Source: Anaeramoeba ignava BMAN (lineage: Eukaryota; Protista; Anaeramoebae). From it: a DNA stretch of 64,000 bases. The notes below the pieces were generated by a model. That model searched no databases and was not told the DNA's origin. It saw only the letters and a program-made list of their open reading frames with translations. The stretch is from the NCBI GenBank assembly GCA_028826165.1, contig JAPDFW010000125.1:434001-498000 (forward strand), written 5' to 3'. A program made the translations under genes and the position numbers. This document shows positions 1 through 64,000 of this stretch, piece after piece (position 1 is the stretch's first letter; each line of letters starts with the position of its first letter).

Positions 1-808
1 TGAAAATAATAATAATGAAAATAATGAAAATAATAATAATGAAAATAATAATGAAAATAATGAAAATAATAATAATAATAATTTTGCAGAAAAATATTGG
101 CAAATTCATGAATTGGATTTTGATTGTGATATTTCAAGTCAAACTGAAAATGAATCGGGAAATGAGAAACAAAATAAAAATTCTAAACTAAAATATCTTC
201 GAATGAATATCCAAGATAAATTCCCAGCGCCATTAACACAAATCATTTCCGATAACTCTAAAATCAACTATCAACAGTGGTTGGATAATTTGATTCAATT
301 TCTTTATTATGATTTGAAGTATTTTAATAATTTTTTATTAGAAGAAGAAAAAGCCAAACAAAAACCAGATTTTTTAAAAGAAAAATATTCATATCAAGAA
401 CTTGAATTAATAGGAGATTTAGCATATAGATTAAAGAATTTTCGGGCTTCAAAAAATTGCTATTTGCTAAATATTCAAATAACTGGAAATAAAGTTAAAA
501 AAAAGAATCTTCAAGTATTTACTAAGTTGATGAAATTAAATCTTAAACGTGGATTAATGGCTGATGTGATTATAATTGCAAATCGCATTTTATTTTTTTT
601 AAGTAGCAAAATACTTTCATTTGAAGAAGAATTTCAAGCTAAAAATGCTATTAGATTTTGTGTTTTTAAATTGATTTTTCAATATGGTTTTTCTCCTATA
701 GATTTTTTTATTCAACAAAGATTTAACAAAGATCAACCAATTCATCCAAATTTTAATTTATTACTCCAAGAAGCAAAGAAAAAGAATATTGATGGTTCAA
801 ATCGTTAA
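1..808 (+). CDS. 3' part of a protein of unknown function (Asn/Glu-rich repeat, then a globular C-terminus); starts before the window
   Basis: Open frame from the window edge (GAAAATAAT repeats) through ORF 113-808; no recognisable motif. Confidence 0.55.
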   Translation, partial: ENNNNENNENNNNENNNENNENNNNNNFAEKYWQIHELDFDCDISSQTENESGNEKQNKNSKLKYLRMNIQDKFPAPLTQIISDNSKINYQQWLDNLIQFLYYDLKYFNNFLLEEEKAKQKPDFLKEKYSYQELELIGDLAYRLKNFRASKNCYLLNIQITGNKVKKKNLQVFTKLMKLNLKRGLMADVIIIANRILFFLSSKILSFEEEFQAKNAIRFCVFKLIFQYGFSPIDFFIQQRFNKDQPIHPNFNLLLQEAKKKNIDGSNR

Positions 809-884
809 AGTTCTTTTCTCTTTTTTCTCTTTTTTCTTTCAAAAATTTAAAATTCATTTTTTTTCTTCTTCTTTTTTTTTTTAA

Positions 885-1706
885 ATGAAATATTTTCAAT
901 TTCTTTTCTTTTTTATATTTCTTTTTTTAATAATAAAATCTAATGAATTCCAAAATGAAATACATAAACATCCACCTGTAGTTTTTGTAGATGATTCCGA
1001 TTTAGAATTTGAAACAAATTCAAATTCAAATTCAAATTCAAATTCAAATTCAAATTCAAATTCAAAAAAATGTGAATTTGAAACTTTAATTCAAAAATTC
1101 AAAGAAAAAGAAAAAGAAAAAGAAAAAGGAAAAGATTCGAATTATTTTTTAACATTTTTACTTCATCTTTTTTTGATTATTTTAACTTTTTCTTTTTTCT
1201 TCCGTTTTTTCCGTTGTAAAAATCAAATTTCAAATTTCAAATTTAATTTCAAATTTCAAGGAAAACTTTTACTAAATTATTTAATTTTTCTTTAATTTTT
1301 TTTAGTGAAAATTCCTTTTGCTTCTTTTTTATTTTTTGTTTCTATTACTATTTTATTGATAACAATTATTTTTCTTTATCAACAAGAAATTTTAGTTCAA
1401 AGGCTTTGTAAAAAAGATTTTGAAAATTATTATAATAAATTTTGTGTTGTAAAAGAAAAACAAAAAGAGGATGAAAAGATTTGCCAAAAAATATCTTATT
1501 CTATTTATTCAAATTTCCCTTATTTAACGACTGTTTTGGAAACAATTAGAAATGATTTTTATTTTAGTTTTCAAAAAGCATTTCCTGATGGTTCAATTAA
1601 TTCTTTTAAAGGATTAGAATTTTTATTGAAAGAATTAAATTTATCCTCAATTATTTTCTTATTTAGTTCAATTTTTTCTCTTTTTTTTATTTTTATTTTC
1701 ATTTAA
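885..1706 (+). CDS. Membrane protein of unknown function with signal peptide and 2-3 TM segments; 2 exons (885-1215, 1306-1706)
   Basis: Phase-1 GT-AG intron 1216-1305 joins ORF 885 and ORF 1305 in frame (FFR-L-KIPF); hydrophobic N-terminus and TM stretches. Confidence 0.55.
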
Positions 1707-1734
1707 TTTTCATTTAATTTTGAATTAAAATAAA

Positions 1735-3420
1735 TATTAAATATTGATTTAAATATTGATTTAATTTAATTTAATTTGAATATTGATTTGAATATTGATT
1801 TGATTTAATTTGAATATTGATTTGAATATTGATTTAATTTGAATATTGATTTGATTTAATTTGATTTGATTTAATTTGATTTGATTTAATTTGAATATTG
1901 ATTTGAATATTGATTTGAATATTGATTTGATTTGATTTAATTTGAATATTGATTTGAATATTGATTTGATTTAATTTGAATATTGATTTAATTTGATTTG
2001 AATATTGATTTGATTTGAATATTGATTTGAATATTGATTTAATTTAATTTGAATATTGATTTGAATTGATTATTGATTTGATTTAATTTGAATATTGATT
2101 TAATTTGATTTGAATATTGATTTAATTTGATTTGAATATTGATTTAATTTGAATATTAATTTGATTTGAATATTGATTTAATTTAATTTGAATATTGATT
2201 TGAATATTGATTTGATTTGAATATTGATTTAAATATTGATTTAATTTAATTTGAATATTGATTTGATTTGAATATTAATTTAATTTGATTTGATTTGATT
2301 TGATTTGAATATTGATTTGATTTGATTTGATTTAATTTGATTTAATTTGATTTAATTTGATTTAATTTGATTTGATTTGATTTAATTTGAATATTGATTT
2401 GATTTGATTTGAATATTAATTTGAATATTGATTTGAATATTGATTTAATTTGATTTAAATATTGATTTGATTTGATTTAATTTGATTTGATTTGATTTAA
2501 TTTGAATATTGATTTGATTTAATTTAATTTGATTTAATTTGATTTGAATATTGATTTGATTTAATTTGAATATTGATTTAATTTGAATATTGATTTAATT
2601 TAATTTGAATATTGATTTAATTTAATTTGAATATTGATTTGATTTAATTTGAATATTGATTTAATTTGAATATTGATTTAATTTGAATATTGATTTGATT
2701 TAATTTGATTTGATTTGATTTGAATATTGATTTAATTTGATTTGAATATTGATTTGATTTGAATATTAATTTAATTTGATTTGATTTGATTTGATTTGAA
2801 TATTGATTTAATTTAATTTGATTTGATTTAATTTAATTTGATTTGATTTAATTTGAATATTGATTTGAATATTGATTTAATTTAATTTGAATATTGATTT
2901 AATTTAATTTGAATATTGATTTGATTTGAATATTGATTTAATTTGATTTGAATATTGATTTAATTTAATTTGATTTGATTATTGATTTGATTTGATTTGA
3001 TTTAATTTGAATATTGATTTGATTTGATTTGATTTAATTTGATTTGAATATTGATTTAATTTGATTTGAATATTGATTTGATTTGATTTGAATATTGATT
3101 TGAATATTGATTTGATTTGAATATTGATTTAATTTAATTTAATTGATTTAATTTGAATATTGATTTAATTTAATTTGAATTTATTTAATTTGAATATTAA
3201 TTTGATTTGATTTGATTTGAATATTGATTTGAATATTGATTTAATTTAATTTAAATATTGATTTGATTTAATTTGAATATTGATTTGAATATTGATTTGA
3301 ATATTGATTTGAATATTGATTTGATTTGATTTAATTTAATTTAATTTAAATATTGATTTAATTTGATTTGATTTAATTTAAATATTGATTTGAATATTGA
3401 TTTGATTTTTGATTTGATTT
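1735..3420. repeat. 1.7 kb intergenic complex microsatellite built from TTGAT, TTAAT and TTGAATA units
   Basis: Read directly; the three units alternate irregularly, with no C over most of the tract. Confidence 0.95.
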
Positions 3421-3643
3421 GAGTTGATTTGATTTTTGGAATTTGAAAATAAATTTAAATTTTGTTTAAAGTGGCTTTTTGTACTTGATTTAATTTAATT
3501 TAAATAGAATTAAAAAAAAAATAATAAAATTCAAAAAGAAAATTCAAGATGACTCATAAATAAATAAATTATTTATTTTTTTTTTAAATTTTTAATATTT
3601 TAAATTTTTCATTTTTTTTTCTTTTAAAATAACAATAATAAAA

Positions 3644-5433
3644 ATGAAAATTATAATTATAAGTTTGCTATTAATTTTACTGATCCAAATCAAAACCGAA
3701 ACGACAGGAAAACCACAAAGAAAAGCTGATATAGAAGTAGAAAAAAAAGCAAAAGAAAACACATTTGCATTATTGTCAAAAACAACAGTTGAAAAACTAT
3801 CACATTTTGAGCTAAGTAACTTAATATCCGAATCAATGGGACTTGCGCCAATAACTGAAGGAAAAAGAAACAACGGGCAAAACCAGGAAAAAAACGCACA
3901 AACAAACTCAAATTTATTAATTATTTTTCCAAAAATTTTTCCTAATGAACTCAATTGTATTTCAAATATTGATAATACTCAAATTGCAACTCTCACAAAC
4001 CCAACAGATGCGTTAATAAAAGATTCAGTCTCTTTTGCTGCAACAATTCTTACTGGGCAAAGTCCTGAAGATCATGGTGTGAGTTCAGTAAATTGGATGA
4101 AGTCAAGCGAATCACTTTTTAAAGCTACACTGATTGATCTTTTATATCAAGCTTATCCCAACAAATCCACAACGCTTTCACTTAGTTCTTCGCAAGAATT
4201 TGTTGATGTTTCATCACACAAGTTCAAGTATCCAAGCACTCGAATGATTCAGGGATTTTATGATTACAAAACAAAAACTTTAAATGGTTTCCATTTTTCC
4301 AATAAGAAAAACAAATTAATTCCAATTTCGGATCAAATTGATTCATTTTCTTCAGGGATTTTTTCCGATTTTATTGATAATGGCGGACAGATTCTTTTTT
4401 CAAACAAAAAGAATAGTCAAGATCTTGTTTTTTTTAAAAAGGATTTTATTGATGTTACTTTTTCTCTTGATGATCCTGTTGATTCTAGTTTTATTGCTGA
4501 TATTTCTTTGTTAAATTTATTTTTATCAAATCCAAATTTACTAAATCTTGATTCCTCAGCTCCTGATTTTTGGTTTAGTGTATTTTCATCTCTTGAATTT
4601 ATTGGGCGTGATACTGAAACTTATAGAAAAGTTATTCAAATAATTGATCTTATTCTTCCTTCTGTATATTTTTAAACAAAATTTAAATTGAAATTAAAAT
4701 TAAAATTAAAATTAAAATTAAAATTAAAATTAAAATTAAAATTAAAATTAAAATTAAAATTAAAATTAAAATTAAAATTCATATTATATTTAAAATTAAA
4801 ATTAAAATTATATTTAAAATTAAAATTAAAATTAAAATTAAAATTAAAATTAAATATAAAATTAAAATTAAAATTAAAATTATATTTAAAATTATATTTA
4901 AAATTAAAATTAAAAATTCTTAGATCATCCAAAAATTCCAACAAATCTATCCCAATAGAGCTTCATTCCAAATCATATTTACTGGTTCACAATTTCCAAC
5001 ATTAACAGAAAGAATAGAAATATCAACACATATTTACACAAAATTCAAAAATTATATTGTTACAGATCTTTCAACAACACAAAAATTATTTCCTGAATTT
5101 TATTTGAAACATATTGACATGACAAAAGAAAAACATTATGAAATTTGCGAACAAATTCAAAACACACTTGATTCACTTGATTCATCTTTTGTTGTTCATT
5201 GCTATCCAAATTCAGTTTTTGAAAAAGAACTTAATCCTCTTATCAAAAAATTTTATCAGAAAAGTTTACCTTTAACTTTAACAACAACTCCTACTGATTT
5301 TCAACTGAATTTTTGGATCATTATTGGATTGATTATTTGTGTTTTTATTGTCAGTTGGATTCTTGGTGCAATGAAATATACTGATGATAAAATTTTGTTC
5401 TCCAAATCTCGAATTAAAACAAAAAATGATTAA
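3644..5433 (+). CDS. (Pro)renin receptor / V-ATPase accessory protein ATP6AP2-like type I membrane protein; 2 exons (3644-4663, 4924-5433)
   Basis: Signal peptide; phase-0 intron 4664-4923 filled with (AAAATT)n. Exon 2 is in frame with ORF 5104. C-terminal FQLNFWII..TM..MKYTDDKILFSK resembles the ATP6AP2 TM and tail (FN..LW..MD...DSIIY). Confidence 0.6.
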
Positions 5434-5814
5434 CTTTCTCATGATAATAACCTTTTTTTTCTTTTTTTCTTTTTTTCTTGATCTTTCTTTTTGATCTTTC
5501 TTTCTTTTTTTTTTTTGATAAATTCAAGATAGTTTCAGAATTTCGTTTCATATAAACCCCCCAAAAAAATTCATCTAAAAAAGTTAATTTTTAAATTTTA
5601 ATTTTTCAATTTCAAATAAACAAAAAGAAATTTTGATTAAAATTAAACTTAAAACGAAAATTAAAAAAAAATTTAAATCAAAATTTTTTTTTTGTTTTTC
5701 ATTTTAACAAAATCATTTTTTTCTCTTTTAATTTTAAATTGGATTTTCATTTTGTTGATTTTTTTTTTATTTTTGTGTTTTTGTGTTTTTGATTTTTTTG
5801 ATTTTCCAAAATAA

Positions 5815-8800
5815 ATGACAAATTTAGAAGAAGAAAAATCAGTAAATTTTTGTTTTCTTATTTAAAAAAAAAAAGAATCCAATTTAATATTTGAAATCTA
5901 AATTAAAAAATAAAAAAAAAACGTTGGAAAATTAATTTAAAAAAAAAAATTAAATAAAAAACTTTCTCTTTTTTAATTATAACAGTTTTCTGCTATTGAA
6001 ATTAAAAAAGATTTATATTTTGTTGGAGCATTAGATCCAAAACTTAAATTTTTTGATGTTGTTATTCCTTGTCCTTTTGGAACAACTTATAATGCATTTC
6101 TTTTAAAAGGATCACAAAAAATTGCACTTATTGAAACTGTTAAAAATAAAACTGAATTTTTTAAACAACTTAAAAACCGAATTGATTCAGTACTCTTAAA
6201 TGGAGAAAAAATTGATTATATTATTCATAATCACACTGAACCTGATCATTCAGGTAGTTTTTATCAATTTCTTCAAGAAAAATGTCCAAATGCTTCCGTT
6301 ATTGCAACAAAACCAGGAATTGAAAACTTAAAAAATTTAGTTCCTGATCATGCTGAAAAAATCAAATTTCTTGAAGCAGATGAAAGGCTTATTATTCGTC
6401 TTGGTGGTTATACTTTATCATTTATTAAAAGTCCTTTATGTAAAGATTTTTCAATAATCAAAATTAAAATTTAAATCAAAATCAAAATCATTTATAAAAT
6501 TAAAATCATTTATAAAATTAAAATCAAAATCAAAATCAAAATCAAAATTAAAATTAAATTTAAATTTAAATATAAATCAAAATCTAAATCAAAATCAAAA
6601 TCAAAATCGAAATAAAAATTTAAATCAAAATCAAAATTTAAATTTAAATCAAAATATAAATCAAAATCTAAATCAAAATAAAAGTCAAAATTAAAATAAA
6701 AATTTAAATCAAAATTTAAATTTAAATCAAAATCTAAATCAAAATTTAAATCAAAATCAAAATCAAAATCAAAATCAAAATCAAAATAAAAGTCAAAATT
6801 AAAATTTAAATCAAAATTAAAATATAAATCAAAATCTAAATCAAAATTAAAATCAAAATATAAATCAAAATCAAAATCAAAATCAAAATTAAAATCAAAA
6901 TTAAAATTTAAATCAAAATTAAAATATAAATCAAAATCAAAATCAAAATCAAAATCAAAATCTAAATCAAAATCAAAATATAAATCAAAATTTAAATCAA
7001 AATCAAAATCAAAATAAAAATTAAATAAAATCAAAATCAAAATCAAAATTAAAATCAAAATCAAAATCAAAATTAAAATCAAAATATAAATTTTATTCAC
7101 AGTACATTGGCCAGATACAATGTTTACTTATTGCAAAGAAATGGAAACAATTTTTACTTGCGATTTTTTTGGAGCTCATTATTGTTCTTCTAAAATTTTC
7201 AATGATCTTCTTGACAAAGAAGAAAAAGAAGAATTTAATAAAGAAGTAAAACATTATTTTGATTCAATTATGAGTCCATTTAAAAAAGCAGTAAAAGAAG
7301 GATTAAAAAACATATCATCAATTAATTTCAATACAATTTGTTGTGCACATGGACCAAGTAATTTTGATTATAAATAATCTTTTTATTTTTTGATTATTTA
7401 TTATTTTTAATTATTTTTTGATTATTTTTTGATTATTTATTTATTTTTTGATTATTTATTTATTTAATCAAAAATAGTAATCAGACAAGAAATTGAAAAT
7501 TATAAACGAAATTATTCGGAATGGAGTCAAGAAAAACCAAAAAAAGATAAAATTGTGATTGCTTACATTTCTTCATATGGATTTACAGAAAAAATGGGAG
7601 AAATAATAGAAAATGGGATCAAATCAATAAAAAATGGGAAAATTGAAGTGAAGAGGATGAATGCAGCAGAAAAAAGTGTTGAGGAGATCATGACAGAAAT
7701 TAGTGACAGTAAAGGATTACTACTTGGATCACCAACAGTAATGGGAGATGCATCACCTTTAATAATGAGAATAGCAAACGAACTGAATCCACTAATTTAT
7801 AACGGCGATCCAAAAAACAGAATGTTTGCAGGCTGCTTTGGTTCATACGGATGGAGCGGAGAAGCAACAGAGAATCTCTCGCAAAGACTTCTCCAAGTGC
7901 GAATGAGGATCCCACTTCCGCCGTTAAAAATCCATTTCAAAATGTCAAGTGAAGAAGAGCAAAACTGTTTTGAATGGGGAGCGTTATTTGCGGATTGTGT
8001 TTTGGAAAAGGAAAAGGCAGACACAGAATTCGCGTACAAATTTGGAAAGAAGCAAACATCAATAAGAAAGCTGTTAAATAGCGCTGAAATGGGGAGCGAT
8101 ATTTCAGTTATGAAGAGATATCGAGCGCCAAAACAAGATGGCAAAATAAAAAAGTGGAAATGTGTGATCTGCGGAGAAATCATTTACGACGTTGCTCCGC
8201 CTGCGTTCTGCCCAGCTTGCGGAGCTCCACAAGAGGTGTTTGTGCTTGTTGAGGAAATTGAGAACTATCAAAATTCAACGGACGAAAACAACGAAAATAA
8301 CAACAATGAAAATAATCAAGCAAATAAAATCAAGTTTGAAAACAGTTTGGAAAATATGCACCAAGAATACCAGAAAATCCAATCGCAAAAGGAATACGAG
8401 GGGCATATTGTTGTTATCGGAGCAAGCGCTGCTGGAGTTTCTGCGGTGAAGTCAATTAGGGAAGTTAACCGCCGAGCAAAAATTACTTTGATAAGCGCTG
8501 AGAATCATATTCCCTATTATAGACCCTCTCTTACAAAAACAATCCTTTCGGGACAGAAACCCCAAGACGATTCGTTCTATCTCACCTCGCACGAATGGCT
8601 ACTCGAAAATAACATTCAGTTCTTCCAAAACTTCGTTGTTACTAACATCAATTTGAAGAAAAAAGTTCTTGTTTTCGAACATAATAAACAAAACATCAAT
8701 TCGGACAAGAAAAAAAAGAATAAGAAACAGCAGATATCCTTTGACAGGATTATTCTTGCTGTTGGAAGCAACCAAAAACTACCGCAAGAAAAACGATCAT

Positions 8801-10658
8801 TTCTTCAAAAGCTCAAAAAACGTTCGGAATCGGAAAAAATCCTCAATGAAGCAAGATCGCAAAAAGTGAATGTTTTTGGATTTCGAACAATTGACGACTC
8901 ACTTCGCATCAAAGAATACATTGAAAAAAACGCAGTGGAAACGGTGATTATTTTTGGAAGTGGACCGTTAGGCATGGAGATATTTGATGGATTGCAAAAG
9001 TTAAACGTCAAGAAAATTAGTTTTGTGGAGTCAAGAAAGAGAATTCTGGCCTCAAGAGTCGACGACGAGGGAAGCGCTCTTCTCCAGAAAATTCTGAAGA
9101 GCAACGGCGCGCGTCTTTATCTTGGATATGAAATGCATCATATTTTGGATAACTCAAATAACAAAAAGGATCTCAAAGTGGGGAAAAAAGCAGATAATGT
9201 TGCTCACGGAATAGCTTTGGAAAAAGTGGATACCACGCATGAAGAAATCCTCAAGATTTACGGTGATTTGGTTATATTTGCAACAGGGGTCTATGCGGAG
9301 ACAACCCTAGCGAAAAAAATTGGACTGAAAATCCAACGCGGAATTATTGTTGATTCTTTAATGAATACTTCTGAAAAAGATGTTTTTGCTTGTGGTGATT
9401 GTGTTGAATACAAAGGATTCAATGAGAAATCATGGAGAAATGCCATCATAACTGGTAAAGTTGCGGGACTTGCCTCAGTCAATATTGAGTCCAGTTTCCA
9501 TTTGAATGTTTCTCCTTATTCCGTTACTGTTTGTGGTTTGATTGTTTATTGTATGGGTGATACTAACACTGATAATCAAGAAGTTATTTCTTCTCTTTCA
9601 AAAACAGAAGCTCATTATGTCAAGTTATTTTTTAAGGAAATTGAAGGAAGAACAGTTTTGTGCGGCGGGATAATTATAACTTTTGATTCTTCGATTGTTG
9701 TTACTTTTGGAAATTATCTTGAAGCACAAATGCAACTTCAACCTGCTGTAAAACGACTTATGTAAGGATTTTTTTTAAAAGAATCAAATTTAAAATTAAA
9801 ATCAAATTTAAAATTAAAATCAAAATTAAAATCAAAACAAAATTAAAATCAAAATTAAAATTAAAATTAAAATTAAAATCAAAATCAAAATCAGAATCAA
9901 ATTTAAAATCAAAATTAAAATCAAAATCAAAATCAAAATCAAAATCAAAATTAAATCAAAATAAAATCAAAATTAAATTTATATCAAAATTAAAATAAAA
10001 ATCAAAATTAAAATTAAATCAAAATCAAAATTAAATCAAAATCAAAATTAAAATTAAAATTAAAATTAAAATTAAATTCAAAATTAAAATAAAAATCAAA
10101 ATCAAAATCAAAATCAAAATTAAAATCAAAATTTAAATAAATAAAAACTAAAAAAGATCATACACAAGAGATAAACAAAAGAAAAAAAGAAAATCTAAAA
10201 CTTCTGTTTTAGCTAAATTTCAATTAGCCCAAGACTTAATTCCAGACTTAAACGCCTTATTTCATTTACAAGGAGGTTATGAAAAATTTCGAGAATTTTT
10301 AAAAGAACAATTATGTGAAGAAAATCTTGATTTTTGGACTGAAGCTGAAAATTATTCTAGAATTCCAAATGGTCATGAATCACAAATTGAAGTGGCAAAT
10401 CAAATATATAATCAATATGTCCGTTATGGAGCTGAAAAAGAAATAAATATTGATCATTTTTGTCGAGTTGAAGTTACTGAAAAAATTCGATATTCAGAAA
10501 TTTCTCAAGATCTTTTTAAAACTTCTCAACAACAAATAATGGATCTTCTTCAATCCGATCATTTTAAGAGATTTGTTAAATCACCAGCTGCAAAATTTTT
10601 AGTTTCAAGTATGAGAAATTTAAGAGAGCAACTTGAGGATGAATTAAAAGAAAATTAA
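5815..10658 (+). CDS. fprA: Multidomain flavodiiron protein (diiron MBL, flavodoxin, short rubredoxin, NADH:rubredoxin oxidoreductase) fused to a C-terminal RGS domain; exons 5815-5841, 5986-6439, 7103-7357, 7478-9761, 10157-10658
   Basis: Diiron ligands HTEPDH, LHWPD, CDFFG and AHGP are rebuilt across GT-AG introns. Flavodoxin: SSYGFT, GSPT, FGSYGWSGEA. Rubredoxin: CVIC-x12-CPAC. FAD/NADH motifs: GASAAG, GSGPLGME, TS..DVFACGD. Last exon reads FREFLKEQLCEENLDFW...EINID...SDHFKRF (RGS). All four introns keep phase. Confidence 0.88.
6440..7102 (+). repeat. Intron 2 of the FDP-RGS gene, filled with AAAATC/AAAATT/AAATTT hexamers
   Basis: GTAAAG...TTCACAG boundaries; hexamer variants throughout. 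Confidence 0.9.
9762..10156 (+). other. Intron 4 of the FDP-RGS gene (phase 2), linking the oxidoreductase and RGS exons
   Basis: Donor AT|GTAAGG; hexamer-repeat body like intron 2; ACTAA branch-like motif just before the AAG acceptor; splicing gives KRL-I-SYTRD in frame. Confidence 0.8.
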
Positions 10659-10669
10659 AATTCCAAACA

Positions 10670-11272
10670 AAATTAAGATTAAATTCAAACAGAAATTTAA
10701 ATTAAATTAAGATTAAATTCAAACAGAAATTTAAATTAAACTAAGATTAAATTTAAACAGAAATTTAAATTTAATTAAATTTAAACAGAAATTTAAATTT
10801 AATTAAATTTAAACAGAAATTTAAATTAAATTTAAATTAAATTAAGATTAAATTAAGATTAAATTAAGATTAAAATAAGATTAAATTAAGATTAAATTAA
10901 GATTAAATTCAGATTAAATTAAGATTAAATTAAATTAAGATTAAATTAAGATTAAATTAAGATTAAATTAAGATTAAATTAAGATTAAATTAAGATTAAA
11001 TTAAGATTAAAATAAGATTAAATTAAGATTAAATTAAGATTAAATTAAGATTAAATTAAGATTAAACTAAGATTAAATTAAGATTAAATTAAGATTAAAT
11101 TAAGATTAAATTAAGATTAAATTTAAACAGAAATTTAAACAGAAATTTAAACAGAAATTTAAACAAAAATTTAAATTTAAATTAAGATTAAATTAAGATT
11201 AAATTAAGATTAAATTAAGATTAAATTAAGATTAAATTAAGATTAAATTAAGATTAAATTAAGATTAAATCT
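10670..11272. repeat. Intergenic tandem array of the 11-mer AAATTAAGATT with interspersed AAATTTAAACAG units
   Basis: Read directly. Confidence 0.92.
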
Positions 11273-11524
11273 AAAAGGAATTTTGATATTTTTTTTTTCT
11301 CCTTTTATTTTTTTTCTCCTTTTAAAATTAAATAAAAAACTCAAAAAAATAAGCTTTAATAAAAAAAATTTTTTTCTTTTTGTTTTTTCGATCATTTTTT
11401 TTTCATTTTTCTTTTTTCATTTTTTTTTTCATTCTTTTATTTTTTCTTTTATCTTTTAAAAAACAACAAAAATCTTAAAACAAATTTTAATAAAAGGTTT
11501 TTATAAAAAACAAAAAACAAACAA

Positions 11525-13162
11525 ATGGCACAATCTGAAGTAAAATGTGTTGTTGTTGGAGATGGAGCTGTTGGAAAAACTTGTGGTTTAATGAGTTATG
11601 CCAAAAATGAATTTCCAAAAAATTATATTCCAACAGTTTTTGAAAATTACACTTGTGAAGTACCAGTAAATGGGAAACAAATTCATTTAACTTTATGGGA
11701 TACAGGTTTGAATTAAAATTTAATTTTTTATTTTAATTTTTTAATTTAATTTTTTAATTTAATTTTTTTATTTAATTTTTTAATTTAATTTTTTAATTTA
11801 ATTTTTAATTTAATTAGCTGGACAGGAAGATTTTGATAGACTTCGTTTGCTTTCTTATCCAGGAACTGATGTTTTTCTTTTGATGTATTCAACAATTTCT
11901 CCAACTTCTCTTGAAAATATTAAAACAAAGGTTTGTTTGTGTTATTTTTTGTTGTTTTTGTTTTGCTTTTTTTTTTATTATTTAATTTTTTTGTTAAATT
12001 TTTTTTTCTTTCGAGTTTTTCTTTTTTTTTTAAAAAAAAGAGTCAAAATTCATTAATAATAATAAATTCAATAATAATTAATTACAAATAAATCTTATTC
12101 GAATAATTAATTACAAATAAATCTTATTCGAATAATTAAGAACTTCAATAATAAATTTAATAATAAATATAATAATAAATTTAATAAGAACTCCAATAAT
12201 AAATTTAATAATAAATATAATAATAAATTTTAATAATAAATTTAATAATAATTTTAATAATAAATTTAATAATAAATTTAATAATAATTTTAATAATAAT
12301 TTAATAATAAATTTTATAATAAATTTAATAATTTTAATAATAATTTAATAATAATTTTAATAATAAATTTAATAATAAATTTAATAATAAATTTAATAAT
12401 AAATTTAATAATACAATTTTAATAATAAATTTAATAATAATTTTAATAATAATTTTAATAATAAATTTAATAATAAATTTAATAATAAATTTAATAATAA
12501 ATTTAATAATAATTTTAATAATAAATTTTTAATAATAACTTTAATAATAATATTAATAATAAATTTAACAATAATATTAATAATAATTTTATTAATAATT
12601 TTAATAATTTTAATAATAATTTAAATAATAAATTTTAATAAGAACTTTAATAATAAATTTAATAAGAACTTTAATAATAATTTTAATAATAATTTTAATA
12701 ATAATTTTAATAATAATTTTAATAATAATTTTAATAATAATTTTAATAATAAATTTAATAATAATTTTAATAATAAATTTAAATAATAATTTTAATAATA
12801 AATTTAATAATAATTTTAATAATAAATTTAATAATAATTTTAATAATAATTTTAATAATAATTTTAATAATAATTTCAATATATAGTGGCTTCCAGAAGT
12901 CAGAGAACATTGCCCAACAACTCCAATTATTCTTGTAGGAACAAAATTAGATTTAAAAACAGATCCAACTTATATTAGTAAAAATGCAGTAAAAGTTGTT
13001 TCAACAGATGAAGCAAAAGCAATTGCAAATGAAATCAAAGCAGTAGATTTTATTGAAATGTCAGCTTTAACACAACAAAATCTGAAACAAACATTTGATT
13101 TAGCAATAACAACTGTTTTAGCACCTAAAACAAAATCAGAGGGATGTTGTATTTTGATTTAA
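11525..13162 (+). CDS. Rac/Rho-family small GTPase; exons 11525-11705, 11818-11930, 12887-13162
   Basis: [39 protein letters not shown]-terminal CAAX (CCILI). Confidence 0.95.
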
Positions 13163-13718
13163 ATTGATTTGAATTGATTTGAATCAATTTCTTTTGAACT
13201 CTAATGAATTCTTCTTTATTCATTTCTTTTCTGACTTTTACTTTTACTTTTACTTTTACTTTTACTTTCTTTTTTTTTTTTAATTTTTAAAATTTTGAAG
13301 AACAACCCTTTTTTTTTTCTTTTTTTTTTTTCAATTTTTTTTTGAAATGAAACAACAACAAATAATAAATTTGGTTGTTTGAAGTTAATTCCCTTTTTAT
13401 TTTATTTTTAATTTTGATTTTTAATTTTGATTTAATTTTGATGATTTGATCTTTTTTTATTGATCTAAATTGTCTGATTTTTAAATAATATTTTTAATAA
13501 TAAAAATAAATAAATGGTAAAAGGAATGATTTGTTTTTTTTTTTTAATTTTAGATTTTAATTTTAAAAAAAAAGAAAGAAAGAAAAAACACGTAATCAAT
13601 GTGTTATTTTTTTAAATTAAAAAGATTTTACAACAAATAAAAACAAAAAATTTTTTTTTCATTTTTTTTTTCATTTTTTTTTTCATTTTTTTTTTATTTT
13701 GATTTTTTCCACAATAAA

Positions 13719-15898
13719 ATGTTTAAACGATTCAAAAGTAAACCAAAAAAAATTCAATTTTCTCAAATAGAAATTCCTTCAATTATTCTTATAACGACAA
13801 ATTTTATTAAAACAAATGGTAAAAAAAAATAAAAAAAATAAAAAAATAAAATTTTTTTCTAATTTATTGAAATTTAATGAAATTTATTAATTAAAAGCTC
13901 TTGATATTGAATATATTTTTCGAATTCCTGGAAGAATTTCTGATGTTGAAGAACTTAAAAATAAGTTGCTAAATTCTGATTCAAATTTAAACCTTTCAGA
14001 ATACAGTATCCATGTAGTTGGTTCTGTTTTAAAAGATTTTTTGAGATGTGAAGACCCATTAATACCTTTTAAACTTTATAAACCTTTTCTTCGATTACAA
14101 AGTAAATTTGCTTCTCCGAAAAAAAATGGAAAATTAAATCTAAATTTATAATTAAATTTATAATTAAATTTATAATTAAATTTATAATTAAAATTATAAT
14201 TAAATTTATAATTAAATTTATATCTAAATTTATAATTAAAATTATAATTAAATTTATAATTAAATTTATTAAATTTATAAAATTAAATTTAAATTTATAA
14301 TTAAATTTATAATTAAATTTATAATTAAAATTTATAATTAAATTTATAATTAAATTTATAATTAAAATTATAATTAAATTTATAATTAAATTTATAATTA
14401 AATTTATAATTAAATTTATAATTAAATTTATAATTAAAATTTAAATTTATAATTAAATTTATATCAAAATTTATAATTAAATTTATATCAAAAATTTTAT
14501 CAAAAATTTATAATTAAATTTATATCTAAAAAATTAAATTTATATCTAAAATTATATCTAAATTTATAATTAAATTTATAATTAAATTTTATAATTAAAT
14601 TTATAATATTTATAATTAAATTTATAATTAAATTTATAATTAAATAAATTTATAATTAAATTTATAATTAAATTTATATCTAAATTTATATCAAAATTAT
14701 ATCAAAAATTTATCTAAATTTATATCAAAATTTATATCAAAATTTTATAATTAAAATTTATATCAAAATTTATAATTAAATTTATATCAAAATTTATAAT
14801 TAAATTTATATCAAAATTTATATTAAATTTATATCAAAATTAAATTATATTATAAATTAAAAATTTATAATTAAAATTTATAAAAATTTAAATTTTTATA
14901 ATCAAATTTATAATTATAATTTAATTAAATTTATAATTAAATTCAAATTTATAATTAAATTTATTAAATTTATATCAAAATTTATATCTAAAAATTTATA
15001 TCTAAAATTATATCAAAATTTATAATTAAATTTATATCAAAATCTAAAATTATATCAAAATTTATAATTAAATTTATAACTAAATTTATAATTAAAATTA
15101 TATCAAAATTTATAATTAAATTTATAATTAAATTTATATCAAAATTTATATCAAAATTTATAATTAAATTTATATCAAAATTTATATCAAAATTTATATC
15201 AAAATTTATATCAAAATTTATATCAAAATTTATATCAAAATTTATATCAAAATTTATATCAAAATTTATATCAAAATTTATATCAAAATTTTATATTTAT
15301 ATCAAAAATTTCAAAAATATATCAAAATTTATATCAAAATTTATATCCAAATTTATATTATATCGAAATTTATAATTAAATAGCAAAAAATGAACAAAAA
15401 GACCAAAAAATTGCAAAATTATTACTTTTACTTCCTGAAAGAAATCAAGTTATTCTTCAATATTTAATGCAATTTCTTTGGGAAATAGCATCACATTCAA
15501 AAGAAAACAAAATGGATGCATCAAATTTATCAATTGTATTTGGACCCAATATTATTCGAAAGAAAAAAACAAATCCAAAAAAAGAAATGAAAGATTTCGA
15601 CAAAATCAAAAATTTAACAACATTTTTAATTGAGAATGAAAAAAAAATATTTGAGAATGTGGAACAATTTAGAGGAAAAAAAGGTTGTTTACTTCCAAAT
15701 GATGGCTCAATTTATTCAACAAGCGATCCATCAAAATTAACACATTCTTTTCCAAAAACTGTTTGTTCTTTACCTACACATTTTGAAAAAAATAACGCAA
15801 TTAATTTAGATTTCGATTTGGATTTAGATTTACCTAAAAAACAAGCAATTTCAATTGTAACAGGTTTTCATGAACCAATTCAAGTTCAGAATAATTGA
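13719..15898 (+). CDS. RhoGAP-domain protein; exons 13719-13818, 13898-14101, 15384-15898
   Basis: IFRIPG (arginine finger), [36 protein letters not shown]; both introns are phase 1 and in frame. Confidence 0.92.
14102..15383 (+). repeat. 1.28 kb RhoGAP intron made of 12-mers TTTATAATTAAA / TTTATATCAAAA
   Basis: GT...TAG boundaries; tandem 12-mers. Confidence 0.9.
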
Positions 15899-16155
15899 TT
15901 AATTAATTGAATATTTTGCATTTTTTTTTTTTGAAAATTCTTTTCATATTTTGTTTTTGTTTTTGTTTTTGTTTGAAAAGTGAAAATACTTACTTACTTT
16001 TTTCTTTTTTGAACAGTAAGTAACTTTATTTTTTTTACTTCTGATTCTTTTTAAAAAAAAATTTTGAACAGAAAAAATAATTTAATCAAATAAAAAATTC
16101 AAAAAAATTTTTCATTTTTTCTCATTTTTATTAAATTTTAAATATTAAATTTTAA

Positions 16156-17296
16156 ATGGAACTTGAAAATATTTTAGAAGATTCTTTTCAAGATATTCAA
16201 TTTACAAATGAAAATAATAAAATTATAGGAAAAAGAAATCTTAGACTTATTTTACCAATAACACTTTTAATTGGACTTTTTACAATAGTTCTTTGTTATT
16301 CATTAACAATGACAAGAAAAGATATTGGAGATGATAGAATTCCTGTTATAAGTGAAACATCAGTTTATCAACCAGAAAATTTTTTTGTAAATTTCTAATT
16401 AAAATTTATAGTTAAAATTTATAATTAAAAATTTATTTATAAATTAAATTTATAATATTCAGTTCAGTCTTGGAATGTTTATTGTAGCAATTTTATTTAT
16501 GGTTATGGCAATGGGATTATATTCATATATTAAATTAAAAATACACAAAAGATTTGGAGAAAAAAAAGATTTTCTTTCACCAATTGAAATCCCAAATTTA
16601 TGTACATGTTGTCCTGTAAATATTCACTCAGCAAATACATTTGCATTAATATTAGGATTTATAGCTATGATATGTTTAGTTTTCTTGTCTTCAGTTACAC
16701 TTGCACAATATAGATTCTTTCATTTATCTTCAGCATTTATATTCTTTGTTTCTGCAGGTTTTCATGGATTTTTTTGTGATGCTATTCTTTATAAATTATA
16801 TAGGAAACAATTACAAATTAATTTAAATTATGAATCAAACGAGATTATTATTGAAGAAAATAGTGAAAATCAAGAAAATAGTGAAAATATTGAAGAAAAT
16901 ATTGAAGAAAATAGTGAAAATGAGAATATTGAAGAAAATATTGAAGAAAATCAAAAATCAAAATCAAAATCAAAATCAAAATCAAAAATTCAAAATCAAA
17001 ATAATATTCAAAATCAAAATCAAAATAATATTCAAAAAGATTTAAAGAGAGAAAAATCCTGGTTTATCTACCGTTTTATTTTGGATATCTCCGAAATTTT
17101 ATGCTTCACAGTTTTATCATCTGTTTTAAGTATAGTTCTTCGATCTAAAGGTTACTCACTTGACCCAAATTCAAATTCTTTTAGAAATATGGGAGCAATT
17201 GTTCAATATTCTGTTTTAATTTCACTTCTTCTTCATACTTTGGGTTATGTTCATGAATTATCTCGAATGAAAATAATTTTTTTCTCTTCAATTTAA
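16156..17296 (+). CDS. Frag1/DRAM/Sfk1-family multi-pass membrane protein; exons 16156-16386, 16463-17296
   Basis: IPVISET..QPENFFFSLG motif after TM1, FHLSSAFIFF, about 6 TM segments; short phase-0 intron. Confidence 0.75.
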
Positions 17297-17389
17297 TTGA
17301 TGAAAAAATTTTATTTTAAATTTCATTTTTTTTTTTTTCATTTTTTTTTTCTTTGATAATTGAATAAAAAAAGTTTAAAAGAAAATAAT

Positions 17390-17980
17390 ATGGATAAACA
17401 AGATTTCACTTCAAATTTAAAACAAATTGTGTTTAAAGTGTTAGAAAATATAAAAACATTTATATTTAGTATTGATTGGAAACAAGTAATAAAGAAAATT
17501 GCAAAAAAGAAAAAAAAATTTTTTTCATTTCAATTAAATTTTTCAATTCAAATTTCCTTTATATTTTTCAATTAGATTTTACAAACAATTCTCAAATCAA
17601 ATCCTCTTCATCAAATCCATGTTTTGCTTTGTCTTCTTCTTTTCATTTCAATTATTTTTGGATCTTGGTTTAATTCATCATTGATTCTAATTGGAAGTTC
17701 TTTATTTTTATTTTATTTTGAAGTTGTTGATGGTTATGATCCAAAAAAACTGAAAGAAATGCAAAAAAAATATCACTTTTTAAAATACGTTGTTGTTGGT
17801 TTTTCTTTTTGGCCCGTTTTCATTTTTGATCATGAAGGCAAATATTTTTGGAGAGCTTTTAAAAATTCAACCATTTCTTCTGTTCTTTTGTATTCTCTTG
17901 CTTGGAGAGTTTATGCAATTTATCAGAATTCTTTTGATGAAATTTGGAATCGTGCCAAAAAATCAATCAAAAGAAAATAA
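17390..17980 (+). CDS. Small multi-TM protein of unknown function; exons 17390-17485, 17576-17980
   Basis: Phase-0 GT-AG intron joins ORFs 17360 and 17624 in frame. Confidence 0.6.
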
Positions 17981-18042
17981 AAAAAAAAAGAAACAAAATC
18001 AATTCCAAAAAATTGAATTTTATTTTCATTTTTTTTTTTAAA

Positions 18043-21000
18043 ATGGATATTTTCCAAATTATTCAAGAAAATAATATCGAAAAATTAAGAGAAATTGAAT
18101 TAAAAACAAAAGATGAAAAACCCATTTTACATTTTGCAATCGAAAAAAAAGTTTCCAAAGAAATGATCCAATTACTAATTTCAAAAGGAATAGATGTTGA
18201 TTTAATTGATAACAAGGAAAGAAATTCATTACACATCGCAATCATGAACAATTCAGAAATTGAAATTATTAAATTATTAATTTCCAAAGGAGTCGATCTT
18301 AGCGCAAAAGATACAATGCAAAAATCAATTCTTCATTATTCACTTATTTATTTAAAAAACAAAAATATTTCATTTGAAATTGTTAAATTATTGATTGAAA
18401 AGGGAATTGATATTAATGAAAAAGCAAATGGTAATCAAACAGCTTTGCATTTTGCTTGTCAAAATAATAATATTTCATTAGAAATTGTTAAATTTTTGAT
18501 TGAAAAGGGAATTGATGTTAATGAAAAAGCATATGGTAATCAAACAGCTTTGCATTTTGCTTGTCAAAATAATAATATTTCATTAGAAATTGTTAAATTT
18601 TTGATCGAGAAGGGAATTAATATTAATGAGAAAACAAATGGAGATGAAACAGCTTTGCATTTTGCTTGCCAAAATAAAAATGTTTCATTTGAAATTGTTA
18701 AACTATTGATTGAAAAAGGAATTGATATTAATGTTAAAGAAAATACAAGAAGAACAGCTTTACATATTATTTGCCAAAACAAAAATGTTTCATTTGAAAT
18801 TGTTAAACTATTGATTGAGAAAGGAATTGATATTAATGCCAAAGAGTTTTATAACAAAACAGCTTTACATATTATTTGCCAAAACAAAAATGTTTCATTT
18901 GAAATTGTTAAACTATTGATTGAGAAAGGAATTGATATTAATACCAAAGAATCTGATAGCGAAACAACTTTACATACTATTTGCCAAAACAAAAATATTT
19001 CATTAGAAATTGTTAAATTATTGATTGAGAAAGGAATTGATATTAATGCCAAAGAGTTTTATAACAAAACAGCTTTACATACTATTTGCCAAAATAAAAA
19101 TGCTTCATTAGAAATTGTTAAATATTTGATTGAGAAAGGAATTGATGTTAATGTACAATCTTCTTATGGTGGAACAGCTTTATATTATGCTTGTTTAAAT
19201 AGAAATATTCCAATAGAAATTATTAAATATTTGATTGAAAAAGGAATAAACATCAATACACAAACACCTTATCGGAAGAAAACACCTTTGCATATTGCTC
19301 TTGTAAATAACGATATAAAGAAATTCGTTAATTATATAATAGAAAAAGGGTTTGATATGAACAGCAAATCACAACCAAAAATAATAGATTCTCATCTAAA
19401 TTTCCAAAAAAGATCATTTCAAATAGTTAAATTTTTGGTTGAAAAAGGAATTGATATAAATGCAAGAGCAGAAAAAAATGAGACAGCTCTCCATATTGCT
19501 TGCACAAATCATTCATCATTTGAAACTATCCAATATCTAATAGAAAAAGGTATTGATATTCATGCAAAAACAACTGATAACAGAACAGCTTTACATTTTG
19601 CTTTTGAGAATCACTTACCTGTTCAAGTTATCGAATTAATAGTGGAAAAAGGATTTGATATTAATGATACTCAGTCTCAAAATAAAACAGCTTTGTATTA
19701 TGCTTGCCAAAATGAAAAGTATCTTGAAATAATAAAGCTTTTGATTGCAAAAGGAATGGATATTAACACCAAAATAATTAGTGATATAACAGCTTTGCAT
19801 ATTGCTTGCCAGTACAATTCATCACTTGAAATTATCCAATATCTAATAGAAAAAGGTATTGATATTCATGCAAAAACAAATGATAATATAACAGCTTTGC
19901 ATTTTGCTTGCCAAAATACTTCGCTTGAAATTATCAAATATTTAGTTGAAAAGGGAATTGATATTAATGCAAAAACAAATGATAATATAACAACTTTGCA
20001 TTTTGCTTGCCAAAATACTTCGCTTGAAATTATCAAATATTTAGTTGAAAACGGAATTGATATTAATGCAAAATCAGTTAATAATATAACAGCTTTACAT
20101 ATTGCTTGCCAAAATAATTCATCACTTGAAATTATCAAGTATTTAGTTGAAAAGGGAATTGATATTCATGCAAAAACAAATGATAATATAACAGCTTTGC
20201 ATTTTGCTTGCCAATACAATTCATTTGAAATTATCAAGTATTTAGTTGAAAAAGGAATTGATATTAATGCAAAAGCAAGATTCAGTGAAACAGCTTTGCA
20301 TTTTGCTTGCCAATACAATTCATTTGAAACTATCAAGTATTTAGTTGAAAAAGGAATTGGTATTAATGCAAAATCAAATTTAAGCGAGACAGCCTTATCA
20401 ATATGCATAGAAAAAAAGAAAAACCCAAAAATAATCAAATTTCTATTCAGGAATAACGCAAATATTGCTAATTTAGACGAAGAAGACCAATTTTCAAAAC
20501 AATTTTTTGAGTTTATCCCACAAATTTATTCATTCAATGATGACATACATACATTATTAAAATCAAATGATAATTTTTCAGATTTTCAAGTATATTCAAA
20601 TGATTCAGTCAAATTCCAACTTCATAAACTAATTTTATTAGCAAGACTGGATAATAATCAGTTAATTCTAGAAAAATTCACTAATATCTGCAAGCAAAAA
20701 TCAAAAGAAGATGTCCAAATGGTTCTTAATTTCCTATATACTGGATTCCCTCATTTTGATCGTGTGATTCAAAAATCTCATGATTCTGTTTCTTATTTTG
20801 AGCAGAAAAAGAATATCCCAAAAGATTACCGAGGTCAAAAAATCCCTTACGAACAAATACCAGTTAAGATAGAAGAATTGAAAACATTAAGGAAGTATGA
20901 AAAAGAAAAAGAAGATGAAATTGAAATTCACCAACAAAAAAAGATTGAAGAATTTTTCAAAGAAATTAATTTAGATTCAAAATGGGTCGAATCAAAAAAA

Positions 21001-21369
21001 GGAAGAAAAGGATTATTGGAAGATTTTCACCAATTATATAAACAAGACTCAACAAAAGATTTCACCATAATTTGTGAAAAAGATAAAGAAATCAAAGTTC
21101 ATAAACTGATATTGATAATCAGAAGTGATTTATATCGAGGAATGTTTCTAAATGTTCAAGACTCATCGGATCAAGTTCATGATTATACTGGAAAATCATT
21201 TGAAACATTAGATCAATTAATTTATTTTTTTTATCATGATGAATTTGATAAAACAAAACAAATTAAAAAAGAGGAATATGAGGATTTAAAAGAGTATTTT
21301 CAATTAAATCAAAACTCAATGATTGATTTTCTTTTGGAAGATTTGGATTTCTTTTCCAATTTGAAATGA
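18043..21369 (+). CDS. Ankyrin-repeat protein (about 20 repeats) with C-terminal tandem BTB/POZ domains; intronless
   Basis: Repeated TALHFAC...EIVKxLIEKGIDIN; SDF..HKLILLAR and KDFTI..VHKLILIIRSDLYRGMF BTB signatures. Probable start is ATG 18043 (MDIFQ). Confidence 0.92.
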   Translation: MDIFQIIQENNIEKLREIELKTKDEKPILHFAIEKKVSKEMIQLLISKGIDVDLIDNKERNSLHIAIMNNSEIEIIKLLISKGVDLSAKDTMQKSILHYSLIYLKNKNISFEIVKLLIEKGIDINEKANGNQTALHFACQNNNISLEIVKFLIEKGIDVNEKAYGNQTALHFACQNNNISLEIVKFLIEKGININEKTNGDETALHFACQNKNVSFEIVKLLIEKGIDINVKENTRRTALHIICQNKNVSFEIVKLLIEKGIDINAKEFYNKTALHIICQNKNVSFEIVKLLIEKGIDINTKESDSETTLHTICQNKNISLEIVKLLIEKGIDINAKEFYNKTALHTICQNKNASLEIVKYLIEKGIDVNVQSSYGGTALYYACLNRNIPIEIIKYLIEKGININTQTPYRKKTPLHIALVNNDIKKFVNYIIEKGFDMNSKSQPKIIDSHLNFQKRSFQIVKFLVEKGIDINARAEKNETALHIACTNHSSFETIQYLIEKGIDIHAKTTDNRTALHFAFENHLPVQVIELIVEKGFDINDTQSQNKTALYYACQNEKYLEIIKLLIAKGMDINTKIISDITALHIACQYNSSLEIIQYLIEKGIDIHAKTNDNITALHFACQNTSLEIIKYLVEKGIDINAKTNDNITTLHFACQNTSLEIIKYLVENGIDINAKSVNNITALHIACQNNSSLEIIKYLVEKGIDIHAKTNDNITALHFACQYNSFEIIKYLVEKGIDINAKARFSETALHFACQYNSFETIKYLVEKGIGINAKSNLSETALSICIEKKKNPKIIKFLFRNNANIANLDEEDQFSKQFFEFIPQIYSFNDDIHTLLKSNDNFSDFQVYSNDSVKFQLHKLILLARLDNNQLILEKFTNICKQKSKEDVQMVLNFLYTGFPHFDRVIQKSHDSVSYFEQKKNIPKDYRGQKIPYEQIPVKIEELKTLRKYEKEKEDEIEIHQQKKIEEFFKEINLDSKWVESKKGRKGLLEDFHQLYKQDSTKDFTIICEKDKEIKVHKLILIIRSDLYRGMFLNVQDSSDQVHDYTGKSFETLDQLIYFFYHDEFDKTKQIKKEEYEDLKEYFQLNQNSMIDFLLEDLDFFSNLK

Positions 21370-21417
21370 TTCAAATCTAATTCAAAAAAAAAAATAAAAA
21401 TTAAAAAAAAATTTATT

Positions 21418-23208
21418 TTAATTTTGATTATTAAATTTGCTAATTAATAAATCGAATAAATTTGGATTTGTTTCATTTAATTGAAAATAATCAATTCCAA
21501 TTTTAATTTCATTAATAATTTCTTGTGTAATTTGAATTTCTTCTTTAATTTGATTTGAATAAATCCAATATTCTAATAATTGAAATGATTTATTACTTAA
21601 TTCACTATAATCTGTAACTTTATTAGAAGTATCTTCAGTTACAGATAAAAACATTCCTCGATATAATTCACTTCTCATTATTAATATTAATTTTGGAAAT
21701 TTATATTGTTTTTCTTTTCTTTCAATTATAAAATCTTTTTCATTTTCATTTTCATTTTCATTTAAATAAATTCTTTTCATTGTTTCTTCAATTTTTTCAT
21801 TTGAATTTATAATTTCTTTAATTTCAGAATATAATTTTGGATTTATTATTCTGTTTGAATAAATCATTTCAAATATTTGATTTGATTCTTTAATTGATTT
21901 TTTTGAAATAATTTCTTGAAGTTTTTCAATTTGATTTTCATTTTGATTTTGATTTAATCTATATTTCAATATTAATTTATGAGCTTCAATTATTTCTCCA
22001 TTTTTGGTTTTAAATGAAATATCACAAAATTCTTTTCTTCTAAATAGTTTTATCAAATCTTCTTCAAGATTGGAAAAAGAAGGAGAAGAATAATAAAGAA
22101 ACGAATTGGAATTTCCACAAGAAATATGATAATTAGAAATATTTTCATTAAATATTAATTTAGGAAGTTCAATTTGAATTGGAATTAATTGATTCTTTGT
22201 ATCTCCAGTTCCTAATTGACCATTAAAATTACTTCCAAATACTATTAATTTCCCTTTAGAAGTTAAAATCAAATTATGATTATGACCAACAGAAAAATCA
22301 AGAATATTATCATCATTTTCAAATAAAGATGGTTTGATTTCAGTAAATTTTTTAATATCTTCATTTTGGCCAAATCCATTATATCTAGAATCTCCAGTTG
22401 AATAAAGTTTTCTTTTTGGATTTTCATTTTCATTTTCATTTTCAATCAACATTATTGAATGATTAAATCCACCTTGAATATCAATTATTTTGCCTTTTGG
22501 AATATTTCGGAATTTGGTTACTTTATCTACTTTCGATTCTTCTTTTGTTTTTCCTAGTCCAAGTTGACCATGATAATTATATCCGCATCCAAATAATTCT
22601 TGATTTGAATTTAAAAGAAAAACACAATCTGAAGAATTTCCTGAAAATATTTTAGAAACATTTTTCATCATTAAAATTGGTTTTTCTGTTTTTGGAAGTG
22701 TTTCAGAATCAAAACCAAGTTGGCCATAATAATTAGAACCAATTCCATAAACATTTTGATTTGAAGTTAATAAGTAAATTGAATTGTATCCAGAAACAAT
22801 ATCTTCAATTATTCTATCATTTGTATCTTCAATTAATGATGAAATATTGATAAACTCTTTTGAATTATTTGGATTAATATTTCTTCCTTTGGCAAATACA
22901 TTTCCTTCTATTGTTAAAATAGCTTCATTCCCAGTTCCGACAGTTACTTTTTGAATATTTTCAATTTGAATTTTTGAAGGATTTGGATTTGAATTATTTT
23001 CATTTAAATATTCTATTGCTTTTCCATTTTTAAAAAGGAAAATTGTTGATAATCTTCCTGATGAAATTTGTTTAATTTGTTTTTCATTTTCATTTTCATT
23101 TTCATTTTCATTTTCAAATTTAAATTGAATTGGTTTTATTATTTTTTCTGTTTCATTTTTTATAAGTTTTGGATTTTGATTTTCACCAAAAAATAAACAA
23201 TCATTCAT
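21418..23208 (-). CDS. RCC1-repeat beta-propeller plus tandem BTB protein (paralogue A)
   Basis: GSNYYGQLG, GYNYHGQLGLG and GSNFNGQLGTG RCC1 blades; CDISF..AHKLILKYR and KLILIMRSELYRGMF BTB motifs. Confidence 0.92.
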   Translation of the reverse strand: MNDCLFFGENQNPKLIKNETEKIIKPIQFKFENENENENENEKQIKQISSGRLSTIFLFKNGKAIEYLNENNSNPNPSKIQIENIQKVTVGTGNEAILTIEGNVFAKGRNINPNNSKEFINISSLIEDTNDRIIEDIVSGYNSIYLLTSNQNVYGIGSNYYGQLGFDSETLPKTEKPILMMKNVSKIFSGNSSDCVFLLNSNQELFGCGYNYHGQLGLGKTKEESKVDKVTKFRNIPKGKIIDIQGGFNHSIMLIENENENENPKRKLYSTGDSRYNGFGQNEDIKKFTEIKPSLFENDDNILDFSVGHNHNLILTSKGKLIVFGSNFNGQLGTGDTKNQLIPIQIELPKLIFNENISNYHISCGNSNSFLYYSSPSFSNLEEDLIKLFRRKEFCDISFKTKNGEIIEAHKLILKYRLNQNQNENQIEKLQEIISKKSIKESNQIFEMIYSNRIINPKLYSEIKEIINSNEKIEETMKRIYLNENENENEKDFIIERKEKQYKFPKLILIMRSELYRGMFLSVTEDTSNKVTDYSELSNKSFQLLEYWIYSNQIKEEIQITQEIINEIKIGIDYFQLNETNPNLFDLLISKFNNQN

Positions 23209-23239
23209 TTTTGAAAAGAAAAAAATGAAAAATGATTTT

Positions 23240-23516
23240 TTGGATTTTTATTTTTGATTTTAATTTTAATTTTAATTTTGATTTTAATTTAATTTTGATT
23301 TTAATTTTAATTTTGATTATTATTTTAATTTTAATTTTAATTTTAATTTTAATTTTAATTTTAATTTTAATTTTAATTTTAATTTTAATTTTAATTTTAA
23401 TTTTAATTTTAATTTTAATTTTAATTTTAATTTTGATTTTAATTTTGATTTTAATTTTAATTTTAATTTTAATTTTAATTTTGATTTTAATTTTAATTTT
23501 AATTTTAATTTTAATT
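23240..23516. repeat. (TTTTAA)n spacer between the RCC1-BTB paralogues
   Basis: Read directly. Confidence 0.9.
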
Positions 23517-25280
23517 TTAATTTTGATTATTAAATTTGTTAATTAATAAATCAAATAAATTTGGATTTGTTTGATTTAATTGAAAATAATCAATTCCAAT
23601 TTTAATTTCATCAATAATTTCTTGTGTAATTTGAATTTCTTCTTTAATTTGATTTGAATAAATCCAATATTCAAATATTTGAAATGATTTATTACTTAAT
23701 TCACTATAATCTGTAACTTTATTAGAAGTATCTTCAGTTACAGATAAAAACATTCCTCGATATAATTCACTTCTCATTATTAATATTAATTTAGGAAATT
23801 TATATTGTTTTTCTTTTCTTTCAATAATAAAATCTTTTTCATTTTCATTTAAATAAATTCTTTTCATTGTTTCTTCAATTTTTTCATTTGAATTTATAAT
23901 TTCTTTAATTTCAGAATATAATATTGGATTTATAATTCTGTTTGAATAAATCATTTCAAATATTTGATTTGATTCTTTAATTGATTTATTTGAAATAATT
24001 TCTTGAAGTTTTTCAATTTCATTTTGAATTTGATTTAATCTATATTTCAATATTAATTTATGAGCTTTGATTATTTCTCCATTTTCTGTTTTAAATGAAA
24101 TATTACAAAATTCTTTTCTTCTAAATAATTTTATCAAATCTTCTTCAAGATTGGAAAAAGAAAGAGAATAATAAATAAATGAATTATTAAATCCACAAGA
24201 AATATGATAATTAGAAATATCTTCATTAAATCTTAATTTAGGAAGTTCAATTTGAATTGGAATTAATTGATAATTTGTATCTTCAGTTCCTAATTGACTA
24301 GAATAATTATATCCAAATCCTATTAATTTTGAATTAGATGTTAAAATCAAAGTATGAGCATTTCCAACAGAAAAATCAAGAATATTATCATCATTTTCAA
24401 ATAAAGATGATTTGATTTCAGTAAATTTTCTTGCATTTTGATTTTTGTCAAGTCCATTATATCTATAATCTCCAGTTGAATAAAGTTTTCTTTTTGGATT
24501 TTGGTTTTCATTTTCATTTTCATTTTCATTTTCAATCAACATTACTGAATGGAAATATCCACATTGAATATCAATTATTTTGCCTTTTGGAATATTTTGG
24601 ATTTTGGTTAATTTATCGATATAGCCTTTTCTTGATTTTGATAATCCAATTTGATTATATTCATTATCACCACATACAAATAATTCTTGATTTGAATTTA
24701 AAAGAAAAACACAAATTGAAGAATTTCCTGAAAATATTTTAGAAACATCTTTCATCATTAAAATTGGTTTTTCTGTTTTTGGAAGTGTTTCAGAATCAAA
24801 ACCAAGTTGACCTAATTGATTTGAACCAATTCCATAAGCATTTTGATTTGAAGTTAATAAGTAAGTTGCATCCCATCCAGAAACAATATCTTGAATTATT
24901 CTATCATTTGGATCTTCAATTAATGATGAAATATTGATAAATTCTTTTGGGTTATTTGAATTAATATCTTTTCCTTTGGCAAATACATTTCCTTCTATTG
25001 TTAAAATAGCTTCATTTTGAAAACCAACAGTTACTTTTTGAATATTTTCTTCAATTTGGATTTTTGAAGGATTTTGATTAAATAAATATTCTATTGCTTT
25101 TCCATTTTCAAAAAGGAAAATTGTTGAAAAATTTGATGTTGAAATTTGTTTAATTTGTTTTTCAATTTCATTTTCATTTTCATTTTCAAATTTAAATTGA
25201 ATTGGTTTTGTTATTTTATCTGATTCATTTTTGATAAGAATTGGATTTTTATTTGAGCCAAAAAATAAAATTTCATTCAT
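23517..25280 (-). CDS. RCC1-repeat plus tandem BTB protein (paralogue B, tandem duplicate)
   Basis: Same architecture; near-identical C-terminal half and same upstream sequence as paralogue A. Confidence 0.92.
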   Translation of the reverse strand: MNEILFFGSNKNPILIKNESDKITKPIQFKFENENENEIEKQIKQISTSNFSTIFLFENGKAIEYLFNQNPSKIQIEENIQKVTVGFQNEAILTIEGNVFAKGKDINSNNPKEFINISSLIEDPNDRIIQDIVSGWDATYLLTSNQNAYGIGSNQLGQLGFDSETLPKTEKPILMMKDVSKIFSGNSSICVFLLNSNQELFVCGDNEYNQIGLSKSRKGYIDKLTKIQNIPKGKIIDIQCGYFHSVMLIENENENENENQNPKRKLYSTGDYRYNGLDKNQNARKFTEIKSSLFENDDNILDFSVGNAHTLILTSNSKLIGFGYNYSSQLGTEDTNYQLIPIQIELPKLRFNEDISNYHISCGFNNSFIYYSLSFSNLEEDLIKLFRRKEFCNISFKTENGEIIKAHKLILKYRLNQIQNEIEKLQEIISNKSIKESNQIFEMIYSNRIINPILYSEIKEIINSNEKIEETMKRIYLNENEKDFIIERKEKQYKFPKLILIMRSELYRGMFLSVTEDTSNKVTDYSELSNKSFQIFEYWIYSNQIKEEIQITQEIIDEIKIGIDYFQLNQTNPNLFDLLINKFNNQN

Positions 25281-25329
25281 TTTTGAAAAGAAAAAAATGA
25301 AAAATGATTTTTTGGATTTTTATTTTTGA

Positions 25330-25802
25330 TTTTTATTTTAATTTTTAATTTAAATTTTGTTTTTAATTTTAATTTTAATTTTAATTTTAAATTATGATTT
25401 TGATTTTGATTTTAATTTTAATTTTAATTTTAATTTTAATTTTAATTTTAATTTTTATTATGATTTTAATTTTGATTTTAATTTTGATTATGATTTTGAT
25501 TTTAATTTTAATTTTAATTTTGATTTTGATTTTGATTTTGATTTTGATTTTAATTTTAATTTTGATTTTGATTTTAATTTTAATTTTAATTTTAATTTTA
25601 ATTTTAATTTTAATTTTAATTTTAATTTTGATTTTAATTTTGATTTTGATTTTAAATTTAATTTTGATTTTAATTTTAATTTTAATTTTGATTTTAATTT
25701 AATTTTTGATTTTGATTTTGATTTTAATTTTGATTTTGATTTTGATTTTGATTTTAATTTTAATTTTAATTTTGATTTGAATTTAGATTTTAATTTTTGA
25801 TT
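25330..25802. repeat. (TTTTAA/TTTTGA)n intergenic microsatellite
   Basis: Read directly. Confidence 0.9.
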
Positions 25803-28800
25803 TTAATTGAGATCTTTGGCATTTTTAATAGTTTCCCAAATTTTATCCTCTTTTTGTTTTAAAAATTCTTTTCTTTTCCTTTCAGTTTCAATTACATTTT
25901 TACGAAGTTCTTGAATTTTTTTATTTGCTGCAATAGTAAGAAGAAATAAGTATTTTTTTCTGATTTTTTCAATTTCAAAAGGTTCACCAGTAATTGGATG
26001 ATTTTCCAAATAAGAAACTGCCATTGAAATTTCTTTTTCTGAAATATCAGGTTTTTTTTCAGGAATGTGCCCAATCATTTCCTTTTGTTGTTTCAAGAGA
26101 TTCATTAAGTAATTTGCAAAAACTCTAAGAATTGGATTGTTTGTTTGATGATCAATAAGCATCATTGCTGAATAAGATTCATCAATTGATTTTTCATCAT
26201 CAAGTCTGAAAATTGTTGAAACTGAACCTCCTGTTGTTCCTAATAATTTCTTAACTGTTGAAGTTGCTCCTGAAAAAACCGTCATGAAAAATTTAATAAA
26301 ATCATAAATTGAAAATGCTGTTCGATTTGTAATTTGTTCTTTATCAACGAAATATTTGTTCATGATCTTTTGAATAAGAATCCCAAAAATGATTTGATAA
26401 ACAAACACAATAGCAAGGAATATAATAATAACAGTGATCACTTTAACAACAAAATCCTTGGAAACAAACCAATAAAGTGCTGGAATCAAAAAAAGAATGA
26501 TGAAAACAATTATCCATACAAAAAGAAATGAGACTAATCCTAACCAAATCTGTAAATTTGTATAAGAAGTAACCAAAACTGTTTTGGCTTGATCAAATTC
26601 ATTAAAAGGTTTTTTCCCTTGTCTTAAAAGCATAATTCTTTTTCGATACAAATTGAAAATTGATCTCCAAAGCAAAAGAAGAATTATAAATGCAATAAAT
26701 GCTGATATTCCTGCAACAACTGAAATGGCATTCATAATTTTATTTACTTGATATCTTGAAAATCGATACATAAAATTTTTGAATGAATTCTCAAGAGGTT
26801 TTTGATCAATAGGACAATAATCTGAAAATTGATTAATTAATTGGATTGCATAAACAGAAACTGTTTCTGGATAATCACTTATATCTGGTCTATCATTAAA
26901 GCAACTACCTTGTTGAAGATCTCCTATGATTTGTTGTCGATATAACTGAATAGATAAACAAGCACTTCGAAAAAGTTTAGTACAAAATAATAACAATAAT
27001 GCAACTAAAATAACCCATAACCAAAATGAAGCAAGTAATCTTTGTGGATAATAAAAATCAAAATAGGTTTCATATTCTTTATGTGGATTTGGTTTTTCTT
27101 TGAATTTTAATTTGATTTTCTTGTATAATTTTTTAAATTGTTTGACAATCCATTTCCAACTTCTTTTCAATTTACTTAGATTTTTTTCTTCTTTTTCTTC
27201 TTTTTCTTCTTCTTCTTTTTCTTCTTTTTCATCATTTTGAATTTGAGAAAATGTACCTAATATATTTTGAGTTCCATATCTTCTTGTTGATCTTCTGAGA
27301 ATGAGTCTAATTTCTGTTTCTGTTAATTGGAATCTGTTTTTCTCTTCTGATTTTTTCTCTGGTTTTTCATTTTGATTTTCATTTTGATTTTCATTTTGAT
27401 TTTCATTTTCATTTTCATTTTCATTTTCATTTTCATTTTCATTTTCAGTTTCATTTTGTGAATCAGTTTCAAGTTCAATTTCATTAAGATTCTGATCCTT
27501 TTCCTTTTTTTTCTCTTCTTTTAAATCATCTTCACTTGTTTCTGAAATGGCAACATTTTTTCCAAGAGTTTTTTCAATTTCCCTCACTTTTAAACTTCGA
27601 ACTCCTCCTATTGGAAGTAATCTTTTGAAAAGAGATGTATAACTTGACATTCTTTCATGAACAAAAACATATCTTTCAATCCAAATGGGAAATTTTGGGA
27701 TAATTCGTGATAATAAAAGAATGAATAAAAGCAAAAGAGCAAAAGAAACAAGAATTCCTTCAAAAAATGATAAAGAGATATATTGTCTTGATTCCACTTT
27801 TTTGGCTTTTGGAATTAATTGAGGAAGAAAACACATTAAAATAATCATTAATGCAAGTGCAACAACAAATGTGACAATATTATGTTTTTTGAGAGAATTC
27901 AGGAAGAAAGGAACTGCAAGAGATAAACAAACAACCCAGAACAGAACTGATTGTTTGAGAGAATCAACAGCTTTTGTTAGTACAACACTATCAGGAGAAG
28001 TTATTAAAAATGTATGATAATCAGATTGTATTCCTAAAATTGAGAAAGAAACTTCTCCTTTCACTTTGTTTTCCTTATTGGTTTGAATTAAACAATCTGA
28101 AGTTCCTGAAATTGAATCAAATTGAATATTTTGGAAATAAGCAAATCCTTCAGAACTAATTGAAATGGAACTTTCAGGAATTGAAACATTGCAGCATTTT
28201 GTAATTATTGTTATTGGGAAATTGATTCCTTCTTGATAACCTTCATTGAAATTAACTGTAATTGTAGCTGAAAATTTATCTCCAATTTGTATATTATCCC
28301 GAAAATCATACACTTGAGAAGTTACACTATCGATTGGATTTTGTAAATAAAAAGGATCACTTGTCATAGTGATATTATTATAAGAAAATTTGATTGTGTA
28401 ATAACCAGAATTCCCAGAAACCATCTTAAGATTAAAAAGAGCGACTCCATTTTTATCAGTTATTGCTGATGTTGTTTCTGGATCTAGAACACCATTTCCT
28501 GCATTTTCCACAATTTCTGCTGATAAAATTTTCCCTTTAACAACATCTGAATAAGCAAAGAGTTGAACCACAACTGATCCCATTACCAATGAACCATCTA
28601 CATTTAATGTTTCTGTAGGAAAAAGGAAAGGAGATCCAATTTGTGATCCATTGATAGGTTGTGATTTAATAAAAATATGAGTTGGAAATCTTATTAACTC
28701 GATATAAAATAACCCGATAAATTCATAATCCACTTCAAAAATCATTGTAATAAATCCTTGATCTCCATATCCTGATGAATTCAAAGAAAACTGAGCAATT

Positions 28801-31800
28801 CCATAATCATTTGTAATTTCATATCCTTGATATTTCCAATTATCTATACTATCATTCCAAGATAAAAGATTCACATATTTGTTTACCATTGGTTGTAATG
28901 TATAGTAATCATAAACCATAATTGTTGGAGAAGTTGGAAAATCTTGATTGATAAACACTTTTTCTGGAAAATTAAAATATTGTAACAAAGGAAATTCTTC
29001 AGTCAAATTAAAATATACAATTTCGTTTCCATAATAACCTTCTTGCCAAACATAAAAACGAGCATATGTTTCTTGTGTATTTCGAATATATTGAAAAGAT
29101 AAATTCCAAGTTACTGTTCCATTTTCATCTGAAGGAGCAACACTTCTCACAACCGCATCATCTACATCATGAGTGTGAACAAAATCAAAAGGCCAAGTCA
29201 GTATAGTATCATCAATCCAAAAAAAACCATAATAACCTTGAACTGGATCCCCAAGATCATCAGTAATTCTCATTGTTGGTTGATGGGTTACTCTATTATA
29301 TCCTGAAGTGAATGATTCTGAAGTATCCCAAGTTACATTTAAATGTAGACTTTGATTAGAGAATTTTAAATTTATAAAAACTTCACTTGTTGCTGGAATT
29401 CCATTCACAAAAATAACTAAATCAAATGGTTCATGTTGAAAATAGCTAATATAATTTGTTTGGTCGTTAATCACAAAATCATCTAAAATTAATTCATCTA
29501 AAAAATCCAAAAAAAAAATTAATAAGAAGAAAAAAATTAAATTAAATTAAATTAAATTAAATTACTATTTCCATCTAAAGTGTAGTTTGATTCAAATAGA
29601 ACATTTGTTAAATTTCGAGCTCGATAACTTGAATTTAATCCAAAAATATCAAAATAAGGATCCCATGCATTCAAAGCAGCTACATGAACTGTTACATCTG
29701 TTCCTGTCAGATTATTTCCAGATACTTTTACTCGAATGGATTCATTTCCAAAAGTTTGGTGTGGAATAAAATAATTATCAACATCAGGAGAATAACTAAT
29801 CTCAACTTCTTCTACATCATTTGCCAATACAAATCGAAAATAATTCCAACATTCAAAATGATTCTGATCAGGGATTCCATATCTTGAAGCAAGTAAATGA
29901 AATCCCCTGTACATTTCCTTTCCAAATATTCTTGTTGAAATTGTTCCAGATCCATTTGAAATTTGCCAATATCCTTCTTCAGGAATAATTAAATATCCAA
30001 GAGCAACATCTATAGTTCCAACAAAAGCAGAAACATAAAAATCCTCTTCGATAATATCTCCATAGAAATCTTGAATAACAATATCCAAGTTCAATATTTC
30101 TCCTGATCTAATCGTTTCGTTCCAATTCAGAATTACAATTTGATTTGGACTTGTTGAGACAAAATTGTTGGTTACATTAACAGCGAGTAAGTCTGAAATA
30201 TAATCATCAACCCACACATCATAAATTTGTTCTGACAAACCTTCAGCAAGTCCCATTTCTGCAAAGTCTAGATAAATTAAAGCAAATCCATTTTGATCAG
30301 TTTGAAAATAGGAAGGATTGAAGGTAAAATTTGAGATTTCGAAATTGATGAATTTATTAGCGATTCCTTTCCCTAATTCATCTTGAACTTGAATAACAGG
30401 CCAAGAATCTGCATTCATCTGTGAATTGTCGAGGATCGTTAGATTTGTCATGCCATTTGTCCAAACAATTTTCGAAATGGATGAATTAACTTGAATATCA
30501 TCAGTTACAACAGAAAATCCATCACAAATGAATTTGATTTGAGATTCACAAAATGAATATGTAGAACCGGAAATCGAAAACTTGAGATCTGTGAAAACGG
30601 CACTAAAAAAAAAAAATTTAAAATCAATTCCAAAACAAAAAACAAAGATAAAAATGATTTTTTTGGATTTTTCTTACTTTCCTGATTCATCTGTAAAAAC
30701 CAAAGAGTTATAAAGTGATTTTGAATTAATAAAGGGTTCTTGATCTTCTGAAATATCAGTGTTACAATCTTTTGAAAGTTTAGCAAAAACAGGTTTATTT
30801 GAAATTGGAAAATCATTTTCATCTTTAACAGAAATAATCCATGGTGTTGAAAACTTTTCACCTTCTTTAACAGAAAAAGATCCATTTTGAGAAATTTCAA
30901 AACTTTTCACTATTTTCAAAATTTGAATAAGAAGAAAAACAAAACAAGTGAACAAAAAACAAAGAAAGAAAATTGAATTAACAAATCAAACCTTTTGTTG
31001 TGAAATTAAGTTCAAAATATCCTTCAACATTATTTCCCAAAGGATCTTCATAAGATAATTGAACTCCTTGAGCAAATGATGTAAATATCATTTGTGTTGA
31101 AGTTGATCCAAGAAATTTGATAATGTTATTCGCCAATCCATTTTCATCAAAAGAATAATCAACTAATTCATAAACAGCTATTTCAAAAAATTAAAATCAA
31201 AATTAAAATCAAAATCAAAATTAAAATTTATTTTTACCATAAGCTTCATATTCTGCATAAACTAAAGAACGATTTCCTGGAACAAATGAAAATCTTACTC
31301 CTTCTAATTCTGAATCCGAAAATTCCTCTTTGTTACTAATATTCATAACCAATAAAATCTCTTCTCCATAATCAAAAGTTCCTTTGTTTATTGAATCATT
31401 ATTGAGTAGATAAAAATTTTGGACTAAAATAAAAGAAAAAGAAAAAGAAAAAGAAAAATAAGTATTTGATTGTGAAAATAAGAAGGATATTTCTTACTTT
31501 TTGATTTCATTGTAACTGGAAATTCAATTTCTGTGGCTTTTGAGTCATATCCCAAATTAATTTTCCGATCTATTAGAAATTGAAAAAGAAAGAATTTTAA
31601 TAAGTGAAAAAAGAATATTTATTTAAATTTATTATTCTTACTTGGACCTGATAAATCTAATTCATTTTTCCAATTACAATTTGAAGAAAAAGTTAATTTC
31701 ACTGTATTACTTGAACCTGAAATGATTGAAATATCTGAAAACTTCACAATTCCATCTTGATCTGAATATTGAGTTAAACCTCCAAATAATTGAGGATCTG

Positions 31801-32358
31801 ATTTAATTTTTTCTCTTAATTCCAATAAAGTGAAATCAGATTCTTTTTCAACTGAATCAAAAGAAGAAGCTTGAACAGAAACTGCACAATCAAAAATTCC
31901 ATCTGATTTAAAATTTTTGAAAACTCTAAACTATTATCAAAAAGAATAAAACAAAAAAAATAAATTAAAAAAACCAAAGAATAAACAAAAAGTAAAAAAA
32001 GAAATGATTTTACTTCAGCAGAGATTGGTTGTCCATAAAAAACTTCAGTTTCATTTGGGAATTTGAAGAAAGCTAGACTAAAATCCAATTAAATAAAAAA
32101 GTTAAACAGATGAAAAAAGAAAAAAGCTAAAAAAAAATTTTTTGCTTCCTCTTACTTTGTTCCTATTTTATCTTCCCTTAAATCTAATCCTTCAAGTAAA
32201 TATCTGATTGCAATACCAAAAGTAAAAATGAAAAAGCTTGCAAGAAAAAGAATAGTCATTGTGCGCCAAATAACATCATCTCCAACAAAATCAAGAAATT
32301 GAGGTTTCCCAATCCATTTAAACACTTTTTTCCAGAATTTAGAACATTTGTTTTTCAT
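25803..32358 (-). CDS. Large multi-exon membrane protein: N-terminal TM, long beta-rich (Ig-like) ectodomain, C-terminal STRA6/RBP-receptor-like multi-TM domain
   Basis: Minus-strand ORFs from 32358 to 25803 are separated by about 8 short GT-AG introns. Recurring 'TD.NG.A.F' beta-sandwich motifs. C-terminal YRKRIMLLRQG, TNRTAF..F.FF..VFSG, RLD, NNPILRVF and RKKYLFLLTIAAN...RK resemble STRA6-family motifs. Exact exon boundaries not all resolved. Confidence 0.65.
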
Positions 32359-32924
32359 CTTTCTTGAAAAAAAAAATAAGAAAAAGCTTTAAAAAAAAAG
32401 ATAGAAAACAAGAGATAAATGATTCCATTTTTTCTCTTCCTCCGAATTTCTTTTAAGCTTTTTTTTGCCCACAATTAAATTTTTATTTATTTATTTTTTT
32501 TTTTTTTTCTTGATCAAAAAAAATTATGTCTACTTTTCATTTCTTCCAAGAAAAAACACAACTTTATTAAATCCTTTTTATATTTTTCTTTAATTTTCTA
32601 TTCAAGTTCTTTTTAAAAATGAAAATATCTACTTTCTTTTTATTTTAAACAATTTAAAATAAAATTAAAAAAATCAATTCTTTTTAATTGAATTCGTTGA
32701 AAATCTTTGAAAAGAAGTAAATTTTTTTTTATTTATTCTTGAACTATTCTTTCTTTTTCTAAATTTAATTTATTCAAAAAAAAATTGTCTTCTTTTTTTT
32801 TTAACAAAATAAATAAACTTTTTTTCCTTTTTAGAAACAAAACCTTTTTCCTTTTTCAAACAAAACTTTTTTTTGCTATTTTCAAAAATTATCTTTCATT
32901 CCATTGTTTTTTGATTTAAATCAA

Positions 32925-33870
32925 TTTATTAATATTTTTAATCAATAAAATAATAATTTCTAATTACTAAATTTTCAATTCTAATAATTAATTTTATTTA
33001 TTTAGAATTATTTAAATAAATTTATTAATAAATTATTTTTAATTTCATATTTAAATTTAGATAAAATTTATATTAATATTTTTGATCAATAAAATAATAA
33101 TTTCTAATTAATAAATTTTCAATTCTAATAATTAATTTTATTTATTTAGAATTATTTAAATAAATTTATTAATAAATTATTTTTAATTATTTATTTAAAT
33201 TTAGATAAAATTTTTTATTAATATTTTTAATTAATCAGCAAATAATAATTTCTAATAATTAATTTTATTTAATAAATTTTAAATTTTAATAAAATTTTAA
33301 TTTTATTTATTTAGATAAATTATTTAAATATTTTTATTAAAATAAATTTTATTTTAAATTTTCAATTTTTTTATTTAATTTTTTGATTTAAAATTTTTAT
33401 TAATATTTTTGATTAATAAAATAATTTATTAATTTTTATTTAATAAATTTTCAATTACTAAATTTTTTTAATAATTGATTTTATTTATTTTAGAATAATT
33501 TAAATAAATTTATTAATAAATTATTTTTAATTTCATATTTAAATTTTAGATAAAATTTATATTAATATTTTTAATTAATAAAATAATAAATAAATTTCTT
33601 TTTAATAAATTTTATTCAAATTTTAATAATTGATTTTATTTATTTATATTAATTATTTTTAAATAAAAAATTTATTAATAAATTATTTTTAATTTTTTTT
33701 ATTTAAATTTTGATAAAATTTTTAATTTTTTTTTTAATATTTTTGATTAATAAAATAATAATTTCTATTTAATAAATTTTCAATTTTAATAATTGATTTT
33801 ATTTGTTTAGAATAATTTAAATAAAATTTATTTTTAATAATAAAATAAATTTTTAATTTTCAATTTTAAA
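32925..33870. repeat. Degenerate tandem repeat of about 145-180 bp (roughly 6 copies) in a divergent intergenic region
   Basis: TTAATATTTTT(G/A)AT.AATAAAATAAT recurs near 32929, 33073, 33218, 33400, 33562 and 33735. Confidence 0.75.
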
Positions 33871-33917
33871 ATTAATTTTTCATTTTTTTATTTTTCTTCT
33901 TTTTCTTTTTATTTTTA

Positions 33918-35782
<1,865 letters not shown>

Positions 35783-35998
35783 GGAAAAAAAGTAAAAAAG
35801 GAATAAGAAAAAAGGAATAAGAATAAAATTTAATTTTTGATTTTAAATTGATTTATAAATGAAATTAATTAGAAAAATGAATAAATTTATTAAAAAGAAA
35901 AAAAATAAAAAATTAAAAAAAATTAAAAAAAAAGATAAATAAATAAATTAAATTATCAAAAAAAAAATTGAAAGAAAAAAAAAAATATAAATTAAAAA

Positions 35999-36071
35999 GG
36001 TCCTATAGTGTAATGGATATCACGTTAGACTTCTAATCTAAATGTTGTGGGTTCGAGTCCCACTAGGATCA
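35999..36071 (+). tRNA. trnR-UCU: tRNA-Arg(UCU), 73 nt, no intron
   Basis: Acceptor stem GGTCCTA/TAGGATC, D-loop with TGG, anticodon stem TTAGA-CTTCTAA-TCTAA, T-arm GTGGG-TTCGAGT-CCCAC. Confidence 0.95.
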
Positions 36072-38298
36072 TTTACTTTTTATTATTTTTTTTTATTTTA
36101 TTTTTTTTTTTTAAATTTATAAAATATTTTAAAAAATATAAAATAAATTTAAATCTAAACCTTAAACCTAAATAAACTTATTTTCAAATTTTATATTTTA
36201 TTAATAAATAAATTTTTATTCCACTTTTTTTTTGAAATTAAAAATAAATAATTTAAAATATAATTAAATAATAAATAGGAATAAAATTAATTTATTTTAT
36301 TTATAAATAAATTGATTATTTATTTAAATATATTTAAAATAAATTAAAATAATTTATATTTTATTTATAAATTGATTTTTATTCCACTTTTTTTTTAAAA
36401 TAAAAAATAAATAATTTAGAATATAATTAAATAATAAATAGTAATAAAATTAATTTATTCCATTTATAAATAAATTGATTATTTATTCCAATATATTTAA
36501 AATAAATTAAAATAATTAATATTTTATTTTTATAAATAAATTTTTATTCCACTTTTTGAAATATAAAAATAAATAATTTAAAATATAATTAAATAATAAA
36601 TAATAATAAAATTAATTTATTCTATTTATAAATAAATTGATTATTTATTTAATTATATTTAAAATAAATTAAAATAATTAATATTTTATTAATAAATTAA
36701 TTTTTATTCCACTTTTTAAAATTAAAAATAAATAATTTAGAATATAATTAAGTAATAAATAGGAATAAAAATAATTTATTCTATTTATAAATAAATTGAT
36801 TATTTATTTAATTATATTTAAAATAAATTAAAATAATTAATATTTTATTTATAAATAAATTTTTATTCCACTTTTTAAAATAAAAATAAATAATTTAGAA
36901 TATAATTAAATAATAAATAGTAATAAAATTAATTTATTCTATTTATAAATAAATTGATTATTTATTTAATTATATTTAAAATAAATTAAAATAAATTAAT
37001 ATTTTATTTATAAATTAATTTTTATTCCACTTTTTAAAATGAAAAATAAATAATTTAAAATATAGAATTAAATAATAAATAGTAATAAAATTAATTTATT
37101 CTATTTATAAATAAATTAATTATTTATTTTATTATATATTTAAAATAAATTAAAATAATTAATATTTTATTTATAAATAAATTTTTATTCCACTTTTTAA
37201 AATAAAAATAAATAATTTAAAATAGAATTAAATAATAAAAAATAGGAATAAAATTAATTTATTTTTTTATTTATAAATAAATTGATTATTTATTTAATTA
37301 TATTTAAAATAAATTAAAATAAATTAATATTTTATTTATAAATTAATTTTTATTCCACTTTTTAAAATAAAAATAAATAATTTTAAATATAATTAAATAA
37401 TAAATTGTAATAAAATTAATTTATTATTCTATTTATAAATAAATTAATTATTTATTTAATTATATTTAAAATAAATTAAAATGATTAATATTTTATTTAT
37501 AAATTAATTTTTATTCCACTTTTTGAAAATAAAAATAAATAATTTAAAATATAATTAAATAATAAATAGTAATAAAATTAATTTATCCTATTTATAAATA
37601 AATTGATTATTTATTCAATATATTTAAAATAAATTAAAATAAATTATTTTTATTAATAAATTAATTTTTATTCCACTTTTTAAATAAAAATAAATAATTT
37701 AAAATATAATTAAATAATGAAAATAGTAATAAAAATAATTTATTCTATTTATAAATAAATTATTTATTTATTTAATTATATTTAAAATAAATTAAAAATA
37801 ATTAATATTTTTTATTTATAAATTAATTTTTATTCCACTTTTTAAAATGAAAAATAAACAATTTTAAAATATAATTAAATAATAAATAGTAATAAAATTA
37901 ATTTATTCTATTTATAAATAAATTGATTATTTATTTTAATTATATTTAAAATAAATTAAAATAATTTATATTTTATTAATAAATTAATTTTTATTCCACT
38001 TTTTAAAATAAAAAATAAATAATTTAAAATATAATTTAATAATAAATTGTAATAAAATTAATTTATTCCATTTATAAATAAACTGATTATTTATTTAATT
38101 ATATTTAAAATAAATTAAAATAAATTATTTTTCGAAATAAAAAAAAGTGGAATAAAAATTAATTTATAAATAAAATATAAAATTTGAAATTAAGTTTATT
38201 TAGGTTTAAGGTTTAGATTTAAATTTATTTTATATTTTTTAAAACATTTTATAAATTTAAAAAAAAAAAATAAAATAAAAAAAATAATAAAAAGTAAA

Positions 38299-38371
38299 TG
38301 ATCCTAGTGGGACTCGAACCCACAACATTTAGATTAGAAGTCTAACGTGATATCCATTACACTATAGGACC
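38299..38371 (-). tRNA. trnR-UCU: tRNA-Arg(UCU), identical inverted copy
   Basis: Exact reverse complement of 35999-36071. Confidence 0.95.
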
Positions 38372-38659
38372 TTTTTAATTTATATTTTTTTTTTTCTTTC
38401 AATTTTTTTTTTTGATAATTTAATTTATTTATTTATCTTTTTTTTTTTTTAATTTTTTTTTTTATTTTTATTTTTTTTCTTTTTAATAAATTTATTCATT
38501 TTTTCTAATTAATTTCATTTATAAATCAATTTAAAATCAAAAATTAAATTTTATTCTTATTCCTTTTTTCTTATTCTTCTTTTACTTTTATTCTTCAATT
38601 TTGAATTTTGAATTAATAAAAAAAAATCCACTTTTTTTTTTTAAAAAAGAAAATAAAAA

Positions 38660-39648
38660 TTAAATGAGAATGCAACCTTTTTTTTTCTTTGGCTTAATTT
38701 CACCTAAAACAGTTCTCAAAGCTAAATCAAAAGCAGATTTTATATTTTGAGTTGTTTTTGCTGATGTTTCAATAAAACCAACTGCTCCAATTTTTTTGGA
38801 AATTTCTTCACCTTCTTTTGCAGAAATAATCTCTTCTGCATGTTCTTTTGAATAATTGAAATCATTTTTTAAATCAAGTTTTGTTCCCACAAGAATTATT
38901 GGAGTTTTTGGGGTTTGACTTCTCACTTCAGGAACCCACTTTATATTTATATTTAAATTTATATTTATATTTAGATTTATATTTAAATTTATATTTATAT
39001 TTAGATTTAGATTTAAATTTAGATTTAAATTTATATTTAGATTTAAATTTAGATTTAAATTTATATTTAGATTTAAATTTAGATTTAAATTTAGATTTAG
39101 GTTTAGATTTAGATTTATATTTATATTTATATTTATATTTAGATTTAGATTTTGATTTTAATTTAGATTAACAAACCAATGTTTGAACATTTTCTAAAGA
39201 AGTTTTGGAAACAGTTGAATAAAGCATCATAATAACATCAGCTCCATCATAAGAAAGAACACGAATATTCTTCAATTCTTCTTGACCAGCTAAATAAATA
39301 TTGAAATAAATATATAAATAAATATTTAAATAAATATATAAATAAATATTGAAATAAATATTAAAATAAATATTGAAATAAATATTGAAATAAATATTGA
39401 AATAAATATATAAATAAATATTGAAATAAATATTGAAATAAATATTGAAATAAATTTATAAATAAATTACCAGTATCCCATAAAGAAAAACGAATTATTT
39501 CTTCATTAATTGGAACATCACATGTATAATTCTCAAAAATAGTTGGAACATAACTATCAGGAAATTTATTTTGTGAATAAGTCATCAAAGCACAAGTTTT
39601 TCCAACTGCTCCATCACCAACAACAACACATTTAATCTCTTTTGTCAT
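38660..39648 (-). CDS. Second Rac/Rho-family GTPase; 3 exons with the same intron positions as the 11525 gene
   Basis: [38 protein letters not shown], polybasic tail and CAAX (KKKKGCILI). Confidence 0.93.
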
Positions 39649-39688
39649 TAAAATAAAAATTAGGAAAAAAAAAATGAAAAAAAAATTG

Positions 39689-39719
<31 letters not shown>

Positions 39720-39729
39720 TAATTTTGAT

Positions 39730-42700
39730 TTATTTCTTGGAAAAAGATAAAGTAATCAAAATCAAAATTGATAAAATCTTTTCTTTGTTTTTTAAATGAT
39801 TCTGGTATTGATTAAATTTTTCCCAAATCTTTTCAATCAGTTGTTCATGTTGAATTAAAAACTTATTTAAATCTTGTCTTTTTTTCCAATAAATTTTTCC
39901 AATTTGAAGACAATATAATTCAAAATTTCGAATTCCAATTCGGTTATTAATCAAATATTGAGAAAATACTTCTAACAGAAACCAAATTTTTTGTTTTTGA
40001 TATTCTTCTTTAGATTTTATCAATTGATGAAGTAAATTTTTTGTAATTTCATGACATTTTTTCAATTCCAAACATCCAAGAATTCGAAATAATTCATTTT
40101 GAAAATTTTCATTTGCTTCCATCGCTTCTTGCTTCATTAATGAAAATAAAACCAAATAATTATAAAGTATTCTTGATTTCAATTTCAATGATAATTTCTT
40201 CTCATCTTGATTTTTTTCATTGGAAAATTTTTCCATTTGGTTTTTTTTGAAATAATAAGAATCATATCCAAAATAATGATATAAATTTTGTTTTTTTTGC
40301 TTTTTGGTTTTGTTTTCTTCGTTTTTTTCTGAAATTTTCATTTTAATTTCATCCATTTTTTCTGCCCAACCAAATTGTTCTTTTGTGATAGTAAAAACTT
40401 CCAAGGAATCAATAACAATTTCATTTTTTGGAACATGACAATTTGAGATTCGAATAACTAAAGAATGATCAGAAACAATACTTTCTTCAATTGATAATCC
40501 AAAATTATACCACTTTGTGACTTGATCTTTTGTGTTGATTTTTCTGTTCAAAACTTGGATTGTTTTTGGAATGCAATCGGGATTATATTTTCCCAATAAA
40601 ATTCTCAATCCAACAAAAACTTTCATTGGATTTTGATTTGTGATTACTAATTCATATTCCTTTTGTTGTTTACTTGGTTTTTTGGAAATGTAAAATGTTT
40701 TCTTTTTATCCAGTTTTTTTGCAAATGCTTCTTGTGGTATTCCGTTTGTAAAACTTCCTGAAAAATTAAATTCTTGTAGTGGTGTTGGTATAAATTTTTC
40801 AAAATAATTTAGTGGTAATTGTATTTCTTTTGTAGGAAGTAATAAATTGAGTTTTGAAGAATGTTGAAGAATGTCTTTCATTGATGATTTCAATGGCTTT
40901 TCTTTTTCTTTTTCTTTTTCTTTTTCTTTTTCTTTTTCTTTTTCCTTTTCCTTTTCCTTTTCTTTTTCTTGAATTTTTTTTCTAATTTTTTCTTTCATTT
41001 CTCTCATTTTTTTCATTTTCTTTTCGATAGCACCAAAATAGTTATCAGGTTGAGAATCTGAATCTGAATCTGAATCTGAACCTGATAAATATTTTAATTT
41101 TGATTTTAATTTTGGTTTTGATTTAAATTTAAATTTAAACTTCTGTTTCGGTTTTGATTTTTCTTTTGGTTTTAATTTTGAATTTAATTTTGGTTTTAAT
41201 TTTGAATCTGAATCTGAATCTGAATCTGATTTTGATTTTGATTTTGATTCTGAATCTGATGTTTCTGATGTTTCTGATGTTTCTGATGATTCTGATTCTG
41301 ATTCTGATGTTTCTGACTCTGATGTTTCTGATTCTGATAAATCCTTATGTATTTTTGATTTAATTCTTTTTTCATCTTTTTTTTTTTCATCTTGATAAGT
41401 TTGAATTTGAATATTAATATCTTGGTCATTATTATCATCTCCCAAAAATCCAAAAGGATCAAATAAATCGTCTTGTTTAACCTCTTTTAATTTCTCTGGC
41501 TCTTTTGCTTTTTGTTGTATTTGTTCTTTTTTCTTCTTAATATTTTTGCTTCGAGAAAACTTTGGTGATAATTCATATAAATTAATTGATCCTGTAGATG
41601 ATAAAACAAAAACAAAATCTTTTGTCTCTTCAGGTTTTTGTTGAAGTCCAAATGTAAAATCTGAAATTTTTTCATCTTCTTCATATTCATTCTTTTGTGT
41701 AAAATTGGATAATAAATTAGGCATTGGCGAAATTCCAATAATTCTTCCATTGGGGGAATTACGAATAATATTAATCAAAACTTTTTCCTTTTCAAACTTG
41801 AAAAAAGCAACAACATTCACATCACTATGAGATTTGGCAAAATAAAGATCGTTGTAGTTTGGAAGTTTTTCAAACCTTGTGAATGGGGTGTATTTTTGGC
41901 AATTATCAGGAACATCTTCATATAATGGTGTAATTTGCGAGAATCCATCCAAATTAGAATTGATTTTCCCAACAAAACAATAGTTATTCTGTTTTGAATC
42001 TTGATTTTCATCATTTTCAATCCCGTAGTAATTGCAAAACAACAGATCATTTTCAGCACAATAATCAATATGAAGATTTTTATCAGTTTGTAATTTGGAT
42101 GGAATTTGAATTTCTTGTGTTAAATAACAGGCACCTCCATCTGAAACGGGAGTTAATTTTTGAACAAATAGTTTCCCACTCATTGTTGATATGAAAGCAT
42201 AAATTTGAGAATCTTTTTTGCTTTTCAGAAAGAGTCCATCACAAATTTGTGAATCAAAAGGAGTGATATAATGAATTGGGGAAAGAGTATCCTTTGATAA
42301 ATCATATACTTTAACAAATCCATTTGTGACAATACCAATTTTAACTTGAGAATCAGGGATCCATTGCGCATGAATTACAAACAAATCCTCGCCTATTGTC
42401 TCGAGCATTAATTCAACAGGGATATTCTTAACAATATTCATTTTATCGTCAATCTCAATCACTGAGCAATTTCTTAATCCTGTTAAGGCAATATATCCAG
42501 AATAAACTTTATTGGGTTGAATTTGAATAATTTCAAACGGAAAATTAGAAGTTGCTAAATTCTTTCTTTTCTCTTTTTCTAATGGAAGGTTTTGCTTTTC
42601 CCTTACAATATCATTCGCATCCAAAATTACCAGATTACTTTTTTCTCCAATTAATAATTGCCCAGTAGCCAAAGAGGAAAGAACTTTTCTTTGCAAAATA

Positions 42701-45700
42701 TGGCATTTCACAAGAAATTCAAATACTTGGCTTCTTTCCGCTGTTTCCAACTCCATATCGAAGCATCCTTCGTTAAAACATGAATTAGGATTAAATATCG
42801 TTGATTTTTGAAATTTCTTTAAAATAAAACTACAACCTCCATTCTGATTTCCATTCTTTTCTGGAAATATCCCTCCTCCAAAATCATAATCATCATCCTC
42901 ATTCAATAGTTGGTCTTTTTCCTTTTTACAGTAAAGATCTTCGCAGTAGTTCCCAATGAATTTGGTCAGAAAAAGTTCAGCTTCACTTATATTTTTCTGA
43001 TTTGTATAGAAATTTGATAAATACTGTTTCAAAATTTCATTTTTCATAACAATTTCTCGGAATTTTGTTTGGAGTTTCATTTCATCCTTGCTTTTTTCTC
43101 TCTTTTTCTTTGTTTTTCTCTTCTTTTTTTGTTTCTGTTTTTTGTTTTTGCTTTTAATCCCAACTTGATTTGTGTTGTTTTCTTCTTGATCTCCCAAATT
43201 CTTAAATTTCAAACGCTGCTCTTTATGCGTGATATATTCTAATTTTGATAAAACAGACCTTGGTTGTAAAGACTCACAATTTTGGCGCAACTCATCTCCA
43301 CAAGAACAATAAAAAGAACCAAAACTTGCATAAGAAACATCATGACCTTTTAATAAGTGACAATTAATAGCACATGTTGTACAACACCCTCGATCTCCTG
43401 TAAGACCACAAGTAAAACAATGATAATAATGCTGATGCTCCCGATTTCTTCCAGTAATTACGAATGTGCAAATATCATCTCCTTGAGTTTTCTTTTCTTT
43501 TTGTTCTTGTTCTTTTTGTTCTTTTTCTTTTTGTTCTTGTTCTTTTTCTTTTTCTTTTTCTTTTTCTTGTTCTTTTTCTTTTAAATCAATTTCTTCGTTT
43601 CCTGATTCCCAAATATCATCATCTTTTTCTTCATAAATATTCTTGAATATTTCTTTTTCTTGATCTTGTTCTTTTTCTTGATCTTTTTCATCAATTTGTT
43701 TGATTCTGCTTTTTGTCTTTTTTTTCCAAATATGTTGATTTGCTTCTCCAATTTCAACATTTATCCGTAAAAATAATTTCAATTTGTTTAGTTGATGAAA
43801 ATCAAGTAAAGAAATATCAATAGGATATTTAGTAACAATTCCACAACTCTTATCAAATATTTGAAGTGTTCGATTCCCACTTTCATCCAATAAACAAATT
43901 TGGTGTAAAATATTGAAATAATTTCCATAATCCAAAAATGATTTTGCTTCAATAAAGCTGAGGAATAAATTAAAAATTTGTTCATTTTCGCTTGCAAGGT
44001 GAATAATAAAATCAACTTCGTTTTGGTTCTTGTTCTGTTCGTTTTCTTTTTCTTCAATGATTTTATTTTCCAAATTTAAGTTGTCTCTAAGTATTTTGGT
44101 CATTGTTTCGTCTGTTATTTTTGAAAATGAGTTGATAAAATTCTGATGAAAGGGTTTGTCATCAATTTTGGAAATTTCATTTAAAAGTTTATAAGCTTGA
44201 TCCTTAAATGAATTGCTAAGATTACTAATTTCTAAGATGAGCGAAAAATCTGGAATCATTTTTAATGGTGGGATTTTTTTTTGTTCAACAATTATTGCTG
44301 AAATTGTTTTGAATGAATGAACTATTGATTTGTCTGTTATTCTAAATAAATTTTGGATCAGCTCTTGTTCACTCAAAGAATTTTGATTTTGGTTTTGGTT
44401 TCTCATTGATTGATAATTAGAAATACTTAATTTCATTTGGTTAAATAGATTAGAAATGGCTTGAATTTGGAAATATTCAAATTTGCTCTCTTTTTCTATC
44501 AATTGGATCTTTTCATCACAAAACCCTCTTAATTTAAGAAATCGTACATCTGTAGCCATTTTAGTAAGTATTTGGTAGAGTTTTTCTTTAGAAAGTATGA
44601 AATCTTGCTTTTTCTTTTCTGTTTCTAATTCTTTAGATAGAAGTATTGAGAAAATTTCTGAAATTAAATGGGCAAATTTCATCAAGTTATATTGTAAAGA
44701 AAAAACCATTTTCTCATAGCGATGATTTTCCATGTGAACCATTAAATCATAATAAAATTGTTTTTCCGCATTTTTTGAAATAACTTTCTCAATTTTGATA
44801 TTCGGCTCAAATTCACACCATGAAATCATTTTGTTAACAGTTTGTTTATCAATAACCTCTAATAAAAGTTTTTCCATCTCATTTTTTGCCAAATCAATTC
44901 TCCAAATTTCATCTAAAATGGGTAGAATAGTAATTGGAACAAGTTGCATTTGTTGAGCAAATAAGCCCAAATAAAAGCTTTGTAACTGAATAAAGCAATT
45001 TATAATTTTTCCAAAAAGCTCTGGGGTGTTTAAAAATAATGATGAACAAATGACTTTACTTTGCAAAAATTCCTGTTCCTCAATTTCCAATTTGGAATCA
45101 ATACCAAATTTCTGGAAATGTTCAAGTTCAGAAACCAACGGTATTTGTGAATGAAGAAAGAAAATGATTGAGGATATTAATTGGAGAGAATGAAAAGTGT
45201 TGTTCTTTTGGTAAAATTGCATAATACTGTTTAAAATATCAATTAATTTGGTAAATAGATTAGCAATATCTTCATTCGGTACCATATGAAGATTTAGCAA
45301 AGTGGAATTTAAAATGAAAATAAACTGTGAAATTTCATTAAAATTATCAAATTTGGAAATGTAAACTAAATATTCTGATATTGTTTCTTTGTTAATTGGT
45401 AATTCAATTGTCTTCATCAAATCCCAACAATTTTGGAAATAATAAATATCAATTCTGTTTCTTTCTGTTTGTTTTTCATCATAAATTAAATTTAAATTTA
45501 AATTTAAATCACAAATTTTCCAAAGAATTGACTGTAAATTATTTTTTTGGCAAAGTTCTTGTATTTCTTTATGAATTTGGTTTTTCTTCTGGTTTTCTTG
45601 TTTTAATGGAATAGAAAAAAAACCATCTTTAGATACTATTGGAACCAAATCAATTGAGAATAAAACATTAAGATCTAAATAAAAAGAATTTGAAAATTCA

Positions 45701-48380
45701 CTACCCGCATTAATCAATAAATGATTGAATACAAGCAATACTTTCGCAAGTAAGTGTAATTTTTGTGATTGGAGTTTTGGGATTTGATCAACAATTTGAG
45801 AAATAATTTTAATTAAATCTTGAACAATCTTCTTTTGGCTCTGGAAATCAATCATATCAAATAATAAAAGTAATAATTTAACTTGTTCAAGTGACCATAA
45901 CTTTTGGATTTGTTCTGAATTCGATTCTTTTGTATCTGATAATGTATTGGATAAGACCTTTAAATTGTGCTCCCAAAAACTGATTCCAAAATTGGGAATT
46001 TTTTGATTAGTTTGCTTCGAGTCCATATTAATTTTCATTAATAAACGAGAAAGAAGAGATAAATTCTCAATTGGGATATCGAGTTTTCTTTCTAAATCAT
46101 TCATGGCATTCTTTAATAAATATTGAGATAAATCCTCGTTAATAATACTGCTTGATATAATCAATGCATTCATTTTACGTGATAGAACTAATAATTTAGT
46201 ATTTTTGATTTTTTCTAATTGGTCTGAAAAAAAAGAACCAAGTTTTAATAAAGTATCAACATGGAAATTATTCATTGAGTGTCTGAAATTTTCAATAACT
46301 TTTTCTTTTGAAATGTTTAAATTTGATAATGTTAAAATTGAAATACAAAATTGTAAAATATTTTCTAATGAATTGATATGCATTTCAGCAGAATGATCTT
46401 TATTTGAAAGTGATTGATCTTGGGTATCTGCTATATTATCAAAGATTGATTGAAGTTCAATACCGTATTCATCTTCATCCTCATCTTCATAGCTTATTTT
46501 TTGCTTCTTTTTATCTTTTTTATCTGATTTCTTTGATCTGATTTGCTTTAGTAATTGAGATCTGAGATCGCTTATTTGTGGCTTTAGTTTTTCTTTTGGC
46601 TTTTCTTTTTCTTTTTCTATTTTAATTTCTTTGATATTGTTAATATTGGCTATTAAATGGAAATAGGGAATAAGTATTGATCCAAATAGAGAGTTTAGAA
46701 ATCGAGTTTTAGAAATATCGTCAATGATAAGCCTTTCAAGTAGTCTGTCTTCATAATCAACCAAATAATCAAACTTGAATTTTTGGAGATTATCATTTGA
46801 ATTGTTTTCGTTGTTTTCCGTTTCAATTAAATTCGATTTTTCCTTTGTTTGTGTATAGGTTTTAAGACTAAATTGAAAATGTTTCTGAAGTGAGTCGTTT
46901 GAATCCTTTTTGGGTTGTTTATGAAATAAAGCATTTAGTGATTGGAAATAAAAATCAATTTGGTCAATTGTGAGGCCTGTGCTTTGTTGTATTGGATTAA
47001 AATCTTCGATGCTTTTTAAAGGTGTTTGGAACTGAGATGCTAATAAATTGAGTTTTCCAATAAACTTGTATGAAATAACGAAATGCAAGTTTCTTGAAAG
47101 AAAATCGGGAAAGCAATTTTGAATGAAATTGAGGATCTTTTCAATTAAATTTTTAAACATTAGTTGTTGTTCCAAGAACCCATTCATTGAAGTATCAAGG
47201 ATTGAGAAAAGTGATTGAGCAATATGAGCATCACAAACAATACGATTGTCGAGATTTTGCATAAGTTGAATGAGTTTTATTACTGTTGATAAATTGGGCA
47301 GATCCTTTTCATCTTTTGTATTTTGAATTAGAAAAACGCAATCCGCAAGAAGATTTTTGATTTGGTCTTCAAGAATTGATGAAGAGTGCATCTTTAAGAA
47401 TGGGAGATTAATAAAGGGAGAGATTTCCATTGCATCCTCCTCTTTTTCTTTTGCTTGGGTTTGCGACTCTCCATATTTCGCAACCTTTCCATCAATTAAC
47501 CCCAAAAGAAATGAATTTTGATCAGGAGGAATTTGCTGAATTGTCTTTTGCTCAATGAGAGAAATGACTTCAGGCTTTGGCTCACTTTCTTGATGTAATA
47601 CCTCTTTTGCCGGTTCGTAATTGATTGAAAAATCAAATTTAGGAATTTCAAGAGATTCAGTTGTTTTGACTAAATTTGTAATATTCTTCTCAGTATTCAT
47701 TTCAAAAGAACAGAAAGATAAATTAGAAAGTATTTCAATAAAAAGTTGGCGAATTTTGTTTTTCAGTTGGATATCTTGTTGTTTGCTTTCTTTGTTATCA
47801 AAGGGATTTTTAAAGTATGTGAAACAAAAATTGAAAATTGAATCAAAAGATTGGAAAATTAGATTAGATTGTTGAGAACTAAAATCAACTTTTATAATGT
47901 TATTTTGTTAAAAAAAAAACTAATTTTAAATAATTTTTTTTTTTTTGGAAATTAAAATTTACTTTTCAAATTTTCCCAATTAATTGAAAATAAAACTGAA
48001 GACCATAAATTTAAAAAATAAGCAATAAATTTTGATTGACTAAGTGATAAAGCAAAATTGTTTTTGGACAAAGTATCTAAGAAATAATTTAGCATTCCAA
48101 CTAATTTTTCTAATTGGTCAAAATTTTTATTATTTAAAATTTCTTTTTTTTTTGTTTTTAATTCTTGAAGAAATTCTTTTAAATAAATTTGTAATTCTTC
48201 TTGATTTTGTTCTTCTAATTCATTTTTTGCATTTGCCTTTTTTATTTTTATTTTTTTTTTTGATTCATTTTAAATTTGGAATTTTATTATATTAATTAAT
48301 TTCTAAAAACAAAAAACAAAAAACAAAAAACAAACAAGTAAAACTGCAAAAGTCAATAAATTTGAAAATTCTTTATCCAT
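39730..48380 (-). CDS. UBR4: UBR4/p600/BIG-like protein (UBR box, beta-propeller, DOC-like domain), apparently lacking the C-terminal half; two short 5' exons upstream of the 2656-aa ORF
   Basis: UBR box CTF...QHYYHCFTC...CC..CA..CH..GH.......FYCSCG; UBR4-type VKVYDLSKDTLSPIHY and VGLRILLG...IDSLEVF. In-frame upstream exons start at ATG 48380 (MDKEF), with introns at about 48344-48238 and 47962-47889. Confidence 0.8.
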
Positions 48381-48647
48381 CTTTTTTGTTGTTGTTTCTT
48401 TATTTTTAAAAAGTAAAAAAAATGAAAAATGAAAAATGAAAAAATTGAAAAAAATTTTTTCTCTTTTCTTTAAAAAATGAGAATAAAAAAGAGAACTAAA
48501 AAACAAAAAAAACAAAAAAAGAACATTTGAAATTGAAAACAATTTTTTTTTAAAACAAAACAATTCAAAACAAATTTTTTTCATTTTTTTCATTTTTTTC
48601 ATTTTTTTCATTTTTTTCATTTTTTGGATCAAAAATTAAAAATAGAA

Positions 48648-49085
48648 ATGTCAAAACAAGGAGCTGATCTTCAAATTTGTAATTCAGAATTAGTTAATTT
48701 ATTTGATGTTTTAATGAAAACTTTTGAATCACTTAATTTTCAAATTTTAGAAGAAAATGAGAAAAGAAAATCTTTAGAAATGAAAAAAAAAGAACTTGAA
48801 ATTGAAATTAAAGAAAAAGAGAAAAAATTATCAGAAAAAATTAATCAAAAAGAAAAATTAATTAAGATCTTAAAAGAAGGAAAAAATCAAATGATTCAGG
48901 TTTTTATTTTAAAAATTAAATTAAATTAATTTTTTTAATTTTTTAATTAATTTTTTAATTAGATGACAGAAACTTCAAAAAAATTAGTTAAATTTTTAGA
49001 AGAAAAGAAAAATTTAATCCAAAAAAATAATCTCATTTTGAAAATTAATCCAAATAATTTGAAAATGAATGATTTTTTTTATTAA
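48648..49085 (+). CDS. SSNA1: SSNA1/DIP13/NA14-family small coiled-coil microtubule protein; exons 48648-48899, 48963-49085
   Basis: MSKQGADLQICNSELV matches the conserved SSNA1 N-terminus (M.QQGA.LQ.YNNELV); coiled coil; correct size. Confidence 0.75.
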
Positions 49086-49316
49086 ATTTCAATTTATAAA
49101 AAAAGAAAAAAAAAAGAGGAATAAAAATATGGATTAAAAAATTAAATTAAATTGAATTAAAAAAAAAATGAATCAGCTAAATCGAGTTGGAAAATGAAAT
49201 AATCCAGTTGTCAAAAAAAAAACTTATTTGAAAAAAATAAAAATGAAAAAAAAAAAAATCCAAATCATTTTTCAAATCTTTTTTTTTAATTTTTATTTTA
49301 ATTTTAAAACACAAAA

Positions 49317-50631
49317 ATGATCATAAATCAAAATCAATTTTATTTGAAAAAATATATTACACAAAATTTCCCAACATTTCTTAATTCAAAATCAACAAAA
49401 ATTAATTTCCATTCTTCAACAAAAAATGATTCATTGAAAGAAGAAATTCTTCTTGATGATAAATTGACACAACTCAAACTGATTAAAACACCAATAATTA
49501 AAGAAGACACAATTTCGCTTTTAAAAAGAATAAGATTTGCTGCAAATGATATGAAATATAGTTTTAGTGAATCAATTAAATCAGTAAATATTGATTGATT
49601 TGAAGAAATCCAAAAAAAAAAAAAATCAAAAATAATTCATGATGAAAAAAAAACAAAAAACAAAAAACAAAAATTTAAAGTTATTAACTAAATATCAAAT
49701 AGAAAATATTGAATTAAGAAGAAAAGATGAATTACTTGGATTTATAACACTTAAAAAACACAAAATATTTATAGAAGAAAAACCAATCGAAAATTATTAT
49801 CTCACTAATTTTTGTGTAAATCCAACAATGAGATCAAGAGGATATGGTAAATTGATCATAAATAATGTGCTCTCTTATTTGGATGCGCAAATTGGAGAGG
49901 AACCATCATTGATTTCCTGTTTTATTAAAGAATCAAATATTCAAACAGTGAAAGCTTTTCTTCATCTTGGATTCAATATTGCTGCCAAATATCGAACCTT
50001 TTGGCTATCAGATATAAACCCTCAATCTTCTCATCAACTGGTTCGATTGAATGACGAGAAGATGGTTAATATTGATGAATATAAGGGATTTTGGGAGAAG
50101 TTTTCTGAATCACATTCCAAATTTATTTTGAATGATTTTCGCGATTGGGTTTTAAAAGATGATTTTTATGGATTAAAGAAAAATAACGAGATTGTTGCTG
50201 CAGCTCAATTCACGCCAATCAAATTGCAATTCCACCCCATTTCCGCTCAAACAATATGGGACGAGATACTGAATATTGTGTGCAGTCTTTATCCACAACC
50301 ACTTCTTGAAAAAGAATTGATTCATCCCTTTTTTAATTTTTCAATCCCGTATTTTAAAGAAGGAAATGAAGACCAATTTGTGGAATTGATTAAAACAGTT
50401 CTACAAAACTCAAAAATGAGAGCTGTTTCGGGTCTTTTTGATGAAAGGAATGAAATGTTCAAAAACTTGTTTTATTATGTTCGTAAAAATAAAAAAATGG
50501 GAGAATTTGGGAAAATTTTAACAGAACAACTTCCTTTAACTTTTTTCATGGTTGAATTCAAAAATTTCAAAATGGAAACATTACAAAAAATTAAGAACAA
50601 ATCAATAAATTATTCTTTTAGAGGTTTTTAA
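49317..50631 (+). CDS. GNAT-family acetyltransferase; probably 2 exons (intron about 49561-49702)
   Basis: Acetyl-CoA motif A in YLTNFCVNPTMRSRGYGKLI and N...KAFLHLGF; phase-1 intron joins ORFs 49317 and 49639. Confidence 0.7.
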
Positions 50632-50703
50632 TGTTTTTTTTCAAATGAAATTTGGAATTGAAATTCAGAATAAAAAAAAAAAACAAAAAAAAAAATTCTT
50701 TTC

Positions 50704-51366
50704 TTAATTTTTATGATTTAATGATTGAATAAAATTCATATAACTTGGCCAATTTATTGGTCTTGGTTGAATTCTTTCGTTTGAATTTTGATCTGTTAAT
50801 ATTTCCAAAACAATATCAGGAGATTTATGTTGTCTTAAAAGAGATTCAATAACACTTTTTTCTTTTTTGATATTTAAAGTTAAAAGCATTGCATTAATAT
50901 TATGAACCTTTCTATCAAAAGGATCCAAAATAACAAGCGGATTTTTTTTAGGATCTTTAACAACTAATGTTTTTTTTGGTTTAGGAATTTCTCTTATTTT
51001 TTCTGGAATTTTGATTTCTTTTGGTTGTTTAATTTCTAATTTTAATTTTAATTTAAATTTTATATTTAATTTATATTTTATTTTAATTTAAATTTTAATT
51101 TTGGTTCTCAATTTAAATTTTTTTGTTTCTTATTGTTATTTACTTATGAAAAGTATATCATTGGTTTTTGTTGTAATTTCTGTTAATTCTTTTGATGATG
51201 TTATTCTTATCCAATCTCCTTCTTGATCAAGATAATAAATTCCTTTTATTTTAGAAATTTGACAAAATTGTTTTAAATTTTCTTCAAATTCTTCATAAGA
51301 AATTGTTTTTTTAATTTGAGTTGAATAAACACAATTTTTAAATTGAAATGCAATTTGAATTTCCAT
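50704..51366 (-). CDS. Small PB1-domain protein with a short C-terminal helical (UBA-like?) domain; 2 exons
   Basis: OPCA motif YLDQEGDWIRITSSKEL; intron at about 51143-51037. Confidence 0.7.
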
Positions 51367-51629
51367 TTTTAAAAAAAAATTAAAGAAAAAATGAAAAGAA
51401 AAAAAATGAAAAAAAATAATTTTCTCCTTTTAAAAAATAATTTAAAAAAAAAATATAAAAATGACAAATTTGAATTAAAATTTATTCTTTTAAAAATTAA
51501 TCTAAAACAAAATTTAATTAAAAATCCAATTAAAATAAAAAGAATTATTATTTTTTTTTTCGAATTTTTTTTTCATTTTTTTTTTTTAAATTTTTTTAAA
51601 AAAACAAAAACAAAAAGCAAAAAAAAAAA

Positions 51630-54600
51630 ATGAATGAAGAAGAAAAAACATTAACAACAATAACAACAAGAATTTTTAATCAATTACCAATTAAAAGATT
51701 TGAACAAACACAATCACAATTAATATTTTTAGCAGAAGAATATATTGAAATTTATTTTTCAATGGAAATTGAAATTTTAGTTTCTCTTTCAATTACAAGA
51801 TTAGAATCTGTTTTACGTGTTTTATTAGGTTTACTTCGTGATATTTCTCAAAAAGTTGTTGATAAAAATGATGAAAGATTTAGTTCTGTTGAAAGGTCAA
51901 TTTTAATTGTTTTTGAATGTATGATTCGTTGTTATTCACATTCTTATAAAATGGTAAATATAATATTTTAATTTTAATTATAATTTTAATTTTAATTTTA
52001 ATTTTAATTTTAATTTTAATTTTAATTTTAATTTTAATTTTAAATTTAATTTTAATTTTAATTTTAATTTTAATTTTAATTTTAATTTTTAATTTTAATT
52101 TTAATTTTAATTTTAATTTTAATTTTAATTTTAATTTTAATTTTAATTTTAATTTTAATTTTAATTTTAATTTTAATTTAAATTTTAATTTTAATTTTAA
52201 TTTTAATTTTAATTTTAATTTTTAATTTTAATTTTAATTTTAATTTTAATTTTAATTTTAATTTTAATTTTAATTTTAATTTTAATTTTAATTTTAATTT
52301 TTAATTTTAATTTTAATTTTAATTTTAATTTTAATTTTAATTTTAATTTTAATAATTTTAATTTTAATTTTAATTTTAATTTTAATTTTAATTTTAATTT
52401 TAATTTTAATTTTAATTTTAATTTTAATTTTAATTTTAATTTTAATTTTAATTTTAATTTTAATTTTAATTTTAATTTTGATTTTTAATTTTAAAATTTT
52501 TAAATAATAGACTGAAGAAGATCTTGAAAATTATGAAATTGATAATAAAAGAAAACTTATACCTGATACTTTAGCTGAACAATTAATTACATTATTTATC
52601 CAAATTTGTCAAGAAAAAGATCATGATGATTATTCAGGAATGTTTGAAGAATATTTTGGTAAACTTATTTCAAGAATTTCACATTTAAATTATGAAGTTG
52701 CTTTTCAACATGTAGTCAAAGTACTTGAATCTATTAAAAAATCAAAAGAAAATACAGAAGTTAAGGAATTAGATATTTTAAAATATTTAGATTATAATTC
52801 AAAAAGATTATCTCAAATGTTTCAAGAACTTGCTAAATATTTACATTTTTTCCAAAAATCACAAATGGAACCAATTTCAATATCATTAAGAGAAGGTAAT
52901 TATAATTTTAATTTTAATTTTAATTTTAAATTTAATTTTAATTTTAATTTTAATTTTAATTTTAATTTTAATTTTAATTTTAATTTTAATTTTAATTTTA
53001 ATTTTAATTTTAATTTTAATTTTAATTTTAATTTTAATTTTAATTTTAATTTTAATTTTAATTTTAATTTTAATTTTAATTTTTAATTTTAATTTTAATT
53101 TTAATTTTAATTTTAATTTTAATTTTAATTTTAATTTTAATTATAATTTTAATTTTAATTTTAATTTTAATTTTAATTTTAATTTTAATTTTAATTTTAA
53201 TTTTAATTTTATAAATAAATTTTTAATTTAAAAAGCAATTTGGAATTGGATTAATACTAATCCATCTGAATTTACAAAATTATCACAATCTGAGAAAACT
53301 ATGGATGGAAATCCAGATATTTTATTTGATCATTTTAAAAGATGGGGAGGTTTAATGAAGAAAAAAAGTTATATTTTTTGGCCAATACAAACAATGTTAT
53401 TAATATTATGTCCAGATATTTTATTAGGAATTGCAAAAGCAAAAAAAGAATATTTATCATCACCAAGAGGAGAATTTCTTGAAACACTTAAAAAAACATA
53501 TAGAAATAAAGGAGAAGCACCTGATATGGCAGCTTTATGTTTTGTTGATTTATGTAGAGCATCAACTTATGTATCAAAAGAAGATATTGCAGCATTAAGA
53601 TATATTGTTCCAACAGTTTTACCTGATTTAAAAGTAAAATATAAATATTATTAAAATATTAAAATATAAATATTAAAATATTAAAATATAAATATTATTA
53701 AAATATAAATATTATTAAAAATATAAATATCATTAAAATATAAATATTATTAAAATATAAATATTATTAAAATATTAATATTTAAATATAAAAAAATATT
53801 TTAAATTTATAGAAAAAATTATACTCAAAATCAAAACCCTTTCGTGATAATAACGTTCTTGTCCAATTATTAGTTTCTTCATTTAGAATTAATCCAAGAG
53901 ATCTTTTTGATGTTTGTTTGGAAAAAGATGCACCTCCTTTATTTAGATCAATTCTTTTAAAAGCATTACTTGTAATAGCTAAAGAAGAACCTTTACCTTG
54001 GAATCCTCATTTATCTGCTGCTTATTCTATATCAACAAAAGTTAAGGATATTTTCGCAGAATATCTTTCAAACTTAAAAAGTTTGCAAATTAATCAAAGT
54101 GGAGAAGCAAGAACAACTATGATTTCAACTTTGGTTGATTCTTCAAATATTAAGAAAAAAGAAAGAGAAAAATTTGAAGCTGCAAAAACTCATATTGAAG
54201 TTGTTAATGAAACATTGAAATTATTTTCTCAAGATCCTGAATTCGCTTTATGTCCAAATAATACTACTCCAGATGAAATTACAAATGAAATTAGTGAATT
54301 ATTTATGGATATAACTTCTTGTCTTGAAAGTTCATTCAGTAATGAAATAACTCACTCAGCTACACTTGCTCTAAAAGAATTATTTAAACCTAAAATTATG
54401 GAGAAATGGTGCCCTAAAGATGTTATGAATTCATTTTATGATATATCATCAACTGTATTGTTTGGAATCAGTCATCTAATTATTGAATCAAAAGAAATTT
54501 CACAAGAAAAAATTCAAACACTCCTTGATTTAATCCAAGATCTTTTGAAAAAAAGAAACGAATTTTTAATTTCTCACAAAAGGGAAAGAGAAGGATATCA

Positions 54601-57600
54601 AAAAGAAGTTAAGAAAGATATTGTGCAACATCACAATAGAACAAACACAAAAATTGAGCAAGCTTTGCTTATTCTTTTATGCAATTCAGATCCTGTTGTT
54701 TGTGCTCAAGCAGCTCAATGTTTTGATTCACTTTGTGAAGAAACAAAGATGATTGGTGATTTAAACAATCCAGAAAATACAGTTGCAGTTTCATACAATT
54801 ATTACAAAAGATTAGTTCAAGTTGGACAATTAACAACAGGCAAAATTGCTCAACAAAAAGGAATTCGTTCTTTATTCCGTAGAATTGATGTTGCTACAAA
54901 TGGAAATAAATTGGTTTGGTCTAGGATCTATGAGAGATGGAATGATCAAACCAAAATTATCAAATATTCCTCCAAAATTCCTGATGCAATTGAAACTGAT
55001 CCACAAACTAAAAAAACAAAACAAAAATCAAAATCTGGAGATAAAAGCTTTTCAAGAGAATTTTCAGATTCTGAATTGAATAGAATTAAAATTGAATGGA
55101 GTAATTATACAGGATTTTTATGCAGTTTATCAGGTGTTGGAAAGAGTATTCCAGAAACATCAGGTCCAACAACAGTTCAAAAATCAGATGAAAAAACTAT
55201 ATTAGGTCCTTTTATTCAGAAACTATTAGCTTTAATTGTCTCTCCTATTGATTTTATTAAAGAAACTATTGTTCCAATAATTTCCACTTTATCTCCATCT
55301 GTTTATTCTCAATTTTTTGATCAAGTTCGTGATAAAATTGCAGAAAATTTCTCTCAAGATGGACATGTTTCTTCAACAAATGAACGTTCAACTTTGTTTT
55401 ATGATCAATTAATTTCCATTATTAGAAATATTCTCGAACAACCACTTACTTTGGATGATCTTTCTGAAATTGATTTTGAAAAACTTATTCTGCAAATTGT
55501 AACTTATCTTTCTCATATTTTTGTTGATATTGATTCACTTAGAATTAAATGCAAATTATGCCAATTAATTGAAATTATGATGAATAAAAGAGATTATCTT
55601 TTGTTCAGACACGAAATTCAATTTAGAAATGAATTAGTAGAAGCAATTATGGAATGGTTTTCCGTTTATCAAAAAGATTCAACATCTCCAAATTCACAAC
55701 AAAATACCAACGAAAATTTAACACCATTAACACAATCTCAATCAACAAACACAAATCAAGCAAAGGATTCTCTTGATTCATACACAAATTTAAACAGAAT
55801 GAAAAGGGAATTGGATATAACAACAATGAAAGCTATTGAGAAGTTACTTGATGGATTAATTCTCCAGAAACCATGGAAAGGAGAACACACAAAACAACCA
55901 ACAGCAGAACAAGTTGTTGAACAACGCTCAGAAATTTTCTTGCAATATTTCACTTTTTTCTCATCAATGCTTCAAAGATTGCAAAAGGATAAAGAATCAA
56001 GTGAAGATGCCAAAAAATTATCTCAACACACAATCATGTCTCTTTCCAATATGCTTCATGCCAATGTAAATGTAGGATTGAAGCATGCTTTACCAATGGG
56101 ATATATAAATGATATTGAATCAAGATCAGCTTTTCTTGATGTTTTAACAAATATTTTAAAGCAAGGAACAGAATTTGCAAGTTTAAAAGAAACAGCACAA
56201 AACAAATATAATGAATTGATAAATTTATTAGTTTCTGATGATTTATTTGTTACAAAAGCAGTTTGCGCAATTACTCAAGTTACAGACACAGATTTAATTG
56301 CTAAATTACTTGTTCATATTCACGAAGGAGAATCCAAAGTTATGAATTTACTTCGATGGGCTATTCAGGATGAAGTCAAAAACACTCCTCAAGATCAACC
56401 TCAAATGCTTTTCAGAAGAAACTCACCAGCAAGTAAAATGCTTGGTGTTTATTCACAAATGATTGGAGGAGCATATCTACAGAAGGTTTTGGAACATTTA
56501 ACCAAAAGTTTATCGAATGAAATTACTATCAATAAGAAAACATTTGAAATCAATCCTTCTATGGTTAAAGAAGGTGAATCCAAAGAAGTTAATCTTGAAA
56601 ATCTTGTCAATTTTACAACACAATTTCTTGATAAAATTATCGATTCCATTTCATATGTGCCTAGAAAATTACTTTTAATATCTCCACTATTTGCAAATAT
56701 ATGTTTCTCAAAGATTTCCAAAAGATGTTCGAATTTCTGTTTCAGGATTTTTCTTTCTTAGATTTTTATGTCCAGCAATCATTTCACCAGAAAATCACAA
56801 TATAATTAGTGAGAGAATTTTACCTGAAGTAAGAAGAGCATTAATTCTTATTGCCAAAACAATACAAAATCTTGCAAATGGAGTTATGTTTGGTAAAAAA
56901 GAGGAATTTATGTCTCCATTGAATACCTTTATTGAACAAAACCAGAATCGATTTGATAAATTTATTGAAGATCTTTTGAAAAAAGGAAAAGAAACAGAAA
57001 ATCAAATAAATCAGGAAAAAACACCTAAAACAAAAACACAAACAGGAGATCTTTCTGAAAATCTTGAAACAGAGCAAGTTCAAATTACAGATGAACAACT
57101 TACAGAAGATCTTGAATCTCTTCATCATTTCTTAAACACAAACATGGAGAAATTATCTGTTCATTTTAAAAGACAACAAGATCAAAAAAATGTTAAAATT
57201 GGAGAAAAATTCCTTTCTCTTTTAAATGAACTTGGGAAACCACCAGAAAAAAAGAACAAAAAAGAAGCTTTAGGAGTTGTCAGAGAAACTAAAACAATCA
57301 CTGAAGATTCTCATTCAGAAAACACAAAGAAATACAAGAAATTTAAAGATTTTATGAAAAGAATGGAAAGTTCAGACACTTCAAGATTGGAAAATATATT
57401 TTTCCAAAAAGGAAAAACCAAAACAGGAGAACTTGTGTTTTATTTTATTACAAGAAGAACAGAAAATTCTGAAGATAAAGGTGCAATTATTTATTATATT
57501 CTCAAAACCTTTGAAGAATTTTTTTCAAAAAGAATTCAACCTTTTGTTGTTGTAATTGATTGCTCACAATTTTCATCATCTCATGAAATACCCAAAACAT

Positions 57601-60600
57601 GGGTTTCTCAATTCTTTTCCATTTTCCCAAATTCATGGACAGATAATTTCAAAGAAGCTTATATGATTTATCCATCATCTGGATTGAAAAAATACACCAA
57701 GAAAATTGGAAAGATAATTTCACATGGATTTGGAAGTAAAGTGAAAATTATGGATTCAATATCAAAATTGTTTTCAATTATTCCTGAAAGTGAAAAGGAA
57801 TTACCTCAAGAAACTGTTGAGCTTGAAACAACAATCAAATTTAGATTCCCGCAAATAATACAAGTTTCTCAATTTAAACAACGAGAAGCAACATTTAATA
57901 TTTCCAATCAATATTTGCAAATTGTTCAATCTAAGGAATCAATTCTCAACACACAAACTAATTTGTTTGATTTAATACATGTTATGGATATTCAAGAAAT
58001 GCAACTTTCTGATGAAATTCCTGATCAATTTATGCTCAAAATGGTGGTTAATTCTGATCAAAAAAATTTATCATATCGAAGTAATTCTCGACAAGAAATT
58101 ATTCAAGCTATTCAAACAACCAAAAACAGAATTGAGCATCAACAAAAACTAGGAACAAATAAATCAGGTATGATTTCTGCAGAGGTGAGACCTGCAGATG
58201 TTCCTGGATCTCTTCTAAACATTGCTTTGCTAAATTTAGGAAATGAATTTGAAACTCTAAGAAAATCTGCATATAATCTTGTGACTTCATTGTGTAGAAG
58301 TTTCAATTATTCTCTTCAATCTCAATTACTGGAAACTGAAGGATTATGTGTTCCACAATCACATACTTCATTTGTAATTGATTTGAGTAAAAAATTGGCA
58401 CAAAGTGAGAAGCATCTTACATTGGAATTTCTTAGAGAATGTTTGAAATATTTCAGACAGGCAAGTTTACATGCAAAACATCTTTGTTTGGAATATATGG
58501 CACCTTGGATTCCCAATTTGAAAGATTATGTTTGCAAATATTCATCAATAAATAATAGTGATGATTCAAATAATAATAAAAAAATTCAAAAAGATAACAA
58601 CAATATTGATAAAAAAGTTAATACTGAAGAAAGTAATGAATCAAAAAGAGCATTTGCAAAGGCAGTTATTGTTGATTTTCTTGAAATGACTATCAGAGAA
58701 AAAACTTTATATCCAGCAGTTTTAATTCATGTTTGGAGAACATTTGCTGGTGTTCATGATCTTTTAGATATTGTTATTGATGTTTTTATTGAGCAAAGTT
58801 CAAAATATGGTGTTGATACACCAAGTTCAGATATGATTGCACAAATTACAGTAACTTTGGCTTCAATGGATTCCAAATATGTTTCAATTAAACTATGTGA
58901 TACTGTTTTACAAAGAATATCATCAGTTTCAAAATCACTTCAAAATCAAGAAAAAACAAAAATTGAAGATTATGAAAAATGGGATGAAGTTTTGATTATG
59001 ACAAGATTCTTACTTTATCTTAGTTTTGAGAATCTCATTTCGTTAAGAAACACTCTTCCTGAATTATTCCATATTATTCTTATGATTTATTCTTCTGATT
59101 CTTTGTTTATGAGAACTGCATTACTTTCACTTGTTATCAATATAATTCATTCATTAGCAACAAAGTTACCACCTCAAAATGAACAAAAACAATTAGATCT
59201 TCGCGCAATTTTGAATGAAGTTACTCAACCTAGATTTAGAGTTCTTTTTATGGGATCTGGAGGTAAAAAATCTGATATAATTTCTGAAGGATTTAGTGCC
59301 ATTAGTTCTGGTTTAACTGGAATCAATACAACAGGAATTTCTGGAAAAAATTTATCAAATATTGTGAAAAAATCAAACAAAGAAAACTCAAATGAAAATG
59401 AACAAAATAAAAGTGAAGATTCAAAAAATAATCAAGATGAACAACAAGAAGATAAAACAAAAATCAGTGGGATTGAACCAGTTAAAAAGAATATAACAAG
59501 AAAACCTTTACCTAAATTACCGAAAAAATACTACAAAATGGAGAAAATCACAATAAGTAGTACAGATCAAGTTTCACATCTTTTCCGAGAAGTTATTGAA
59601 TGTTATCAAAACGAAAAACAAGGAAAAGATTGGCATAAAAAATGGCTTGAATTAACAACATTTTCCGCATTTCAAACATCACTAATTCAAGCACGAGCAA
59701 TGGTAGTTTTAGGAAATTTATCTGAACCACCGATTGCCAATTCATTTTTTGCAAGAATATTTAGTTACATGCAACCGTTAATATGCAAAGAAGAACTTCT
59801 TGAAAGAGAAATTGATATTTTAACATCAATTATTATTTGTTTGACTCATTTATACCCATTATTAGAAGGATCGAATATGAAATTCAACATGTTTTGGGTT
59901 ACAACTTGTTTGGTTCAATATGGCGAAACTGAATTATTTCCTTATTTGATTAAAATGCTTCATGTTATTCTTGAAAATCTTGACAAATCTGGAGTTTTTG
60001 ATAACAATGATATTGATGAAGTTTTCATGGATTCAAGAAATAAAAATCCACAATTGGATCGTTTACTTTCCGATTTCGAAGAACATATGGGAATGATATT
60101 TAGAATGGGATTTCCTGTTGCATTAACATCTGTTTTTCTTCCAGCAAGAAAAATGCCAACTTTAAAAAATGCATTGATTGGATTGTTCCAAACAATGGTT
60201 GATATTTCGTGCAAGACTGGTATCACAGCAAACAAAGCTGCTTATATTGTCTCTTTAGGAAGTTGTTTAACTACAAAAGAAATTCTTGATCTTCGCGCAA
60301 GACTTGGTAATTATATCGATTGGGAAGGTGAATTGGAACAATTATTTTTTAATCCAGTTATGCAACAAGAAAAAAATACTGCAAATTTACAAGTTTATTT
60401 ATTAACTTCTTTATTAATTCAATCTGATTATGATCAAGAACAACTTTTCATTCTTGATATTTTGAATTATTGTGTTGATGTTTTTCCTCAAGTTTTTCCT
60501 ACTGTTTATCATCTTCTATCCCTTAAATTATTCCATATTTTATCTCATACTCAAAATCCTCATGTTCAAAAATCTGTTTTGAAATTAACAAATTTTATGC

Positions 60601-60752
60601 TTTCTGATAAATCTAGAAGAATTCCTGGTCAATTAGAAATTTTGGGTTTTAAAAATTTGAATAAATTTATAAATTCTCCTATTGATAAAGCTGATAAAGC
60701 TGATCGAGGACAAATTATATCAGAAGTTCTTGAAGTAGTTACCAAAGTTTAA
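51630..60752 (+). CDS. NF1: Neurofibromin (NF1/Ira-type RasGAP with Sec14-PH module); introns at about 51954-52511, 52896-53235 and 53633-53812; one +1 frameshift near 56680
   Basis: WPIQTMLLILCPD, EWSNYTGFLCSLSG, arginine finger LFRRNS, FLRFLCPAIISPE, AKTIQNLAN, Sec14 FFQKGKTKTGELVFYFI, RPADVPGSLLNIALLNLG, HLTLEFL, CLEYMAPWIPNL are all neurofibromin hallmarks. Confidence 0.93.
51954..53235 (+). repeat. (TTTTAA)n-filled introns 1 and 2 of NF1 (exon 52512-52895 lies between them)
   Basis: Read directly. Confidence 0.88.
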
Positions 60753-60901
60753 TTTGGAAATTTAATTCAAATTTTCTTTCTTCTTTTTTCAACTTTTTTT
60801 TTTTGAATTTCTTCTTCTTTTTTTGAACTATTTTTTTAACTAAAAAAAAAAATTTAAAACAATAATTTTCATTTTTTTCTTTTTCTTTCTTTCTTTTTAA
60901 A

Positions 60902-61692
60902 ATGTTATTTTTCCAAATTTTAATCATTTTAATTTTATTCTTTTTAAATTTTTCTTTTCAATTTAATTTTAATATTATAAAAAATGAACAAAAATGTTTT
61001 GAAGAAAAAATTAAATTAGATGTTTTTTTAATTGGAAATTTTAATACATCAAAAGAAAATAATTTTTTAGATTTTCAAGTATATTTTTTAATTTAAAAAT
61101 CAAAAAGAATAAATTTAAAATTTAAATTTAAAAAACAAACAAAAAAAAGATTTTGAATGAAAAGAATGAAATTATATTTGAAATTTTAAATAAAAATATG
61201 GAAGTTTTGGTTTTGAAACAAGAAGTGAAGGAATTTATCAATTTTGTTTTAAATCAATTCAAAATGAGAAAATTGAAAGTTAGAAAATTATTTAAAAAAA
61301 ATTTATTTAAAATTAAAAATTATTTTAGTTTCTTTTGAATTTAAACAAGAAATTGCAAAGAAATTTATTGAAGAAGAAGATATTACTTTAAAACAAATTG
61401 AATATTTAGAAAAACAATTTGAAAAAATAGAAAAAATTTCAAAAGAAATGAATGAAATTATTGAAGGAATTGAAAAAGAAGATCAAAAATTTGAAGAATT
61501 ACAAAGTAATTTATTTAATAATTGAATTAATTTATTAATTAAATTTATTTTTATTTATTTAAAAAAAAAAAAGAAACAACAAATTCAAGAATTCTTTGGT
61601 TAAATTTAATTTCAATTTTATTTTTAGTTTTTCTTGGAATTTGGCAATATTTTCATTTTAAGAATTATTTACAAAAAAAGAAAATCATTTAG
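60902..61692 (+). CDS. p24/emp24/TMED GOLD-domain cargo receptor; 4 exons, probable 1-nt error in the A-run near 61195
   Basis: Signal peptide, KCFEEK, GSFGFET...GIYQFCF, coiled coil, ETTNSRILW, TM, WQYFHLR..QKKKII tail. Confidence 0.85.
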
Positions 61693-61754
61693 AATTATTA
61701 CGAAAAAAAGAAGAAAATCATTTATATAAAAAGAAGAAAATAATTTATATATTA

Positions 61755-62335
61755 AAAAAAAGTGGAACAAATTTAAATTAATAAATTTAAATAAAATTAT
61801 ATTAATAAATTTAAATAAAATTATATTAATAAATTTAAATAAAATTATATTAATAAATTTAAATAAAATTATATTAATAAATTTAAATAAAATTATATTA
61901 ATAAATTTAAATAAAATTATATTAATAAATTTAAATAAAATTATATTAATAAATTTAAATAAAATTATATTAATAAATTTAAATAAAATTATATTAATAA
62001 ATTTAAATAAAATTATATTAATAAATTTAAATAAAATTATATTAATAAATTTAAATAAATTAATAAATTTAAATAAAATTATATTAATAAATTTAAATAA
62101 AATTATATTAATAAATTTAAATAAAATTATATTAATAAATTTAAATAAAATTATATTAATAAATTTAAATAAAATTATATTAATAAATTTGAAATAAAAT
62201 TATATTAATAAATTTAAATAAAATTATATTAATAAATTTAAATAAAATTATATTAATAAATTTAAATAAAATTATATTAATAAATTTAAATAAAATTATA
62301 TTAATAAATTTATTTTTAAAATTATTTTTCGAAAA
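61755..62335. repeat. Homogeneous tandem array of the 24-mer ATTAATAAATTTAAATAAAATTAT (about 20 copies)
   Basis: Read directly; flanked by AAAAAAAGTGGAA and TTATTTTTCGAAA. Confidence 0.93.
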
Positions 62336-62392
62336 ATTTTTCTAATCAAAAACTGAAAAAAAATTTCTTTTTTTTTTTGATCATTTTTTTTA

Positions 62393-64000
62393 ATGAAAAT
62401 TTATGAACTGAGAAAAAAATTTCAACTTCCAGTAACAGAAAAACTTCAAGGAACATTTTCTTGTGCAATAAAAAAAATAATTCTTTATCATGGAAGAATG
62501 TATTTAACACAAAGTTATTTACTTTTTCATTCAGATAATTTAGAAGATGTTGAACAAATTAAAATTCAATTTTCTCAAATAAAAGATATTGATTTAGCAC
62601 AAGTTACGAAATCAATTAATTTTATTAAAATTATTGTTGAAAATGAAGAATATTTTTTCACTTCTTTTACTTCAAGAAATAAAGCTTATTCACTTTTAAA
62701 ACAATTGTGGTTAAAAGAAAGAAGTAGATATTTACTTGATGAATCAAAAGAAAAATTAAATGAAAATCAAAATCAAATTGAAAATCAAAATCAAAATCAA
62801 AATCAAATTAAATTAAAAAAAATCAAAATCAAAATCAAAATCAAAATCAAAATGAAATTGAAAATGAAAATCGAAAATGAAAATCAAAATCAAAATGAAA
62901 ATCAAAATCAAAATCAAAATCAAAATCAAAATCAAAATCAAAACCAAAATCAAATTGAAAATTTAAAAAATGATTCTCAAATTAAACTGAAAAATAAAAA
63001 ATCCCTTTTCAAAATCAAAATCATATTCCAAAATCAAAATCAAAATCAAAATCAAAAATCAAAATCTAGTCGTGATAGCTCAGTTTTTACTCAAGAAAAA
63101 TCAAGAAAAAAATTCTTTTTCCAAAATGAAAAAAAATATTGAAAAAAATTGAAAATGAAAATCAAAAAAAAAAATCAAAATCAAAATGAAACGAAAAATA
63201 AAATTCAAAATCAAAAATCAAAATCAAAAATCAAAATCAAAATCAAAATCAAAATCAAAATCAAAAATCAAAATCAAAATCAAAATCAAATCAAAATCAA
63301 AATCAAAATCAAAATCAAAATCAAAATCAAAAATCAAAATCAAAATCAAAATCAAAATCAAAATCAAAATCAAAATCAAAATCAAAATCAAAATCAAAAT
63401 CAAAATCAAAATCAAAATCAAAATCAAAATCAAAATCAAAATCAAAATCAAAATCAAAATCAAAATCAAAATCAAAATCAAAATGAAATTGAAAATCAAA
63501 ATCAAAATCAAAATCAAAATCAAAATCAAAATCAAAATCAAAATCAAAATCAAATTGAAAATCAAAATCAAAATGAAAATAAAAATCAAATTGAAGAAAT
63601 AAATAAACAAAAAATGGAAATTCAAAATAAAATTCAAGACTTATTATCAGAAGAAAAGAAATATGGATATTTAAAATTAAGAAAAAAAGTAATTTAAATA
63701 ATATTTCTAAATTAAAATATAAATTAAAATATAAATTAAAATATAAATATAAATAGATTCCATCAACAATTTGGATTACAAGATTCTTTGTTTATAAAGG
63801 CAATTATTTATCAGTATATAATAACGAATATCGAATAAAAGAAATTCAAAAAATTTCAATGAATAAAGCATTAGTTTCTACAATTCACGAAACAAATGAA
63901 TCACCACCTAATTTTATTTTCACAATTAAATCAAAAGATGGAAAATTTACTTTATCTTCAGAAAATAAAATGGAGTTGAAAAGATGGATAAACGAGATCA
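62393..64000 (+). CDS. GRAM-domain plus PH-domain protein with long Asn-Gln repeat linker; continues past the window; frame broken within the repeats
   Basis: GRAM: KFQLPVTEKL..TFSCA....YHGRMYLTQSYLLFHS. PH: KYGYLK..|..W..RFFV...FTLSSENKMELKRWINEI after intron about 63689-63757. Confidence 0.75.

What the first reader, a model, noticed from the sequence alone, without database searches (positions are those of the whole stretch)
5815..10658. Flavodiiron O2/NO reductase fused to an RGS domain: candidate redox-gated G-protein switch
Seen: the ORF track splits this locus into pieces, but four phase-compatible GT-AG introns join them into one reading frame. The order is diiron MBL domain (ligands H-x-E-x-D-H, H in LHWPD, D in CDFFG, H in AHGP all present), flavodoxin, short-spaced rubredoxin, NADH:rubredoxin oxidoreductase, a polybasic linker (KQKKKRKSK), then an RGS domain. 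The RGS exon has no in-frame ATG before the domain and keeps the residues used for G-alpha GAP activity (EEN, the Asn of EINID, D..RF). Known: core + rubredoxin + reductase is the class F flavodiiron architecture, a self-sufficient NADH:O2/NO reductase of anaerobes such as clostridia; RGS domains are eukaryotic G-alpha GAPs. I know of no described FDP-RGS fusion. Inference: a bacteria-derived detoxification enzyme was coupled to heterotrimeric G-protein signalling, making an O2/NO/NADH sensor (aerotaxis, encystment, symbiont handling) or a G-alpha-recruited oxygen scavenger.
Basis: partly seen in the sequence, partly recalled or inferred. Interest (0 to 1): 0.95.

Follow-up and report, generated by a model that had tools for sequence, protein, structure and literature searches.

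The report
Oxygen-removing enzyme fused to G-protein brake
In the anaerobic amoeba Anaeramoeba, an enzyme that burns oxygen to water carries a built-in off-switch for G proteins, a conserved and apparently undescribed fusion that may let the cell turn oxygen or redox state directly into a signal.

Summary
The fusion is real. The window is Anaeramoeba ignava. Four GT-AG introns give one 1173-aa frame identical to the deposited protein KAJ5067679.1, which is named only 'diflavin flavoprotein A 2-related'. The domain order is diiron MBL, flavodoxin, rubredoxin, NADH reductase, basic linker, RGS. The same architecture occurs in seven paralogs (2 in A. ignava, 5 in A. flamelloides). In all five A. 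flamelloides genes the reductase-RGS junction lies inside one exon, so it does not depend on splicing. Both halves form single clades and show purifying selection (dN/dS about 0.04-0.15 in close pairs). All seven iron ligands, the cofactor motifs and most RGS contact residues are kept. The parent is a class F flavodiiron gene already resident in Anaeramoeba, not a fresh clostridial transfer; plain copies persist beside the fusions. I found no fusion outside the genus and no paper on it; the scan flagged the same architecture elsewhere in this genome. How the halves are coupled is untested. Redox-gated GAP activity (about 0.4) is slightly ahead of G-alpha-directed recruitment of an oxygen scavenger (about 0.33). 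Structure models show only a flexible hinge. No RNA reads could be laid on this gene's junction.

The parts
5815..5841 (+). Exon 1: start codon and 9 codons; acidic N-terminus, no obvious hydrogenosomal presequence (by eye)
   Evidence: same start as deposited protein
5842..5985 (+). Intron 1 (GT-AG, 144 nt, phase 0); an intron at the same place in paralog P0002
5986..6439 (+). Exon 2: N-terminal part of the diiron metallo-beta-lactamase domain; ligands H92, E94, D96, H97 (6232-6249); second-sphere K62
6440..7102 (+). Intron 2 (GT-AG, 663 nt, phase 1), just before HWPD; position shared by all seven fusion genes in both species
7103..7357 (+). Exon 3: rest of the diiron domain; ligands H162, D181, H243; conserved Y212
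7358..7477 (+).
7558..7980 (+). Flavodoxin (FMN) domain in exon 4: SSYGFT loop with Y279, GSPT, FGSYGWSGE
8155..8241 (+). Short-spaced rubredoxin, C474/C477 and C490/C493; preceded by a fusion-specific basic helix (about aa 428-449)
8404..9761 (+). NAD(P)H:rubredoxin oxidoreductase (FAD and NADH domains plus C-terminal domain), with fusion-specific invariant residues S562, Q678, E683, K693, L701, P742, R772, S897 and a basic insert at about aa 680-712
9762..10156 (+). Intron 4 (GT-AG, 395 nt, phase 2) at the reductase/RGS boundary; same place in P0002, absent from all five A. flamelloides fusion genes
10173..10199 (+). Polybasic linker, predicted as the end of a helix that runs across the exon junction; followed by a low-confidence hinge (aa 1021-1032)
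10248..10586 (+). RGS domain; E1062, N1063, N1104, D1141 and R1145 align with RGS4 E87, N88, N128, D163 and R167
   Evidence: RGS4 numbering from my own knowledge
10157..10658 (+). Exon 5 as a whole (linker, RGS, acidic C-terminal helix, stop codon)

Best explanation
An Anaeramoeba-specific, bifunctional protein that arose once, before A. ignava and A. flamelloides split, when a duplicate of the resident class F flavodiiron gene gained a C-terminal RGS domain (shown). The enzyme part should still work like T. vaginalis FDPF: a head-to-tail dimer passing electrons NADH > FAD > rubredoxin Fe > FMN > diiron, reducing O2 to water (inferred from intact motifs). The RGS part should bind G-alpha switch regions and speed GTP hydrolysis (inferred from intact contact residues and intact G-alpha switch I). 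Most likely role: the plain class F paralogs do the bulk scavenging, and the fused copies use their electron chain as an O2/NADH gauge. The chain sits reduced in anoxia and is oxidised when O2 enters. That state alters access or activity of the attached RGS domain, probably through the remodelled reductase domain next to it, and so sets the GTP level of probably self-activating G-alpha subunits (inferred, untested).
For: Seven paralogs in two species; junction intronless in five. Fusion FDP parts form one clade (100) inside the Anaeramoeba class F clade (94); fusion RGS parts form one clade (99/99) with matching subgroups. dN/dS 0.04-0.15 in every domain for the two close pairs. All 7 iron ligands, 4 rubredoxin Cys and the FMN/FAD/NADH motifs are kept in 7/7. 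RGS E87, N128 and D163 equivalents are invariant; N88 and R167 equivalents are kept in 6/7. More than 40 G-alpha places in the genome, with switch I RIPTTG found in 10 of 12 loci examined. Plain class F genes are retained beside the fusions (3 in A. ignava); the two tandem ones have actin-like codon bias while the long fusion exons do not (weak). Fusion-specific invariant changes cluster in the reductase. In Trichomonas and Naegleria, self-activating G-alpha subunits engage RGS proteins (PMC9283941). A diiron MBL fold (ODP) has been recruited as an O2/iron sensor in prokaryotic signalling (PMC7319448).
Against: No activity data of any kind. AlphaFold2 models give a low-confidence hinge at aa 1021-1032 and pTM 0.52 (full length) and 0.68 (reductase + RGS), so no confident rigid docking is seen, though only 11 rows cover the RGS part. 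RGS is attached to the C-terminus of several unrelated proteins in this genome (LRR-ankyrin-Ras-RGS), so fusion alone does not imply allostery. The catalytic chain is conserved as strongly as the RGS part, as expected of a working enzyme. No redox-sensitive Cys is conserved in the RGS part (C1060 is unique to this copy). Self-activation of Anaeramoeba G-alpha was not tested.
Confidence: 0.4

Rival explanations
1. G-alpha-directed oxygen scavenger: the RGS domain is mainly an address or effector tag. Active G-alpha, helped by the basic patches, brings the NADH oxidase to a membrane (symbiosome, phagosome, leading edge) or switches its turnover, giving local O2 removal or NAD+ regeneration. GAP activity then ends the signal.
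For: Complete, strongly conserved catalytic chain; flexible tether; three conserved Lys/Arg-rich segments specific to the fusions; the host keeps sulfate-reducing symbionts with O2-sensitive enzymes in a membrane compartment (PMC11550330).
Against: Plain class F paralogs already cover scavenging. GAP-type RGS domains bind the transition state only briefly (my own knowledge), which makes a poor anchor. No localisation data.
Confidence: 0.33
2. Uncoupled passengers: two independently working domains on one chain, kept for co-expression or by history, without functional cross-talk.
For: RGS is a promiscuous C-terminal domain in this genome; the linker is the least conserved part and varies in length.
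Against: The fusion was kept through five duplications in two divergent species with no split copy except one strain annotation (P0069/P0215, whose counterpart P0216 in the other strain is whole). Fusion-specific invariant residues appear in the enzyme part.
Confidence: 0.17
3. Pseudo-enzyme or slow sensor: the altered nucleotide loops (GASAAG, GxGPLG) and, in A. flamelloides, His at the Tyr271-equivalent position make turnover slow, so the protein is only an NAD(P)H or O2/NO binding sensor.
For: GxGPLG is present in 7/7 fusions and 0/14 plain class F proteins; Tyr>His in 5/5 A. flamelloides copies.
Against: All ligands and electron-relay residues are intact; GASAAG also occurs in the plain Eutreptiella protein; this window's copy keeps both Lys and Tyr.
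Confidence: 0.08
4. Annotation artefact: in this gene the RGS exon is not spliced to the reductase.
For: No reads across 9761/10157 were seen; read-through of the donor gives an immediate stop and a plausible plain class F protein.
Against: Exon 5 has no start codon; the same intron is in the paralog; the junction is uninterrupted coding DNA in five orthologous-clade genes.
Confidence: 0.02

Closest known systems
Class F flavodiiron proteins (T. vaginalis TvFDPF1-3, PMC9364112; C. difficile multidomain FDP, PMC6033852)
   Same: Diiron MBL + flavodoxin + rubredoxin + NADH:rubredoxin oxidoreductase in one chain, the same ligands, about 33-36% identity.
   Different: Adds a linker and RGS domain of about 165 aa, basic inserts and an altered NADH loop; known class F proteins end after the reductase and have no signalling domain.
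Canonical RGS proteins (RGS4, RGS5, RGS16)
   Same: RGS box at E 6e-18 to 1e-15 against solved structures; G-alpha contact residues kept.
   Different: The N-terminal partner is a four-cofactor redox enzyme rather than a targeting or scaffold domain.
7TM-RGS proteins with self-activating G-alpha (Arabidopsis RGS1, Trichomonas, Naegleria; PMC9283941)
   Same: Input module placed N-terminal to an RGS domain, in a lineage related to Trichomonas.
   Different: Soluble redox enzyme instead of a seven-helix membrane domain; the input would be O2/NADH rather than an outside ligand.
ODP, oxygen-binding di-iron protein of prokaryotic chemotaxis (described in PMC7319448)
   Same: Diiron MBL fold (Pfam ODP hits exons 2-3) linked or fused to signalling domains as an O2/iron sensor.
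   Different: ODP is the isolated diiron domain working with prokaryotic signalling proteins; here the entire NADH-to-O2 chain is kept and the output is a eukaryotic GAP.

Membership tests
Flavodiiron protein core | Diiron ligands H-x-E-x-D-H, H, D, H | tested here: met
   H92, E94, D96, H97, H162, D181, H243 in 7/7 fusions; ligand set as in PMC13133992
Flavodiiron protein core | Flavodoxin domain with FMN loops after the MBL domain | tested here: met
   PF00258 E 4.5e-9; best PDB sequence hits are FDPs; Foldseek top hits are FDPs
Class F FDP | Rubredoxin with two CxxC, then an NAD(P)H:rubredoxin oxidoreductase | tested here: met
Class F FDP | Architecture ends with the reductase (classes are defined by domain architecture) | tested here: not met
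   Extra RGS domain in 7 paralogs. It works like class F but is a new architecture; nine FDP classes are cited in 10.1101/2024.04.03.587993, and I did not see the full class list
Class F FDP | Self-sufficient NADH:O2 oxidoreductase activity, head-to-tail dimer | not testable with these tools
   needs protein
O2-selective FDPs | Lys and Tyr at E. histolytica positions 53 and 271 | tested here: inconclusive
   K62 and Y279 are present here and in P0002; His replaces Tyr in the five A. flamelloides copies. The pair is not sufficient for selectivity in E. coli FDP (PMC13133992)
Canonical RGS GAP domain | RGS box fold and profile match | tested here: met
   PF00615 E 5.3e-24; PDB hits RGS5/16/4; all-helical model
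Canonical RGS GAP domain | G-alpha contact residues equivalent to RGS4 E87, N88, N128, D163, R167 | tested here: met
   All five present in this copy; three invariant and two in 6/7 across paralogs; numbering from my own knowledge
Canonical RGS GAP domain | Accelerates GTP hydrolysis on a G-alpha | not testable with these tools
   needs assay; candidate partners are abundant
7TM-RGS | Seven transmembrane helices before the RGS domain | tested here: not met
   All upstream domains are soluble redox folds
Redox/O2 sensor coupled to an output domain | Output activity depends on cofactor state | not testable with these tools
   Models show no confident interface

The most novel reading that the evidence does not exclude
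A receptor-free oxygen sensor for heterotrimeric G proteins: a catalytically cycling NADH:O2 reductase whose redox state gates an attached GAP domain, so that an anaerobic eukaryote reads O2 directly into G-alpha signalling (movement away from O2, encystment, or symbiosome control).
Probability: 0.35. Interest if true: 0.92.

Novelty: new variant of a known kind. Interest (0 to 1): 0.74.

Why it matters
How anaerobic protists sense oxygen is largely unknown (my own knowledge), and the FDPs I know of are detoxifying enzymes, not signalling proteins. A conserved, repeatedly duplicated FDP-RGS fusion gives a concrete soluble protein on which the link between O2/NADH state and G-protein signalling can be tested with two standard assays. 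Even if the RGS domain only recruits the enzyme, it would be a G-protein-steered oxygen sink in a cell that houses sulfate-reducing symbionts. It also adds an architecture to the FDP classification that current annotation hides under 'diflavin flavoprotein A 2-related'.

Tried and rejected
Run X1 (0.89 of words) is of unknown kind; its 40 Mb matches the genome size, so I did not count it as RNA. The full-length protein was used only as the deposited record P0001 that one search returned; its identity to the model was checked locally. Transcript evidence: the A. flamelloides transcriptome protein P0062 matches fusion paralog P0005 but covers only aa 198-710, not the junction; a search for junction-spanning fragments found nothing (word-based and insensitive, since even the RGS-region search missed known paralogs). 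The high GC3 of exon 4 first suggested a foreign insert; rejected, because long exons of many A. ignava genes show it. Direct clostridial origin: not supported by the tree (FastTree only, IQ-TREE did not finish). GPCR searches (PF05462, PF00003) were blank but do not prove absence. The ESM Atlas gave only reductase C-terminal look-alikes below 0.9. Other long class F relatives (Eutreptiella, Aduncisulcus, Dysnectes, Barthelona, Mastigella) have no RGS. A redox role for C1060 was rejected as unconserved.
Full report
Observation. The sequence at 5815-10658 contains five exons: 5815-5841, 5986-6439, 7103-7357, 7478-9761 and 10157-10658. They are separated by four GT-AG introns of phases 0, 1, 1 and 2 and join into one 1173-aa frame with a single stop. 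Pfam, run exon by exon, gives an ODP-type metallo-beta-lactamase (exons 2-3), flavodoxin, rubredoxin and pyridine-nucleotide oxidoreductase (exon 4) and RGS at E 5.3e-24 (exon 5).

Identity. A search with exon 4 returned a 100% match to an Anaeramoeba ignava protein, KAJ5067679.1, named 'diflavin flavoprotein A 2-related'; it is identical to the model. The joined model was never typed or sent; the full-length protein was used only as that stored record (P0001). I left those places out of all later searches.

The fusion is real. The same five-domain order occurs in a second A. ignava gene, which has introns at the same four places, and in five A. flamelloides paralogs, with copies in both sequenced strains. 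In all five A. flamelloides genes the stretch from the HWPD motif to the end of the RGS domain is one exon of about 1060-1080 codons without a stop. So the junction exists as continuous coding DNA and cannot be a gene-prediction artefact. A partial transcriptome protein shows that one A. flamelloides fusion gene is transcribed, but it does not reach the junction. Among the best 150 hits from 1.84 billion representatives and the 58 hits of the word search, every protein found to carry RGS is from Anaeramoeba; the other long hits I scanned lack it.

History. In a FastTree tree of 78 class F-type proteins with the RGS part removed, the seven fusions form one clade (100). It lies within a clade of Anaeramoeba class F proteins (94), which groups with Mastigella and Eutreptiella proteins (99) and then with fornicate and barthelonid proteins; named clostridial and Trichomonas sequences lie elsewhere (many rows unnamed; midpoint root). 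The RGS domains of the fusions also form one clade (99/99) apart from 13 other A. ignava RGS domains, with the same subgroups. The simplest reading is one fusion in the common ancestor of the two species, from a duplicate of a resident class F gene, followed by separate duplications. Plain class F genes remain: three in A. ignava and at least one cluster in A. flamelloides. Whether intron 4 is a relic of exon shuffling or a later gain in A. ignava cannot be told.

Both halves look functional. The seven iron ligands, the FMN loops, four rubredoxin cysteines and the FAD/NADH motifs are present in all seven proteins, and the best solved relatives are FDPs and FAD/NADH reductases. This copy has Lys62 and Tyr279 at the positions of E. 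histolytica Lys53 and Tyr271, typical of O2 reductases, but that pair is not sufficient for selectivity (PMC13133992); the A. flamelloides copies have His instead of Tyr. T. vaginalis class F enzyme reduces O2 with NADH and has under 2% of that activity with NO (PMC9364112), so O2 is the likelier substrate. The RGS domain matches RGS5, RGS16 and RGS4 and keeps the residues I know as G-alpha contacts in RGS4. dN/dS in the two closest paralog pairs is 0.04-0.15 in every domain, RGS included (simple counting method, dS near 1). The genome has more than 40 G-alpha places, and 10 of 12 examined show an intact switch I with the Thr-Gly pair; the Gly is the residue whose G183S change blocks RGS binding (PMC12505447).

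Are the halves coupled? Several points favour a regulatory role. Plain paralogs are kept, and two of them have actin-like codon bias (weak evidence). Twelve positions in the enzyme part are invariant in the fusions and nearly absent from 14 plain class F proteins; most lie in the reductase next to the RGS, including a Pro in the NADH-binding loop and a conserved basic insert, and there is an extra helix before the rubredoxin. In Trichomonas and Naegleria, self-activating G-alpha subunits engage RGS proteins, which makes GAP control a natural input point (PMC9283941). Two GPCR profiles found nothing here, which is not proof of absence. A related diiron fold, ODP, serves as an O2/iron sensor in prokaryotic signalling (PMC7319448). 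Against tight coupling: AlphaFold2 folds every domain well (mean pLDDT 82-83) and runs a helix across the exon junction, but it leaves a low-confidence hinge at 1021-1032 and gives pTM 0.52 and 0.68, so no fixed RGS docking is seen (shallow alignment for the RGS part). RGS is also a common C-terminal add-on in this genome.

Mechanism, shown versus inferred. Shown: one polypeptide architecture, single origin, purifying selection, intact motifs, abundant candidate G-alpha partners. Inferred from family knowledge: dimeric NADH:O2 reductase activity and GAP activity (each likely). Inferred and untested: the direction of coupling. I put redox-gated GAP activity at 0.40, G-alpha-directed recruitment or control of an oxygen scavenger at 0.33, no coupling at 0.17, a slow or pseudo-enzyme sensor at 0.08 and artefact at 0.02.

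Prior knowledge. No paper in the searchable library holds both 'flavodiiron' and 'RGS' as words. The genome paper (PMC11550330) does not mention either in its main text, and the held supplements gave no relevant passage (some files are cut). The A. pumila preprint mentions an FDP only as a hydrogenosomal detoxifying enzyme. Subscription papers were not searchable.

Verdict. A real, conserved, genus-specific and apparently undescribed flavodiiron-RGS fusion. It is a new variant built from two known modules, and its sensor role is plausible and directly testable but unproven. Interest 0.74.

Noticed in passing
G000:C115:339030, C2:768796, C24:303964, C64:193396, C57:266310 (L033-L036, L039): A family of long-exon proteins with the order ankyrin repeats - Ras/Roc-like GTPase - C-terminal RGS (several with N-terminal LRRs), linking a small-GTPase domain to G-alpha GAP activity.
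   Followed up: partly
G000 whole genome: Very large G-alpha family (98 exon matches, more than 40 places) and 71 RGS matches; the switch I motif RIPTTG is nearly uniform in the loci examined.
   Followed up: partly
G000 whole genome: About 100 actin-family open frames, mostly intronless and often in tandem arrays.
   Followed up: no
G000:C64:276200-282700 (L026) and C75:111400-116500 (L027): Three plain class F FDP genes; the C64 pair is a near-identical intronless tandem with GC3 0.09, like actin.
   Followed up: yes
window 7478-9761 and other long exons: GC3 rises to 0.3-0.55 inside long exons of many genes but stays near 0.1 in short exons and in actin or the C64 FDPs; cause unexplained (position or expression effect).
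   Followed up: partly
window 11525 onward, about 13966, 53918-60752: Neighbours include a Rho/Rac-like GTPase just downstream (PF00071), a RhoGAP-like exon near 13966 (by eye only), and a neurofibromin-like RasGAP + CRAL-TRIO gene whose RasGAP domain is split between two overlapping frames near 56700 (short intron or frameshift).
   Followed up: no
window 25803-29510 (-): 1235-aa protein with weak RBP_receptor (STRA6-like, E 1.5e-10) and ZIP matches.
   Followed up: no
P0166, P0206: Database proteins in which an FDP diiron domain is fused to pyruvate:ferredoxin oxidoreductase-type domains.
   Followed up: no
G000:C62:260996-261340: A further, divergent FDP-like MBL exon (E 6e-8), possibly a class A gene.
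   Followed up: no
P0069/P0215 (A. flamelloides strain with KAJ34 accessions): One fusion paralog is annotated as two adjacent proteins in one strain but whole (P0216) in the other; a frameshift or assembly error is possible.
   Followed up: no
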